Assembly: GCA_977030845.1 (NCBI GenBank)
Contig: OZ365111.1
Span: 21,390,001 to 21,454,000, forward strand
Source: Fimbriosthenelais zetlandica
Lineage: Eukaryota
DNA length: 64,000 nt
Direction: 5' to 3'
Part shown: in pieces, positions 1 through 64,000 of the stretch
Numbering within the stretch: the stretch's first letter is position 1
How the letters are laid out: every line of letters begins with the position of its first letter
Made by a program: the position numbers and the translations under genes
The notes under the pieces: model-generated
Databases searched by the model: none
What the model saw: only the letters and a program-made list of their open reading frames with translations
Told to the model about the DNA's origin: nothing

Positions 1-3000
1 AGTCATCATATATCGTGTATATAAAATGTTTTAATGACTGCCTTTGCCAAGGAAGCACCTCAAATGTCTATGAGTAACAGGATACCTCATGCTTTGTTTC
101 GCAAAGAAAATGTGCCTTCCATGGATGTCCTTAGTGAAAACTTGTAGATGGGGAAATTTATGGGTGGTTTCAAATCTCCTTTTATCATTTGTACTTCTTG
201 CTGGTATGAAGTTGTTAGATATTCGACTTTATGTTCATTAAATATTGATGTAATGTTGAACAATTCTTCCAGCTTTCAATATATTTGCAGTGGACAAAAT
301 CTATAGATATTCTTTACTGTTATTGGACGAGGAACCCTAGGCTTCGAAAGAACATAATAAATGGGGTACTCTGCAGGTACAGCCTGTACAGGCATAGAGA
401 TGAAGCTGTAATGCCATTATCCAGGTGTAAGGGCCCTGATGCTAACAGCTTCCATACTTCTGGGATTACTTTGTTGCGGGGAACAGGGATAAGATAATGC
501 CAGCATTAAAAGGCTACACATACTTGTACCATTCCCTTGGCAACTGATTTCCACTTAGGTTTATAGAAATCCTCCCCTTTCCTGCTATTAATAGCGTATA
601 CCGAACATATAATGCCAATATAAACATTCACATGGGAACATAAAATAATAGGTCTTCACTCTTATTGAATTTCAGTGGGGTTAGAAACCACCCTTTCTAC
701 TTTAGCCTATACTTTGATATTCCTTAGAAAACATGAATACTTGAATCCAGAAAATAAGCCCCATTTCTCTGCCCTACTAACAACTCTAGAAAAATTCACC
801 CAAAATTCAGTACGACCAGTAGCCAGACTGCAATTTGGCCACGTACATCATCATTTTAAATCCATTTAGGCATTATATTGTGAACTGACAAGCACTAAAG
901 TGATGCAAAATGAGTTGTGACAGGCAATTGGCTAAAGATGGGACAAGGTGGATTATGATTGACCTCTCCTTATCTAGGTTGTTTCCTTAATCACAGACGT
1001 ATAATAGTGCCTCATGCTTGAATCAACACAATAAAGTCGTTCGGAAAAGCCTGTCAATCCTATAAAGATATTCATCTGGGCCTAACGTTATAATATGATT
1101 ATACCTATTAGAATGTAGAATCTTGCTTTTGCACATGCCCAGCTGTGTTCATACATAAGATGATATAATGGAACACAAAGCAAACCATATAACAGATGCT
1201 AATACGGATTTTTAGTATTTAAAACAAATTTCCAGAAAAATCGTTGAAAGCTATGTTAACCCCTATACAACTACAAGTACTACAACAAAGTTCCATACAA
1301 ACGCGTTCCAAACCCTATTGTATAGCCTTAGATTATACAATGAAACAACCACAAAATCGACCCAATTATAAACCGTAAATTTCGTCTTTAAAATAGCAGC
1401 CCAGAATCCACGACATTCCTTATCTGTTAGAGCTATTTCTAAAGAAAGATGGACTACATTTGCTCATATATATTTAGCATCGACTAATATCGCACATCTT
1501 CGTCATGAAAGGGGCCCCAGTTCAGAGAATGGGAAACTCAGTAGCCTGCGGGGAAGGAACCTCCATGCAGTCTTCGGAATTAGCAAGCTTGATTAAATTC
1601 AGATTACTTTGAAATAAATAATCTCAAGCAGGAACTCAAACTAAAACGATGAATCATCGTCAATGCAAAGTCCCTATTGAACAGACGCTCGTCTTGGAGT
1701 GAAGTGTTCATAGATTTCATCTCGCACAGGAATGAAATAGATTTGTTGGCGCTGTAGCAGACTGAGTGGATTCTGACGGTTTTTACGTCTTCAACAGCAT
1801 CTAATATTATGCCTTTCATTACAGATAAATTGGTACATATGGATATCCTATTACTAAATCTTATTACTTTTATGTATTTCAAATTATGAAAGAGATTAAG
1901 GTATAGTAGGCTATAGACGAGATATGATTACACATATGATCACATAGACACATTTCTCTGACTGTGTGTCTATTCTATGATGTATAGGACCTAATCCTTT
2001 CACTGCAAAATAGTTCTTTAAAGTTCATCATAGTATTTGGCCATGTAGAACATCGACAACAAAGCACAAAAAGAGCTTCTCACTGCTTTGCAACTGATAT
2101 GGCATAAAGGAAAGATGTAAGGTACAAGTAATATCCCACTATGTATTGGCGCTAAATGAAGAAGCGGGGAAAAGGACATCACAACCTTCTGTCAGCTAGG
2201 ACTAAATTGCCAAAGTGCATTTACATCCGTTGCACGGATGGTTTGATTCACTTACAGGCAGTGGGCGAATGGATCAGACTGTAAATGATGGCAAGGTTAC
2301 ATGAATGGAGGTGCACTGTCAGTGTGCACGGAGGAGGAAAGGTATAGAGAGACGAACAGGGGGTACATGTTACAGATCTAGATGGAAAGAAAAAGCAAAA
2401 GCCCCACAGAAAGCGGGATTCAACTCAGTTTACCATTGCAAAAGAATTACACAAAAGCAAACAATGTTGAAAGTAGTCTCCCATAATATTTTCATTTCAG
2501 AGATCTCACAGATGGCAGATAGATTTCTGTCCGAGATGTATACTGGCAAGCTGAATTAAAATATCACAATCTTCTAAAATATCACAATCTGCTAACGTAT
2601 TTAAGTATTCAATCCGGAGAAATACTTGCCATCCTATAAGACACACTTAGAATTGAAATAGTCACATTAACTGAAATCTATCCTCGTTCAGAGCAATCTT
2701 CAGGAACTCGGGACACGTTGAAACTGTCAGAAACATCCATACCAATACACAGGAGATTCCCTTATCAGTGTTCAGACAACCATGACAGCACAATACTGAG
2801 ACTAAACAAGTGAAACATATTCTACAGGGACCCCTCTCCTTAGACTGCACAACAGTGCTTTAGTCGCTACAAAACTATCTTTCTTTGAATAATGCAAAAA
2901 ATAAACCTGCTAATGTACGATGCATTTGGAGAAGACATTCGATCGAAGTCCCTTTACATATCCACATGGGACTAAAGACAGAGACTGGTACGGTTGGCAG

Positions 3001-5939
3001 AGCCAGAACAGAAGATATTCATGTTTGGAGTTTTATAATAGAGATTTGGATAGAAATTAGGATGAGCGTAGGGGAAAATGTAACGTAGAAACATCCCATG
3101 TCCCATGCATTTCAGGAGGAATCGTTCAGGATAAATCGTTCATCCTTCATTCAGCCAATATATATCATGTTTTGCCTATTTGAAAAGATGAGTAAATGTA
3201 CCAGACATTTTTTTACAAAACGAAATAGTTGAAGCACGAAATTCCACAAAATCCCAACTGGTTGTCATCTGAAACTAGCTGATGAATAGGCCATCATCAA
3301 AGCAAACGACACGGCCAAAGCATTAACGATAAGAGCAAAATAAGGATTTTACAAAGTAAAGATGCCTTTAATGTTCCATCTTATTTTCTTCAATCCATGG
3401 GGCGTCATCAAAAGTGGCCAGGTGGTGCTGTTACCTTCAGATACATTAGGTTTGTCTTAAAACCTTCCAGCCATATGCAGCAAAGTTGCTTAAAAACAAT
3501 GACAATTATTTGATTACTCAGATAATGGAACTAGATGACAGCAATGGATCTTTCCTGTCAGTGGAGAAAAAGAGTAAAATCAGAAGCATTTGAGAAAGAA
3601 GCCCACTTCGAGAAAGTTTTCCCTCAAAAGGCGAGCGGGAGAAAATCCTCTACTTGCGAGGCAGCTTTTATAAAATGCTGACCGGGGTATTTTTCAAAAA
3701 ATGTTTTTATCTTGCTGCCTGTGAAAGCGAACCACAAGAAAATTTTAATTAAAGACTGTGGTTCATTCTTATACGGCATTTTATGTTTGAAGGTATAAAA
3801 GGATGGTAAATAGTTCAGAACAGTGTTCGGTCAAAATATCTATCATTCATGTGTTTGCTGTAGAAAATGAAATGGTGTCCTTTGAAGTTGATGAACATTA
3901 AAGTTTTCATTGAGGACTATTTAGAATAATAAAACTTAATGCTTTTTTGTTGCGATCCCGTTTTGTAAGCCCACAAAAACCAATAGAATTGAAATTCAAA
4001 CTGCATGTATTGCTGATTACAACCATGTAGTTCTGATCAGATTCTGATCTGTCGCAAGCTCTAGCATGCCCGATGCGAGGTCTCGAGAAAGCCAACAAAC
4101 CTGATTCAAAAAACAAGCCTTGCAAAGAATGATGCCCAATAGAGCCTTCTATATTAATGAATATAGTCAGATTCTAAGTGTTGGACGGAGCCATACTAAA
4201 GTGTTGACTGACGTGGAGAATCCAATAAGCAGAACCACTCACTTTATGTGAAGACAGACCCCGTGAGATGTCAGGGGTAGAGATACTTCTCTCACTGTAA
4301 CCATGGTTTTCTATACGTACGGGTGAAGGGGTAAAAGCCTCCCCCTACAACTCTAACTATCTCTGACAGGGTGTTATTCTAGCAAGCATGGAGGCCCAAC
4401 TAAAAGCCCCTGCTCTTTTTTCTTGCCCAACTCTATTTGGAAATCGTAATGTCTCTTGTTTACCTATAGTTATACATGTACTGCGCTATGGACTGGATTT
4501 CTTATCAATTTGAAACTTATGCATATTGTGGCATATGGTTGCCAGTGGCAGGCTCTAGGATAATAATGGGTGCCGCCCAAAAGTTACAAATCCAAATATT
4601 CGAATGTAATTGTCTCCAAATCGCACCATATTTGTGTAGTACGAACTGCATGGCCTCCCACAATATGAAAGCAAGAGCATATATACGGCTTTTAGGTATC
4701 GCAAGACATCAAGACATCAATTCCAGTTGGATGAAATGTAACAAAGCAATCCTTGCGCCTTATTGATTAAAGGACATCAGGGACAAAGAATCTGGAAATG
4801 GGACAGGAAGTTCAATGCCGTCTGCCAGAATTTCTATTCTGAATGACATACATATTTTTACATGTTTGAATGCTCTATTTTACAGGAAATGATGGAGCAA
4901 TTAGCTATGACACTGTCGAAGGGGCCATGTCCACTAATCGGTCATTGCAAGGTTGACTGGAATCAATTGATGGCCTAGTGATTGGACGTATGTCTTGCAT
5001 CCTACAGCCAAGAGAAATGGTCCCTATAAATACCGGCTGAATCAAATCAAAGGAGGAGAGACTCACTTAAGAATGGGAACAGGCGTATGTCAAGAAAAGC
5101 GCATGGACATCGGACCTAAGACAGAAGAGTGAGGAATAAGAATGGACCAGGGGTAGTCCAAGTATGATGGGGAAGAGAGATAGGTGAGGAAAGGGACGAT
5201 ATAGGACATGATGATATGGGTGATCAAAGCCTTTGTGCAGGTCTACATGGCTTCTGTCCAGGGACCTGTTTGGACCTGATCCTGCACGCCATCGGTGTAG
5301 CTTGGCTTGTCAGTGATCGTGCTGACAGACTGTGCGACACGAATGAGTATGAATCTCCACATGATGAGCTTCAAGCCAAGCTAATACAGGGCTATCAGAG
5401 GGCCAATCCCACCACCCGCCAACAGACTATACTCCCACCAGAATGCAATGGGATGACATGCTTGAACGAGGAAAATGTATCTGGAATCTGGCATGATGGG
5501 TTCTGTGATTGAAATAAAACCTTAAAGAACCAACTTAACATTGAGTCTGGGAAGGAATTTCGTAATAACACTATTTTAAGAGAAATGAGGAATTGAGAAA
5601 CCTAAATGTCCAACACTGATGCCAATATCCATTATGTAAGTTACTTCAGGCATTTCTTCAGAGACAAATTAACGGTTTCCACTATTTAGTTAGCATTGGA
5701 AAGCTACCTTGATAGAACTTTCGACGATTTATTTAGCGCTGGAAAGCTACCTTGGCGGAAGCATGGCACATCTGCCATTGCTGCATGTATGTTACAATTT
5801 GCCTTCTTAACCAGGCCCGTTCTTACCACTGGATCATCTTTCTTCGCCACTTCACAGCACAAACTACATACAACCTCCCATGCAGTCTGGGCCTCCCACA
5901 ATTGGATTCCCACCCTCCCCTCTGCTTTATTTGCCTGCC

Positions 5940-6100
5940 ACTAGGCGTCGGAAATCACGTGACAAATTAAATCAGGATCACGTGATTGTGGGATCATGGG
6001 CCATGCAGACTTCCGCTTCCGTTTTGTCACTTCCTTTATTCCCGCAACATACAGTGCTTTTTTCCTCAACATGTAGAGGTGGCAGCGCTGGGAAAATCCC
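5940..6100. promoter_or_regulatory. Promoter-like island with two TCACGTGA E-boxes and a tandem ETS/GABP-type motif
   Basis: TCACGTGA at 5955-5962 and 5978-5985, ACTTCCGCTTCCG at 6009-6021, GTCACTTCC nearby, and local CpG enrichment. Confidence 0.55.
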
Positions 6101-9100
6101 CAGGGAGGATGTACGGTACAGAGCGAAAAACAATCCTCCACTCAGGCAAGACCAGGTGGCAAATGTGACAATGTATAAATGTACAGACGAGGAGTTGGAA
6201 AAAGAGGACGCTTTACCAGCTCTAGTTTTACTGAATGAATATTATGCTGATCCAATTTACAGATTTCCATGTGTTAGAGTAATATGATGTCGCTGTTTTC
6301 GTGCAAGCAACACCCAAAAGTTTCTGTTCAATGCTACAGTTTCTTACACGAATAGCCACTTTGCCAGACATGTTCCAGTGTCTTTGGTGGGACAGTACAA
6401 GTTTGCCATTTAAACGGAGAACAGTATAGAGCTCAGAGTCATAGGCCTTACTGCAATCAACAAACTCAGATATTCATTTTACATTTCTTATTGATCAATG
6501 GTTCCAATAGTAATATTACACAGCCGATTGATCAATCGTATTTCCCTCGAGTTTCAACAATTAAGAAGAACCTTCATTTTGATTTGATTCCTTTTCCATT
6601 TTTCCCAGTTTGAATTGCCCCTTGAGGTATCAATTATTACCAGTGCAGGCCCTGCCATGTCTTTTTCCCGCATGCAATCATGCTGTCCCTCAAGATCCAT
6701 TATCTTCCTTAATGTAACCAACAAGCCTCTCTCTCCGAAGAAAATTAATGTCAATCTGACAGATGTGGTTATCATATTCTTTGCCTTGAACTCCATCTTG
6801 ATCTCGGACTATATTCCTACCACTATTAATGGAGCCTTTAAGGTTTTCAATTAAGGGCTGGATTATTCCATGCAGAGCGTTTCAGCCGCCTTCTGCAATG
6901 AAATATTTCATTCCGCAGGTGAGCCCAAGGCTGGGGCTGCTTTGCAAAACTGCAGAGGATTTAGCATGTGCGATGGTTTGTGGGAAAACAAGCCCAAGGT
7001 CATCAGTGAAATTAGTCCCTGGGGCAGAGCCCCGACAAGTTTGTCAATGAACCGGCGTGAGCTAACTCCGCCGGGGAGGGCACGTGATAATATGTGAACT
7101 TGCATGTCAGTAAATGGGAAGTGGTTTTAAAATTTCCCGGCAAGAAAGGTGTGGCGTGAAAGGTGTGCAATGCTCTTGCAACTTGCCAGAAGATGGCTGC
7201 CAGAAGGCCACACATTTCCAGAGAAAATGACATTTCTCACCATCAGGACAGAATCCTGGTTAAATTGGACATAATCTAAATCTTTAATAAATTTCATCCA
7301 AAGATTGGAAGAAAGTTCAATGTCTACTCTCAAATCATTGAATGGGTGAAATTGCAGAGGGTTCATGTATGGAAAGTGCTTCACTGGAGTTTTCCCCCCA
7401 TGGCATAATTAAGTGCTCGTTGGACCTCACAAGACAGCCACAGAGGCTAGCCGCAAGAACATCGCTCACAAGGCCAAAGAACCCCATGCAGTGGATCTCC
7501 GTTATAACATCATGATCACCCGGAGGACCATTTTTGCTGGAGTGCCCGATATTGTGGTAAACCCCAACCACTGATTGCTTTTCCATCCTCGGGTGATCCT
7601 TATTTACGCCAACCAGCTTGTTCCCATCACTCAAATGAGCTGGAGATATTTAGAGAAATTCCTCCACACATTCATATCCATGAAAGTGTGTCCTGATTAG
7701 CCTGGGTGTCCTTTGTTGTACATTGCCTGTGTTAATCACTGTAGCGGGCGGCTAATAGGCCTTCTTGGGAGGCGGTGGGAGTGGGGTAATCTATGACCAA
7801 TAATAGAGGCATCCCATCCCGTACGCTCCACATCTGAGCAATCATGCAGGAGACATCTGAATGCTAATATCCTTAATAAATTCTTAATATACTGAGGGAA
7901 CACACGTATTCGGGATTAACCTTTTCCTGGAGACTTTAAGCTGAGCAGAATTCCTTAATATAAGTTTGGATTTCAGTCAAACTCAGGGAAATTATTTATC
8001 TGTGGATTTTATAAGTACCCAGATATATGCTGCTGAACAAATGTAATGAATAGTTAAGTATTGTGTTGCGCAATTAGAATATCAAAACTGTTAGTATTAA
8101 AACTGTTAGTGATCATTTTCAAATTATTTCCAGTCATACAGTAAATGATATCCCCATGGGCCGATGAGGAGTTTCTCAACTAGACACTGACGCTGAACAT
8201 GCAACAAGGATTTGTGACTGAATGAGGAGCTTCCCCCAAACAAACAAGGCTGAAGCTGTAAGTATGCTGAAGAGCAAGGAGAGCATGAAATCACGGAAGA
8301 CATAATGGACCAGGATTAGAGGAGAGGGCCTTGGAGACAACAGCCAGGTCAGTGCCCTTACTGTCTAAGCCAAGTCCCATTCAATATCATTAAGAGTTGA
8401 ATGAGTCCAAACTGCTTAAGGCCGTGTTGTGGGGTGACATTTACAATCGGCTTTCGCTATCGACAATGCAACTGGAACCACAAGCATGAATCTTTATCAA
8501 GGCAGTTTGACAGGGCATATTCAAAACCCATTTAAATTTAGGCGCCAGAGTGCATCCATTTTCTCAAGGGATGGAGGAGATGCCACATGAAACAAAGATT
8601 GGAGCAGCGGTGATATATGCCACCTAAAGTGTTGGAAGGCCAGACTTTAACCTCTAGGGAATGTCTTCTCTAACGTAAAGCCACCATTAATTGAGTATTT
8701 ATCCATCTGTTCTGGGTCTTGCTGGCATGGGAACAAAAACTATATCAGATATCTAAAATCTGTGCATGGAGACATTGATATGAAAGGATTTTCGTTCCTC
8801 TTTGCGTTCATGTTAGAGAAGAACATTTTATTTGGTGGCAATTTCCGTGCAATTGTCGCAGCCTTTGTGACATATAATATGCATGCATGCTTGTACTGAT
8901 TGATAGCTGTTGCTTTAGTTTGGTGGTGAGTGAGGACCCTTAAAAAATATCTGTAAAAAATGAATAATTATGGCTTTAATTAAGGAGAAATATCCTTTCA
9001 ACTTGGCAAGTAAAGACCGAATAGGTAATTATCAAGTTTCTCAAGTCAGTGTAGTTTAGTTATTCCCCATGGGAGCAATCTGGGAGCAATCTCAGAAAAA

Positions 9101-11599
9101 CAGAAGCAAAATGGCAACATTTCCCTCCATCATAGTAATTTAATTCAGGATTTTCAAAGGGAGATTGAATTTTAAATCACTAGGACACCTGATGCCAGAG
9201 GGATGACATGCTTTGAAACGGTTCAAAGTAATCCTAAAATATGCAAAACAGTTTGGCAGACGGATTAGTTGATCTTCGTGGAGTTCTTTTTTTTATCAAA
9301 AATTGGAAAATAACTATTTTAGTTGATCATTATTGATTAAAACAGTACATTTTCCTCTTGCAAATATTTCTCTTTCGAAAGTATCAAGTGAATAGACATA
9401 GTCCGAGTACTGTAGAATATGATAGACTTTAAAAGAATTCTCAAAAACAATATATCATCAGGAAGGCAATTACAGTTGTAATTGGAATCGGACCACATTT
9501 GTCGACGATACGCATTTGTTATTGAATGAATGAGTCGAGTAAGCAACTTAGAAATAATGAAATCCAGACAAGACTAGAAATGGGAATGGTAGTCGGCTTA
9601 TGAGTGACTCAATGTCTGAATTGCATGAGGACAACCAGCTTAGGGATAAGCCTGGTGAGCATGAATGCCATGGATGAAGATGGGAAAGAAGTGGCAAAGG
9701 AAATTATGGGGACCTTTGGTGAGCACCTCTCTCTAATGCTACCCTAAATAGTCATTGGCGCAATCAGGTGCAAGAGGCAGTAAAGATTCGGTAAAACAAA
9801 ACACACTGTACGAGCAAAGTCCCTCAATTTTATGGTTAAGAAACATTCCCCATAATGTCAAATAACTCTACATTTATGACCGATTACCCAGACCATGCCA
9901 TTAATGCTGACATGACCGTAATAGTTATTCGATGATGAAGTGTCTCCGTGGAGTGGAAAAATCTATTGCAATATCTTCCAGATGCCAGGCTCTACAAGAG
10001 CAAATAAAAGAAACCATCGGAAGCGATGGGGGGAAAAAGTCAGCCATTCCCATAGCCACTAGATCCAACTTCGGTCGAGTCGGAAGACTGGCAAAAACAC
10101 AACCCACAATGGATGAGTGGAGACTGACAGGAACTTAGCGAGGCGTAGTATATCAGCAGAATGTAAAAAATAATCGCTGTTCGGCAAGACCAAGGACTGG
10201 ACCTCGTTGTGCAAAGCAGTTCGAGAAATTCCCAAGAATAAGAAGTCTCCAAATGAGATGTTATGAACCACAATGGTGCTTCAAGTTTCTATTTCCAAAG
10301 GCAAGAGTTGCAGTTAAGAATTTCGCATTGGTGGCAGTATTAGTTTTGAGTGTTCCAACAACTTTAATCTGCGCTCAGTGCTACTTTTCCAATATGATGG
10401 ATGATTATGTCAATAGGCAAGAGAGTGGTATACAGGAACTTGGTACGGTCCCTTATACTCCTGACTGGACACTATTTGTTAAGCTCCTCTCAACCCATGC
10501 ATCCTTTCGGAAGGCCTATCTTTGCCGATAGATTACAAGCAGTTTCGAGACGACGACTAGCTCTTTCGAAACATGTTGGTCAAGAAGTTGAAGGAAATTG
10601 CATAACGCAGTGGAAAGTTTTTCAAAGATGAGAATAAGACTGAACACATACTAAGGCCCAGAGGAGTACAGCTTGATCTGCAAAATCTTTGAACAGTATC
10701 CAGCAATATGTGAACTAGTACTGAACTAGTTTGTATATATAGTATATATGGACGAGAAATCATCCTTGAATCTGTTTAATAAGACATCTCTGGCCTTGTA
10801 AAAAAAACCTTCCATTGGATGCTGAATGATGATATGCCTCACTGGTGGAAGCAAGAAGAGGAATGATCTACCTTTTCAGGAACACAAATGACTTGAAAAG
10901 ATCAGCAGAAGGCAACGACAAATTACAGCAACCTTTGTAATATATGTAAGAAATATATCTCAAGTAACTAGAACTAGGGCAACTAGAAAGCGCAACAAAC
11001 CTACGTTTCACTGCCCATGCAGAAGCAGAAGCCCCTCATAATACAAGTGTTCCCTGGCCTCAGGCGTCCACATAGCAGTGCACTGTTCGCTTTCACAAAG
11101 TCCATAGAAAAGCCTGGGCGGAGGATCGCAATGTGGACACATTGCCAGCGAAGGTCAATCCTGAGGGCATTTTGTTACATTCAGGGCCATTTGGTGGGAA
11201 TCTGAGGGCACTTTGCTCACTAGGAGCCGAGGGGGCAATAAATCAAGCAAGAAAGGAAGCAGAAAAGACACAATCTTACAAATAAAGCAATCAGCAGGGG
11301 GATGAAGCCAGAAGTGCATAAGGTGGGATCTTTTGACTAGAATAGTCCAGCTTGTTATATGAAAGGGGCTATATATGAAGGCGTATAACAATAGTCTGTC
11401 CCGGATAGATTGGAACGAATCTGCTGGGATTCTGACTCAGGGGAGAGGGCCTTTTATTCCTTTGCCAAAAAAACATTTTATGCTGAACATTGGTTCCTGA
11501 GTTTGGTCCAGTCTTTCATCCTGAAAATGGTCTCATGAGATGTAAAATGTGTGATTTTACATGGACATGTAAAATATCTAGACATAATGTTTTTGTTTT

Positions 11600-11685
11600 A
11601 CTCACGTAACCTGAACTGACCCATCAAAGGCAGAATACTTACCTGAAAAAGATGAAAGCGAAAATCAGAAAAAAAATTAAATAAT
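11600..11685 (-). promoter_or_regulatory. Recursive splice site (AG|GT ratchet point at 11643/11642) with 37-nt cryptic RS-exon 11606-11642
   Basis: The minus strand reads ...atttaatttttttctgattttcgctttcatctttttcag|GTAAGTATTCTGCCTTTGATGGGTCAGTTCAGGTTAC|gtgagt. It has a long pyrimidine tract, a perfect regenerated donor and a downstream GTGAGT donor. Confidence 0.7.
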
Positions 11686-13249
11686 TTATTCGTTATACAA
11701 ACAACACCTTTCCTAAAATACCAGTAAATTAACAAAAGCATTATGAACAAATAACTGACACATGAATTTGGCTATGTTTTCTGCTATACCGGTATAATTT
11801 TGTACCCATTGTTGGGTCTCTTTGGTGTATTTTAATAAAATACATCCCCAGTTGATGAAAAGATATTCGCTTATCTGATACATATATATATAAACAGGTG
11901 GACAGACAAATGAATATGGCAGAAGCTTTCAGAAAAATGAAATATAATAGCAATCTGAACAGACGAGAAGACGCGTCGATGTACACATGAATATGATAAT
12001 CCATGTAATCCCTTACAAAATCTAACAAGTGGATTAGAGGAACCAGATGGTGGGATTTATGTCAGAATGAAAGAGTGGGTTGTTCATAGGACATAAGAAC
12101 AATTCGAGAGAAAGCGCATGATAGAATATGAAGCACGCTGTGGTATAATAATTGCCAAATTAGCTTACATAGAAACACCAACAAATGTAAAACCAGCAAA
12201 GAAATTATTTTTGTATTGTATATATTTATAATGTAAATGAAGCAATAATTTCATGTAATCTTTAGCAGTTCGAAGATTCAGTCTCGCATTAATTTCCCTC
12301 ATTTATATTAATTTCCATCGCGTTAGGCACTGTATTTAGTTTCCCACATTTGCTCCCACACTGCGGTCTCTCAACAAAAGACTGCGATTCCCTCTAACAC
12401 TGTGCCTGGGAATAGCTTCCCCTGCATGTGGATCATGGAAATGCATCACATCACTATGGCAACAGTGAAATCTATCAGGATCTTCTGTCATGGAAATTAG
12501 GAGCATTCCCACTGGTGGAGTCAGTCTGAAAGGAATCCGGTGGGAAGAAGCGGGCGAATATAATTGAATTTTATCCGTGGGATGTGCATCAGGCATTTAC
12601 ATCGACAGATATAGAATAGCAGAAATGATTGCCCCTCGCCGAGGACGAAAATCTATGGTAGCTCATGGGACAGATCAAAATGGAGTCGTGTCTCCGGAAA
12701 ATGGCTCCGCATTTGATTGGAGAAGGCTGGTGTTTGGCAAGGCGTAATTAAATCAATCTTTATTCCGTGACAGCCAAGAGGATGTCTAACAGGATGACAA
12801 GCAGAGAATCAGGCTGTGATTGAAATCAATCATTTTAGTTTAAACTAAGTATGTGATGGTGATGGGTAGGGGGTGGAGGGATTCCAATTTTAACACCATC
12901 CACCACTGAAAGCAACGGGCTAAAACCTTGACATAACAAATTCATCGAGAAATATCAATCACTGCCTGTCAGGCAGAGAGATGAAGTGTTTCTTTAAAAC
13001 ATCATCTAGGAATAAAAGTGTGGATTTTGTGGTCGATTTTTACGTGTTGCAGTATTAGATGGCCACTTCAATTGCCCATAGAGAAAGACTGATGCATCCC
13101 ATCAAATGTAACTGAAATGTAACATTACATTTAAAGTTTCAATGCATGGAACATCATGGAAGATTCATTCACATGAGACATATATAGTCCTAAATCCATT
13201 TTACATGCCGGGAAGACTAAACCGGAGCCACCTGCAGGTGTTTGAGCTA

Positions 13250-13600
13250 AGCATTTTTATTGAAGACCAAGAGTAACCAATCATCCGCCAACACCTGCTT
13301 GAAGCTTCTTTTTTCTGCATCTTTCATCCCAAGGATACATAAACAGAAATCAGATTCATCATTGTTAAACTTCTTAATTCTTGAATCCATCAAATGTAGC
13401 ACATCCGTCAAAGTCACATCTTCATCGCCGCATGGAAAGATGAGGTATCTCCGGCATGCAGTTTGTCACCAAGGCGTTTCTCGGAAGGAATCCTGTCAAG
13501 ATTATGGTCGGATGAAGTCATCAAAACCCAGTGCCTGTGAGGCCTCAATCAAACACCAAAATCAACATCTCCGGGGCCGTTGCATCAGAAAGCACATCAA
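13250..13600 (-). pseudogene. Decayed protein-like reading frame of unknown origin
   Basis: A 72-codon stop-free stretch (QTACRRYLIFPCGDEDVTLTDVLHLMDSRIKKFNNDESDFCLCILGMKDAEKRSFKQVLADDWLLLVFNKNA) is preceded in the same frame by protein-like text broken by stops. Confidence 0.2.
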
Positions 13601-15799
13601 CAGCCCACAGGCTTATTCCAATGGAGATTATTTTTAGAAACTCATACATGAAGAATGGACTGATGAAAAATCATCCAGTCATTTCAAATGAAGAAAAATA
13701 ACATAGCCTATTATAGAGAGAGAGAGACTGAGAGAAAGCAACTTTCAATCAGTTGCGATGTCAGCGTGGGTGGCAAAGCTGAATAGCTGTTTGGGATAGT
13801 GACCACAGGGCATAGTGAGAAGAAAGCAGGACCTTATCACTGAGCCTTGATAGAAACCATACATCCGGTCTCATAATATCCCGCTCTGCCTCGTGAAAAG
13901 GTGAGAGCAAGGTGTCACAACACTATTTCATCTCATCTCCTCGCATGGAATTGGCTTTCATGGGGATTCAGGCCTTTCTCAACAGCTGTCACATACAATT
14001 GTCACCGTCTTAATGTGGTACAAAGGACATATTCACACCCCTTGATGAAGTAAAGTGACTTCTTTCACATTTTTCATAAAAGCAAAAGCGGAGAGCATAG
14101 GAAGAAGTAGTTCTGGCGCATGCAAGGCTTTTACAGATCTGATAAAAGTCCTTCGAGATGACATGAAGTACATTTGACTGAGAACATATTTCACATTTGA
14201 AAACACTCAATCAAGAAGCAAATGACAAATAGGATATCGACTTTTATTAATAATGTAAAAGACGAACAGAGGAAGCTTTTCCTTCAGATAAACAGTGTAT
14301 ACAGGCTAATTCACAAGAGATACTATGCAGTGCGTTCCATGGCTATAATGCCGGTATACATACATACATGTATAGCAGATCTACAAGCATCAATGTGATC
14401 AACGAATACAGAAATATCCCAATGGTGTGAAGCCAAATGATGCCTTTGCTTTACAATAAGTACATGTGTATGGACCTATTAGGACGAGGACTCAGAGTGC
14501 AGGGAAGGGGGTAAAAGGACCATATTTCATAGGGTCACTAAGGAGTGGAGCAGGACAGCTTGGTTGACAGCTTCTATCCCATTGCCATAATGAAATCTCC
14601 TCCCCTTGGCCTGACCAATTACCGAGGCAACAAAATAGCTGCGTCCCTATGCCAGCAATGCCATCTCTGGTGACCCAGAGACTTTATATTGACCCGAAAA
14701 GGCTTGGAGGACTTGGAATTTAAAGAGGACAGTCCACTTTATGACCAGCTGCAGAGGGTCTCAAGTTCAAAAATTTCCATCACAGAAGTACAAACACGAA
14801 TAAGTTAATGTAATAGTCCAAGCCATAATTATACCCCTGGGCATCATCATCTACATAGGAATGAAGAAAGGCATTTGAAATTGATTATCCATGGGGTAAT
14901 CTATTAATTATTCGATATGACGAAACGTCGACAACAAAGTAATGAATCATATGATCAATAAACAAAACTGACAGTAACATAAAGAAAGGATCTCTCCATT
15001 AAATTGTATCCATGTGAGGATGTTCAAATTCATTTGGATTAAGCTAATAGAGTCCAGAATTTCATCGGAGACCATTACTCGGCTAAAATTGATAGAGCAG
15101 ATGAAATGTAAACTTAAAGTAGTAAGAAATATGTTAGGATCTCTTTTAGGATATTGTCATTTGTGCATAGCAATAATTCTTGCCTTTTAAAATAAGATCA
15201 GGAACCGATTGCCCCAGCAGGAGACAGAAGAGAGATTATTTGTAATTGCAGGAAGATGAGAAGGTTGCAGCAAGGGAAAGTGTCTTTAATGAGTGGGAAG
15301 TCATTTTAGGCTAGAAACAATTTCCAATGAGAAAAACTGCCATCAGAGGCCTGCACCTCCTCCCAGAGCTTGATAAAAAGGCCTTGGATTTGGTAGGATC
15401 ATGTAATGACATTTCACACGGATTTTTTTTCACTGCTGGCACTGTCAAATGAAGTAACAATTTGAGGAAGTTTTTCAAAAGTCAAACCCTAAAAAGAGAC
15501 TCTTTAAATTTTGAGGGATCTTTTCTTCTGGTACTTGCAAGAGTAATCAGGTCTTATGGAATAAAAGTTGGATAAAACATTGAATTGTATCTTCCCCAGT
15601 GTGAACTGCTGGGAACAAGATAGAGATGTAAGTACCACGTGGTTGCATGTGATGATTAGGTGTTGGTGCAATTAGTGTCTGATGGTGTGTTGTGCTAATC
15701 ACTGATCTCAATTAGTGGTAATTACTTAAACAAGACTACTCTATATCGGTAAAGCAATATAATCATCATTCAGTGTAACATATCCAATGCCACATATAA

Positions 15800-16060
15800 A
15801 CACTGGCAGCACAATTTAGGGTATAAATAAGACACTCAGCTGAGATTATCAAGATTATCAAGCTGACATTAATCCCAAATTGTTTCAAAAGTAGTCTGAA
15901 AAGTAGTAATAAAGATGCCTTTGGCTGCAAGAAAGCCGACTGCAGGTCCAAGTCTTCGGCCGAGTCAGTCAAGAGAAGATTGTATCATAACTGAGAATCA
16001 TGGACATATTTGTCAGCTCATGATTTAGTCAATACCTCGGCCTTCTTCTGCTGACAAGGG
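15800..16060 (-). mobile_element. Possible decayed DIRS-like reverse-transcriptase fragment
   Basis: The translation EVLTKS*...*YNLLLTDSAED...LLLKQFGINVS follows the motif order of DIRS RTs (VFTK...YLDD.LL.A.S.E...LL..LGF.IN), but the YLDD itself is not intact. Confidence 0.22.
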
Positions 16061-17219
16061 GCTGTCCACACAAGGGCCTTCCAAGGAGCTGAATCCCAAG
16101 ATAGCGTAAACAGAGATCCACCAAAGCAAAGTGCCGCCGGAGCAGATCTAATCAAGAATCAGGTCTACACTGCCCAAATCGCATTACCCAACCGAAATCT
16201 GTTTACGTTTTCACGCCACCACCTTCTGCGAGAATGCCTAAATGCATTTTGGCTGGGAATTATTCTGAGCCGCCATTGCGAATCCAGATCTACTTCTGAA
16301 TTGGGTGCGACCTTCGACCCTGTGTCTTATCAGGTTTCTTGTACCTGAGTCCCCAAGCCCCAGAGGGACCAGGCCCGCGAGGCTATGTAAGGAATAGGTT
16401 GACACAAGCAGGGTCAGATATGAATATGGTAAAAAGCTAGGCTGGTGGGATATATGTGGTAATAAGTATACATCATAAAAAATAACGACAGGTCTGACAA
16501 TGAGAGGTCGCGAGAATACAAGTGGTGGGTAGGTCGCATATTTACTCAATCTAGTATATGAAAAGATCTGGCCACCAAGTATATATACACATGCTGATAA
16601 TACAAAAATCACAGCTTGTCAGTGGGCAGGATAACGTTCATCTCCCTATTGACTGTAGTGATCCGTCTCATAAATTAGTTTTCCTGAAGGGGGCAACACA
16701 TTGACTTAAACATCCTGAAAATCAATCAGACTTGACTAAATGTACTCCCAATTAAGAAGCCTCTCGCATTAAAATGGCAACCAGGAACGATTGTGACATC
16801 AAATTAGATGGTATTTTGAAATGGATTGTCGTTGCTGTTGCGGCAACTTCATAATTCGAGGAGAATATTTTACCGAGAAAGAGACATCAATCACTATTAT
16901 GGTTCTCCGATATCAGTTTAGAATCGGGCTTAAATTAGCAATGAAAATAATCCTGTTTGTTTCTGACGCTATCACGACAGGCTCAGAAAGCTCATTTTGA
17001 TGGATCTGTCCATATTCTGTTTATAATTTTCCCTAAGATATCCTTTTTGACTATACCCCTTTGAGCATCAATATAGATCATCAGCTCTGACTGACCAGGG
17101 ATCCTGATCAGTGTATCAAAGCCACCTCCTTACAATGAATCAAGTGATACATCAAGTACGTGCTCTCATAATATGCAAGAGATTCTCAACTGAGGTCACG
17201 ATTCACATTCTTCAAGATT

Positions 17220-17400
17220 TTAGACAATCTCGAAGATTCGGACATGGCTTGAGGAAGGCGTGAGGGACTTGGCTACAGTTTGCATAATGCCAGCCTTGTC
17301 TGGTAGCTGCATGCTGACCTTTGCCTCCTGGTCCTTCATAAGGCAGTTAGGCTGGTGAAAGTCCCCCCACCGACAGTGACGGATGCCAGGTACTTAGGTC
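17220..17400 (-). mobile_element. Decayed APE-endonuclease-like fragment of a LINE
   Basis: The translation WGDFHQPNC...LPDKAGIMQTVAKSLTP...RIFEIV resembles GDFN.P.I...L....GL.Q.V..PTR....LDLV. Confidence 0.3.
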
Positions 17401-20400
17401 GACTTCGCTAGTGCTGGATATGCAGGATCATGATGTTGGATCTCAGGTCAAGGGGTGAGGCTTGAGACAGTGTGAATTATGACATTCTGAGAAGAGAAAT
17501 GCATGCAAAGAAAGGTGTGGGTGTTCATGCTCAGGGTGGGGTAGATTTGTAGGGATTTGTATCTTATCAGCTGAATCATGTACAAGCTTTCATCTTAATT
17601 TGGGGTGAATGAAATGGATAGGCCTACAGAATCAGTGTGGTGATGCATTTAGCTAAGGCTTGAAGTATTTAGAAAAAAATTGATGGGAAAATTCAGGAAT
17701 TAGGAAATATTTTTAGCCATGAAAATACTTTTCAATGCAATGTTTTTTTTCGTGAAGTCAGCGGTCATCTAGTTCAGCCTTTATCCAACTGAACGGACTG
17801 ACCACCGAGACATGGACAAGGTCAGGAGAACCTGAGGCGGACTCCCTAAGGACCGCAGTTGTCTCTCTTATATCAGTTATAATAGTGCATACATCAGGGT
17901 CCGGAAAGGCCTGTCTTACTCAGATTTATTCCTCGGTAATGCTGGGGGTCATAAAAGATCACAACTCAGCCAGGTTTCCGGAGAGCCTTCCCAAGAGGCG
18001 TTAATGGTGCACTTGAAAGCTTGATGAATTGATGCTTTGTTTCTCTTGTAGGCAGGAAAAGCAAGTAAGGAATGCTCAGTAATTGTGATACAATGCAGGA
18101 AGGGATTGTAAAAAGGCCCTGGACTAGGCAATGTGGACAAATGGAACAGGAGGGATAGCACTATTACAATATAAGAAAAAGATTCAGCAATGGATAGAAG
18201 TGTGTTCCATGCTTGATCTTTAACACCGATACGGTTTTTATGCAAGCCACAAATGTATAAAAATTAGTTTTTAACAATTAATTAAATAACACATTGATTA
18301 CATGGATTGAATTTCTTCGAGCCAAACTGCATTTTTTTTCCAGTATTAAAACATAGTAATCACTTGGATAAAAACTGATCTGAGGTAAAAAGGTTAGAGG
18401 ACAGCCAGTCAGATGTTTAACAACGTCTGTCTTATAGAAGGTAAGCGGAAAGCACATGATGAAGTGTGCTGGATGACAGGATAATAGGATATGTATGACA
18501 TCCTGGTATGAAGAAGAAGTCATATAGACTCAGACGCCCGTTATAACGATCTCCTTCATCACCCTTTACCGTCAACTTTCATAACTGGAAGACGGCATCC
18601 AAAGACAAGCTTCTTTACAGTCAGAATACTTAAGCTATAGGAAAATTTTCTTAAGATTGTTTTTATCACTTTTTGTACAAATATGGGATTATATTTCACT
18701 GTAAAAATTCTCATCTCAACATGAAAATATGAATTCTCATCCCAACACTTCTTTCTATAAGATCATGGTTTTTTTCCACCATTGCTAAAATTCTGTTTGA
18801 AAGAGACATTGGTTTTATCAAGGGATCCACATCAAAACGGCCAGTGCTACATATTCTCTGTGTCACTCCTAGTATATGTGGACCTTGTATGCGATTAGTT
18901 ATTCCCTTTAATAACCATGCATACTTGAGTGTGTCTTGAGTCCTATAGGTGGGTAATCAAAGTGCAGCGCGCCGTCTTATTCCTGGTCAGGGACAGCCTT
19001 GAGCTGCACCTCTGAGCAGTTCAATAAGGACGCCAGCCCGGGAGAGAGCCCCACTTCTCATCTCACGAGAGCGCTTGACACCTTGCCTGGCTACTTTATA
19101 CTATAGTCTGGGGGCTTGGAATGCTCATTGCTCCCATAGCAACTGGTCATTTTGATCACTGACCACCACTCGTCCTTTCGGATCCAGCAGGGGCAATTTG
19201 TGGGTGTTGGCAAGGACTGGGGTGTTTTTTTCGGCTTTATGGCCTGATTGATGATGGATTGCAGGTCAATGAGGATTGTGGGTGATGGATTGAGGAGATT
19301 ATATTATAGGGGAGACTGAGGGCAGGAGGTCCACCATGCCTGACGTTCACTCGTGACTTCCTTGCTCTGTACAATGTTTTGCAATTAGGAAACTAACTAT
19401 TTCGCTTTGCTCAGCAATACGCTTACCTGACTCTCTTCTGTAATGAATTGGACCTCTATTTATGGCCAGTTAAATGCGGAGAAGGTTTCTAATATTCCTC
19501 CATTTACTCACAGTAGCTATTGATGAAAAGAATTCTTAAGGGGGCCTGTCACATGAATAAAATGTACCTTAAAGGAGTGTTGCTTTCTTGGCTCAGCCAT
19601 GATCATACATTCATTACTAAAATATTGATAGGGAACAATATGATGTAATGTAAAGGTAACAAGAGTTGGGGTAGTTATGTAAACTGCAATATCCAAGAGT
19701 CTATCACTGAAGTAATTGTCGACCTGTCAAAAGCGAGATCACAAGGCCCTGTAGTGTCATGTTCTATCGGATATTATGTAAGATTAATATCAATACAACA
19801 GATTTATGAGTACCGCTCGGAAGTCAAAATTCAAGGCCAAAATTACTGTATGTTTGTGAGAGGAATATGAGAGAATTTATTTGAAATGCAGCCATGTAGG
19901 CCTATGTTAATAAACGTCCACCGACACATACCAATAATTAAGGAGTAGACCCTGGAACTGTCACTAAGTTTTTACCACCACTGCATATATTGGACCAAAC
20001 ATTCTGTAGGCAAACCGTTAGTATTCCGCGTTCAATTTGTCGCACTGACAGGCCCACACAAGTGGCGCAAGGATGGGAGAAAACGGGATCTCTCAACAGC
20101 ATTCTGGGCCTGCTCTACCGGGCGTGTGGACGGCGGAAGATGACCAAGATGGGTATCTGGACAATGTGAAGTGTCAAGGTCACCTTGGCTGACCAGAGGT
20201 CTGGCTTATGTGCAAGAGTCGTTGGCCTTTGTGGAGAAGGTTAAATTGTGGACAGTGAGACAATTTCACAGCACCAAAGGGAAAGGCTCTTCTATTGCAA
20301 ATCCTTAATTGAAAGTAAGGGCAACTGCATGATGAACTTATTTGGCAAGGAAACCGTATAAAACAATTTTTTGAAACACAAGTTTAGTACTAGTCTAATG

Positions 20401-21399
20401 TCGATGTCATAATAAAAATTTGAAACAAGCAATGTGACTCCATTACTTTGTTTTCCTAATTGAGTTTCGCAATTAAATTTCATTGAATTCATACAGTAAC
20501 TGCAGTATCTTCTTAGCACTTTTTAGTATAGATCTTCTTCGATATAACACCCTTGGGTTCACATCTTTCATCACTTGGATTGCTCACCCCCTGAAAGAAG
20601 ATTTACCATCATGATTCAGCTGCGAATAGACCAGGTGCACTTGGTCAGGATTCATTATGCATACATCAGGTGAGGGCCTTTTCCTCATCCCACTTCAGCT
20701 TTACATTTTTATATTCATAGGCATGATACTTAATGTTCTGGTGCCAAAAAGGTAAATATTTCTAAAAGCAGTGCATATTCTGAGGTACAGTGGGATCTCA
20801 CTAACATGACCAGCCTTGACCAGCTAGCGCTTGCGGCTGACTTTTCTATGGCACTGCATGGGAATGAATGTCTTGCGAGACTTCCTGATATCCCGCGGTT
20901 ATTGCAGTAGTTGCATGGTTGTTGCAAGTGTGTTTTTAAACTTCCTATCCTAAAAGGTTACAGGCAAGGGAATAAAGCTTAATGGAGCTCCCCCATTAAC
21001 AAAACATTGCATCAGTTTTCTTTCTATTCAATAAACATGCAGTGATCAAATATGGGAGATATGAAAAAGAGCAATATGGAATTGACATCACAGGGTTGGT
21101 TACTCACAAATGAGCAGAATCTAAGAATTCTTCTGAGAGGAGTACATGTGTTGTGTCTATAGATCACAGGTAATATTCAATATCTGTCCAGCGGTTATTG
21201 ACCTGAAACTGGTCAAACAAGGACGTATAATGAGGGGGTAAGTGGGAGAAGGAGTCACAAACAGGGGGCCCTTTAATCAGGTTTAATGTTATTTGGGGGA
21301 GGGATCAGAAGAGATCACATAGTCCTTGAAGTGCCCAGGATTCACTCTGAGCCTTGCCAGGAAAGGTAGAGAAACGAGGACACTCAACAGCTGATGTTA

Positions 21400-21800
21400 A
21401 CACTTTCAGAATGAGCAATCCTGTCCATGGCAGGTTTCTAGATCATCGATTCTTCATAGAACTCGTTGTTAAATTTATGAGTTGGAAATTTTATGTATGT
21501 TTATGTATGGAGAACAATGTTTTCCTTGCAGCGTCTTGCCTCCTCAATCTCGCCCTTTGCAGATTTGCGTCTGAGGGTCCAGAATCGAGTAAACAAACGT
21601 TTGGTTCGATTGGGAAGTTTAGATACGGCTTGCTATTCAATGCCAAATCTAGATATTCAAAGCCATATCTAGATATTGCCACATTTCCCAAGCCTTATTC
21701 TCAAAGAATGAAGAGTAAGTATAAAGAGACAATTCAACTATATCCAACAGGATGCTATAAACCAATATGAGAATGTAAATGATAAGATTTTTCAACAAGA
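21400..21800 (-). mobile_element. Decayed non-LTR retrotransposon reverse-transcriptase fragment
   Basis: The translation VCLLDSGPSDANLQRARLRRQDAARKTLFSIHKH resembles the post-YADD region of LINE RTs (LGV..SS.GSF..A...L...ARKALFSL). Stops and frameshifts surround it. Confidence 0.35.
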
Positions 21801-24800
21801 TCGCCCTCATAGAGGCCCACCTCCACAGCACACCGATAATAAAGGGAATGAAATGTCTGTCTCGTGAGATTGCTTTGGCGCAAACTCATTATACCTGGAA
21901 GAGACGGATGCGACAACACTGATGTGTCCAATTCTGGACTATTTTCTAAAATGTGGAGGAATTGGAGGATTCAGGAGGAAATGAACATCAGTTTTTCCTC
22001 TTAAATCTATCCATTTATTTTGCTCTACTAAAGGGCCCTCGACATTTCAGATCCATTAAATGGTTAGTATCAAAGGAATACCAAATGAAAGTACAAGCAA
22101 TTTGAAGTATCAATGAAGGGTAAGATTACATATCCCTAAGTTAAGAATAAAATTAGACTTGAAATTGACAATCAGCAGCATAACAAACAGACCAATGCAG
22201 GAAAAATCAGCGACACAATTTCATTCCAAAGACCGGATGGCTAATTCTTATGCACGAATTAAAGCTCTCCATTTACGCAATACTCAGCCAAGATGAAGTC
22301 ATCCAAAGTACCCAAAGAGCCATCGTGACATTTAATAAGACCCTGTTGGACATTTCAGAAATGTAATATCGCTTTAAATAATCTCCAGTTGTAGATGCTT
22401 CCGTCTGGACTTGAAAGGTTGGATTGGTTATGTTTGGAGCGTTGGGCAATAACATTTTCCTGGATAGGCCTTTACAGCTGGTTCTTATGCATGCCCCGGG
22501 CAGCAGGCTGGAAATTGACTGATATTTGGCCGTGAATCACTTTGATCTGCCGTTCCCTGCAGGATTATTTTATATTATTGTGTCCCTTGGCAAACATGAG
22601 GCAACAGCTCTTTGCCATGACACCAGAAAGCTCCTGTCCCCTTTGCAAGGTGCAGTTTCACTAAATGCATACGGGTGGAACTTCTATCTCATCAATCCAG
22701 CATACAGTTCAACTCGATAGCAAAATGAAAAAATCATTTCAAAGAAATCATATATTTTTTCACCATTGATTATTACAGTTGGAACAAATGAACAAATATT
22801 TGTGAGCTCAATAAGATAATAAGTCCATGCTCACACAAATGTTCCACACAGTATATCCAATGCGAGTGAAACAGGTTTCATCTCTACAGCAACAAACGAT
22901 GCACATCAAAGGCTGGCCAGCCCATTGCCATGGATACTGAATGTTATCAGTCCTGCAATGTCCAGTACAGTGATAAAGTGACCCCTTGTTATCACTGCAA
23001 ACTCCCCACAGAAGCTGCTATAGAAGTCTATACTCTCAGCATACGCTCACCCGCAGGCAAAGGACAACACAGGAGAGTCAAGGAAACCAAGTCACTTTGG
23101 TTCTACTTTGGTTCCTCTTTGGTCGAGACTTCAGACCAGGGAGGAAAGCGGCGAAACAATACAACATTTTTCATTACAAGCATTTGCTGCAAGTTATGCC
23201 TACTTTTCCCATAGATTTTGTAAAACGTGCCGTTATTTGACGTGCTATGTCAAAAATTAAACTTGAGGAGGCAAACCATTGCTTTGAAAGGCACATTGCC
23301 GCATGCAAGCAACTTAGGAATATAATTTACTTGTTCCTGATGTAAGTAATGATCAGAGAAAGCTCATTAAGTTCTCAAGAAAAACCGTAAATAGAAGTTA
23401 GAGGATCATTATTGGTAAACCTTCACAAGCCGCGACTTACCACTCGACACAGTGATATTTATAGCCCTATAAAACATGGGTGAGTTTCAAAGAGCTCATT
23501 TAGTATGCTATAGGAAATGCAAACTACAACTAATTTACTTGGCACTCAACATAAACTTAAATCCTAGAGGTGATTCTTTCGACATTGCCTTGACAATAAA
23601 CATATGAACAACCTAAGGTCAATAATCATATCAAAAGAATTGCAGTGCTGCCAAGAAATAGAATGATCATAGAAAAGATACAGGTCTTCCACAACCTTTA
23701 GCTCTGTCGGGTACGAGCTGTTATAAACGATGTGAATTGTAATTATTTCAGCACAACCATTCTTTATTATAATTTTATAAGGGATTTGTTTTGTAAATTT
23801 ACTTATGATGGGAAATCAATGATCAGTTATCTAACTCACTGTTGCCAATCTACCAGCAATTGTGAAAATTATTACGCTGGGGCAGCTTACTCCATCTTGC
23901 TTTTTCATAAGGATGTATCCTGCCATCGTCTTGTTATTCAATATTTCCCCATTTAATATGCATCTCCAGTACGACAAACACAAAAAAACCACCTTCAGTA
24001 AAGGAATTTATCAATGGATATTCCGTTTTTCTGTGCAGTTGAGGTAAAAAAAGAACCTATCACACCAGTCTGCAATCCACCCTGAAGGCAATACCAGTGG
24101 CTAAACTCTATTTAAGGCTATGCAACTGACAACAAATCAACCATAAGTACTTCTCTCCGCACTCTAAATGACTGACGTTTTTCATGCCAGATTCATGGCT
24201 CGGCATTACAGGCAAGTTTCCATGTCATATTTTCCATTTCTTTATTGCTGCACCTTGGCCATTTAATGAGGCTTTTTATGGGCCAGCTCAGTGTTGAAAC
24301 GGTGGCTTCTGGCAGGTTAAAAACACAAAGCACAATCCAGCATTCGTCAGGTGGAACCAGAATATCATAGCTGGCTGATTTATTGGATTTCCGGGCTTGG
24401 TATTTTATGGTTCCAACTTTCAAGTATAGAGCCTGTGGGTAGAAAAACAGGAGAGGGAGCTGGGATTATAGACAAAAATGACTCCCTTTAATGGCGTGTA
24501 CTTGAACTCTGGGAGGATATGTTTATTGCCTGTTGCATAAACTATGCAAATCAGGATATCCTCAAATGCATTTGTAAATATGAATAAAGTGATAGATTGG
24601 ACTTAACGCAAATCTTATAAAATACGTATTCATCCAATGTGTCATCTCTGCCAGTTATGTCACCGCGACATTTAAATATTAATTTTCATGGGGGTTTTAT
24701 TTAATTAAAACAGAGATATCCGTATAAAAGTAAATGAACTTGCATGTACCATGCAATGATTTTGCCACCATAGATTGGCACCATTTATAATCTTTTTACG

Positions 24801-25499
24801 TGCACTAGAGTATGTTACTTCCACCATGGTGCTTGAATTGAGATGAGGAAGCAATGTTTTGTCTCGGAATCAATAACTCCAATCATAGGAGGAGGCGACG
24901 GCATCCATGGTTAATCATAGGTATCTACAACAGCTGCTGTACTTGGAATGATTGTTAAAAAATATCGAACCAACCTTCGTTAAACACAGGCTTGGTGGAT
25001 TCTCATAATTAGCTATGAATAGCCTAGGTGGAGACTGTGTTTCTCTATCTTTATACAATGTAAGTACTAACTTATAGTTCTACCTAGTAAAATTGCTTGT
25101 GCTTTCTATTTTGGCACCAGTTCCAACAGGATAATTGCCACATATGATCCTAAAGCTATTGAAAAATTGAACCAGCTGTCAGAAAGGCTATGAACGATTC
25201 AGTCACTTAATTAATCCCATCTTCGGTTCTTTAGTGCTCTCTGGGATATTCTATTTCAGAAAAACAATTAGGGAGAATATTATTAGTTTCACCCAATCAT
25301 GATAGTTTACTAGATGTTATCACATGCAACTCCTGGCTGTGAACCCCTACCACAAGGGTGAACAGCTCACTGTCTACCGTGATTGCTATGATTTCATTAA
25401 GGACACCAATTAAGCATCTTTGCGTGTGTGGCCGGCGTTTTAATTAGTTCCTTTGTTACCCTGCCAGAGCATCAGGTTTACTGAAGACAAGCAATCGAT

Positions 25500-25790
25500 C
25501 CTCGCCTATCTCAAGAGTGGTACCCGGAGAGTCCGGACTCGACTGATAAAGATACTCCCTGAAACATGTGAGAATGAGAGACAGGGAGAGACAGACAGGC
25601 AGACAGAGATAAAGAAAAAGGTACTCAAGTTCAAGATCACGCAATCAGTTGCAAAGACATTATCTAAATGTTTGACAGCGGCGATTCAGTACAAGACAGA
25701 CTCAACCAAGCAAAACATCAAGTCGTTATTCCATCGAATTGCTAGGAGCTGGAATATGATACCATCAAGATTGTATCATTCATAGACTCA
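25500..25790 (+). mobile_element. Decayed CR1/L2-type LINE 3' end (RT C-terminal region)
   Basis: The translation contains RRVRTRLIKILPE and SLFHRIARSWNMIPS. These resemble the CR1/L2 motifs ERVQRRATK.IP and SFF.R....WN.LP. Confidence 0.45.
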
Positions 25791-28317
25791 GTTCCATCCC
25801 AATTTGACACGGTTAATCAATGGCAAATACTCTCACACAAAGCACATTTCTCCTTATCCGATTCTCAAACCCAAAACTGACAGGGTTTACAATAAAGAAT
25901 GAAGGGATCGAGATGTGTCAGCGATCTGAAAGAAATGGATGACAACCCTATTTTCCATAACATTTTCTTTCAGATAAATACTTTGGGGGACAGAAAAATC
26001 TGAATAGTTCTGCTAGAAACTGTAACTACATGCTCCATAGCTTTCTGCCCAAAGTTTTCGCTACTTCTTCTATTGTTCTCTGTATCCACTACATATATAT
26101 ATATTCATGATCACCCTCATCTATACCTTATCTCCATCAAAAGACCCGTCAAGCCCAAGAAATGATAGGAAAAAACATGAGCGGGGACAGTGTGTACTTG
26201 GGGGCAATTTGCTTCTTGTTCTGCAGTGGAGCAAAACAAATGGCAGGCAACTGTCAAATAAAGGCTTCGCGGCAATTTACATTAAACTCCAGTACGATTC
26301 ATCACAGTGCCTTTTAGGAGGGCCTTTGTTGTTAACATAAGCTTTGTCCCCCGGGTCCATGAAAACCTGAAAATATGACCCATTTGTGGGAACAAAAAAG
26401 CGTAATATACTCGCATATTTTTTAAGCTGTACTTTGTTTCAGCTTTTATCAGGGAACAGGGGGTAGTATTTTCAATCGCTGACCTATACGAAATCCACGG
26501 ATTATCCATCATTTTGCAACTGCCAGTTCAACAGTACTCCCTTCCAGGTCTCGAGAGGAAAAATAGATAAAACATATAAGGGCAGATTAAAGTTATGGAG
26601 ACTTCTGGCCGAGATGGCCTGAGAATTTTATCGACCCAAGAGTCCAGTACTATACAGAGGAGCTCTCCTCCTACTCGGCTTGCCAACATAGACTGGCATG
26701 ATGAATTGAATTGTCACTAAAGGCAGAATTAAGTTGTTTAAACAACCTCCACTGCTGTTCCTCCACATTCACGCTTGACAAGAGGCCAAAGTGTCCTTCC
26801 CGTCAGACCAGATGTCTCCCGCCTCCCCTCTCCAATAGCCGTCAACCTTAATTCAACCAAAAGCAGACGCTAAACCAATTTATCTATGCCATCGTTCTGA
26901 AGATCCCCTTATCTTTTATTCTTTTTTTAAAGCAAAACCTCAAAGCCATTTATTTCCACAGTGTTGGACATGATAACCACAGGAAAGAGTTAATCATTGA
27001 TTAAACCACAAATTCCTGAAATATCATTAATTTTCATCAAGGTATACATTCTTTTAAATTATATCCTTCCAATGTTTACTCTTTCCCAGCTCAGGCTTGT
27101 ATGCTCTCCCCCGGGGATTCGATCAGGAAATTGAAAATTTAATTTGTGTATTGTATTAGCAAATGCAGCGAGAGGAGGGTGAACGGTCGGCCAAGCTTAC
27201 TGACTGGCTGATCAGGAAAGGGCGGATCGTACCTGTTGTCCCCATGTCATATTAACTCCTTTCAGCATCCAATTATTGAATGCAATTACCTGCTGTATGT
27301 TCACAGTCAAAGCTGGGGAATCCATCAAGCTTGATAAAAGATCCGACTCTTCAGGAATGTGGATTCATTGAAAAATATAAATCCTCTCTGCCGAAAATGG
27401 ATTTCTAGACTGTTAAAAAGGAACTATGAAATAGATCACACCAGCTTCAGTTAGTGACTATTTCAAGCTAATACTAAACGAACATATTGCCTATAACCAT
27501 TGTGAAGTTTCTCCATTAGTTCCTTTATTACTTGAGGCAATTTAAAGTGGATAGTGGAGAGTACTGTGTTTCAAATAGAGATGCTGAAATTAGCATTAAA
27601 ACCACCAGGCAACTATGCAGTGCATTCACTTTGAATTTTACTAATATCAATAGCAGGTTGTTTTAACATTCTGCTTGACAGTGCTCAAAGTCACCGAGTC
27701 TATGAGAAATATTTGAAATATAGAGTTACAAGCCAGGTTGATTGCTCTCTCGGAAAATCAATCAAGTGGTTATGATTTACCTTTAAATGTTATTGATAAT
27801 TTATCTGCGTAAGTGGCTTCCATTGCAATTTCTAAAACAAGGCAATCACACGGCACAGCAGAGATTCCAATATTAATATAATTATTTATGTGATGGTAAT
27901 TGCAACTAGACATGTGATACTATCCAAATTATTTATTCAGAGACGTTTCAATCCACTATAATACTTGAAAGTATCGACGATAATTATAGATTGTTAGTTG
28001 CCTATATGAAATTAATCCATCAGGTACTTGGGGTTTATTGCATTAGCCAGATCCGACACGTAATTCATACTCCTTGATATATCCTTAAACAAAATTAATG
28101 ACTAAATTTCTTTAATAAGTTTCTGATAAAATGACTTGCAGCTACTGTGATAATGTTTCATTTTGTCTAGATAGGTGAACATATATGCAGAAGCGAACAT
28201 AAGCTGTCCATCCTCGCAGAACATTCCTTCGTATAGAAACACGAGAGATAACATTGAGCTGGGGGTGTACGACTATGACAATGAAGATGTCCTCTTCATA
28301 ATATGTTCACAACTCAC

Positions 28318-28490
28318 GACCACAAAACAGAGATGTAGAAGACATAAACCAGACACAAACGAGTGAGGCAAGTCACCCCTCCATGATAGATGTAACGCGC
28401 CAGTTCCGCTCGTGGCATCCAGATTTCCAATGATACATCGGTGAGGCAGTAACAAACGGCAGAGGACTTCCGCTCTGCTACCGGAAGCTA
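28318..28490 (-). CDS. Candidate promoter plus first coding exon of a minus-strand gene (CDS 28418-28318: MPRAELARYIYHGGVTCLTRLCLVYVFYISVLW-S), signal-peptide or anchor-like
   Basis: Paired ETS-type motifs ACTTCCG (28466-28472) and CCGGAAG (28481-28487) lie upstream. The CpG-rich frame is open with a hydrophobic end, and the donor is TC|GTGAGT at 28317. No homology was recognised. Confidence 0.4.
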
Positions 28491-31400
28491 AGCTCTTCCA
28501 GGCTTCGCCCACCTCTCAAGACTAAGCTCTTCTCGAATCCTCCCTCCCCAGAGCTGTCTCAGATGCTGCAGACACGTCCGAGTAGAGATTCAGGGGTCAC
28601 TACAGTAAATCCCCACAGACCATTAGCCCCCATGCACGATCTGATTCAGATAACTGCGCATGCCTCATGATGGTAATGGCCAGTGGTACTTGGGAAATGG
28701 GGCTCCAATCCATTCCTTTGATGGCCTCATTGGATGGATATTTCTATGGACAGAAGGTAAGGGGTCATATATATGCATGACATGTACAATCTTGGTATGT
28801 TGTTTCAACTTAACTAATAGCAGGTCGAAACGAAGGCCTTTTTATGATCCTCCAATTTGTCACAGTTGTTCAGCGTTGGTATCTAAATGTTCCAAACTAT
28901 TAATAGGGTACATCACTTAGAAAATCTTCATCAGATCTTGTCATCCGAGAGGCTCTACCATGCGATGGTCTACTTGTCGCAACAGAGCCAATGAACGATA
29001 ACAGATACTCACATAATCTCTCTGCAAGATATAAAAGCAATTCACGAAGGCCCTCTGCATAGATACTTCCTTGGTAATTGAGAATTCTGTGAAGGAGGAT
29101 GTCATAATACTTAGCCAACTTTTCCCATTACAAATATAAGCCTTCCGACCTTAGGAGCCCGAGCCTAGAGAGGACCAGGGGAATCACAATGACAAGATGG
29201 GCCCCGGCACAAGTTTCCTCTGCACTCTGGATGATGCATGAGATGGTGTCAGGAGTGAGTGGAATAGGAAATGGGCGCTATAGGATCTTCCTATTGTTTT
29301 ATGTGTAACAAAGCTCGACAGGACCACCCAGGCTGGGCCGCCGACAACCAATCATCAAACGAAGATGAAAATTGCGATGAACTATATATAATGAAATACT
29401 CGGATCAGAACGAAGCACCTCCACAAAACCTCCATGAAGCCTGGTCAAATACTGGCATTAAGTTTTATGGGAAGATATCACTGAGAAATCAAACAATGCT
29501 CAGACAAGACAACAGCATTGTACCCAGTTTAAACCAGGCCTACATTCCGGGTCCACAATTTAAAAAATCGATTCCAAAGGAGAAACTCGATGGAAGCAAC
29601 AATCGGATTGGTGTGTGCTTGGCCATAAGACTACCTAAAATGCATATCGAAAGTGCATTTTACATAATGTGGGACTCATTGAATAGGGCTAAATATCCGT
29701 ACCATATATAGGCAAGGCAATGCAGCAGCAGCTGGGAAATGAGGCCTGGAGTGTAGACCTATTATTTCTGAGAACACTACAATAACAGTGTTGTTGTCAA
29801 GCACCGGTTTTGCTCCTTAGACACGTTGGACGATTGTTTACACCGATAGGCCATTATCTCTCGCCACCACACCCAGCGTTAAATCATCTCAAGCCAACAC
29901 GAACCATCCATAGTCAGGCTATGTGCTGGAGAGGAGGGATTATTGGCTGGATCAAAAACGTTTGTCCGCTACTAGACAATCAGCGATACCCCAATGGGCC
30001 TTAAAATTAAGATGTCTACAGAGTACGGTCTCGGTAATATTTAAATATAATGTATGTTGTTATGTAGTCATTTAAAAAAACTTTAATCTGCCTAATGGTA
30101 ATTTCTAGAATTAATATCCCCTCATAATAAAGTGGCAATACTGCAAGGCATCGAGAAGCAAAATGTGTGAACCTGCTGGGGGTTTTTTCGCTAATAAAAA
30201 ATATCCCATTGAAGAGTATGGACTTTCGACCTTAGCAAGAGCAATATGACAAGTAGGAAGTCATTTATTAAGTTCAAGGATAAGAACAGTCGGCACAAAA
30301 GCCTTTCATCACAACCTAGACGTGAGAACTATTCACTGATTCAAAGTGGCCTATCTGATGTCTGATGAGCTTTCCCAATTTGTGTCTTGTAGATGAAAAA
30401 CACAGTACAACACTTTTCAAAGTAAATTAATCAGGATTTCTGTGGAACAACTAATTAGGAGAGCGTTTTGTTCGCAATTCAATGTAGGCTTTCTAGACGG
30501 TTCCCGGAAACCTGTCATTGCCTTTAGGAGAAGTTAGATTACTCGTGTACAGCCTTCTCATTGGTGCATGTCCCCCAACCAACGCCACTCGTCACCAAAG
30601 CGCTGATTGGACAATATATCACAAAGATGGATCTGTTCATAGCACACCTTCCGGTCACCTGTTATTGATAGGTCGCCTTAGAAACTGCTTGTGTATGCCC
30701 TGGTGGCTAATATCACTCAGATATGACAGATTCAGGCTACGATCGGAGTCCAATTATTTCTTTTGTTATTCATTTAATGTTTAACATTAAAGGAATTAAC
30801 GCTCTTTCAGCTCAATAATAATATGAACCTGATTATGATTTCCAGGTAACTCTTAAATCATCAATTACGTAAGCTCATGGGCTGAGATTATTACTGCTGA
30901 ATCACTCTGACATTGGTAGTTGTAATTCATAGTATGAGTATAGAGAAAAAGCTCTATATATGGACTGAATACAGGCCAGTTGTGAAAGGCTCTACACTTA
31001 ATAAACCCTTGTTCTTCCAACCACAGCCATGAGAGATGACATCTGGCCAGGCTGCTCTCATGTGAAGAAAGAAGATCTAACAGATGGCTCCATCCGAGGC
31101 TACAAACGAACGAATGCATCAAAGAATTTTGAGATTAAGATATAAAGTAGGCAATCAAGGGAAGCTCTAATCCATTCTGTGAAGCATTAGGCTGCCTTAG
31201 CCAGTTCATCACAGACATCCAGTCATTAATAGATGGATTTTATTGGCATCTTCCCGGCTCTGGTGTCTGCTGCTGGCGACTAAAAGACTATTTGAAAAAT
31301 TTACTGCAGCAAACAATTTACAGCCTAAAGTGGAAATTAACCACTGTAGGAAGAACGCGCCAGACTAAAAAGTTCGGAAATGTTTGGAAGTTTTCTGTTT

Positions 31401-31599
31401 CCTGTAAAAGACCAGGCACATGCAAGAAAGCTTGGGAGCAATCTACTGGAGGCGGCCATTTTCTAACTTCAGAATTAAAGGAATGCGAAAACCAGGGCAT
31501 ACAGCTGCCTTACCATGCTTTTAAAACCCCATTTGTCCTTTCCGACTGAGTTTTGTAAAGGGGCAGGGCCTTAGAATTGAGAAATCTTCAGTTGAATTT

Positions 31600-32130
31600 C
31601 TTGTGTCAATGCATATCGGCGCCATGCCTGAGCGCCGACATCTGACGCCAACTCCGATCCGGGTATTTGTTATTCCTACCCAGAATGCATTGCTATACCG
31701 GAAACGCGAAAGCCGCCATATTGCCCCTCAGCCGCCATCTTGCCCCTCACCGAAGATAAACAACATGGCGTGTTCTCATCACAAACCGAGATCACTGTAG
31801 TGTAGTTTTGGCCATCTATCTACATATGTTTTTGTTGTCAGTCACTATTGGTGCTGGAGATATAGAGCAGACTATCAGGATGCGTTACTAAACGGATAGG
31901 TCTCCCTCTTTACATGTTATAAATCATGTTTTATGAAAGAATTCATTCGGCCTGTGTTTACAAATTCATGGCTCCTTCCTATGCATGTGTGTAGCCTGAG
32001 CGCTGATTGGCTATAATTCCCAGTCATGCCCCACTTACACAGGCATCCACCCTCACTCGCGGGGCAGGCTCCTGCCAATATTATGTCAAATTGACATCCA
32101 ACCCCGGAAGTGCGCGCTCCTCCATGATGC
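31600..32130. promoter_or_regulatory. CpG-rich, probably bidirectional housekeeping-type promoter
   Basis: Motifs seen: ZNF143/Staf-like TACCCAGAATGCATTGC (31677-31693) and GCTATAATTCCCAGTCATGCC (32010-32030); a tandem 19-bp unit carrying YY1-type GCCGCCAT(A/C)TTG (31711-31748); AACATGGCG (about 31762); CTGATTGG (about 32003); ETS-type CCGGAAGTG (32104-32112). Confidence 0.7.
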
Positions 32131-32165
32131 GAGTTTTGAAGAGTTCTACTCTATCCATTGCGAGA

Positions 32166-32263
32166 ATGGCTGCCCGGCGAGGAGCGAGTCGACGCGCATA
32201 TTTTTATAAGATTACTCTGTTAATTGAACTTGATTACCTAGTGAAACTTTATGAGGATGCATG
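32166..32263 (+). CDS. Candidate first exon of a plus-strand gene (MAARRGASRRAYFYKITLLIELDYLVKLYEDAW, phase 2); could be 5'UTR instead
   Basis: ATG lies 55 bp after the ETS site, the frame is open to the donor TG|GTAAGG at 32264, and no homology was recognised. Confidence 0.35.
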
Positions 32264-32414
32264 GTAAGGTATTTCGTTTTATGTGAGAGCCGTTTGTCCC
32301 TTGCTTTTCGCGTTCCTTTAAGTGTATGAAACTAAAAGTTCTGCTTTTGATCTCTTTCTATTCCTATTCTGAGGCAATGTGTGACTGAATGCTTCGGAAT
32401 CTAGACCCACCTAC

Positions 32415-32490
32415 CTCTGATATGGAGAACGGTGTAGAAGAAGTCTTAATTGTCATACTTACCTGAAAGTAGAAAAGGGAAGCATTAGAT
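32415..32490 (-). promoter_or_regulatory. Recursive splice site (AG|GT ratchet point at 32463/32462) with 48-nt cryptic RS-exon 32415-32462
   Basis: The minus strand reads atctaatgcttcccttttctactttcag|GTAAGTATGACAATTAAGACTTCTTCTACACCGTTCTCCATATCAGAG|gtaggt. That is a branch point (ctaat), a pyrimidine tract, CAG directly abutting a perfect donor, and a second strong donor 48 nt later. Confidence 0.7.
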
Positions 32491-35400
32491 TACAACGGCA
32501 AATGCTATACTGTATATTTACTTTCTTTACATATATTGCAACAAAAGCCATATTAACAGGTGCGATTGATTAGTGCACTGGTATCACCTTGGCAGTATAC
32601 CTTTCACAGATCAAAGGTATTGATATCAAAACTGTACCAGTATAATAGGCCTATTCTCTATTGAATGCAGATCAAATACATTATTCTGTACAACCTTAAC
32701 AAATGGATTTAATTCACTATATATGTGCACATATATGTTTCGAAGGTCAACTGGTAAAACCTTGAAATGGTCAGGCCATGCAGATATAACATAAGCTATC
32801 GCTTTAATCTATCTATATATATGTAAATTACAGGAATCCCACTTTAAAAGTCAGAAATAGGTAAAGAAGAAGGGATGAAGGAATGAAAGAGCAGAAGGAA
32901 TTCTATAGGAACAGGACTTTGTAGAAGGAAATGGGCAGGCTGAACAATTATCAAGAGCATCTGTGTTCAAAGCCACCACAAGGGACCAATACCAATCTGC
33001 TCAGAGTGGAAAATCTCTCCCACAAGGCATATAAGACATGGTTAGAGGGAAATTCTCAGACTCTCCCAACAAATCCCCGAAAGAGCCTACACCTCTAGAT
33101 TTTCAAGAAGGGTTTCAAGATTGCTGATTAATTGATAAGAAGATTTAGAACTACACATGTACTATAAAAATACATTTTTCATATTGAACAAATCCTCAAC
33201 TGAAAGAACTGCATAATATGGATCTGGACCCCAGACCTTTCTAATATTGGGATCATGCAGATAAAAGATGAGGAATATCTTGGAAATTCTATGAGAAGAA
33301 ACTTTCAAGACCTTATGTTTGCCCGGAGAACAACTTGGAAAATAAATGCACCGGACATAAATAATAATGGAGGTGGAGATGATTGTTTTTAAGGTAATTG
33401 GAAACTCGTTGATTGGCGTTTAGCAGCATTATGTGGGCCAGCAGTTTTCCCACCATTAACCAGCCCAGGAGAAGGCAATTATTGAGAGAGGCCTCCTGAA
33501 TGAGGGTGAGACAGGGATGTGTTAATTACTCTTGTTAGGGGGTAATCACACACTAGATGATGGCCTGGAATGCCTTGTTAATGGCTCCCATCTTCTTCTT
33601 CTTCCTCCTCCTCGGCCTCCGCAGGGCTGGGGTATGGACGCCTTGATGTTTGAACTCCTTGCTGTTTGCTGCTCCTTGTTTCTTTACCAGTTTTCCTTCA
33701 TAAGCTCCGGTAATGACAGAAGTCTGGCTCTGAACAACACTGTTCACAAGTGAACAAATTGCATCGTTTCAAACATCTTTTCCACCAAAAATCTCCAACT
33801 TTGGTCACTTGTAAAATAAGTAAATAATGGTTGTTTTACACCCAGACAATAATTTCTCAGTTTTCTCAGGATGGCTGTTCTGGGAGGCATATGAAAATGA
33901 CATGATTTAAATTGGTAGAATCCATTTGTCCTAGCCAAACTGCTAGAAATGACGATCTTAGTGAGTGCAAAAATTTAACTTGGGAAGATGCACAGATGAC
34001 TGTCAGAAGAAAAAGATATTTCTACTGCAACTTTCTTATTCACAAGTGGTTTGGAATTTCTGTAATCTCAGGTTTTAACTTTCCGTCTCCCCAGACATAA
34101 AACAAAGACCTATGTACATGGGACTCCAACTGTTGCACATATGATACACTTGAGGTTCTAATTCAATGAAAGCACTCGACCTCTCTTCCTGTAGGTAATA
34201 ATCTCACTATCGTATAGAAACCAGGGTCTAGTCATGGCTTTTCGACATCGGCTTGGCCTCTGTAATCATACAAATGTGGACTGACCACAAACCTAGAGGG
34301 GATACAACACATATTTTCAGCATGAGGAACATGGACCTTGATAGATTTTCTTTCCTGTCAGTCAGTCAGTCAGGGCATCTTCCATTCATAATGCACATCC
34401 TGGAGTCCATAGTTTGTCAGTCTTATAACAAATCGATGTCACTGATAGAATAGTATCCATGTGGGTACGAATATATTAATACAAGAACATAAAAAGTATA
34501 AGCAACTATAAAGCACCTCTGCCGACCAAAAAAATGTTCCAACTAGTATTCCTGATCTATTCCTGGGGCCTGGCCTCGGGTAAGAACTACTGCGACACTA
34601 ACAGAATTGTCTTGACCCGAGGTCTCTTGGATTAGGGTACCGTAGGTCATGTGTAGGAACCTTAATGGATAACTTGGAACTCTTGCAACTTTTTCCGTGA
34701 CTGATCACAATCTCTCGAAGTCAATTATACCAAACAAAAGCAAACGGGTCAAGTTTTGAATAAAACATCAAATTCAGATGAATAAATGAGTAAATACTAC
34801 AAGTAGTAGTCAATTCTGGAAGCGGTTTATAGGGCAAAAGTGACATCAGAGCACAAACGACCCCAGGAGATGCGGAGGTAATCGCGCCTAATGAACAGCA
34901 CTTTGTATTCCCCATTTGCTTGTAACACATCCCTATACTTGTTTTACCACCTCTAAAACACGCCCTCGACACCGTTCCCAGATCAGTACCCAAGGGGAGC
35001 CTCCATTACCCGACACAAGTACATTTTCCGGATTAGACTTGATTTGATTGGCTGGATCCACTGTGGGGAACAAATGGGCGGTCCCACATGTTATATCCCC
35101 CATTCGTCTCTATTACGCCTTCGCTTCCCCGCAAAACAGACCGTATTATAGGTCCAGCCACCTGGTGGCAAGGTTTTAAAATTCATGTCACAAGATCTGG
35201 GTCTGGCTCGGGGCCCTCAACAACATGAGGTTTTCCGAAGCGAGGTTTCCAATAGGGTCAGAAAGAACTTTTGAGGCATTGGATAAGGTTACTTAAATGC
35301 CATTTCCGACATTTAACTTTTTATCGACCATTTAGTGTTTTTTGGCATCCCATTAAATTCTTTCAGAAAATACAAACAGCAGGGGGTTCCACACCATACC

Positions 35401-38244
35401 TGAGGGACCCACCCCGAAAACCTTTTTAAAAACAAAAAACGACAGAAACAGGAAAACGTGAGCAACATTTCAACCACATTTGTTTTGGTAGCTTAGATTC
35501 GGAAACAAGCAATGAACAATACCAAAACCCCCTACTGCATGACCAGGAAATTTTAACCCACTGTTTAACAAAACATAAATACAGCCACAATGACAAGGCC
35601 CTGTGACAAGAGCACTTTCTGAAGAGTTTGTCTCTCGTAACATGCTCTGGGCTTTGCCCGTGTTAACCCTGACATCATAGATCATCCAGGACTTTCCCTA
35701 TCCTGTATATAACTGAGGCCAGGCTACAGCATCAATATTCACACCTAGGACAATAGGAGCTAGGTGTGATGGTGGCGAGGACGGGAGATCACAATACCCC
35801 ATTCACATCCCTCTCTTCACTACATGAGATCTCACTTGATAATGTGATGATGGGGATTGCTTCGCTATGAGGCTTGTGACAGGATATTCTATTCAGCTGC
35901 ATTACAATAAGGCATGCGGAGCTGGAGTGACTTTAGAACAATGATGTAGGATAATTAGTCATCTGGATGCGTCAACATAGGTTTAAGTTGTTCCAGCGAA
36001 TGATCGCTTGTGTGACAGCGAATGCAGCCTGACTTTGCATATATATAAGGAAGTTGCAGGGTGATATCCATGCCATGCATGCAAGCATATAGTAGGATGG
36101 TATTCGGACCATTGGAGCTAATTGTATTGAAAAATTAAAAAAATGGAATTTATATATTTTAACTAGTATAGCTGATGACGGTGCAACAAAGGACTCGGCC
36201 AGGGTTCTTAGTAACTATTGGGATAGGCGGGGGTTCAGATGGAAATTTAAAGCCAAAAAAAAGATATTATAATACCATCATATTTGACTGATAACAAATA
36301 ATTCCGCCCAACAATGAATTAGTTTTACAACAACATGTATGATATAACTCGTTCGAAAACACCCCTGTTTCTAGTCAGGTAGATTCCTGCAAGGATATAT
36401 ACCGCCGATCAATCTTGCCTTATATGCAGCATCAAGACTAACCTCTCACGATAGTGGTGAAATAAAGCCCAAGCCCCGTACACATCCATCACCGTTTTAC
36501 AACTCGGACCACCACCCATAACCAGTTCTGATTTCCGATCAGCAAGTTGGGCATATGTAGATGAGGAGACCTCTGGTCCAGGCGATGATCTCCTGCCTGC
36601 CTGGCTTTGATGAGAAAACGTCCCTATATCTTCCCACGTTTCCCTTTCAACCGCGTTTAGATAAGACTGAGTGGGTATGGTTGCTGGTGCAGTGCAAAGG
36701 TTAGGACCTGTATATGGCAGTTATTCAATGTTTGTAGGGGAAAATCATGGATCCCATTGACATAAAATTATCTATTATTAAATACATAATTTCAGCGAGG
36801 TCAAGGCTTCACTCAAGGCAGATTTGATATTCATACTTAACTGAAAAGTAGTTTTTTATTAAACTAAACAACGGAGCCGTGATATCAACATGAAGTGCAG
36901 TTTCAACAAGTTAACAGCCAAGGTTTGTCACTAAATGAGGTGTCTACAACAATGATTTTTTCTTCAATGTTCATAGCGTAAAAGGTTCCAAGTAGGCCTC
37001 CATTGAGAAAATACTTTATGTAATGGCATAGACTCGGGGCATGACCTACAATCCAAAATCAAATCAAGAAGGCCATCTATGAAATTGTCTGGCTTTGCCT
37101 CCCACATACATCAGATTGAAATCTCATCCTCATCCCATCCAAATCTGCTTTAAGTGAGAGGCCGCAGTGAGCAAGCCTGAGCCGCCATTCTCTCTCTCTG
37201 AACGCCATCAAAGCCCGAAGTCAAGTATTCACACTCCGGGCAAAGTTTATCGCCCAGAAGATGCATATTTGGGTGTTGGCTTCCGTGGGGTGAAGATTCT
37301 GGCAGGTCATTTCCTTGCTTCGACATAGGCAGGGCTTTTGGAATTCAGAAATAAATGGGAGGGTCACTCAAAGGGCTATAAGCGGCGGAAGCTGAGCGAA
37401 TGACTGAATGCATGAGCGGTAATTGGAAGCACATTTTCACCGCACCATACCGCATGGATTGCCGCAATATTAAAGAGGACCTATCGGCGATGCAAAAAAA
37501 GTTGAGTTGGGAAATGTGCTTAAAATTTTGTTGAAATAGAATCAGATTTGGTAAAAGTTTAGGAAATTGTGCATCAGAAGAGAGATCAATAATAAAGTTG
37601 GCACGATAAAACTCTCATTGATCTTTGCTGATAAAGCGGCATGCCACATAAATGATTGCCATCTGTATTGCCCTTTACTTAATTTAAGAAAGACATTATC
37701 CTGGTATCTATAGAGTCGAACTATGCCACACGATTTACTGGTCTAGACCAAATGTTCAAACGACTGCCTTAAAGTAGAAAGTGCAATTATAGTCCAAGAA
37801 TGTCATTCTAGCTCCTAAAAGCTTTAACTGAAATAATCCCTTTTCTTTCATACAATTTACCATATAATTTAATAATGAACACAATTAAGGCATCATGTGA
37901 AAGATAATGTAGTTTCAAAAATACCGCAGAAAATGAGCAGAGATTTTCTACAACAGAGACAACAATTCTATCCAGGACAAAACGGTCGAGAGCAGGAAGA
38001 ATAGTACCAACACAATACAATGTACTGATCTGAAAACGATGGACAGAATATGATTTGTATGGAATATAAACAAAAGCTAATAGGGTGCACTCATAAGAAA
38101 ATATTCTACTAGAGCCAAAGTGATTGCTAGAGGAATTACGTATCCCCTTGTGGTCCATCTTAGCAAAGTGCCTCTGACCTAAGAAGCATCTCCCTCGGGT
38201 CTAACCTAATCGCACCATTGTTTCAAAAGACATCCTCCCTGAAA

Positions 38245-38512
38245 CAGCACCGGAAACAGAGGTCGCCCCCTGGCGGTTCCTGATGATGCAATAATGCAAG
38301 AACCAATCAGGGAGGGCTATAAATCTGACTAAATCCAAGCGGCGACTATAGCTCTGGAATCAAGAACATTTTCCTTTTGTCTGCTGGATTCCCAATCTCG
38401 TTACTGCGAGATCGGCAACAATCGACATAACTGACCCACTTTGTGCCCGCCAATTTGAGGGGTCGCCTCAGCTCATATTTTGTTAGACATCGACTAGAGA
38501 ATGGAGGTAATT
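38245..38512 (+). promoter_or_regulatory. Candidate promoter/insulator module: ETS, CTCF-like, CCAAT, TATA, then ATG GAG|gtaatt
   Basis: CACCGGAAAC at about 38248, CGCCCCCTGGCGG at 38264-38276, CCAAT at 38303-38307, TATAAA at 38318-38323, and ATG at 38501 with a donor at 38507. Confidence 0.35.
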
Positions 38513-38941
38513 ACTGTGACAGGATTATGATTAGATTACTGGGCTCGGAGACCTAACTGAAATCTGCTTTTACGGCCGTCATAGTGGTAAATTATATATG
38601 GCGTTACCTTGTCAGGGGAATATAGAATTTGTGAAAGGTCGGCTGGCCCAGACATATGTGGCATATGTGTTATGTCAGCACAATTCCCATGGCTGTAACT
38701 AGTTCGGGTATGTAGGTTTAGGTGACAGCAAAGGTCCCATTCTTACCTGACAAGACATTTTTTTTAAGTGCATTGAAATGCTTATGCAACTCATGAGAAT
38801 TGAAGAGTTGGAAACTTTGTTACCATGTGCCATTTCGAGTCGAAAAGGGACATGGTAACCCCTTTACCTCACTGTCAAGTTGCTCGAGGCAATTGCAGAA
38901 CCAAGCATATTATATGATAAAACTTGGTCTCTTATTGCATC

Positions 38942-39796
38942 CCCGGGGGGGGGACTCGCTCTATGAGGGTCAGTAGGGGTGTGCCGCCCTTTAGGGTAGC
39001 CTTTTTAGCCTTTTGGTATAGCCTTGACCCCTTATCAAAAGCCATCCGAGTCGACCGAGGTATAGACCTCGGTCGACATTTTCACTAGTTGGCCATTTTC
39101 AAATGATGAAGTAAATTCATGCGTTTTGAGATCCCAGAGTTCAGGCAACATTCCAAAGTGGAGGATTAACATTCATTGACCAGACCCTCAGTGACCAGTC
39201 AGTCAGTCGGTCGCGTGGGGCGTCTGGTTGGCGGGGATAGGACATTGTTGACGGAGCTTTGATGTGTGAAGTTACGTCATGGGAAGGGAAAGCTTTGTTT
39301 TAGCGTCTTTGGGGTAAGGGAGGTTAAAACTGACCCATGATCACTTGTATCACAGGTGTTTGTAGAAGGGTTGACTTCTTTGGAGTATGAGGTGGGTGGG
39401 TGAAGGGGAGGGTGAAGTGACGTGTGTTCAATAGGGAAGAAAATGAAATGAGGATAACAGAAAAAGTTAACGTATCTTATGAAGGGACTACCTAATTTTA
39501 AGCTGAAACCCTTATTGATAAAGAAAAACGTTTTGATAAGGTATCCGACTTCGTTACAGGCGGATTTATTCTCAATTTGTTCCTGGAAATCACTTCATTA
39601 TAAGCGGAAAAAGATTAAGATTTAAACATTTAAGTGTTAAGTTTTAATTCTTGGTATAGGTATGGGATGCAAAAAGGTATGTTTGGTATAGAGTTGGGGT
39701 GGTTTTTGGCCCATCAAGGTGGTATAAACCTCGGTCTATATTCTGGGCCAGGGCGGCACACCCCCGTGCATTTACTGGGCGAGTCCCCCCCCCGGG
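38942..39796. mobile_element. Non-autonomous DNA transposon (MITE), 855 bp, CCCGGG(G)n termini, 8-bp target-site duplication
   Basis: The left end reads cccggggggggggactcgc...ggggtgtgccgccct. The reverse complement of the right end reads cccgggggggggactcgc...ggggtgtgccgccct. The element is flanked by identical attgcatc at 38934-38941 and 39797-39804 and has no internal ORF. Confidence 0.9.
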
Positions 39797-42782
39797 ATTG
39801 CATCCACTACAGAGACTTTTGGAACTGTCAAGGATTATGGAAAGGATCTTTTAGATATGGTCAGGTTTAAGATGCCTGCAGAAGTTTCCATTTTCCATAT
39901 ACTGGTATATATATATTCCAGCCTGCCTGCTGCAAAGTCCAATTTCCGTCCATCCATCATCCTCTGTGGCCGAATAACATTCATCTGACTCTGCTCTTTG
40001 AGGACGGATGTCGGGGGCCTGCCTTTGTCAATTTCAGTTAAAATAGTATCTTACACTTTGAACAGACAAGATCATTTTTGTGATCGCGCTTATGGCACAA
40101 GCGACTTCTTTGTTTGTCTCTTTGAGCACTGCCATCCAAGATCTCGAGTGTGCACCTAAATCAAGTGAACTATATCTTCTGCGACTTAATTAGAAAAACT
40201 AATCTGCATAGTTGATTGCTGGCGTTTTTTCTCAAGTCGCAGAAAAACGCAAGCAAGCGGAGGCATTCTCAGTTTGTTCCAGGTATAAGGGGTCCACTAT
40301 ACGTCGGCGAGTTGCTACCTACATCATAATGGTCAGTCAAAACTTTGTAAAGTAATATCTACTCCATATTTATTTGCAGCTGGATCAGTGAGGTCCTTTT
40401 TCTCCAGCCAGATGAATTATGTATTGTGACGACCTCAACCTCTTAATCAAATTTTGTCAAGTTGTGATCAAGTGCCTGGTTACCAGGAGGAATCTTCACG
40501 TGCCAGCAGTCAGGTGTTGGTGGCCGCCATGATGGATTCACGGGTCACACGGCACCCTCCATCCATCTGGTTCCAGGGCCGAGGGCAAAGTACCACCTCC
40601 ATAATAATAAGACAAAATAAACACCATGTCCTTTTTCAGGAATATATAGACAGACATAATGGGTTCTTATAGTGAGGACTGCCAGATTCTGCCAGATACA
40701 CATCATGCTCTTAATCTTTTATCCTACCACTTATCTCCTTCATATATGGATCTATTTTAATTTAATTATCTCTAATATGACATGTGATTCTCCAGAATTA
40801 TTTTGAGAAAATTAGGGCCTACATTTATATCACAAATGATTTTGGGAAGGTATGGCCATGCAGCAGAATATATGTTGAAAGGCAAGTCTCCCTAGCAAAG
40901 ATGAAACCTGCTGTACATGGGCCTAGGTAGATCATCAGAGAAGATGACCTTGATGTCAGTAGAATAATATTATGAAGAGTTGTATTTCAATTTGACTGCC
41001 ACAATATCCTCGAGCCAACAAAGTGACACAGATAAGCATCTGGCCAGATATCACCGGGATGTGTCACTCCCTACATGCGCAGGGGCAAGCGGGTCACTTG
41101 TGCCATGTTAATATTGTCAATCCGAGGAAATTCCCCCCAACTGAATAAAACATGACAGGGATCATTTATTCTAATATTTATCAAGGGCACATCTTTCCTG
41201 GGGGTGAAAGATACATTTTTACGACCAAAGTCGCATGATATTAGCTCGCCTTGTTCACAGGGAAACCCTACGGCAGGGATTTTTGGGAAGCGTCTGCCAA
41301 AAGGCGAAAACTTGATTGCGATGACTGTGCTCACTCTAGCTACATATAATGTGTAGCAAAAAGTGCTAAAGACACCAAATTTCCTTTAGCAATTTGCAGT
41401 TGGCGTTAGCAGATGTCAATTTGAAGGAAACATTGCTAGTTGGATTTTTCATTCAACTCTGATATTTGTGTGATTTTGCAGTGGTTAGGCTTAATTTTCA
41501 TTTCGCAAAATCAGCGAATAACAGTAATTTTCTTTTAGCAAAGTAGTATTTTTATTCGCAAATTGCTACAGTGCGATCGGAGCGAGCCCAGGATGAAAAT
41601 AACACACAGGGAAGAGTGAATGTTGCCAGCAAACCCTGGCAAAGAATGTGCAAATGAAACGTGTCGAAGGTGATATAATAGGGGAACCTAATACTGTTAG
41701 GCCTACCTCACAGATTCAGGTCTGTTACCCCCAGCAGAGATGCTGACCTCCATACAAGGCTCTTGCAACTCCTCAAAGAGAGGTCTATATATGACTACGA
41801 GGCATTATTACTTTGTAAGCATCTGTACACCCAGATCAGGGGCTACAGCAACGCCTGCCATAGCATGTTGTCATGACAACTTAGGTGCAAACAAAGTCAT
41901 CTCCCAGTCACATTGCCAATGCCCTTGCTCTTGGGTGGCCCTTCTGGTCAAGGTCGTTGATCTTTAGTCAGCTCACCAAGCGGAAGTGGACCTAAGCAGT
42001 TTTCTTTTGTCATGGTTAAATATTGTCCTTGTTAGAGGACTCAGGCATGCTGAGGACTTCTGTTGTTATCAATAGGACAAACACTGTCACATCAACTCTG
42101 AATTATGGCGTGTGGAATCAGAGTTGAATTATTCAATGGTCAATGCCTCGTTAGGCCTGGGAACTGGGGGTGGAGGAGGGTCGGGGTAGGGGGCAGGGGC
42201 TGATTACAGGGAATGGTGTATTTTACATTACATGCAGGTTTCCAATCTGACCTATAATCATCAGACAACTCTTCATGAACACTTCACAATCAACAACTTC
42301 ACCAATTTGCAAGAACTTGCCTCTTATAGAGGAAATGAACTACATTGATGGAATTGATACATGATACAATACTTGATACCTTTCAACAACAAAATCTTCA
42401 GCAACATCATTGAATCAATGAAAACAAGAGAAAGAAAGTACAATGCTTCGAACTTCAAAGAAAGAGCTCCTTTCGTAAATGGGTATATATACACAGAGAC
42501 ATAGGAAACAAATTATCTGACCTTTAACTAATTGCTGGTCATGACTACAGGAATTGTTAAGAATGGCTAAAAGACAACCAGTCCCGAGGACTATAGCTTC
42601 AGAAGCCGATGATTATAAGTGTGGAGGCGAGGGATGAGAGCTTTTCCATGTATGACCATGGAAGCCAGACCAGCATGGGCCAGCATTGACCACAGGGTGC
42701 ATCAGGGCAAGCATGATCTATGGCCTCTAGATTCACCGCCTCTTGTCTACTAGCTAGAGGAGGTAAGTGGAGGTGGGGGAGG

Positions 42783-42809
42783 TCTCTCTCTCTCTCTCTC
42801 TCTCTCTCT
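42783..42809. repeat. (TC)13 microsatellite
   Basis: Uninterrupted tctc... run. Confidence 0.98.
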
Positions 42810-45049
42810 GGCATTAGAAAATCCATAGCCTTTATATTGGGGGCAAAGTTCTATAGCCCAGGCCTTGCATATTATATGTCTGTACGTGCGATTCTATAGC
42901 TGAGATGTTAACTGGGACATTATAGGACATCCACTGAAGCAGCTTAAAATGATCATCAAAAGCCGATTATTGATGAGTTCAATTAGTTCAAACTATTATT
43001 TCGCCAAGGATCTTTCTCTAGATTTGTAAATTGTAACCCCACTGAAGCACTGTAAAATTGTTATGGGCAACCAGACACTCAAGGAGTTCATTTAGTTAAA
43101 GCAATAATATTTGTACGATTTATTGTTTGAAGGTCAAACTTCAAAGAACTAAACCATTCCTCGGTTGAACTGTATGCTATTGGCTACATAGAAAATAAAC
43201 TGATGATAAATATACTGTATATGGGGTCGGCGGTTTTTCCTCCCAACCCGGACTCGTATATTACAAGTGCTCAATATGAAAGGTTGGAGTAGAGTATTGA
43301 CGTGTGAGGTGCCATCCTTTTTCCCGCCTTCTACCACCATCGCCTGATGGATGGGGAAGCGGCTCTCTGTTGTAGGTGGGATAAGAGCAGATCTTTCTAA
43401 AGCTGGAACCCAGTGAATAGGAGCTTCTCATCCCGTCACTGACTCCTTCATGATGTTCCTCTCCTACCCACCTCTGATAACTCTCTCAATGTCTTCACCC
43501 CTTCAACTGCCCCTTGGATATTGTCCTAAATTTCTTAAAATTGTCCTAAGATTTCAATAAAAGAGTATAAAATAGGAGGCTCTCTTCATTTTTCTGAATT
43601 GATACTGGACTTTCTATACAAAATTTGGGTACATATAATTAAAAGAGACTCAGATTGAGAAATAAAAGTATACACCCAGTACAATCATTAATTTTTAAAT
43701 ACATTGGGAGATACTTAGCATTTTAACTCCACAAAGGTTATGGGCAATGGGGACATTTGTAATTCGCCAATTTACTCGTGTCCGCAAAAAAAAGAAAAAG
43801 AACTGGAATGGATTTGAAAGATATTGCATGTTTCATATCGATCTCATGGTTTTTCATATGAATAATTTCGAAGCAATTAATGGACAATTTCACAGGCTAA
43901 TCCGAATGGCTGGCTAATGGGGATCTGTGTTGAATCCGCAGTGAAATTGACTGGAGTAAAAAAGAAGGCGTAAAAAGAATGGTTGTTGTCTTTTCTACAA
44001 GCAAACAGACGGCATTGTATTGTAGCTTAGGGAAAATAAAGAAGAGGGAGAATAGCCTTTTAACCCAAGAATAATAGCTGAATGCCTTGTGTCTTTTTGG
44101 AGGAAAGATGCATGACTGAATGGGACATATTCTGGCACTTTTGAGTATCAGTCTCGAGACTAAAATCGCATCAGACGGCAATATTATGCTAAGTTATTCA
44201 AATAAATTCAAAAGAGAATATAGTGAGAAATCAAGGCTGGGTGAGTTTCTAGTTTTTCCGGTGATGGAGAAAAAAGCAGGACAATGACAACCACAGACGC
44301 CCACGGTCTCTTGCCTACTCTTAATAGTATGGCACCAACAGCATTCTCTCTATGGATGGCACTTAACACCCAGCCCCTGTATTTCATACAGCAAGTGGGA
44401 ATAAGTGAGGGCCTACAGGGTGTGGTATTGTTTGGACGGGTCTCTAAGCCTCTAGTATGATTGATCAGGTTATTGGTGTCGGGGGAGGTGGAGGCTGAGG
44501 GCCAAATCAGCCAGAGTGACCTTCGGGTGTCGGAAGAAAAACTTCTTCTCCGCCCTGAAGGCTGTCAGCTTGGGGATGAAAAAAAACCTTGTGCAGACTT
44601 AGTCTGTTAAGCCTGAGGTGTCTCAATTTATAGCCAATTAAATCTTTGTAAAGAAATTCCTTTCAGAAATTAAATATCGACGCAGATCAAATTAATGAAG
44701 ACAAGAAAGCCAATAAGATGATAACCTGGAGATATTGTTTGCACAACTTTAAAAGTTTCAAGTTAACTTGAAAATGCTACATCAGCTTCACTTGAACATG
44801 CTACATCAGGCAAAAGGTGGGCAGCAAGCAACAATGAAGCGCTATCACTTTAGAAATTCTAATCCGTAGAATCTGATTTTCTACCACTTTGGTACGAGGA
44901 AAAGCTATTAGACCGTACCGAACCCTTTAATAATTCTATCCCGTGATCACTTAATGCACTTCCCTTCCATACTTTAAGATGGAGCTATAATTAGGAGTAC
45001 AATGTAAAAGCATTTGCTCCTCATCCTCAGCCTTCCACCCTCGAAGTAA

Positions 45050-45384
45050 TTGAGCCTGCGGTTCAGCCAGGTTGAGGTGTCGCCCTCACAAGAGGGGTCG
45101 CGTATTCTTCCCGCCGCAACTTCTTTAAGTCGCGGACAAATCTGGAGTAAGGCGTGCCTCACACGTTCCCTAAAGTATAACGAGGCTGACGGACAGCATC
45201 ATGCCATCCATCCAACGCGCCCGCGCCGACTTAATTACTTCCGGTCTTGTGGAGGCTATCTCGGGAATTATCCTCGACGTGGCGTTGTGCTCGGCATTGA
45301 TCAATGGGCCGAAGAGGTAGGGGCAGAAGAGGTGTGTTCACAGGAGGTAACAAGTCAAGTTGGTATGTAAAAAGTTGGGTAAGA
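45050..45384 (+). promoter_or_regulatory. CpG island-like promoter and candidate first exon (ATG 45304, MGRRGRGRRGVFTG...) ending in a cluster of donors
   Basis: High CpG density, ACTTCCGG at 45237-45244, E2F-like TTCCCGCC, and three donors in about 40 bp (gtaaca 45347, gtatgt 45363, gtaaga 45379). Confidence 0.5.
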
Positions 45385-45545
45385 AAGCCTGCTGCTACTA
45401 GAATATGGGATAAAGAAAGACAAATTGAGGGGAAAATGAAGGTATGTGAAACTAACTACAAAGCCTAAAACTAACCCCCAAATGTGGGATTTGATGGCAG
45501 GCCCTTTAGGCTTATAGTATTTTGGCAGTTTCTAGACAAGTCAGC

Positions 45546-45757
45546 CAGTTTTAGAACTGAATTTGTCCATGCATGTCCCGCGCGGCCATTTGATGTCAAA
45601 ACTAAATGGCAATTTTCAAAATCAAATGGCCCGGAAAAGTGTGGTATATGATCGTTATTTGAATTTTTAAATGGCCCACCAATCCATTTGTTTGGAGAAT
45701 AAAATGGCCAATCTCAAAATCGTATGGCCTCGGGCCATCGCTTATATTCTAAAACAG
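45546..45757. mobile_element. Possible hAT-like MITE remnant with repeated AAATGGC(C) motifs
   Basis: It starts cagttttagaact and ends ttctaaaacag, a near reverse complement. There are about five internal aaatggc copies in both orientations. No TSD was confirmed. Confidence 0.4.
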
Positions 45758-46446
45758 TTTTAGAACTCAATTTATCGTGGGGGTCAGAGCTGGTGGAGAA
45801 AGGTCATTAATGACATTCTATCTCAATGATAATAATTGGTTTACAGGTTATATTACTTGTCCATTAACCATATTCAGAAACAGAGCAGATGACAAGATTG
45901 TGCAACCTGTTTCCACCGAACGAGAGTAAGATTTTTATATGAGTATAGGCATTCCTGTTACAAGCTAGCTAATGTGAGATTACATCCTTTGATATGAAGA
46001 AAAATAGGTCTTTCATCGGCTGATGTGAAAATATACTGCATATCAGGCAGAAGAGATATTCTTTTAATATGGGTGAGGCATACATTAATACCAACGCCCC
46101 TACTTTAGAGATTGTGCAATAATGGAAGATTGAATGACCTTAATTAAGAAACCATTTCCTTAATTAAAGCATAAGCAGGACTTATAAATCAAAACAGGCT
46201 TTATATTTAATCCCAGCACTCGAGAATTTAATTAATCAAGAGACTCGTGAGATTAATTCTAACACCAGAAGAGAGTTTTTAACATCAATTGTGTTGACCT
46301 GCTTTCTGTAGGGGGATTTCTTGATTTATTGGTAAGATTTATTTCTTCTAGGGTTTAATTTGTTTCAGAGGTATCCCTTGTAATTACATCCGGACCTGCT
46401 AACTATGTGTAAAAATGTTAAGAGATCGAGTCAAAAATAAGACATT

Positions 46447-46730
46447 AACAATGGGACCCCAGTTACTATTCTGCTAATATGGAAGTCACATGGAAAATTA
46501 CAGAGGGTGCCGCTAGATATAAGAAAGGTTCTGATAGTTTGACATCCAATACGAATATTTTCCAATACAAAGTTGAACAATGGGACCTCTGATACTATTC
46601 TGCTAATATGGAAGTGACAAGTACAATTTCAGAGGACGCCTCAGGCTCTCAACATTATACAAAGGTTCTGATAGTTTGACATCCAATACGATGTTTGACA
46701 TCCAATACGAATATTTTCCAATACAAAGTT
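46447..46730. repeat. Two-copy diverged tandem repeat (129-bp and about 155-bp units)
   Basis: The unit aacaatgggacc...tactattctgctaatatggaagt...aaaggttctgatagtttgacatccaatacgaatattttccaatacaaagtt occurs at 46447-46575 and 46576-46730. Copy 2 contains an extra internal duplication of gtttgacatccaatacga. Confidence 0.92.
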
Positions 46731-49700
46731 CGACATCCAGCACAAAGCACCTCCCCTATGTCGACTCCCCTATTGGTCGATATCGGGAAGTGGTCGCTTC
46801 GGGGGTATTCTAAAGAGAAGTAAAAATAGGACCAGACAAACACGGTCGCTTTAGTGGGGTGGTCGCTATAGGTTAACGGTCGGATTGGGGAGCACTGCGT
46901 ATTGCTCTAACTTCTAGACTTTACATGTCACAGCCACTCCTCAATTCAGCCTGGCTTTTCAAGACACACAGCTAGGGAGTCAATGGGGAAGAATTATGCC
47001 TTGATGTTACGCTGGTATTCCCTCAATTTACGATTCCACCCACGAGAGCAGAAAATGTGACAGCTCATCTCCTGGTCAATTTTGCACATCAAGGCAAAGG
47101 ATGGGAGAAAAGCAGCGATCCTTCATTCAATGCTAGGTGGCTAAAGCATGTGCGTAATGAAGATTAATGAGAGTGAAATTTCTAGTTCAGTAAGTCATCG
47201 CTTCAGGGTCTCCCAAAATAAATACTGTCCAATCAATCAGTCAATGATTCAAAAAAGTGTGAGCAACAATCAATCGATAAAGCCATGGATGAATTGGTTT
47301 AAATAAGCAGGCAGAAAAAAGTGTGAGCAACTATGTACAGTTGCCACGCAGAGAGAAAAAGTAGCCTTTTTTTTTGGTAAGGAAAATGTTAAAAATGGCG
47401 AATTTGTGATGGAGTGGGTATTATTTCTTAGGATGAAGTCAAGCTGACATTGAATTACAGCCACAGTAGGCTGAAGTCTTGTATAAAACAATTTCAATTT
47501 GTACTGTCCGTTTTTGTGAAAACAATAGTTCCCATGTATAATACCTTCACGCCACATCCGGATGTTGTAGCAAATGCATGTCGGCGCTTTTCCCACGAGG
47601 CCTCGCAAAATCAGATACTTCTTTTTTACAGAGGTGCACTAAAAGCATTGGATCAGATCGGAATACTAGTAGATAATGCCATGCCAGATTCATTTTAATC
47701 ATAACTTACAAGTCTTCTTTTTTTAAGTGAGTACTACCCATAGGAACATTATAACAGAAACATTAGAATTAGAAAGGTTACTTTTTTAAGAATACAGACC
47801 CATAATTCAAGGAGCCTCACAGATGGGGCATGAGAGCCCCGAGTGTTCAAACCTTAAAAAGTGGATTTCTTTCCCGTTCACAGGTGGTGAACAAGGCAGC
47901 AGCTTTGTTCAACAACCATGTTTTATATGTTTGCAGGCATAAAATAAAATACCTATAGTGTCCCAGTGCACTTAAGCCAATTATCTATCAATTAAGTGGG
48001 TATTGATTTCGTATGAAAAAATAAAGTAGTGCCCTAAGGTCCACATATATTATGCTAATTGGAAACATTCCAATCCGTATCATATCATTGAAAAAATCAG
48101 ATGCGTGTATGGGTCTTTAATCTCTAAAACTGTCTGGGATACAGGAAAATGCTCGACTGTTAACACTAACCATACCGTGCATGAAAATTAAAACGACGGT
48201 TACGATTTTTCAAACTATGTTACAAACTGTGTTGAGATGCCAGTACCCATCAAATACAATATTTGTCATTCTTATATAGACACAGGAGCGAGAAAGTAAT
48301 TGATCAGAGGAAATCCAAGAGGCGAGGCTCCCTCCTCATGCCCCTCACATTCCTGTTTATCTGCAGTTGGCAACAAAGGAAATTGAAGTAGCAAGAAACA
48401 AAAGATTGTAGAAAAAAGGAATCAGGCGAGAATTTCACATACAGCTGGATCACTGTGTAACTATCTAGCCCGCTTTTAGGCTTTGATCTGCTGCTTCGTA
48501 AATGGCTGAGGACCCATCTCCGGTACTCCAATACAATCCCTCAATTTACACCTTATGGATCTTCTCACATCAGCATTTTAAAAAAATGTTTAGAACAGTC
48601 ATATCAGATGACTTTTTTTCGGTATATGGAAGGTAACAATAGTGGCAAATAGCAATGGTGAATGCTGAAAGCACTAAATCTATTTAAAAGAACTATATCT
48701 CATGATAAAAAACTTTAATTGACAGGACTTCAAACATTGCTTGCCAATCAAGACCACTGCAAACTCATTGGGCGACAGTTGGTTATTATGCAATGGGCTG
48801 TATGTCAAGCGGACTTTCCAGAAACATTTCCCTTTCCCTAATCAATCTGATTTCATTAGTTCATCAAGACTCCTCGACTTTGTCCAACTAGTAACTTCCC
48901 CCTCTTTCGAACATGCACCACACTTCCCCAGTCGTGCACATATATAGAAGCAGGCCCCTATAATTATCAGTGTATCCAAGCAGAGACAGACACAAGCCAA
49001 GAGGAGCAGCTGGGGTCTTGTTGTGGGCCAAGCACACGCATGATAGACGAGCTGCTCGCGTGAGATTCACTGAGCAACCCAAGGCACATCACAAAAAGTC
49101 CGCCACACCAGGCCGGCCGGACCGCCCGGGATCGGCGATGTTACCATGTAGTGTATCACACATGGTGGCATTGTGCACTGGTTTATGGTGACGAGGGGTC
49201 GAAACTATCGGAAAACCTTCCAGAAAAATCGAAACGTTGGCTGTGAAACATGGTCCATCTATCAGGGAAAAAAGAACACAACCCTATAGAAGACTGTGAA
49301 GAAGATTGCATTGTAAATCGAGGATTCAATATTATAGTGGATATTTCGGATGAGATTTCAATTTGACTGGGGATCCCATTAAAATAGAGATATTATAGGG
49401 ATCCATGAACCCCAATGAATTATACTTTTTATAAGAAATCTTGTATTTCAAGACGACTTATTGCGACCTCTTGGAAGATTTCCATCAGAATGGCTGAAAG
49501 ACTGAAAAGATTGTTTTGTTGCATTGATAGCGGGAATATAGAAAGTCCGTCAGAAGTGGAGGAGACTGCATGAGTAGAGTTCTAGCCCGTGGCTGATATA
49601 TGGACACCCCCTCATACTAAAGACGCACTACAATCAAGCAGCATTGTTCCTCCACTCCTTTCAATCAATCTATAACCTTCCTGTTTGAGCCCCAGGGAAT

Positions 49701-50044
49701 ATAAATGGATTAAAGAGACAAAAGGTAATAGAGTGGCTCGTGGAATGAGGCAATGTGCTTATCAGAGGCCTCGAAGGTTGCTTCATCAGTCTTTATTTGC
49801 CAATGTTAAATACCCAGTGCTAATGTCTTCACCCGCTCTTCCCTCTATATTGGCCGAGGAGTTCAGACCATCTTATTGGAGGGATTTCTTCTGCAGGGCG
49901 TCTTCAGTTTCATTCATCCCTGTCATTATCAAACGGATTCATCAGTTTGAAGCACTCTGGTGCTTCCAACTGTTCAGAGTTGATAAAATTGATAAAATCA
50001 ATAAAATTGTATTCCATATGTTGGTCAGGGAGTCTTCAGACCTA

Positions 50045-50275
50045 AGCGCGTTCTACAGTATACCGATTTATGATCTGATCAGATTAAAATCTGACATGCA
50101 AGATCTGCCCCCGTTGCATCAGTTCTGACATGCACAGTTCTATGAGAGAATCATCCCGATCATGATCTTATCTTCATCCACATTATGCAGATTTATAATC
50201 TGACTCCAATTTGATCTGATGAGATCGTTAAGATCCTGAAATCGGGCCCCAGATCCGTGTAGTGTAGAACGGGCT
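50045..50275. mobile_element. PIF/Harbinger (Tourist)-like MITE, about 230 bp
   Basis: Imperfect TIRs: agcgcgttctacagta versus the reverse complement agcccgttctacacta. The flanks cta and tta are TWA-like 3-bp target sites. The interior is rich in (A/T)GATC(T) motifs. Superfamily assignment is inferred from terminus style only. Confidence 0.65.
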
Positions 50276-50437
50276 TTAGAACTAGAGAGACTAGAAGTCT
50301 CGTTCACATATATACAGTCGAGTCTCGCCTGACGAGCGTCTCACAACATCGGTGATACTGTGACTATTAAAAGATGGTTTGACATCAATCATGTATAAAC
50401 CCCTTAATGCCTTGAACAGAATAGTATTATAGAGATT

Positions 50438-50596
50438 GCAGGCCCTGTCCAAGGAGTCAGACCAAGGTGAGCGCATCTATAAAAGTTGCCTGTGCATTGA
50501 GCTAAACTCTCTATACTATATAGAGAGTTTAGCTCAATGCACAGGCAACTTTTATAGATGCGCTCACCTTGGTCTGACTCCTTGGACAGGGCCTGC
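50438..50596. repeat. Perfect inverted repeat: 78-bp arms with a 3-nt loop (159-bp palindrome, hairpin or foldback element)
   Basis: 50438-50515 (gcaggccctgtccaagg...aaactctctata) is the exact reverse complement of 50519-50596, checked base by base. The loop is cta. Confidence 0.98.
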
Positions 50597-52334
50597 TTCT
50601 AAATCAAGAGAACACATACATGTAGCCTCTGCAACTCGATTAGAAAAGCTAATCGGTGCATTGTATTGCTGCTATTTTTACTCTGAAGTCGCCACAATAC
50701 AAACAATTGGATGCATTCGCAGTCGGTTACAGCCATTAAAAGCTACCGTCTTGCTATGCGAACACATAAAGTTCAGTCCCAAGGTTGGTCGTACTTGTGA
50801 GACTACAGTGTGCTGCACGGTATCAGATTCACTTAATTTCCTTGTTTCATTATATAATTTTCGACCAGCAAACACGTATAACTCTCTCTTCCATTAAATC
50901 CTGTGGGAATCCTGTCCTCTATTGCTCAGACGTTCTAATCTGTTGAGTTATGACTTTGGAATCCTTGCATTAACCATGCCTCACGACCACAGATAAGAGC
51001 ACCACATTAGCTAGCTTAATCTCAAGCAAGATGGGTGCAAGGCATTCCATGAGATAAAATATTATGGTGAAGAAAGGATATCACTGTGGACGAGATAGCA
51101 GGATTAGCAAGACTTTAACGAGAATGGTCTTCTTCAAAAACGGCTGGGCTTTTCAAGATGCGTCGGCTTGAATATTTGGATGAATTTGAAGCCAGATCGA
51201 ACCCAGGCAAAGATACTGTGGCCATTTATTTGATAAAGGTCTATAAGAGATAATGTAATTGTAATGTCTAGTATATTAAGCAGTTATTTGTAAATCTTTG
51301 TCTACATTCACATGGAATAAAGCAATATGCAAGGGACTATAGCATGGCAGAAGCGATTGCATCACGAGCTCAGATGTTCCAATCCAGCCTGGAAGAATAG
51401 AAGGGAAGTACACAATGTTCTGATTGGTCCTGGACTATAGAATGAGAAATCATCTGATCAATGATTCGCGTGGATATACATAGAAAGCCAAAGCCCATTG
51501 TTATTATTATCATTTGGACAGTATATCATCAATCAATGTCCATCACGGCGATGAATATCTTATTGTACTCATAGGTCGTGAACTCGCTGGAACATTTATG
51601 AACAACTGACGACTGATCACAATCTCGAGACGCGATGATATAAGCTGATGTATAATGGATTCATATCCCAGAATATACCCCAGTTCTAAATATATTCTGG
51701 ATGATGGGCAATCAAATGAGGTTATAAAGGCTTTTGGAGCAGCTCGCAGGAACCACTGGCAGGGACCCAAACGCCGAGCCACTCAGCCATGTTTGGATTC
51801 AGAGATCTCCTGCTCCACCCATGAAATAACATGTATTTTTTCACATTGATTTTGAAGCTCGGTACAAATGAGCTCAGTTACATCCCAAACAGCAATGTAA
51901 TGGAAATCACGGGAGCAGAGATAAATAATATTGAGCATCTTTGTCCAAAGTAATTGTTTCTTACGCCTTCCAATCAGATCTGGAGGCCAGGATGGTTTGC
52001 TGTTCTATTACATTTACGTTTGTCAATGTTATGGAGCCCGCACCGGACAATAAAGGATAAGGAAAAGGCTGGCACAAAGATAAAATGGGAATTAAAAAAG
52101 TCGACTCGCAATCGCCCACTTCATAATGGAGTTCATTCGAGGTGGGAACTCGGGGTAATGAAAACCATCCCAAGTTGATGTTCTCAATCAGCTTTGCAGT
52201 GATAGAAATAAAAGAAATGGCTGGTTTCTTTTGGGAATGAAAATGGCCTTTTTCCTCATTGACACAAGGCTGGAAAATGTCATTTTAAGTTGCATCAGTT
52301 TGTGGGATATCGAATGCGAGTGTGTAACGGTTAC

Positions 52335-52359
52335 GTATCGGTTACACTGTAACCGATAC
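52335..52359. repeat. Short perfect inverted repeat (12-bp arms, 1-nt loop) in a cggttac-rich patch, probably MITE interior
   Basis: gtatcggttaca-c-tgtaaccgatac. Confidence 0.8.
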
Positions 52360-55300
52360 TTATGAGCAAATTACCTATAGTAGGATTGGCACACCAGTAC
52401 GTTTTAGGTGTCTATAACACTTCTATTGAAAACCAATAGTAGTTGAGTGGGCGATGCGATGGTATCATGAGCACATGCACAATTGTGACCAAAGCTGCCT
52501 TCCAAGTCCAAAATTATTCCTTGCGTGCGAGGAAATTTCGTCCCAACACATAGAGGGAAATCTTGTGATATCGCTATCTATCTGCCAGCCAGGTTTTGCC
52601 CACCCGCTTACGTATAAATAATGCACGAATGAATAACAGACAATGGCAACAGCAGAAAGGGAAGGACAACCATCACATGCAGGTTTGAGTGTCAAGGATG
52701 CCTTTGGAGCATATTCATGAATGCTTAGAACAAGACACATGCAGTGAATATTTCTTTGTCGGGATCGTTTCAGAGACTTCATAGAAACCCTGTGATGCAT
52801 CATGGAACACTAAATAACCAAAATGTCTGTCTAAAGCAGCCAGGTACATGTGAACAGAACAGAAATTAATTTCCTTTGCGTCCATATTTATAATCATATT
52901 ATGACTTTCAAATTTCTGTTTTGAATTTTGAAGATTTCCACGTATAGATAGCCAAGAGAAATGGTCTACAGAACTAACTTTTTGCAGTAGGTGGTATCAG
53001 ATAAAAAATAAATGCGGATTGCAAGGCTCGAAATAATATTATTTTTTAGCCTGGAGCAATATTGCTATTCAATTTTCGTATCGCAAACTGCGATGCGATA
53101 CAGCATATTTCTAGCCTCGGATTGGATGGCAATGATTGGAAACTTGAAAGTTATCACTAGACAGAAGATGGGAGTGACACAATCTTTTCTAGCTGCCTTC
53201 TATATAAGTGGGTAATTGACAGAGCAAAGGCTGTCATAACAAATAGGCATTTCTCAGTCGACAAGACATTCCCAACTGCTCAGGACTAAAAGAAATCATT
53301 CACTTTCAGCATTAGGAGACTGCTTTCACGAGTCGGTGAATGGAGTTGTTCAACAATAAAGAATTAGGTATCGTCACTGACAGAACATGAATATGCCCTA
53401 ATGAGATCTAACGGCTGCAATGTCAATACAATTTGAAGAGGAAAAATAGTTTCAGTTCCATAATCGATAACAAAATTATCCACAACCTTGTTGTGATATT
53501 TCAAAGTGAGAGAGAAAAGTCCTTTCAGACAGAACTAAATGTAATCTATCAAAGCAAAATATTTTTTCCATGAAATAGGGGACAATATGGGCAACGCCTA
53601 AAGTTATACGTAAAGTGGATGACAGGCTTAGCAAATATTAAGAGCAGATTGCTGATAACGCATTTTAAATGACACTGAAAGGATTTGTGAGCTACCTTGA
53701 AAAATTATGATACAGCGAGTCTCTTCATTGGGCTTTAGAATTTCTCAAGAAACCAGCAATGCAATTTATGAACCTGTAAGATATATTTATACGAGAAAAA
53801 TACCTTTAAAATAGGATCAAAAATGACTTCAATGAATAAAGGAGCATCTTTACTTCAAAGCTTTAATTGATTATGCACCCCAGTTAACTTCAAACCAATG
53901 GCACTTAGTGCCAACTCAAAACACCAATATCCGTTGGTTCGCTATACATATTTAAAAGGTCTTTTACTTAGTCCCGAACCGCAGTTAATGCGGTACAAGC
54001 TCTATTGGATCAAGGATTTATGATGGTTTTAAGACAGTGTCGTTAGCATGTATAGCTTGTGGATGGACGGTTCAGGACAGAGTTATTTCCTGATAAATCC
54101 ATCAGTGCAGAGATCAGAATTAATTGGCAAGGTGGTGGCTCAATAAAGTAGAGCCAGCTTGCATGCTGCTAAAGGCATGACTGGTTAAATGGTCACTCAC
54201 TGGCGAAGGTAGATAACATTTGCAAGTCATTGTACTTATATAAGTAGCATAGCCATAGGGTATCACATGGAGTTATATTTTGGAAATCGACACAGATGTA
54301 AACTGTCATATAGCCGCCAATGATGTGTCTTATACATGTTAAACATGTGATAATTTTATCTTCAATTTGGAAATCAATATACTGGCGAAAGTAGTATAGG
54401 GAACGTAAATTTCCCCTTGTGGAGCGCTACCACGTGGGTTACCTCCACTAGGGTTGTTTGCGTTGGGAATACTGTAATCTATTATAGCGATTTTAGGAGT
54501 CTCAAGCGCCACAAAGAGAGCGAAACTGTTGCTTCTGCTGCTACTGCAAAATACCCATGGCTGGTTGCAACACCAATTGCAACTAGCAAGGCCAAAATAC
54601 TCTATTATCTAACTCATACAAGGGGCAGTGCACTGAGTTGACAAACCTGATCACTGTAGTGCCTTGACTTCCGCATTATAGATTTTCAGTACCGTATTTA
54701 ATGGGAGATCATCGGATGAGAAATGAACCGCAGTAACATAACACATCAGACAACCATAAATTCTTACCTCCCTCCCCCACCCCTCCCCCCAGTAGAAGAG
54801 TTCTGTAGATAGTGACAAACGGGGCCGAGCTTCTGCCTATAGATGACTGAATTATCGCTCAGTATTGATTTCACATTCATTGATGTCAATAGGGCCGTGT
54901 AGGTCTGTGTACAAAAGATGGAAAAAAGCACCGAGCTACTAGAGTCCCCTTTCAGTGATATGGAGTCTGCGGCTTTTTTCCTTCTTTTGCCATGGTAAAT
55001 ATTGTTTAGAGTGCTTTGGCATCGGCATGGAATTATGGAAACCAGGATGGTCGGTACTGAAAAGATGGACTCACAGGCGGGAGAATTGGTGGGTAGGAGA
55101 GGGAAATGGAATTTGTTCTTGGGTAAACAGAGATCGTACCAGCTTTTCAGTGATCGCAAAGATTTTTCAAACAGGCCAGAGAGCTTTATTGAATGTGGAG
55201 CAGCGGTAATCTTCATTGAGAGCCAGTCTGTTTAGCTACAATCAATTTTGAGTCCACCGTATTTAGGTATTTGATGTTATCCAACAACGAATATGTTCCT

Positions 55301-58300
55301 TTGAGACACTCTGATATTACATCTTCCAATAGCTCCTTCTATTGTATAGACCCATGAAGTTTTGAAAAATGAAAAATCTTCTGAGTTTAGGGATATGGTC
55401 AAGGTGGAACTGCATGTATAAATGCCAGCATGCCTCAAGGTGTGAGTTGCATATTGCGTGATGGGGAGAGACATTTAATGACAGATTTCATTTCTGAATT
55501 TGATCACTGCAGGATCCTCTTTAAAAATATCCGACACGCCATCAACATGATCTTGCACATCATTTAAGAACACGCTCATTAGAACTCACTTCTGAGACTT
55601 AATTATTCTCAGCGAGACTCCAGATTACCTTCCGACTCCCAGATGCCTGACTTGAGTCAATGTGAATCTATCTATCTGTTCCGCTTGCCATAGAGGCCCG
55701 CTGGGACGCTCGTTTTGCGACAGAGAATTTCACGTTTTGCGACATTATTGATAATTTGCCACTCAATTCACTCTGAGTAGCACCACGTGATGTGGGTTAC
55801 TAAGCAACCATCCATCACCTGACAACTGTTGCCATAACATCCCATCTCCAATGCAATGTGTTGAGGAGGGGCTTTTATCGATTCTGACTAAATCCCAAGT
55901 AATACCACATTAATGTTAGTAAAGTACTTTCTACCAAGTTCCCAACTTGTTTTTAGCGTTACTATAATTGGAGTAGCGAGTACAGGGTTCGATGAACATA
56001 AAATAAACTAAATGGTGAACGGATACTAAGGACGAAGGATGAATTCTAAGGATTCTGTGATTCTGTGCCAAAATATATTCATTCCTAACAGAAATAAGAG
56101 TGCATTTAAACAAGAATCTCAAACAACCCATTTGATCAAGTCAGACGACAAATAGGCTAATTTAGGCATATTATTACTCGGAAAAATACAGATGGTAATT
56201 TGACCATAGGCATTTATGAACGAACTCAATCATATAAAAAGTGTTGTTATAAATGCATCTTTCTACTCAATAAATGTCTCACGTGAGGAACTACTACGAG
56301 TTAGGCATTAGTGAGGCGGTCTGTATAGGAGGGAGACTCCTAGCACCTGGTGCCAGCGTTATGGTTTAATATACATGAATTCCCCATCACTCTAACGGGG
56401 ATTAATACCACAAGCTGAGGACACTAGTAAACAAGGGTGTCTTGTCGTCAGGGGCAAGTGATGCTAACAGCTAGTTTCCTGTCACAATCTGAGTGACGTA
56501 CTCAAAACACTTTTATATGGCAGGCTGTTAGCATTATGACATTGATGAACAGATTATGGCACAGTAAAAACTGATAATAAAAAGAACTGAAGTGATAAAC
56601 CTCAACACAGACTTACATAAGAAAACCTACACAAAAAGCTAATTCCAAAGAGACTTCCATAGGGATATCTAATGTTGCTAGGGAAATTCCAGGCCCATTG
56701 TTCAGGAACCTGGGTTCTACGGATTTACACACTCTAGGAATCACCTAAAAAATCAAAGATCTGAGAGTTGACGAAATAAACTATGATAGGCATAAATACT
56801 GTTACTTTTTGGTGACCACCGAACCCCCTCCAGCTGCTGGACTATACATGTATAGTAAGATTCCCGGTAATTCTGGTAGGCATATTTAACGACAGAAATA
56901 TTTCTGAACCAGAAACTATCACGTAGAATTAATGAGCCTGGTGTTGGCCTTATTCCTATCACATGATGCTAGTGCTTGGTCTAATCCTCGCTTGACAAAC
57001 AAATGCATGGATCCTCGCTTTTTATATTTCATTCAGGATCAAGGGGTGAATTTCAATAGAGAGAGTCTAAGGTGCTCCTGTGGGGTGAATACGGGAGTTT
57101 CGAGTAGGGCTTGCGGAGCGATTAATAATTTATCACAGAGTAAACTCAATGATGTGAGTTTAGCATATGAATGGAGGGATCCAGCCTTTATTCTGTCCAC
57201 AGAGCGACGAGGGCAAAGCTGGAACAATGCAGTCTCTTGAATAGTAGCTTTGCGGCTTATATCGCTGGACAGAAACACCAGTTAATCCGCAATGAATTTC
57301 TTCCGGATGACTTATGATGAATGTTAAATTGGCGACAAAAATTTAAGGAATGAGTTATCCTGTTTGGAAACTTCTCTGCATACAGACCCTTTCATTATAC
57401 TCATCCAATAAATTGCTCAAAATATTCATGATATTCATTATAATGACCTGGCACCTTCACTTGGCATTTGATACAAGTGCCGCTTGAAGCCGAGGAAAAG
57501 TCAGAATAGCTCATGGAAGAAAAACACCAAGTAGGCCTACTTCTACGTTCATATTCATATATTCTCCTCAGGCTCACATGAAGCCGCCTTGTAACATCCT
57601 CTCCAGCGCATGAAGCCTCTTTATGTACTAAAATATGTCCCTATCATCTTCCCTTATACGTGGATACAAGAATACTGAATTTGTATTCCATCAATAAGCA
57701 GGCAGTCAAAAAACAATTGGGTTAGGACTGCATGGAATTACACATGTCAGGGTCGTGTGGCATTTGTGAAAAGAACACATCAAGTTGCTACCGCAATCGT
57801 CCATATATACGACCGTTGTCCATGGAAAGGCGAATAGTTCCTCCTCTTGTCAATTCAGGAGAAATTGCTTTGCAACTTATAATAATTTGGTATCAACCCT
57901 GGGGTAGAAACCTAAACTTCTTTCAAATATTCAAACTACGAATGCCTATTCTCAAATTTGGTGTTTTTGAAGCTCCCTGTAGCGACCATGTATTGTGAAG
58001 AACTCCCCTACTTTCCTCCTCTCACCCAAAATACCAGGAGACGTTAAAGTGGTCATTGCAGATGATAAGTGGTAATTTGCAGCACGACCTGCCATGAACA
58101 TTTCACATGGCTGGCTGTCGCCCACCACGGGTCTGAAATAGTGACGGTATGTCGTAACCTGTCGTAAATCAGCACATTTGCTGCGGCGGGTCTGCTTGCC
58201 GTACACAACTGGGAAGTGAGTTGTCTTTACTCACAGTTACAAGCATGTGGAGCCTATAAAAAAAGGCTGATCTATGACTGTAGAAGGCAACACGGGTGGG

Positions 58301-60774
58301 TGGCGGGCGTGGCAGCTCATGATTTTCCAGGTCGGTCCACAGTCACAGATTTACTGCATGTCCAGACACGTGTGAATAGAGTTCTAATGCCTAGAACAGA
58401 CCAGAGCGTTTTTGTGGTCCGGCTCATGGGACAGGTGACTTTTTATAGACACACCCGCCCTGGTCTCTCTTTTGTGCACCGCTAGCTGAAACTGCACACA
58501 CCAAAGAAAATCTAATTAGCATACTTGATTTCTCATTTTTAAGGTTCCATAACAAGTAAAACGCGAGCAAGTGTAGGCATTTAGAGTCTGTTCCAAGCAT
58601 AAAGAATGAGTTGCCAACAGAGGACACATGCTTTTCTCCGGCAGTGTACATTGATCAACCACTGACTGATGTTCAAGGTTGGCCTGCATATATATGTTTC
58701 AGTATCTTTAGGATGTTTACGAAATATCAAGCAAAGGGAGATGCGACCCAATACATAAGTCAGAGCTCTGAAGTGATGCTCAGTCCAAAGTCTTCCATCT
58801 CTGCCCGAACGAGTCTCTCCCGAGAGTGTTCCCTCTCCACCCGATCATCTGTCACCTCCCTCTAACTCACTTCTCCCATGGCAATAATGGAAACAAACGG
58901 CTTAACAACGACTCTCAGTTATTAATGGTTGTAACGGGTACTAAGGTAAACCACCTTGAAAGAACTAAAACCTTCTTGAAAAACTCCCCTTTTCTGATGC
59001 TCACTGCACAGTCGGGGCATAGAAAACATGGTGTCTGCTACTATCAAATCTAAAAGGCGACTACCATAAGTTTTGATAGACAGAAAAAAACAGCAAATAA
59101 ATGCCACTGGACTATCATGCATCAGCAAAGTTTTCGAACTCTGATAATCTTTGTCCAGTAATAGTAAAGGGAATGTAAATGGGATAGTAATGTAATAATG
59201 TAGGCCTACATATGGAAACCAACTTTCTTCAATTGTCCATCCACATGAGTAGGCCTCACCCTGGATGCTATAGAACTTGGCTAACTTTAAGAAAAAAAGT
59301 AAAATCAATGCCAACAGTCTCAAGGAGGTCTGATTTTATAGCGCAATCGAGAATGGTATCATGCTATGGCTTTTTATTCGCTTTTTATCCACACAGTTTG
59401 GACAATATAAGGTTTGCTTTTGAATCATCCATAATTAACGCTCAACAATCACGGCACTTTCCAACTGTAACTCTATCCTGAGTGAGCAAATTTTGCCTGC
59501 ATACCTCGCTGCCTTCGAGGCACAGCTATAGAGAGTGAGGCAGGGGAGAGGTTGTCGTCAAGTAAATACCGTTAGTCCTCCGTCTCGGGTTCCAATCAGT
59601 AAAATGCGGCAAAAGAAGCCACATGCTTTGCACGCCAGGAGTGGAGAACACGCCATTGTGAATGTCAGCTTTAGCTATCAATGACTTGTGACGTGCCATA
59701 CGTTTGCTTCACGAGGGTGACACATGCGCAAATTTCATGTTTGTTTATACATATATATACCAGTAAGGCACCCGAATGTAAGGTTTCAGACTTTGAGAAG
59801 AGACCGGCAATTGCTTTGCCTTTTCCCAATGATAAAATTGCTTAAATAAATAGCAGATGTCATCGATTACCGATAACACTGTTGTATTCAAACCTGCCAC
59901 ACAGTCTCTGCCCAGTCTAAGTCACAGCCTTGTGGCAGACCACTTTGGGGATGAAAGGATTCGCAAGTACCGGTGTTACCTTACATTTGTGATGGAGTCA
60001 TATTTCGATGGCAGAGTGAACAAATGTCCACACACAGTGTGCTTTTGTCACTTTCCACCCGGAGTAGGTGCGCATAGCCGGAAAGACAATGTATTGCCTT
60101 ACATATATGGGACACATTTACTTGTAAGTTCTTCATCGAAATGTTCGAAAAGTATGACTGGGTAGTTCTAAGCTCATATAGATGAACTATTCGGGATGTG
60201 GTCTATATAATCCCGCGAGCACTCACGAAACCGAAGAGACTGATTTCAAGGGAACAAATTGCAGAATCTAGAGAGCATAATGCATTCCAAAAACATCCTC
60301 GCCAGCACATTCTTGCTAATCTTCAGAGTTTTTGCAGCAGGTCGATTTGGTGGACTGTAAGTGGTCTATCTACTTGAGTACATACTGTGATTTTCCAACT
60401 ACATTTCAGTGAATTATGGCCTCAATAATAAAGCGCAATTTTGAAGCAATAGTCAACAGGGAGAACCAAATCAGTGTACATTCAAATTTGGTATACCACC
60501 TAGTTCGGAATCATATATGCATGATATCCCATCTAAGTGTTATGGCTAATGTCTGGAAGAGAAGGTGTGAGATTTCCCATGTCAATCACGAATCATATAA
60601 TCCACCACTGGGAATTAGCAAAAGGCACTGCTTGAAGCATGCCAATTGCTTTCAAAGTGACACTTGCCTTTGACTTGCTCTATACGCTGATTGAAACCCA
60701 CTCTCACAAGCCAAACACTTATGGAATGTACACGAAGGATCTTGCCTCAAAAGTGTTTTTTTTTCTAAAGGTAG

Positions 60775-60884
60775 AAGGAAACACATGGGACACTTCCAAG
60801 TAAAGCAGAGAACCTCAGAGAAGTGCAGACCAGAGAGAATTGGCACATCCCAGCACGATCCCAACCAATTAACAGGAAAAACAG
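60775..60884 (+). CDS. Candidate internal exon (KETHGTLPSKAENLREVQTRENWHIPARSQPINRKN-R), phase-compatible with the 61963 exon
   Basis: Acceptor ttttttttctaaaggtag|, 110 nt open, and donor AG|gtatac (phase 2) matching the |A start at 61963. Confidence 0.22.
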
Positions 60885-61962
60885 GTATACGAGTTTCGAG
60901 CCCTTGCTCGCACGTATGAATAGAGGGATACATAAAATCTGTAAGCAATAAGTGGCTGGTGTAGGGTCCTAAACTTTCACTGAAACGCCAAATACAGAGC
61001 AAAATCAGATGAAATTGAACTTCAACCATTGAAACTTCCTGCAACGTGACAACTCTTAAACACTGGTTCAGATTTGTTAAGGATTTCAAGGAAATTTTCC
61101 GAAAGAAGTCAATGCTTCCGGAATATAAGAAGAATTAATATTAATCCAATATTGCAATTTTTGCAAATGTGAGTCAATATAAACGTGGATCCTTGTCTTT
61201 TTTGTATCTCCTATCGATAAGGCTTTAAGGGTAAATCGTTAAAAGGCAAAAGTGGAAACTATCTTATAAAGAGTCAACTTGGCAATATAAATGGGATAAA
61301 CCGAATCAATTCAGCAGGCGAACACTAATAAACGTGATAGCTTCTGAGCGTTGTACACTTGTACCAATCACATCTCTGGTTTCACATCACGTGGTAGGCT
61401 GATTTGCATGAATCTCTCCGCTGTGGCCTTGCGATAAGAACCTCTGGCTATTTTGACTATTTTTATTTCGACTGCGAATGTTAGGGCGGACATAAAAAGT
61501 AATACCATGGACACAGCGAGGGAATATTGGTACTAAGAAAGTTCCCTTGTAGTACGTGTTGCTCTTATTGTGGTTCACACACTGGGAAGAAAGATTGTCC
61601 AGATCGAGTGTCTCCAGATCATACGCCTCCCGATCATGGGTTGAAATACCAGTACACAATCATGATGAAAATGTTTTTTTCTATGACATTTTCTATGACA
61701 ACTGAATTCAGAATACGATACATTGCAGATTTCCCTTGAAACGTATGGATGATATTTTTTCCAAATCAGATTGAACAACCTATAGAATGCTGATTTTTCA
61801 GAAATTTCAAACATTTTCTATGAGCAAAATTACTGACAGTATACTAAGAGTAATCTTCCACATAGTTCTTATATTTTCAAATACTTATTCTTTAATCCAT
61901 ATTTTTTAACTTATACTGAGCGGGACGAATATTCTCATCTAACAAGAGGATCACATTTTCAG

Positions 61963-62209
61963 AGATGATCATGGAGATGAAGTTACTGTGCACTTCTATC
62001 AATTGGGTGTACAGTATGGGGGAAACGAACTCGGGGCCTCTCGTCATCAGGTCTTGGTTTACCCCAAAGACAACTCTAAAACACAGCTGCCTGTGAAACT
62101 TTATCCCACAACAGCAGGCGCCTGGTTCGATTTAGACTTGCTTTCCAGCCCGGTCAATAAACAAGTCCTGGCCCCGTTATTCCAAAATATCTTTCAATAT
62201 GAAAAATGA
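61963..62209 (+). CDS. Candidate terminal coding exon of an unknown plus-strand gene antisense to TPST
   Basis: Branch point ctaac (61939-61943), acceptor cacattttcag|A, an open 81-codon frame (DDHGDEVTVHFYQLGVQYGGNELGASRHQVLVYPKD...FQYEK*), and AATAAA at 62311-62316. No homology was recognised. Confidence 0.38.
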
Positions 62210-63117
62210 CATGCACTAGGGACAAGATAAAATGGCTATCATTAGAAGTTAGAAAAGAGACAGTGCTAAAGACCATAGCCTTCCAAGTCCGATAAAGTGG
62301 AAATTATCCTAATAAAACCTGATTATGAACAAAATATATAAAGGTACCACATAGGGCATACACGTTCAATAATGCACTTAAGTTCCCATCGAGAGGAACA
62401 TTTTTAATTCAAATTATTATGCCAACTAACTGCAATCTATATACAAAAGTACTTCAAAGTTCAGATCATGTTTGCTTTGAGATCAGAGCACGGGATTGTA
62501 AGTTAAAGACCCTTATTAAACCCACTAACAAGTTAAGACCTTCACTTCAATGGCTCCTATTGGCTTCCTCTCAACTCTTTTATGCCAATGTTAATGTGCT
62601 GCACAAGGAAACATTACCTTGATGTTTGCCCCGGAGGCTTTGATACAAGCCTTTGAAACAAAACACCAAGTTTTATCTTCGGGTGTACTCAAATCGAGAC
62701 AAAGTGACAATCAGGTTAAGCTTCTCCACGTTATCCACGTTATCATAAATAACTTGTTTTATTATAGAAGCTAATTTTGTTAATAACAGATGCTTCAGAT
62801 CTAATAGTAAGGAATCTTATTACGCCTATGAGTTTGGTATTTGATTTCCAACGCAAGAATTCAAACGTTAAAATATCCCGATATTCTTTTATATGGACGC
62901 GTTGCTTAACATCCATTGAGTAAATTTTCTCAGAGCAAGGAGGAAACCCGTTGTTGGCAAACAATGTTCTCGAATGGCATCAATGGTTTTTATGTGCCTC
63001 CCACTAAAACAGTTGGGGACATGGCTGACATATGATATCCCAGTTAGCAGCACTCGGTGGGGAAGGGAAATTGTTAATTTTGGTGAATTATCTTCAATGA
63101 ATGGAACTGTATAAAGT

Positions 63118-63123
63118 ACTTAC
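63118..63123 (-). promoter_or_regulatory. 5' splice donor (GTAAGT) ending the TPST exon
   Basis: The minus strand reads ...TTA TCA AA|gtaagtac. The ORF-track stop (TAA at 63120-63122) lies inside this consensus donor. Confidence 0.92.
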
Positions 63124-63980
63124 TTTGATAATGAGACTCCTCCTGCCTGACCTATAGTCTTCTCATGGTGTAGGACCACGTTATTCCACCCAACGTCGAG
63201 AAACGCCAAGATTCTCCTCATCTCAGCCTCTGGATGTAGAACTAAATCTTCATAGTGCACAGGCAAGCAGACCTTGTCCCCTACACTCAAACACTGGTTA
63301 TACATATTCTCTATGGCACGGTTCCAGTCCTGTATGGCACCGCGGTATGAATGGCTGTCGAAGCCTTTAATTGTCACTTTACGCGAGATGATGGAATGAA
63401 CTGTGGCTCGTCCGTCCCTGATCATCAGGAGGAACTTGGAATTGGGAAAGATTTTTGCAATTTTGGAAATGGAGCGCAGGGCGAAGGGGTCCTTGTTGCA
63501 GAGTCGGCGTGCTTGCTCCCCGTGTTTGGATATGATACTAAGTATGTAGGCCCCTAGGGCATCGTTAAGCACTTCCTCTGTTATTTTAGCTTCTTTCAGA
63601 CGGTTAGACTCGAGTGGGGATTTCATCATTTGTGCATGCATTCCAAGTATTCTTGGGATGACACGCGTTTCCTCCCCACACCTGATGTCTGGGTGTGCGT
63701 CCAGCATTGCACGTGCCAGGGTGGTCCCACTGCGCGGCACCCCGCCCACCCATATCAAGGGGACTTTCTTATTATAAGCTACGAAGTCACTGCCCGTCCC
63801 ATCACCATCATAGAGGTAGTTGGACTTGAGCGACATTTGTCTATACACAGAAGAGTCATCGTCTTCTAATTGTGAAGAGTCTGTGATCTGTTTGACGATG
63901 ACTATGAGGGCAACACAAAAACCGAAACCCACAAAAACTTGGATTTTGGAGAGACGGCGCATGAGTCTTTGGATCCACAT
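63124..63980 (-). CDS. TPST: Protein-tyrosine (tyrosylprotein) sulfotransferase, first coding exon (partial CDS; C-terminal exons not found in the window)
   Basis: The 286-aa ORF has an N-terminal type II membrane anchor ([15 protein letters not shown]). It carries the TPST signatures [52 protein letters not shown] and YEDLVLHP. It ends in GGVSLSK, where animal TPST genes are known to have an intron, and the junction reads TCA AA|GTAAGT (phase 2). Confidence 0.97.
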
Positions 63981-64000
63981 CTTGCCGAGGACAACCCGTT

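What the first reader, a model, noticed from the sequence alone, without database searches (positions are those of the whole stretch)
32415..32490. Textbook recursive-splicing ratchet point with a 48-nt cryptic RS-exon on the TPST strand
Seen in the sequence: on the minus strand, a branch point (ctaat), a pyrimidine tract and TTTCAG run directly into GTAAGTAT. The junction CAG|GTAAGTAT is fully complementary to the 11-nt 5' end of U1. A second strong donor (GAG|GTAGGT) follows 48 nt later. Established knowledge: recursive splicing in Drosophila and vertebrate long introns uses AG|GT ratchet points backed by short cryptic exons for exon definition. Inference: the site lies 30.7 kb below the TPST donor. 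Splicing TPST onto it would regenerate AAA|GTAAGTAT, while including the exon would give AAG TAA, an immediate stop removing the TPST C-terminus. That could act as a built-in on/off (NMD) switch. Read in frame 0 the exon is open and holds an ATG (VSMTIKTSSTPFSISE), so use by another promoter is also possible. I know of no description of recursive splicing in a TPST gene.
Basis: partly seen in the sequence, partly recalled or inferred. Interest (0 to 1): 0.88.

Follow-up and report, generated by a model that had tools for sequence, protein, structure and literature searches.

The report
Conserved recursive splice site, TPST intron
A giant intron of an invertebrate tyrosine-sulfotransferase gene holds a site where an intron end is fused directly to an intron start, the fly-style "ratchet point" for cutting a long intron out in steps; a related species keeps it in the matching place, but no RNA data could be examined.

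Summary
On the minus strand a branch-point-like ctaat, a 16/17 pyrimidine tract and TTTCAG run straight into GTAAGTAT (AG ends at 32463, GT starts at 32462). A GAG|GTAGGT donor follows 48 nt later. The site lies 30,662 nt downstream of the donor of a large TPST coding exon (63998-63124).

It is not chance. The 14-mer TTTCAGGTAAGTAT occurs twice in the window, both on the TPST strand (32462 and 11642), and in none of the shuffles.

New here: a related species (TPST exon 83% identical in protein, introns otherwise unalignable) has TTTCAG|GTAAGT on the TPST strand. It sits 2.4 kb upstream of the same five collinear conserved non-coding blocks that lie 1.8-5.3 kb downstream of the window's site. 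Only the 12-nt core is conserved; the "RS-exon" is not.

Best reading: a Drosophila-type zero-length recursive splice site, a known mechanism. The scan had already noted many such sites elsewhere in this genome.

The AAG-TAA stop follows automatically from the consensus in a phase-2 intron. The 16-codon ORF and the +48 donor are not conserved.

No sequencing runs were listed, so splicing itself is unverified. New member of a known kind; moderate interest.

The parts
63124..64000 (-). Large TPST coding exon (292 codons visible; it runs off the window end), ending ...GGVSLSK with a phase-2 donor.
   Evidence: Pfam Sulfotransfer_3 6e-52. Homologues are 92/83/84/73% identical, and their ORFs all stop at the same K-TAA, so the donor position is conserved. 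Lingula and Tubulanus have the same intron position.
63114..63127 (-). TPST 5' splice site AAA|GTAAGTAC (last exon base 63124).
   Evidence: 8/11 match to U1.
32484..32488 (-). Branch-point-like ctaat, with its A 23 nt upstream of the junction.
   Evidence: A TTAAC sits at -24 in one haplotype of the relative.
32463..32483 (-). Pyrimidine tract (16 of 17 Y at -20..-4), TT at -6/-5 and the acceptor CAG. No AG occurs in the preceding 40 nt.
   Evidence: The TT rule comes from 10.1101/006163.
32455..32465 (-). Ratchet point RP1: CAG|GTAAGTAT, with the junction between 32463 and 32462.
   Evidence: 11/11 U1 complement. 0 of 300 shuffles reach it. The TTTCAG|GTAAGT core is invariant in the relative's syntenic site.
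32415..32462 (-). Putative cryptic 48-nt RS-exon. It is not conserved and has a stop in the TPST frame at its second codon.
32407..32417 (-). Downstream donor GAG|GTAGGTGG (7/11 match; U1 duplex -11.5 kcal/mol), a candidate exon-definition donor.
   Evidence: No counterpart at that distance in the relative (nearest AAT|GTACGT at +35).
11635..11648 (-). Second ratchet point RP2, with the identical TTTCAG|GTAAGTAT (junction 11643/11642). It has 15/17 Y and a TAC|GTGAGT donor at +37.
   Evidence: The flanks are unrelated to those of RP1.
27117..30637 (.). Five collinear conserved non-coding blocks (30500-30637, 29831-29894, 29213-29301, 28449-28636, 27117-27158). They anchor RP1 to the relative's ratchet point.
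   Evidence: tblastx scores are alike in all frames, so the blocks are not coding. There is no Rfam family and no CpG island.

Best explanation
RP1 (junction 32463|32462, minus strand) is a Drosophila-type intronic ratchet point, that is, a zero-length recursive splice site in the TPST intron, which is at least 63 kb long. Proposed course (inferred, not shown): the TPST donor at 63124 is first spliced to the RP1 acceptor (branch A near 32485, pyrimidine tract, CAG), removing 30.7 kb. The acceptor is probably recognised by exon definition across a short cryptic exon, with U1 on the +48 donor. The join recreates AAA|GTAAGTAT, which matches the gene's own donor in its first 10 nt. That donor is then spliced to RP2 (11643|11642), removing another 20.8 kb, and then to an acceptor beyond the window start. 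The mature mRNA carries no trace of these steps. Shown here: the motif, its improbability by chance, its strand, its fly-like details, and its retention at the syntenic place in a second species whose intron is otherwise unalignable.
For: (1) The motif is exact and far beyond chance: two 11/11 U1 matches with pyrimidine tracts on the TPST strand, none on the other strand, and none in 300 shuffles. The 14-mer has an expected count of 0.00.
(2) The two sites share only the 14-mer, and their flanks are unique in the window, so they are not repeat copies.
(3) Fly ratchet-point details are met. TT at -5/-6 is present in 99.5% of fly RPs (10.1101/006163). The 40 nt upstream are free of AG, and a branch-like motif lies at -23. 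A downstream donor gives a 48-nt cryptic exon, against about 50 nt in flies (PMC8605326). Segments of 30.7 and 20.8 kb fall inside the fly range of 2.6-63.6 kb.
(4) Host context: a TPST exon with a conserved phase-2 donor. No C-terminal TPST exon was found anywhere in the window.
(5) Conservation: in the relative, the only TTTCAGGTAAGT in all fetched loci lies on the TPST sense strand, 48.1 kb below its donor and 2.4 kb upstream of the same collinear conserved blocks. It is present in both of that assembly's contigs, which are probably haplotypes. In the alignment only the 12-nt core is invariant.
(6) The same scan noted many similar sites in other giant introns of this genome. These are leads that I did not test.
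Against: No RNA evidence of any kind: no runs were listed. The TPST C-terminal exon is not in the window, so the claim that both sites lie in the TPST intron is inferred. The relative has no RP-grade site in the first 48 kb of its intron, so such a length can be handled without one. No RP2 counterpart was found within 22 kb downstream of the relative's RP. By U1 duplex energy the +48 donor (-11.5 kcal/mol) is not weaker than the regenerated donor (-7.5), so complete skipping of the cryptic exon cannot be read from the sequence.
Confidence: 0.72

Rival explanations
1. The 48-nt piece (32462-32415) is an expressed poison or cassette exon. Choice between the regenerated donor and the +48 donor would act as a regulated on/off switch, truncating TPST after K292 and possibly triggering NMD.
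For: The +48 donor GAG|GTAGGT pairs well with U1 (-11.5 against -7.5 kcal/mol for the regenerated donor). Inclusion gives AAG TAA. Expressed RS-exons exist in flies and vertebrates (PMC8605326).
Against: The stop follows automatically from GTAAGT after any phase-2 exon. The exon body and the +48 donor are not conserved in the relative, where the nearest donor is AAT|GTACGT at +35. In flies, conserved exon content marks expressed RS-exons and poor conservation marks cryptic ones (PMC8605326).
Confidence: 0.1
2. The sites are real splice elements, but they belong to another unannotated minus-strand transcript (a nested gene or lncRNA) rather than to the TPST pre-mRNA.
For: The downstream TPST exon was not seen. 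A conserved non-coding cluster with promoter-like boxes (CCAAT, CGGAAGT) lies 2-4 kb downstream of RP1.
Against: No other coding exon, Pfam domain or RNA family was found in the 63 kb. There is no CpG island at the cluster. In both species the RP lies downstream of the TPST donor on the same strand. Any host transcript would still use the site as a ratchet point.
Confidence: 0.1
3. The element is a strong intronic U1-binding site, for example one that suppresses premature cleavage and polyadenylation, or a splicing decoy, and no actual splicing occurs at it.
For: It is perfectly complementary to U1 over 11 nt.
Against: The conserved core includes the acceptor half (TTTCAG). All four copies have pyrimidine tracts and AG-free zones, which a pure U1 site does not need.
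Confidence: 0.05
4. The site is a chance juxtaposition or part of a repeat family.
For: AG|GT dinucleotide pairs are common (195 on the minus strand).
Against: 0 of 300 and 0 of 100 shuffles reach it. The flanks are unique. The position is conserved in another species.
Confidence: 0.01

Closest known systems
Drosophila intronic ratchet points (zero-nucleotide recursive splice sites; Hatton 1998, Burnette 2005, Duff 2015 = 10.1101/006163, Joseph/Lai PMC8605326)
   Same: The (Y)nTTNCAG|GTAAGT core with TT at -6/-5. Location on the sense strand of a very long intron. Segments of 20-30 kb. A short cryptic exon of about 50 nt with its own donor. A core conserved between species while the cryptic exon is not. 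The cryptic exon carries a stop.
   Different: The host is not an insect: its TPST groups with unnamed assemblies and only loosely with brachiopod and nemertean sequences. There are no RNA data. After the first step the regenerated donor carries AAA rather than CAG upstream, so it is no stronger than the cryptic-exon donor.
Computationally predicted RP-site enrichment in large introns of invertebrates (Shepard et al. 2009, PMC2773006)
   Same: Sense-strand excess of RP sites in introns over 50 kb was reported in fly, mosquito, bee, beetle and sea urchin (0.5-2.2 per 100 kb). Here there are 2 in 63 kb against 0 on the complement.
   Different: That work was statistical and genome-wide, and it covered no spiralian-like animal. 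Here a single site is shown to be syntenically conserved.
Vertebrate RS-exons (Sibley et al. 2015, as summarised in PMC8605326)
   Same: A 3' splice site is followed by a regenerated 5' splice site and a downstream competing donor, and inclusion gives a premature stop.
   Different: Vertebrate sites are few and are often expressed exons. Here the motif and density are fly-like, and the exon body is not conserved.

Membership tests
Drosophila-type intronic ratchet point (zero-length recursive splice site) | Juxtaposed acceptor|donor matching (Y)nNCAG|GTAAGT | tested here: met
   16/17 Y plus CAG|GTAAGTAT, an 11/11 U1 complement.
Drosophila-type intronic ratchet point (zero-length recursive splice site) | TT at positions -5 and -6 of the acceptor (99.5% of fly RPs; 10.1101/006163) | tested here: met
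   TTTCAG is present in RP1, RP2 and both copies in the relative.
Drosophila-type intronic ratchet point (zero-length recursive splice site) | Lies on the sense strand inside a very long intron | tested here: met
   The site is on the same strand as the TPST exon and 30.7 kb below its donor. No downstream TPST exon was found in 63 kb. That the intron continues past the window start is inferred.
Drosophila-type intronic ratchet point (zero-length recursive splice site) | Excess over the complementary strand and over chance | tested here: met
   2 on minus, 0 on plus, 0 in 300 shuffles; the 14-mer has an expected count of 0.00.
Drosophila-type intronic ratchet point (zero-length recursive splice site) | Acceptor|donor core conserved between species while the flanks and cryptic exon diverge | tested here: met
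   The relative's site (L011:14206 and L012:14398) is anchored by five collinear conserved blocks, and only TTTCAGGTAAGT is invariant. Only one other species was tested.
Drosophila-type intronic ratchet point (zero-length recursive splice site) | Short cryptic RS-exon (about 50 nt) closed by a downstream donor that serves exon definition | tested here: inconclusive
   Donors are present at +48 (RP1), +37 (RP2) and +35 (relative). Donors of this quality are not rare by chance, and their function was not tested.
Drosophila-type intronic ratchet point (zero-length recursive splice site) | RNA evidence: exon-RP junction reads, saw-tooth intron coverage, lariats | not testable with these tools
Expressed or regulated RS-exon (poison exon) | Exon body and its donor conserved; product detectable | tested here: not met
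   The exon body, the ATG frame and the +48 donor are absent in the relative. Expression was not testable.

The most novel reading that the evidence does not exclude
Once the TPST exon is joined, the regenerated donor (AAA|GTAAGTAT) pairs with U1 no better than the +48 donor (GAG|GTAGGT). The 48-nt RS-exon could therefore be included in a regulated share of transcripts, giving a species-specific poison-exon switch that removes the TPST C-terminus. More broadly, fly-type ratchet points would then be both a conserved intron-removal aid and a source of new regulatory exons in a non-insect, non-vertebrate lineage whose TPST intron grew from under 4 kb to over 63 kb.
Probability: 0.1. Interest if true: 0.55.

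Novelty: new member of a known kind. Interest (0 to 1): 0.38.

Why it matters
Recursive splicing has been shown experimentally only in Drosophila and vertebrates. Outside them the evidence I found is statistical enrichment of RP motifs in four insects and a sea urchin (PMC2773006).

This site adds a concrete, syntenically conserved ratchet point in an unidentified non-insect invertebrate. The intron that holds it is short in Lingula (3.4 kb) and Tubulanus (0.6 kb) but giant here. That suggests ratchet points are acquired and then held by selection as introns expand.

It gives a precise RT-PCR or RNA-seq target: junctions 63124^32462 and 63124^11642.

It does not reveal a new mechanism, and the same scan has flagged many comparable sites in this genome.

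Tried and rejected
- **RNA test.** The look-up of sequencing runs on the TPST exon (kind rna) and on the RP region (kind any) listed no run, so read laying could not be used.
- **Downstream TPST exon.** A regex search and tblastn with 63 homologue C-termini found nothing in the window. A weak recurring hit at 34986-35063 is not TPST-like on inspection. The exon was also not found in about 70 kb of the relative's intron.
- **Walking the relative's contig.** The first 48 kb held no RP-grade site; the best was CAG|GTAAAAGT at 39.4 kb. No RP2 counterpart was found within 22 kb beyond the conserved RP.
- **Closest relative.** The 92%-identical relative is available only as 5-kb genomic contigs. The 84%-identical relative returned no DNA.
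- **Species identity.** Cluster look-up gave no names. A TPST tree places the window only with unnamed assemblies.
- **Other genes in the intron.** The ten longest ORFs have no Pfam match, and there are no Rfam or tRNA hits.
- **Coding use of the 16-codon frame.** Rejected: it is not conserved, and the ORFs around the site are too short to search.
- **Repeat origin.** Rejected.
- **Literature.** No paper in the searched library combines recursive splicing with TPST. The two that combine it with molluscs are, by title, unrelated reviews.

Full report
**Observation.** A ctaat (32488-32484) is followed by an almost pure pyrimidine tract and TTTCAG ending at 32463. GTAAGTAT follows immediately from 32462, and GAG|GTAGGT comes exactly 48 nt later. 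The 11-mer CAGGTAAGTAT is the exact complement of the U1 snRNA 5' end (established knowledge; predicted duplex -14.0 kcal/mol). There is no AG in the 40 nt before the acceptor, and the branch-like A lies at -23.

**Host gene.** The far end of the window (63998-63124, minus) is a 292-codon open exon with a Sulfotransfer_3 domain (6e-52). It is 92-73% identical to unnamed TPST ORFs and about 70% identical to Lingula and Capitella TPST. It ends ...GGVSLSK with the donor AAA|GTAAGTAC in phase 2. The four closest homologues are ORF calls that all stop at the same K-TAA, so the donor position is conserved. Lingula and Tubulanus have an intron at the same place.

RP1 lies 30,662 nt downstream of the donor. 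That stop is not a special feature. Any GTAAGT following a phase-2 exon gives xxG TAA, and the unspliced TPST donor gives the same stop.

**Is the site in the TPST intron?** No TPST C-terminal exon is detectable anywhere in the window. I tested this with motif searches and with tblastn using 63 homologue C-termini at E up to 10. The intron is therefore at least 63.1 kb long and leaves the window. This step is inferred. No other gene is apparent in the intron: the ten longest ORFs have no Pfam match, and there are no Rfam or tRNA hits.

**Chance.** I scored every AG|GT for its match to the 11-nt U1 complement and for pyrimidines at -20..-4.
- Two sites on the minus strand reach 11/11 with 16/17 and 15/17 pyrimidines (32462 and 11642). 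No site on the plus strand comes near, and none of 300 dinucleotide shuffles reaches 11/11 with at least 12 Y. At 10/11 or better the shuffle mean is 0.037.
- The shared 14-mer TTTCAGGTAAGTAT has an expected count of 0.00.
- A loose 15-mer with one mismatch allowed is not significant (expected 0.54), so the signal lies in the full-length match.
- The two sites share nothing beyond the 14-mer, and their flanks are unique in the window. They are not repeat copies.

**Comparison with relatives.** No sequencing run was listed for the window, so RNA could not be examined. I therefore walked along the contig of the 83%-identical relative (ENA assembly, 2.79-Mb contig), using ORF look-ups to fetch overlapping 20-kb pieces.
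- Its TPST donor is AAA|GTGAGT. The first 48 kb of its intron has no RP-grade site and does not align with the window.
- At 48.1 kb it has cttcttttattcttttcag|GTAAGT (15/17 Y) on the TPST sense strand. A second 2.15-Mb contig of the same assembly, probably the other haplotype, has the same site.
- From 2.4 kb downstream of that site lie five blocks that align collinearly with window 30637-30500, 29894-29831, 29301-29213, 28636-28449 and 27158-27117. In the window these lie 1.8-5.3 kb downstream of RP1.
- TTTCAGGTAAGT occurs nowhere else in any fetched locus.
- In a MAFFT alignment of RP1, RP2 and the two copies from the relative, the only contiguous invariant stretch is TTTCAGGTAAGT; everything around it is unalignable.
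- The two contigs of the relative differ at 8 of 120 positions around the site and at none in the core. That count is too small to carry weight.

This is the pattern described for fly ratchet points: a strongly conserved acceptor|donor core and a poorly conserved cryptic exon (PMC8605326; 10.1101/006163).

**Fit to the known family.**
- Fly ratchet points have TT at -5/-6 in 99.5% of cases. Their intron segments span 2.6-63.6 kb, with a median of 16 kb. They have a cryptic RS-exon of about 50 nt with its own donor.
- All four sites here have TTTCAG. The segments are 30.7 kb, 20.8 kb and at least 11.6 kb. Donors lie at +48, +37 and +35.
- Sense-strand RP enrichment in introns over 50 kb was reported for four insects and a sea urchin at 0.5-2.2 sites per 100 kb (PMC2773006). 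Here there are 2 in 63 kb.

**What is not supported.**
- The RS-exon sequence, its ATG-containing frame and the +48 donor have no counterpart in the relative. A selected NMD switch or a coding use from another promoter therefore has no comparative support.
- One nuance keeps the inclusion idea alive. After the first step the donor is AAA|GTAAGTAT (9/11, -7.5 kcal/mol), the same as the gene's own donor in its first 10 nt. The +48 donor pairs with U1 at -11.5 kcal/mol. Donor competition therefore cannot be called from sequence alone.
- The relative handles 48 kb without a ratchet point, and no RP2 counterpart was found within 22 kb past its RP. All look-ups were then exhausted.

**Context and novelty.** The homologous intron is 3.4 kb in Lingula and 0.6 kb in Tubulanus, so the giant intron and its ratchet points are lineage-specific acquisitions. 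A TPST tree places the window only with unnamed assemblies, and the animal remains unidentified. Earlier notes of this scan list many ratchet-point candidates in other giant introns of the same genome, including the second site of this window. I used them as leads only. I found no paper that links recursive splicing with TPST.

**Verdict.**
- Real, non-random and evolutionarily retained.
- Most likely a fly-type recursive splice site.
- A new member of a known kind, with splicing still unverified.

Noticed in passing
window 11635-11648 (minus): A second ratchet-point candidate has the identical 14-mer TTTCAG|GTAAGTAT, a 15/17 pyrimidine tract and a TAC|GTGAGT donor at +37. It lies 20.8 kb downstream of RP1. 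No counterpart was found within 22 kb past the relative's RP.
   Followed up: partly
window 27117-30637: A cluster of five collinear blocks (42-190 nt, 65-83% identity) is conserved with the 83% relative inside an otherwise unalignable intron. tblastx scores are equal in all frames, so the blocks are non-coding. They contain CCAAT, TTTCCGGGAA and CGGAAGT-like boxes and have no CpG island. The cluster is probably an intronic enhancer or an internal promoter.
   Followed up: partly
window 61363-61442: An 81-nt intronic block 1.7 kb below the TPST donor is 78% identical to L002:3964-4042 of the 92% relative. It was not detected in the 83% relative.
   Followed up: no
window 36831-36851 (minus): ctacttttcag|TTAAGTATGA closely resembles the RP1 core but has TT in place of GT and a poor pyrimidine tract. 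It could be a decayed ratchet point or a chance match (E 0.38). The relative has a weak CAG|GTAAAAGT site 8.7 kb upstream of its RP, kept in both of its contigs.
   Followed up: no
L009 (Lingula), L010 (Tubulanus) versus the window: The same phase-2 intron after ...SLS(K/R) is 3.4 kb in Lingula and 0.6 kb in Tubulanus. It is over 63 kb here and over 70 kb in the 83% relative, so the expansion is large and lineage-specific.
   Followed up: partly
L011 versus L012 (ENA ERZ25767047, contigs ctg38978 and ctg38884): The relative's assembly carries the whole TPST locus on two megabase contigs that are 95.3% identical over 2 kb around the RP. They are probably uncollapsed haplotypes.
   Followed up: partly
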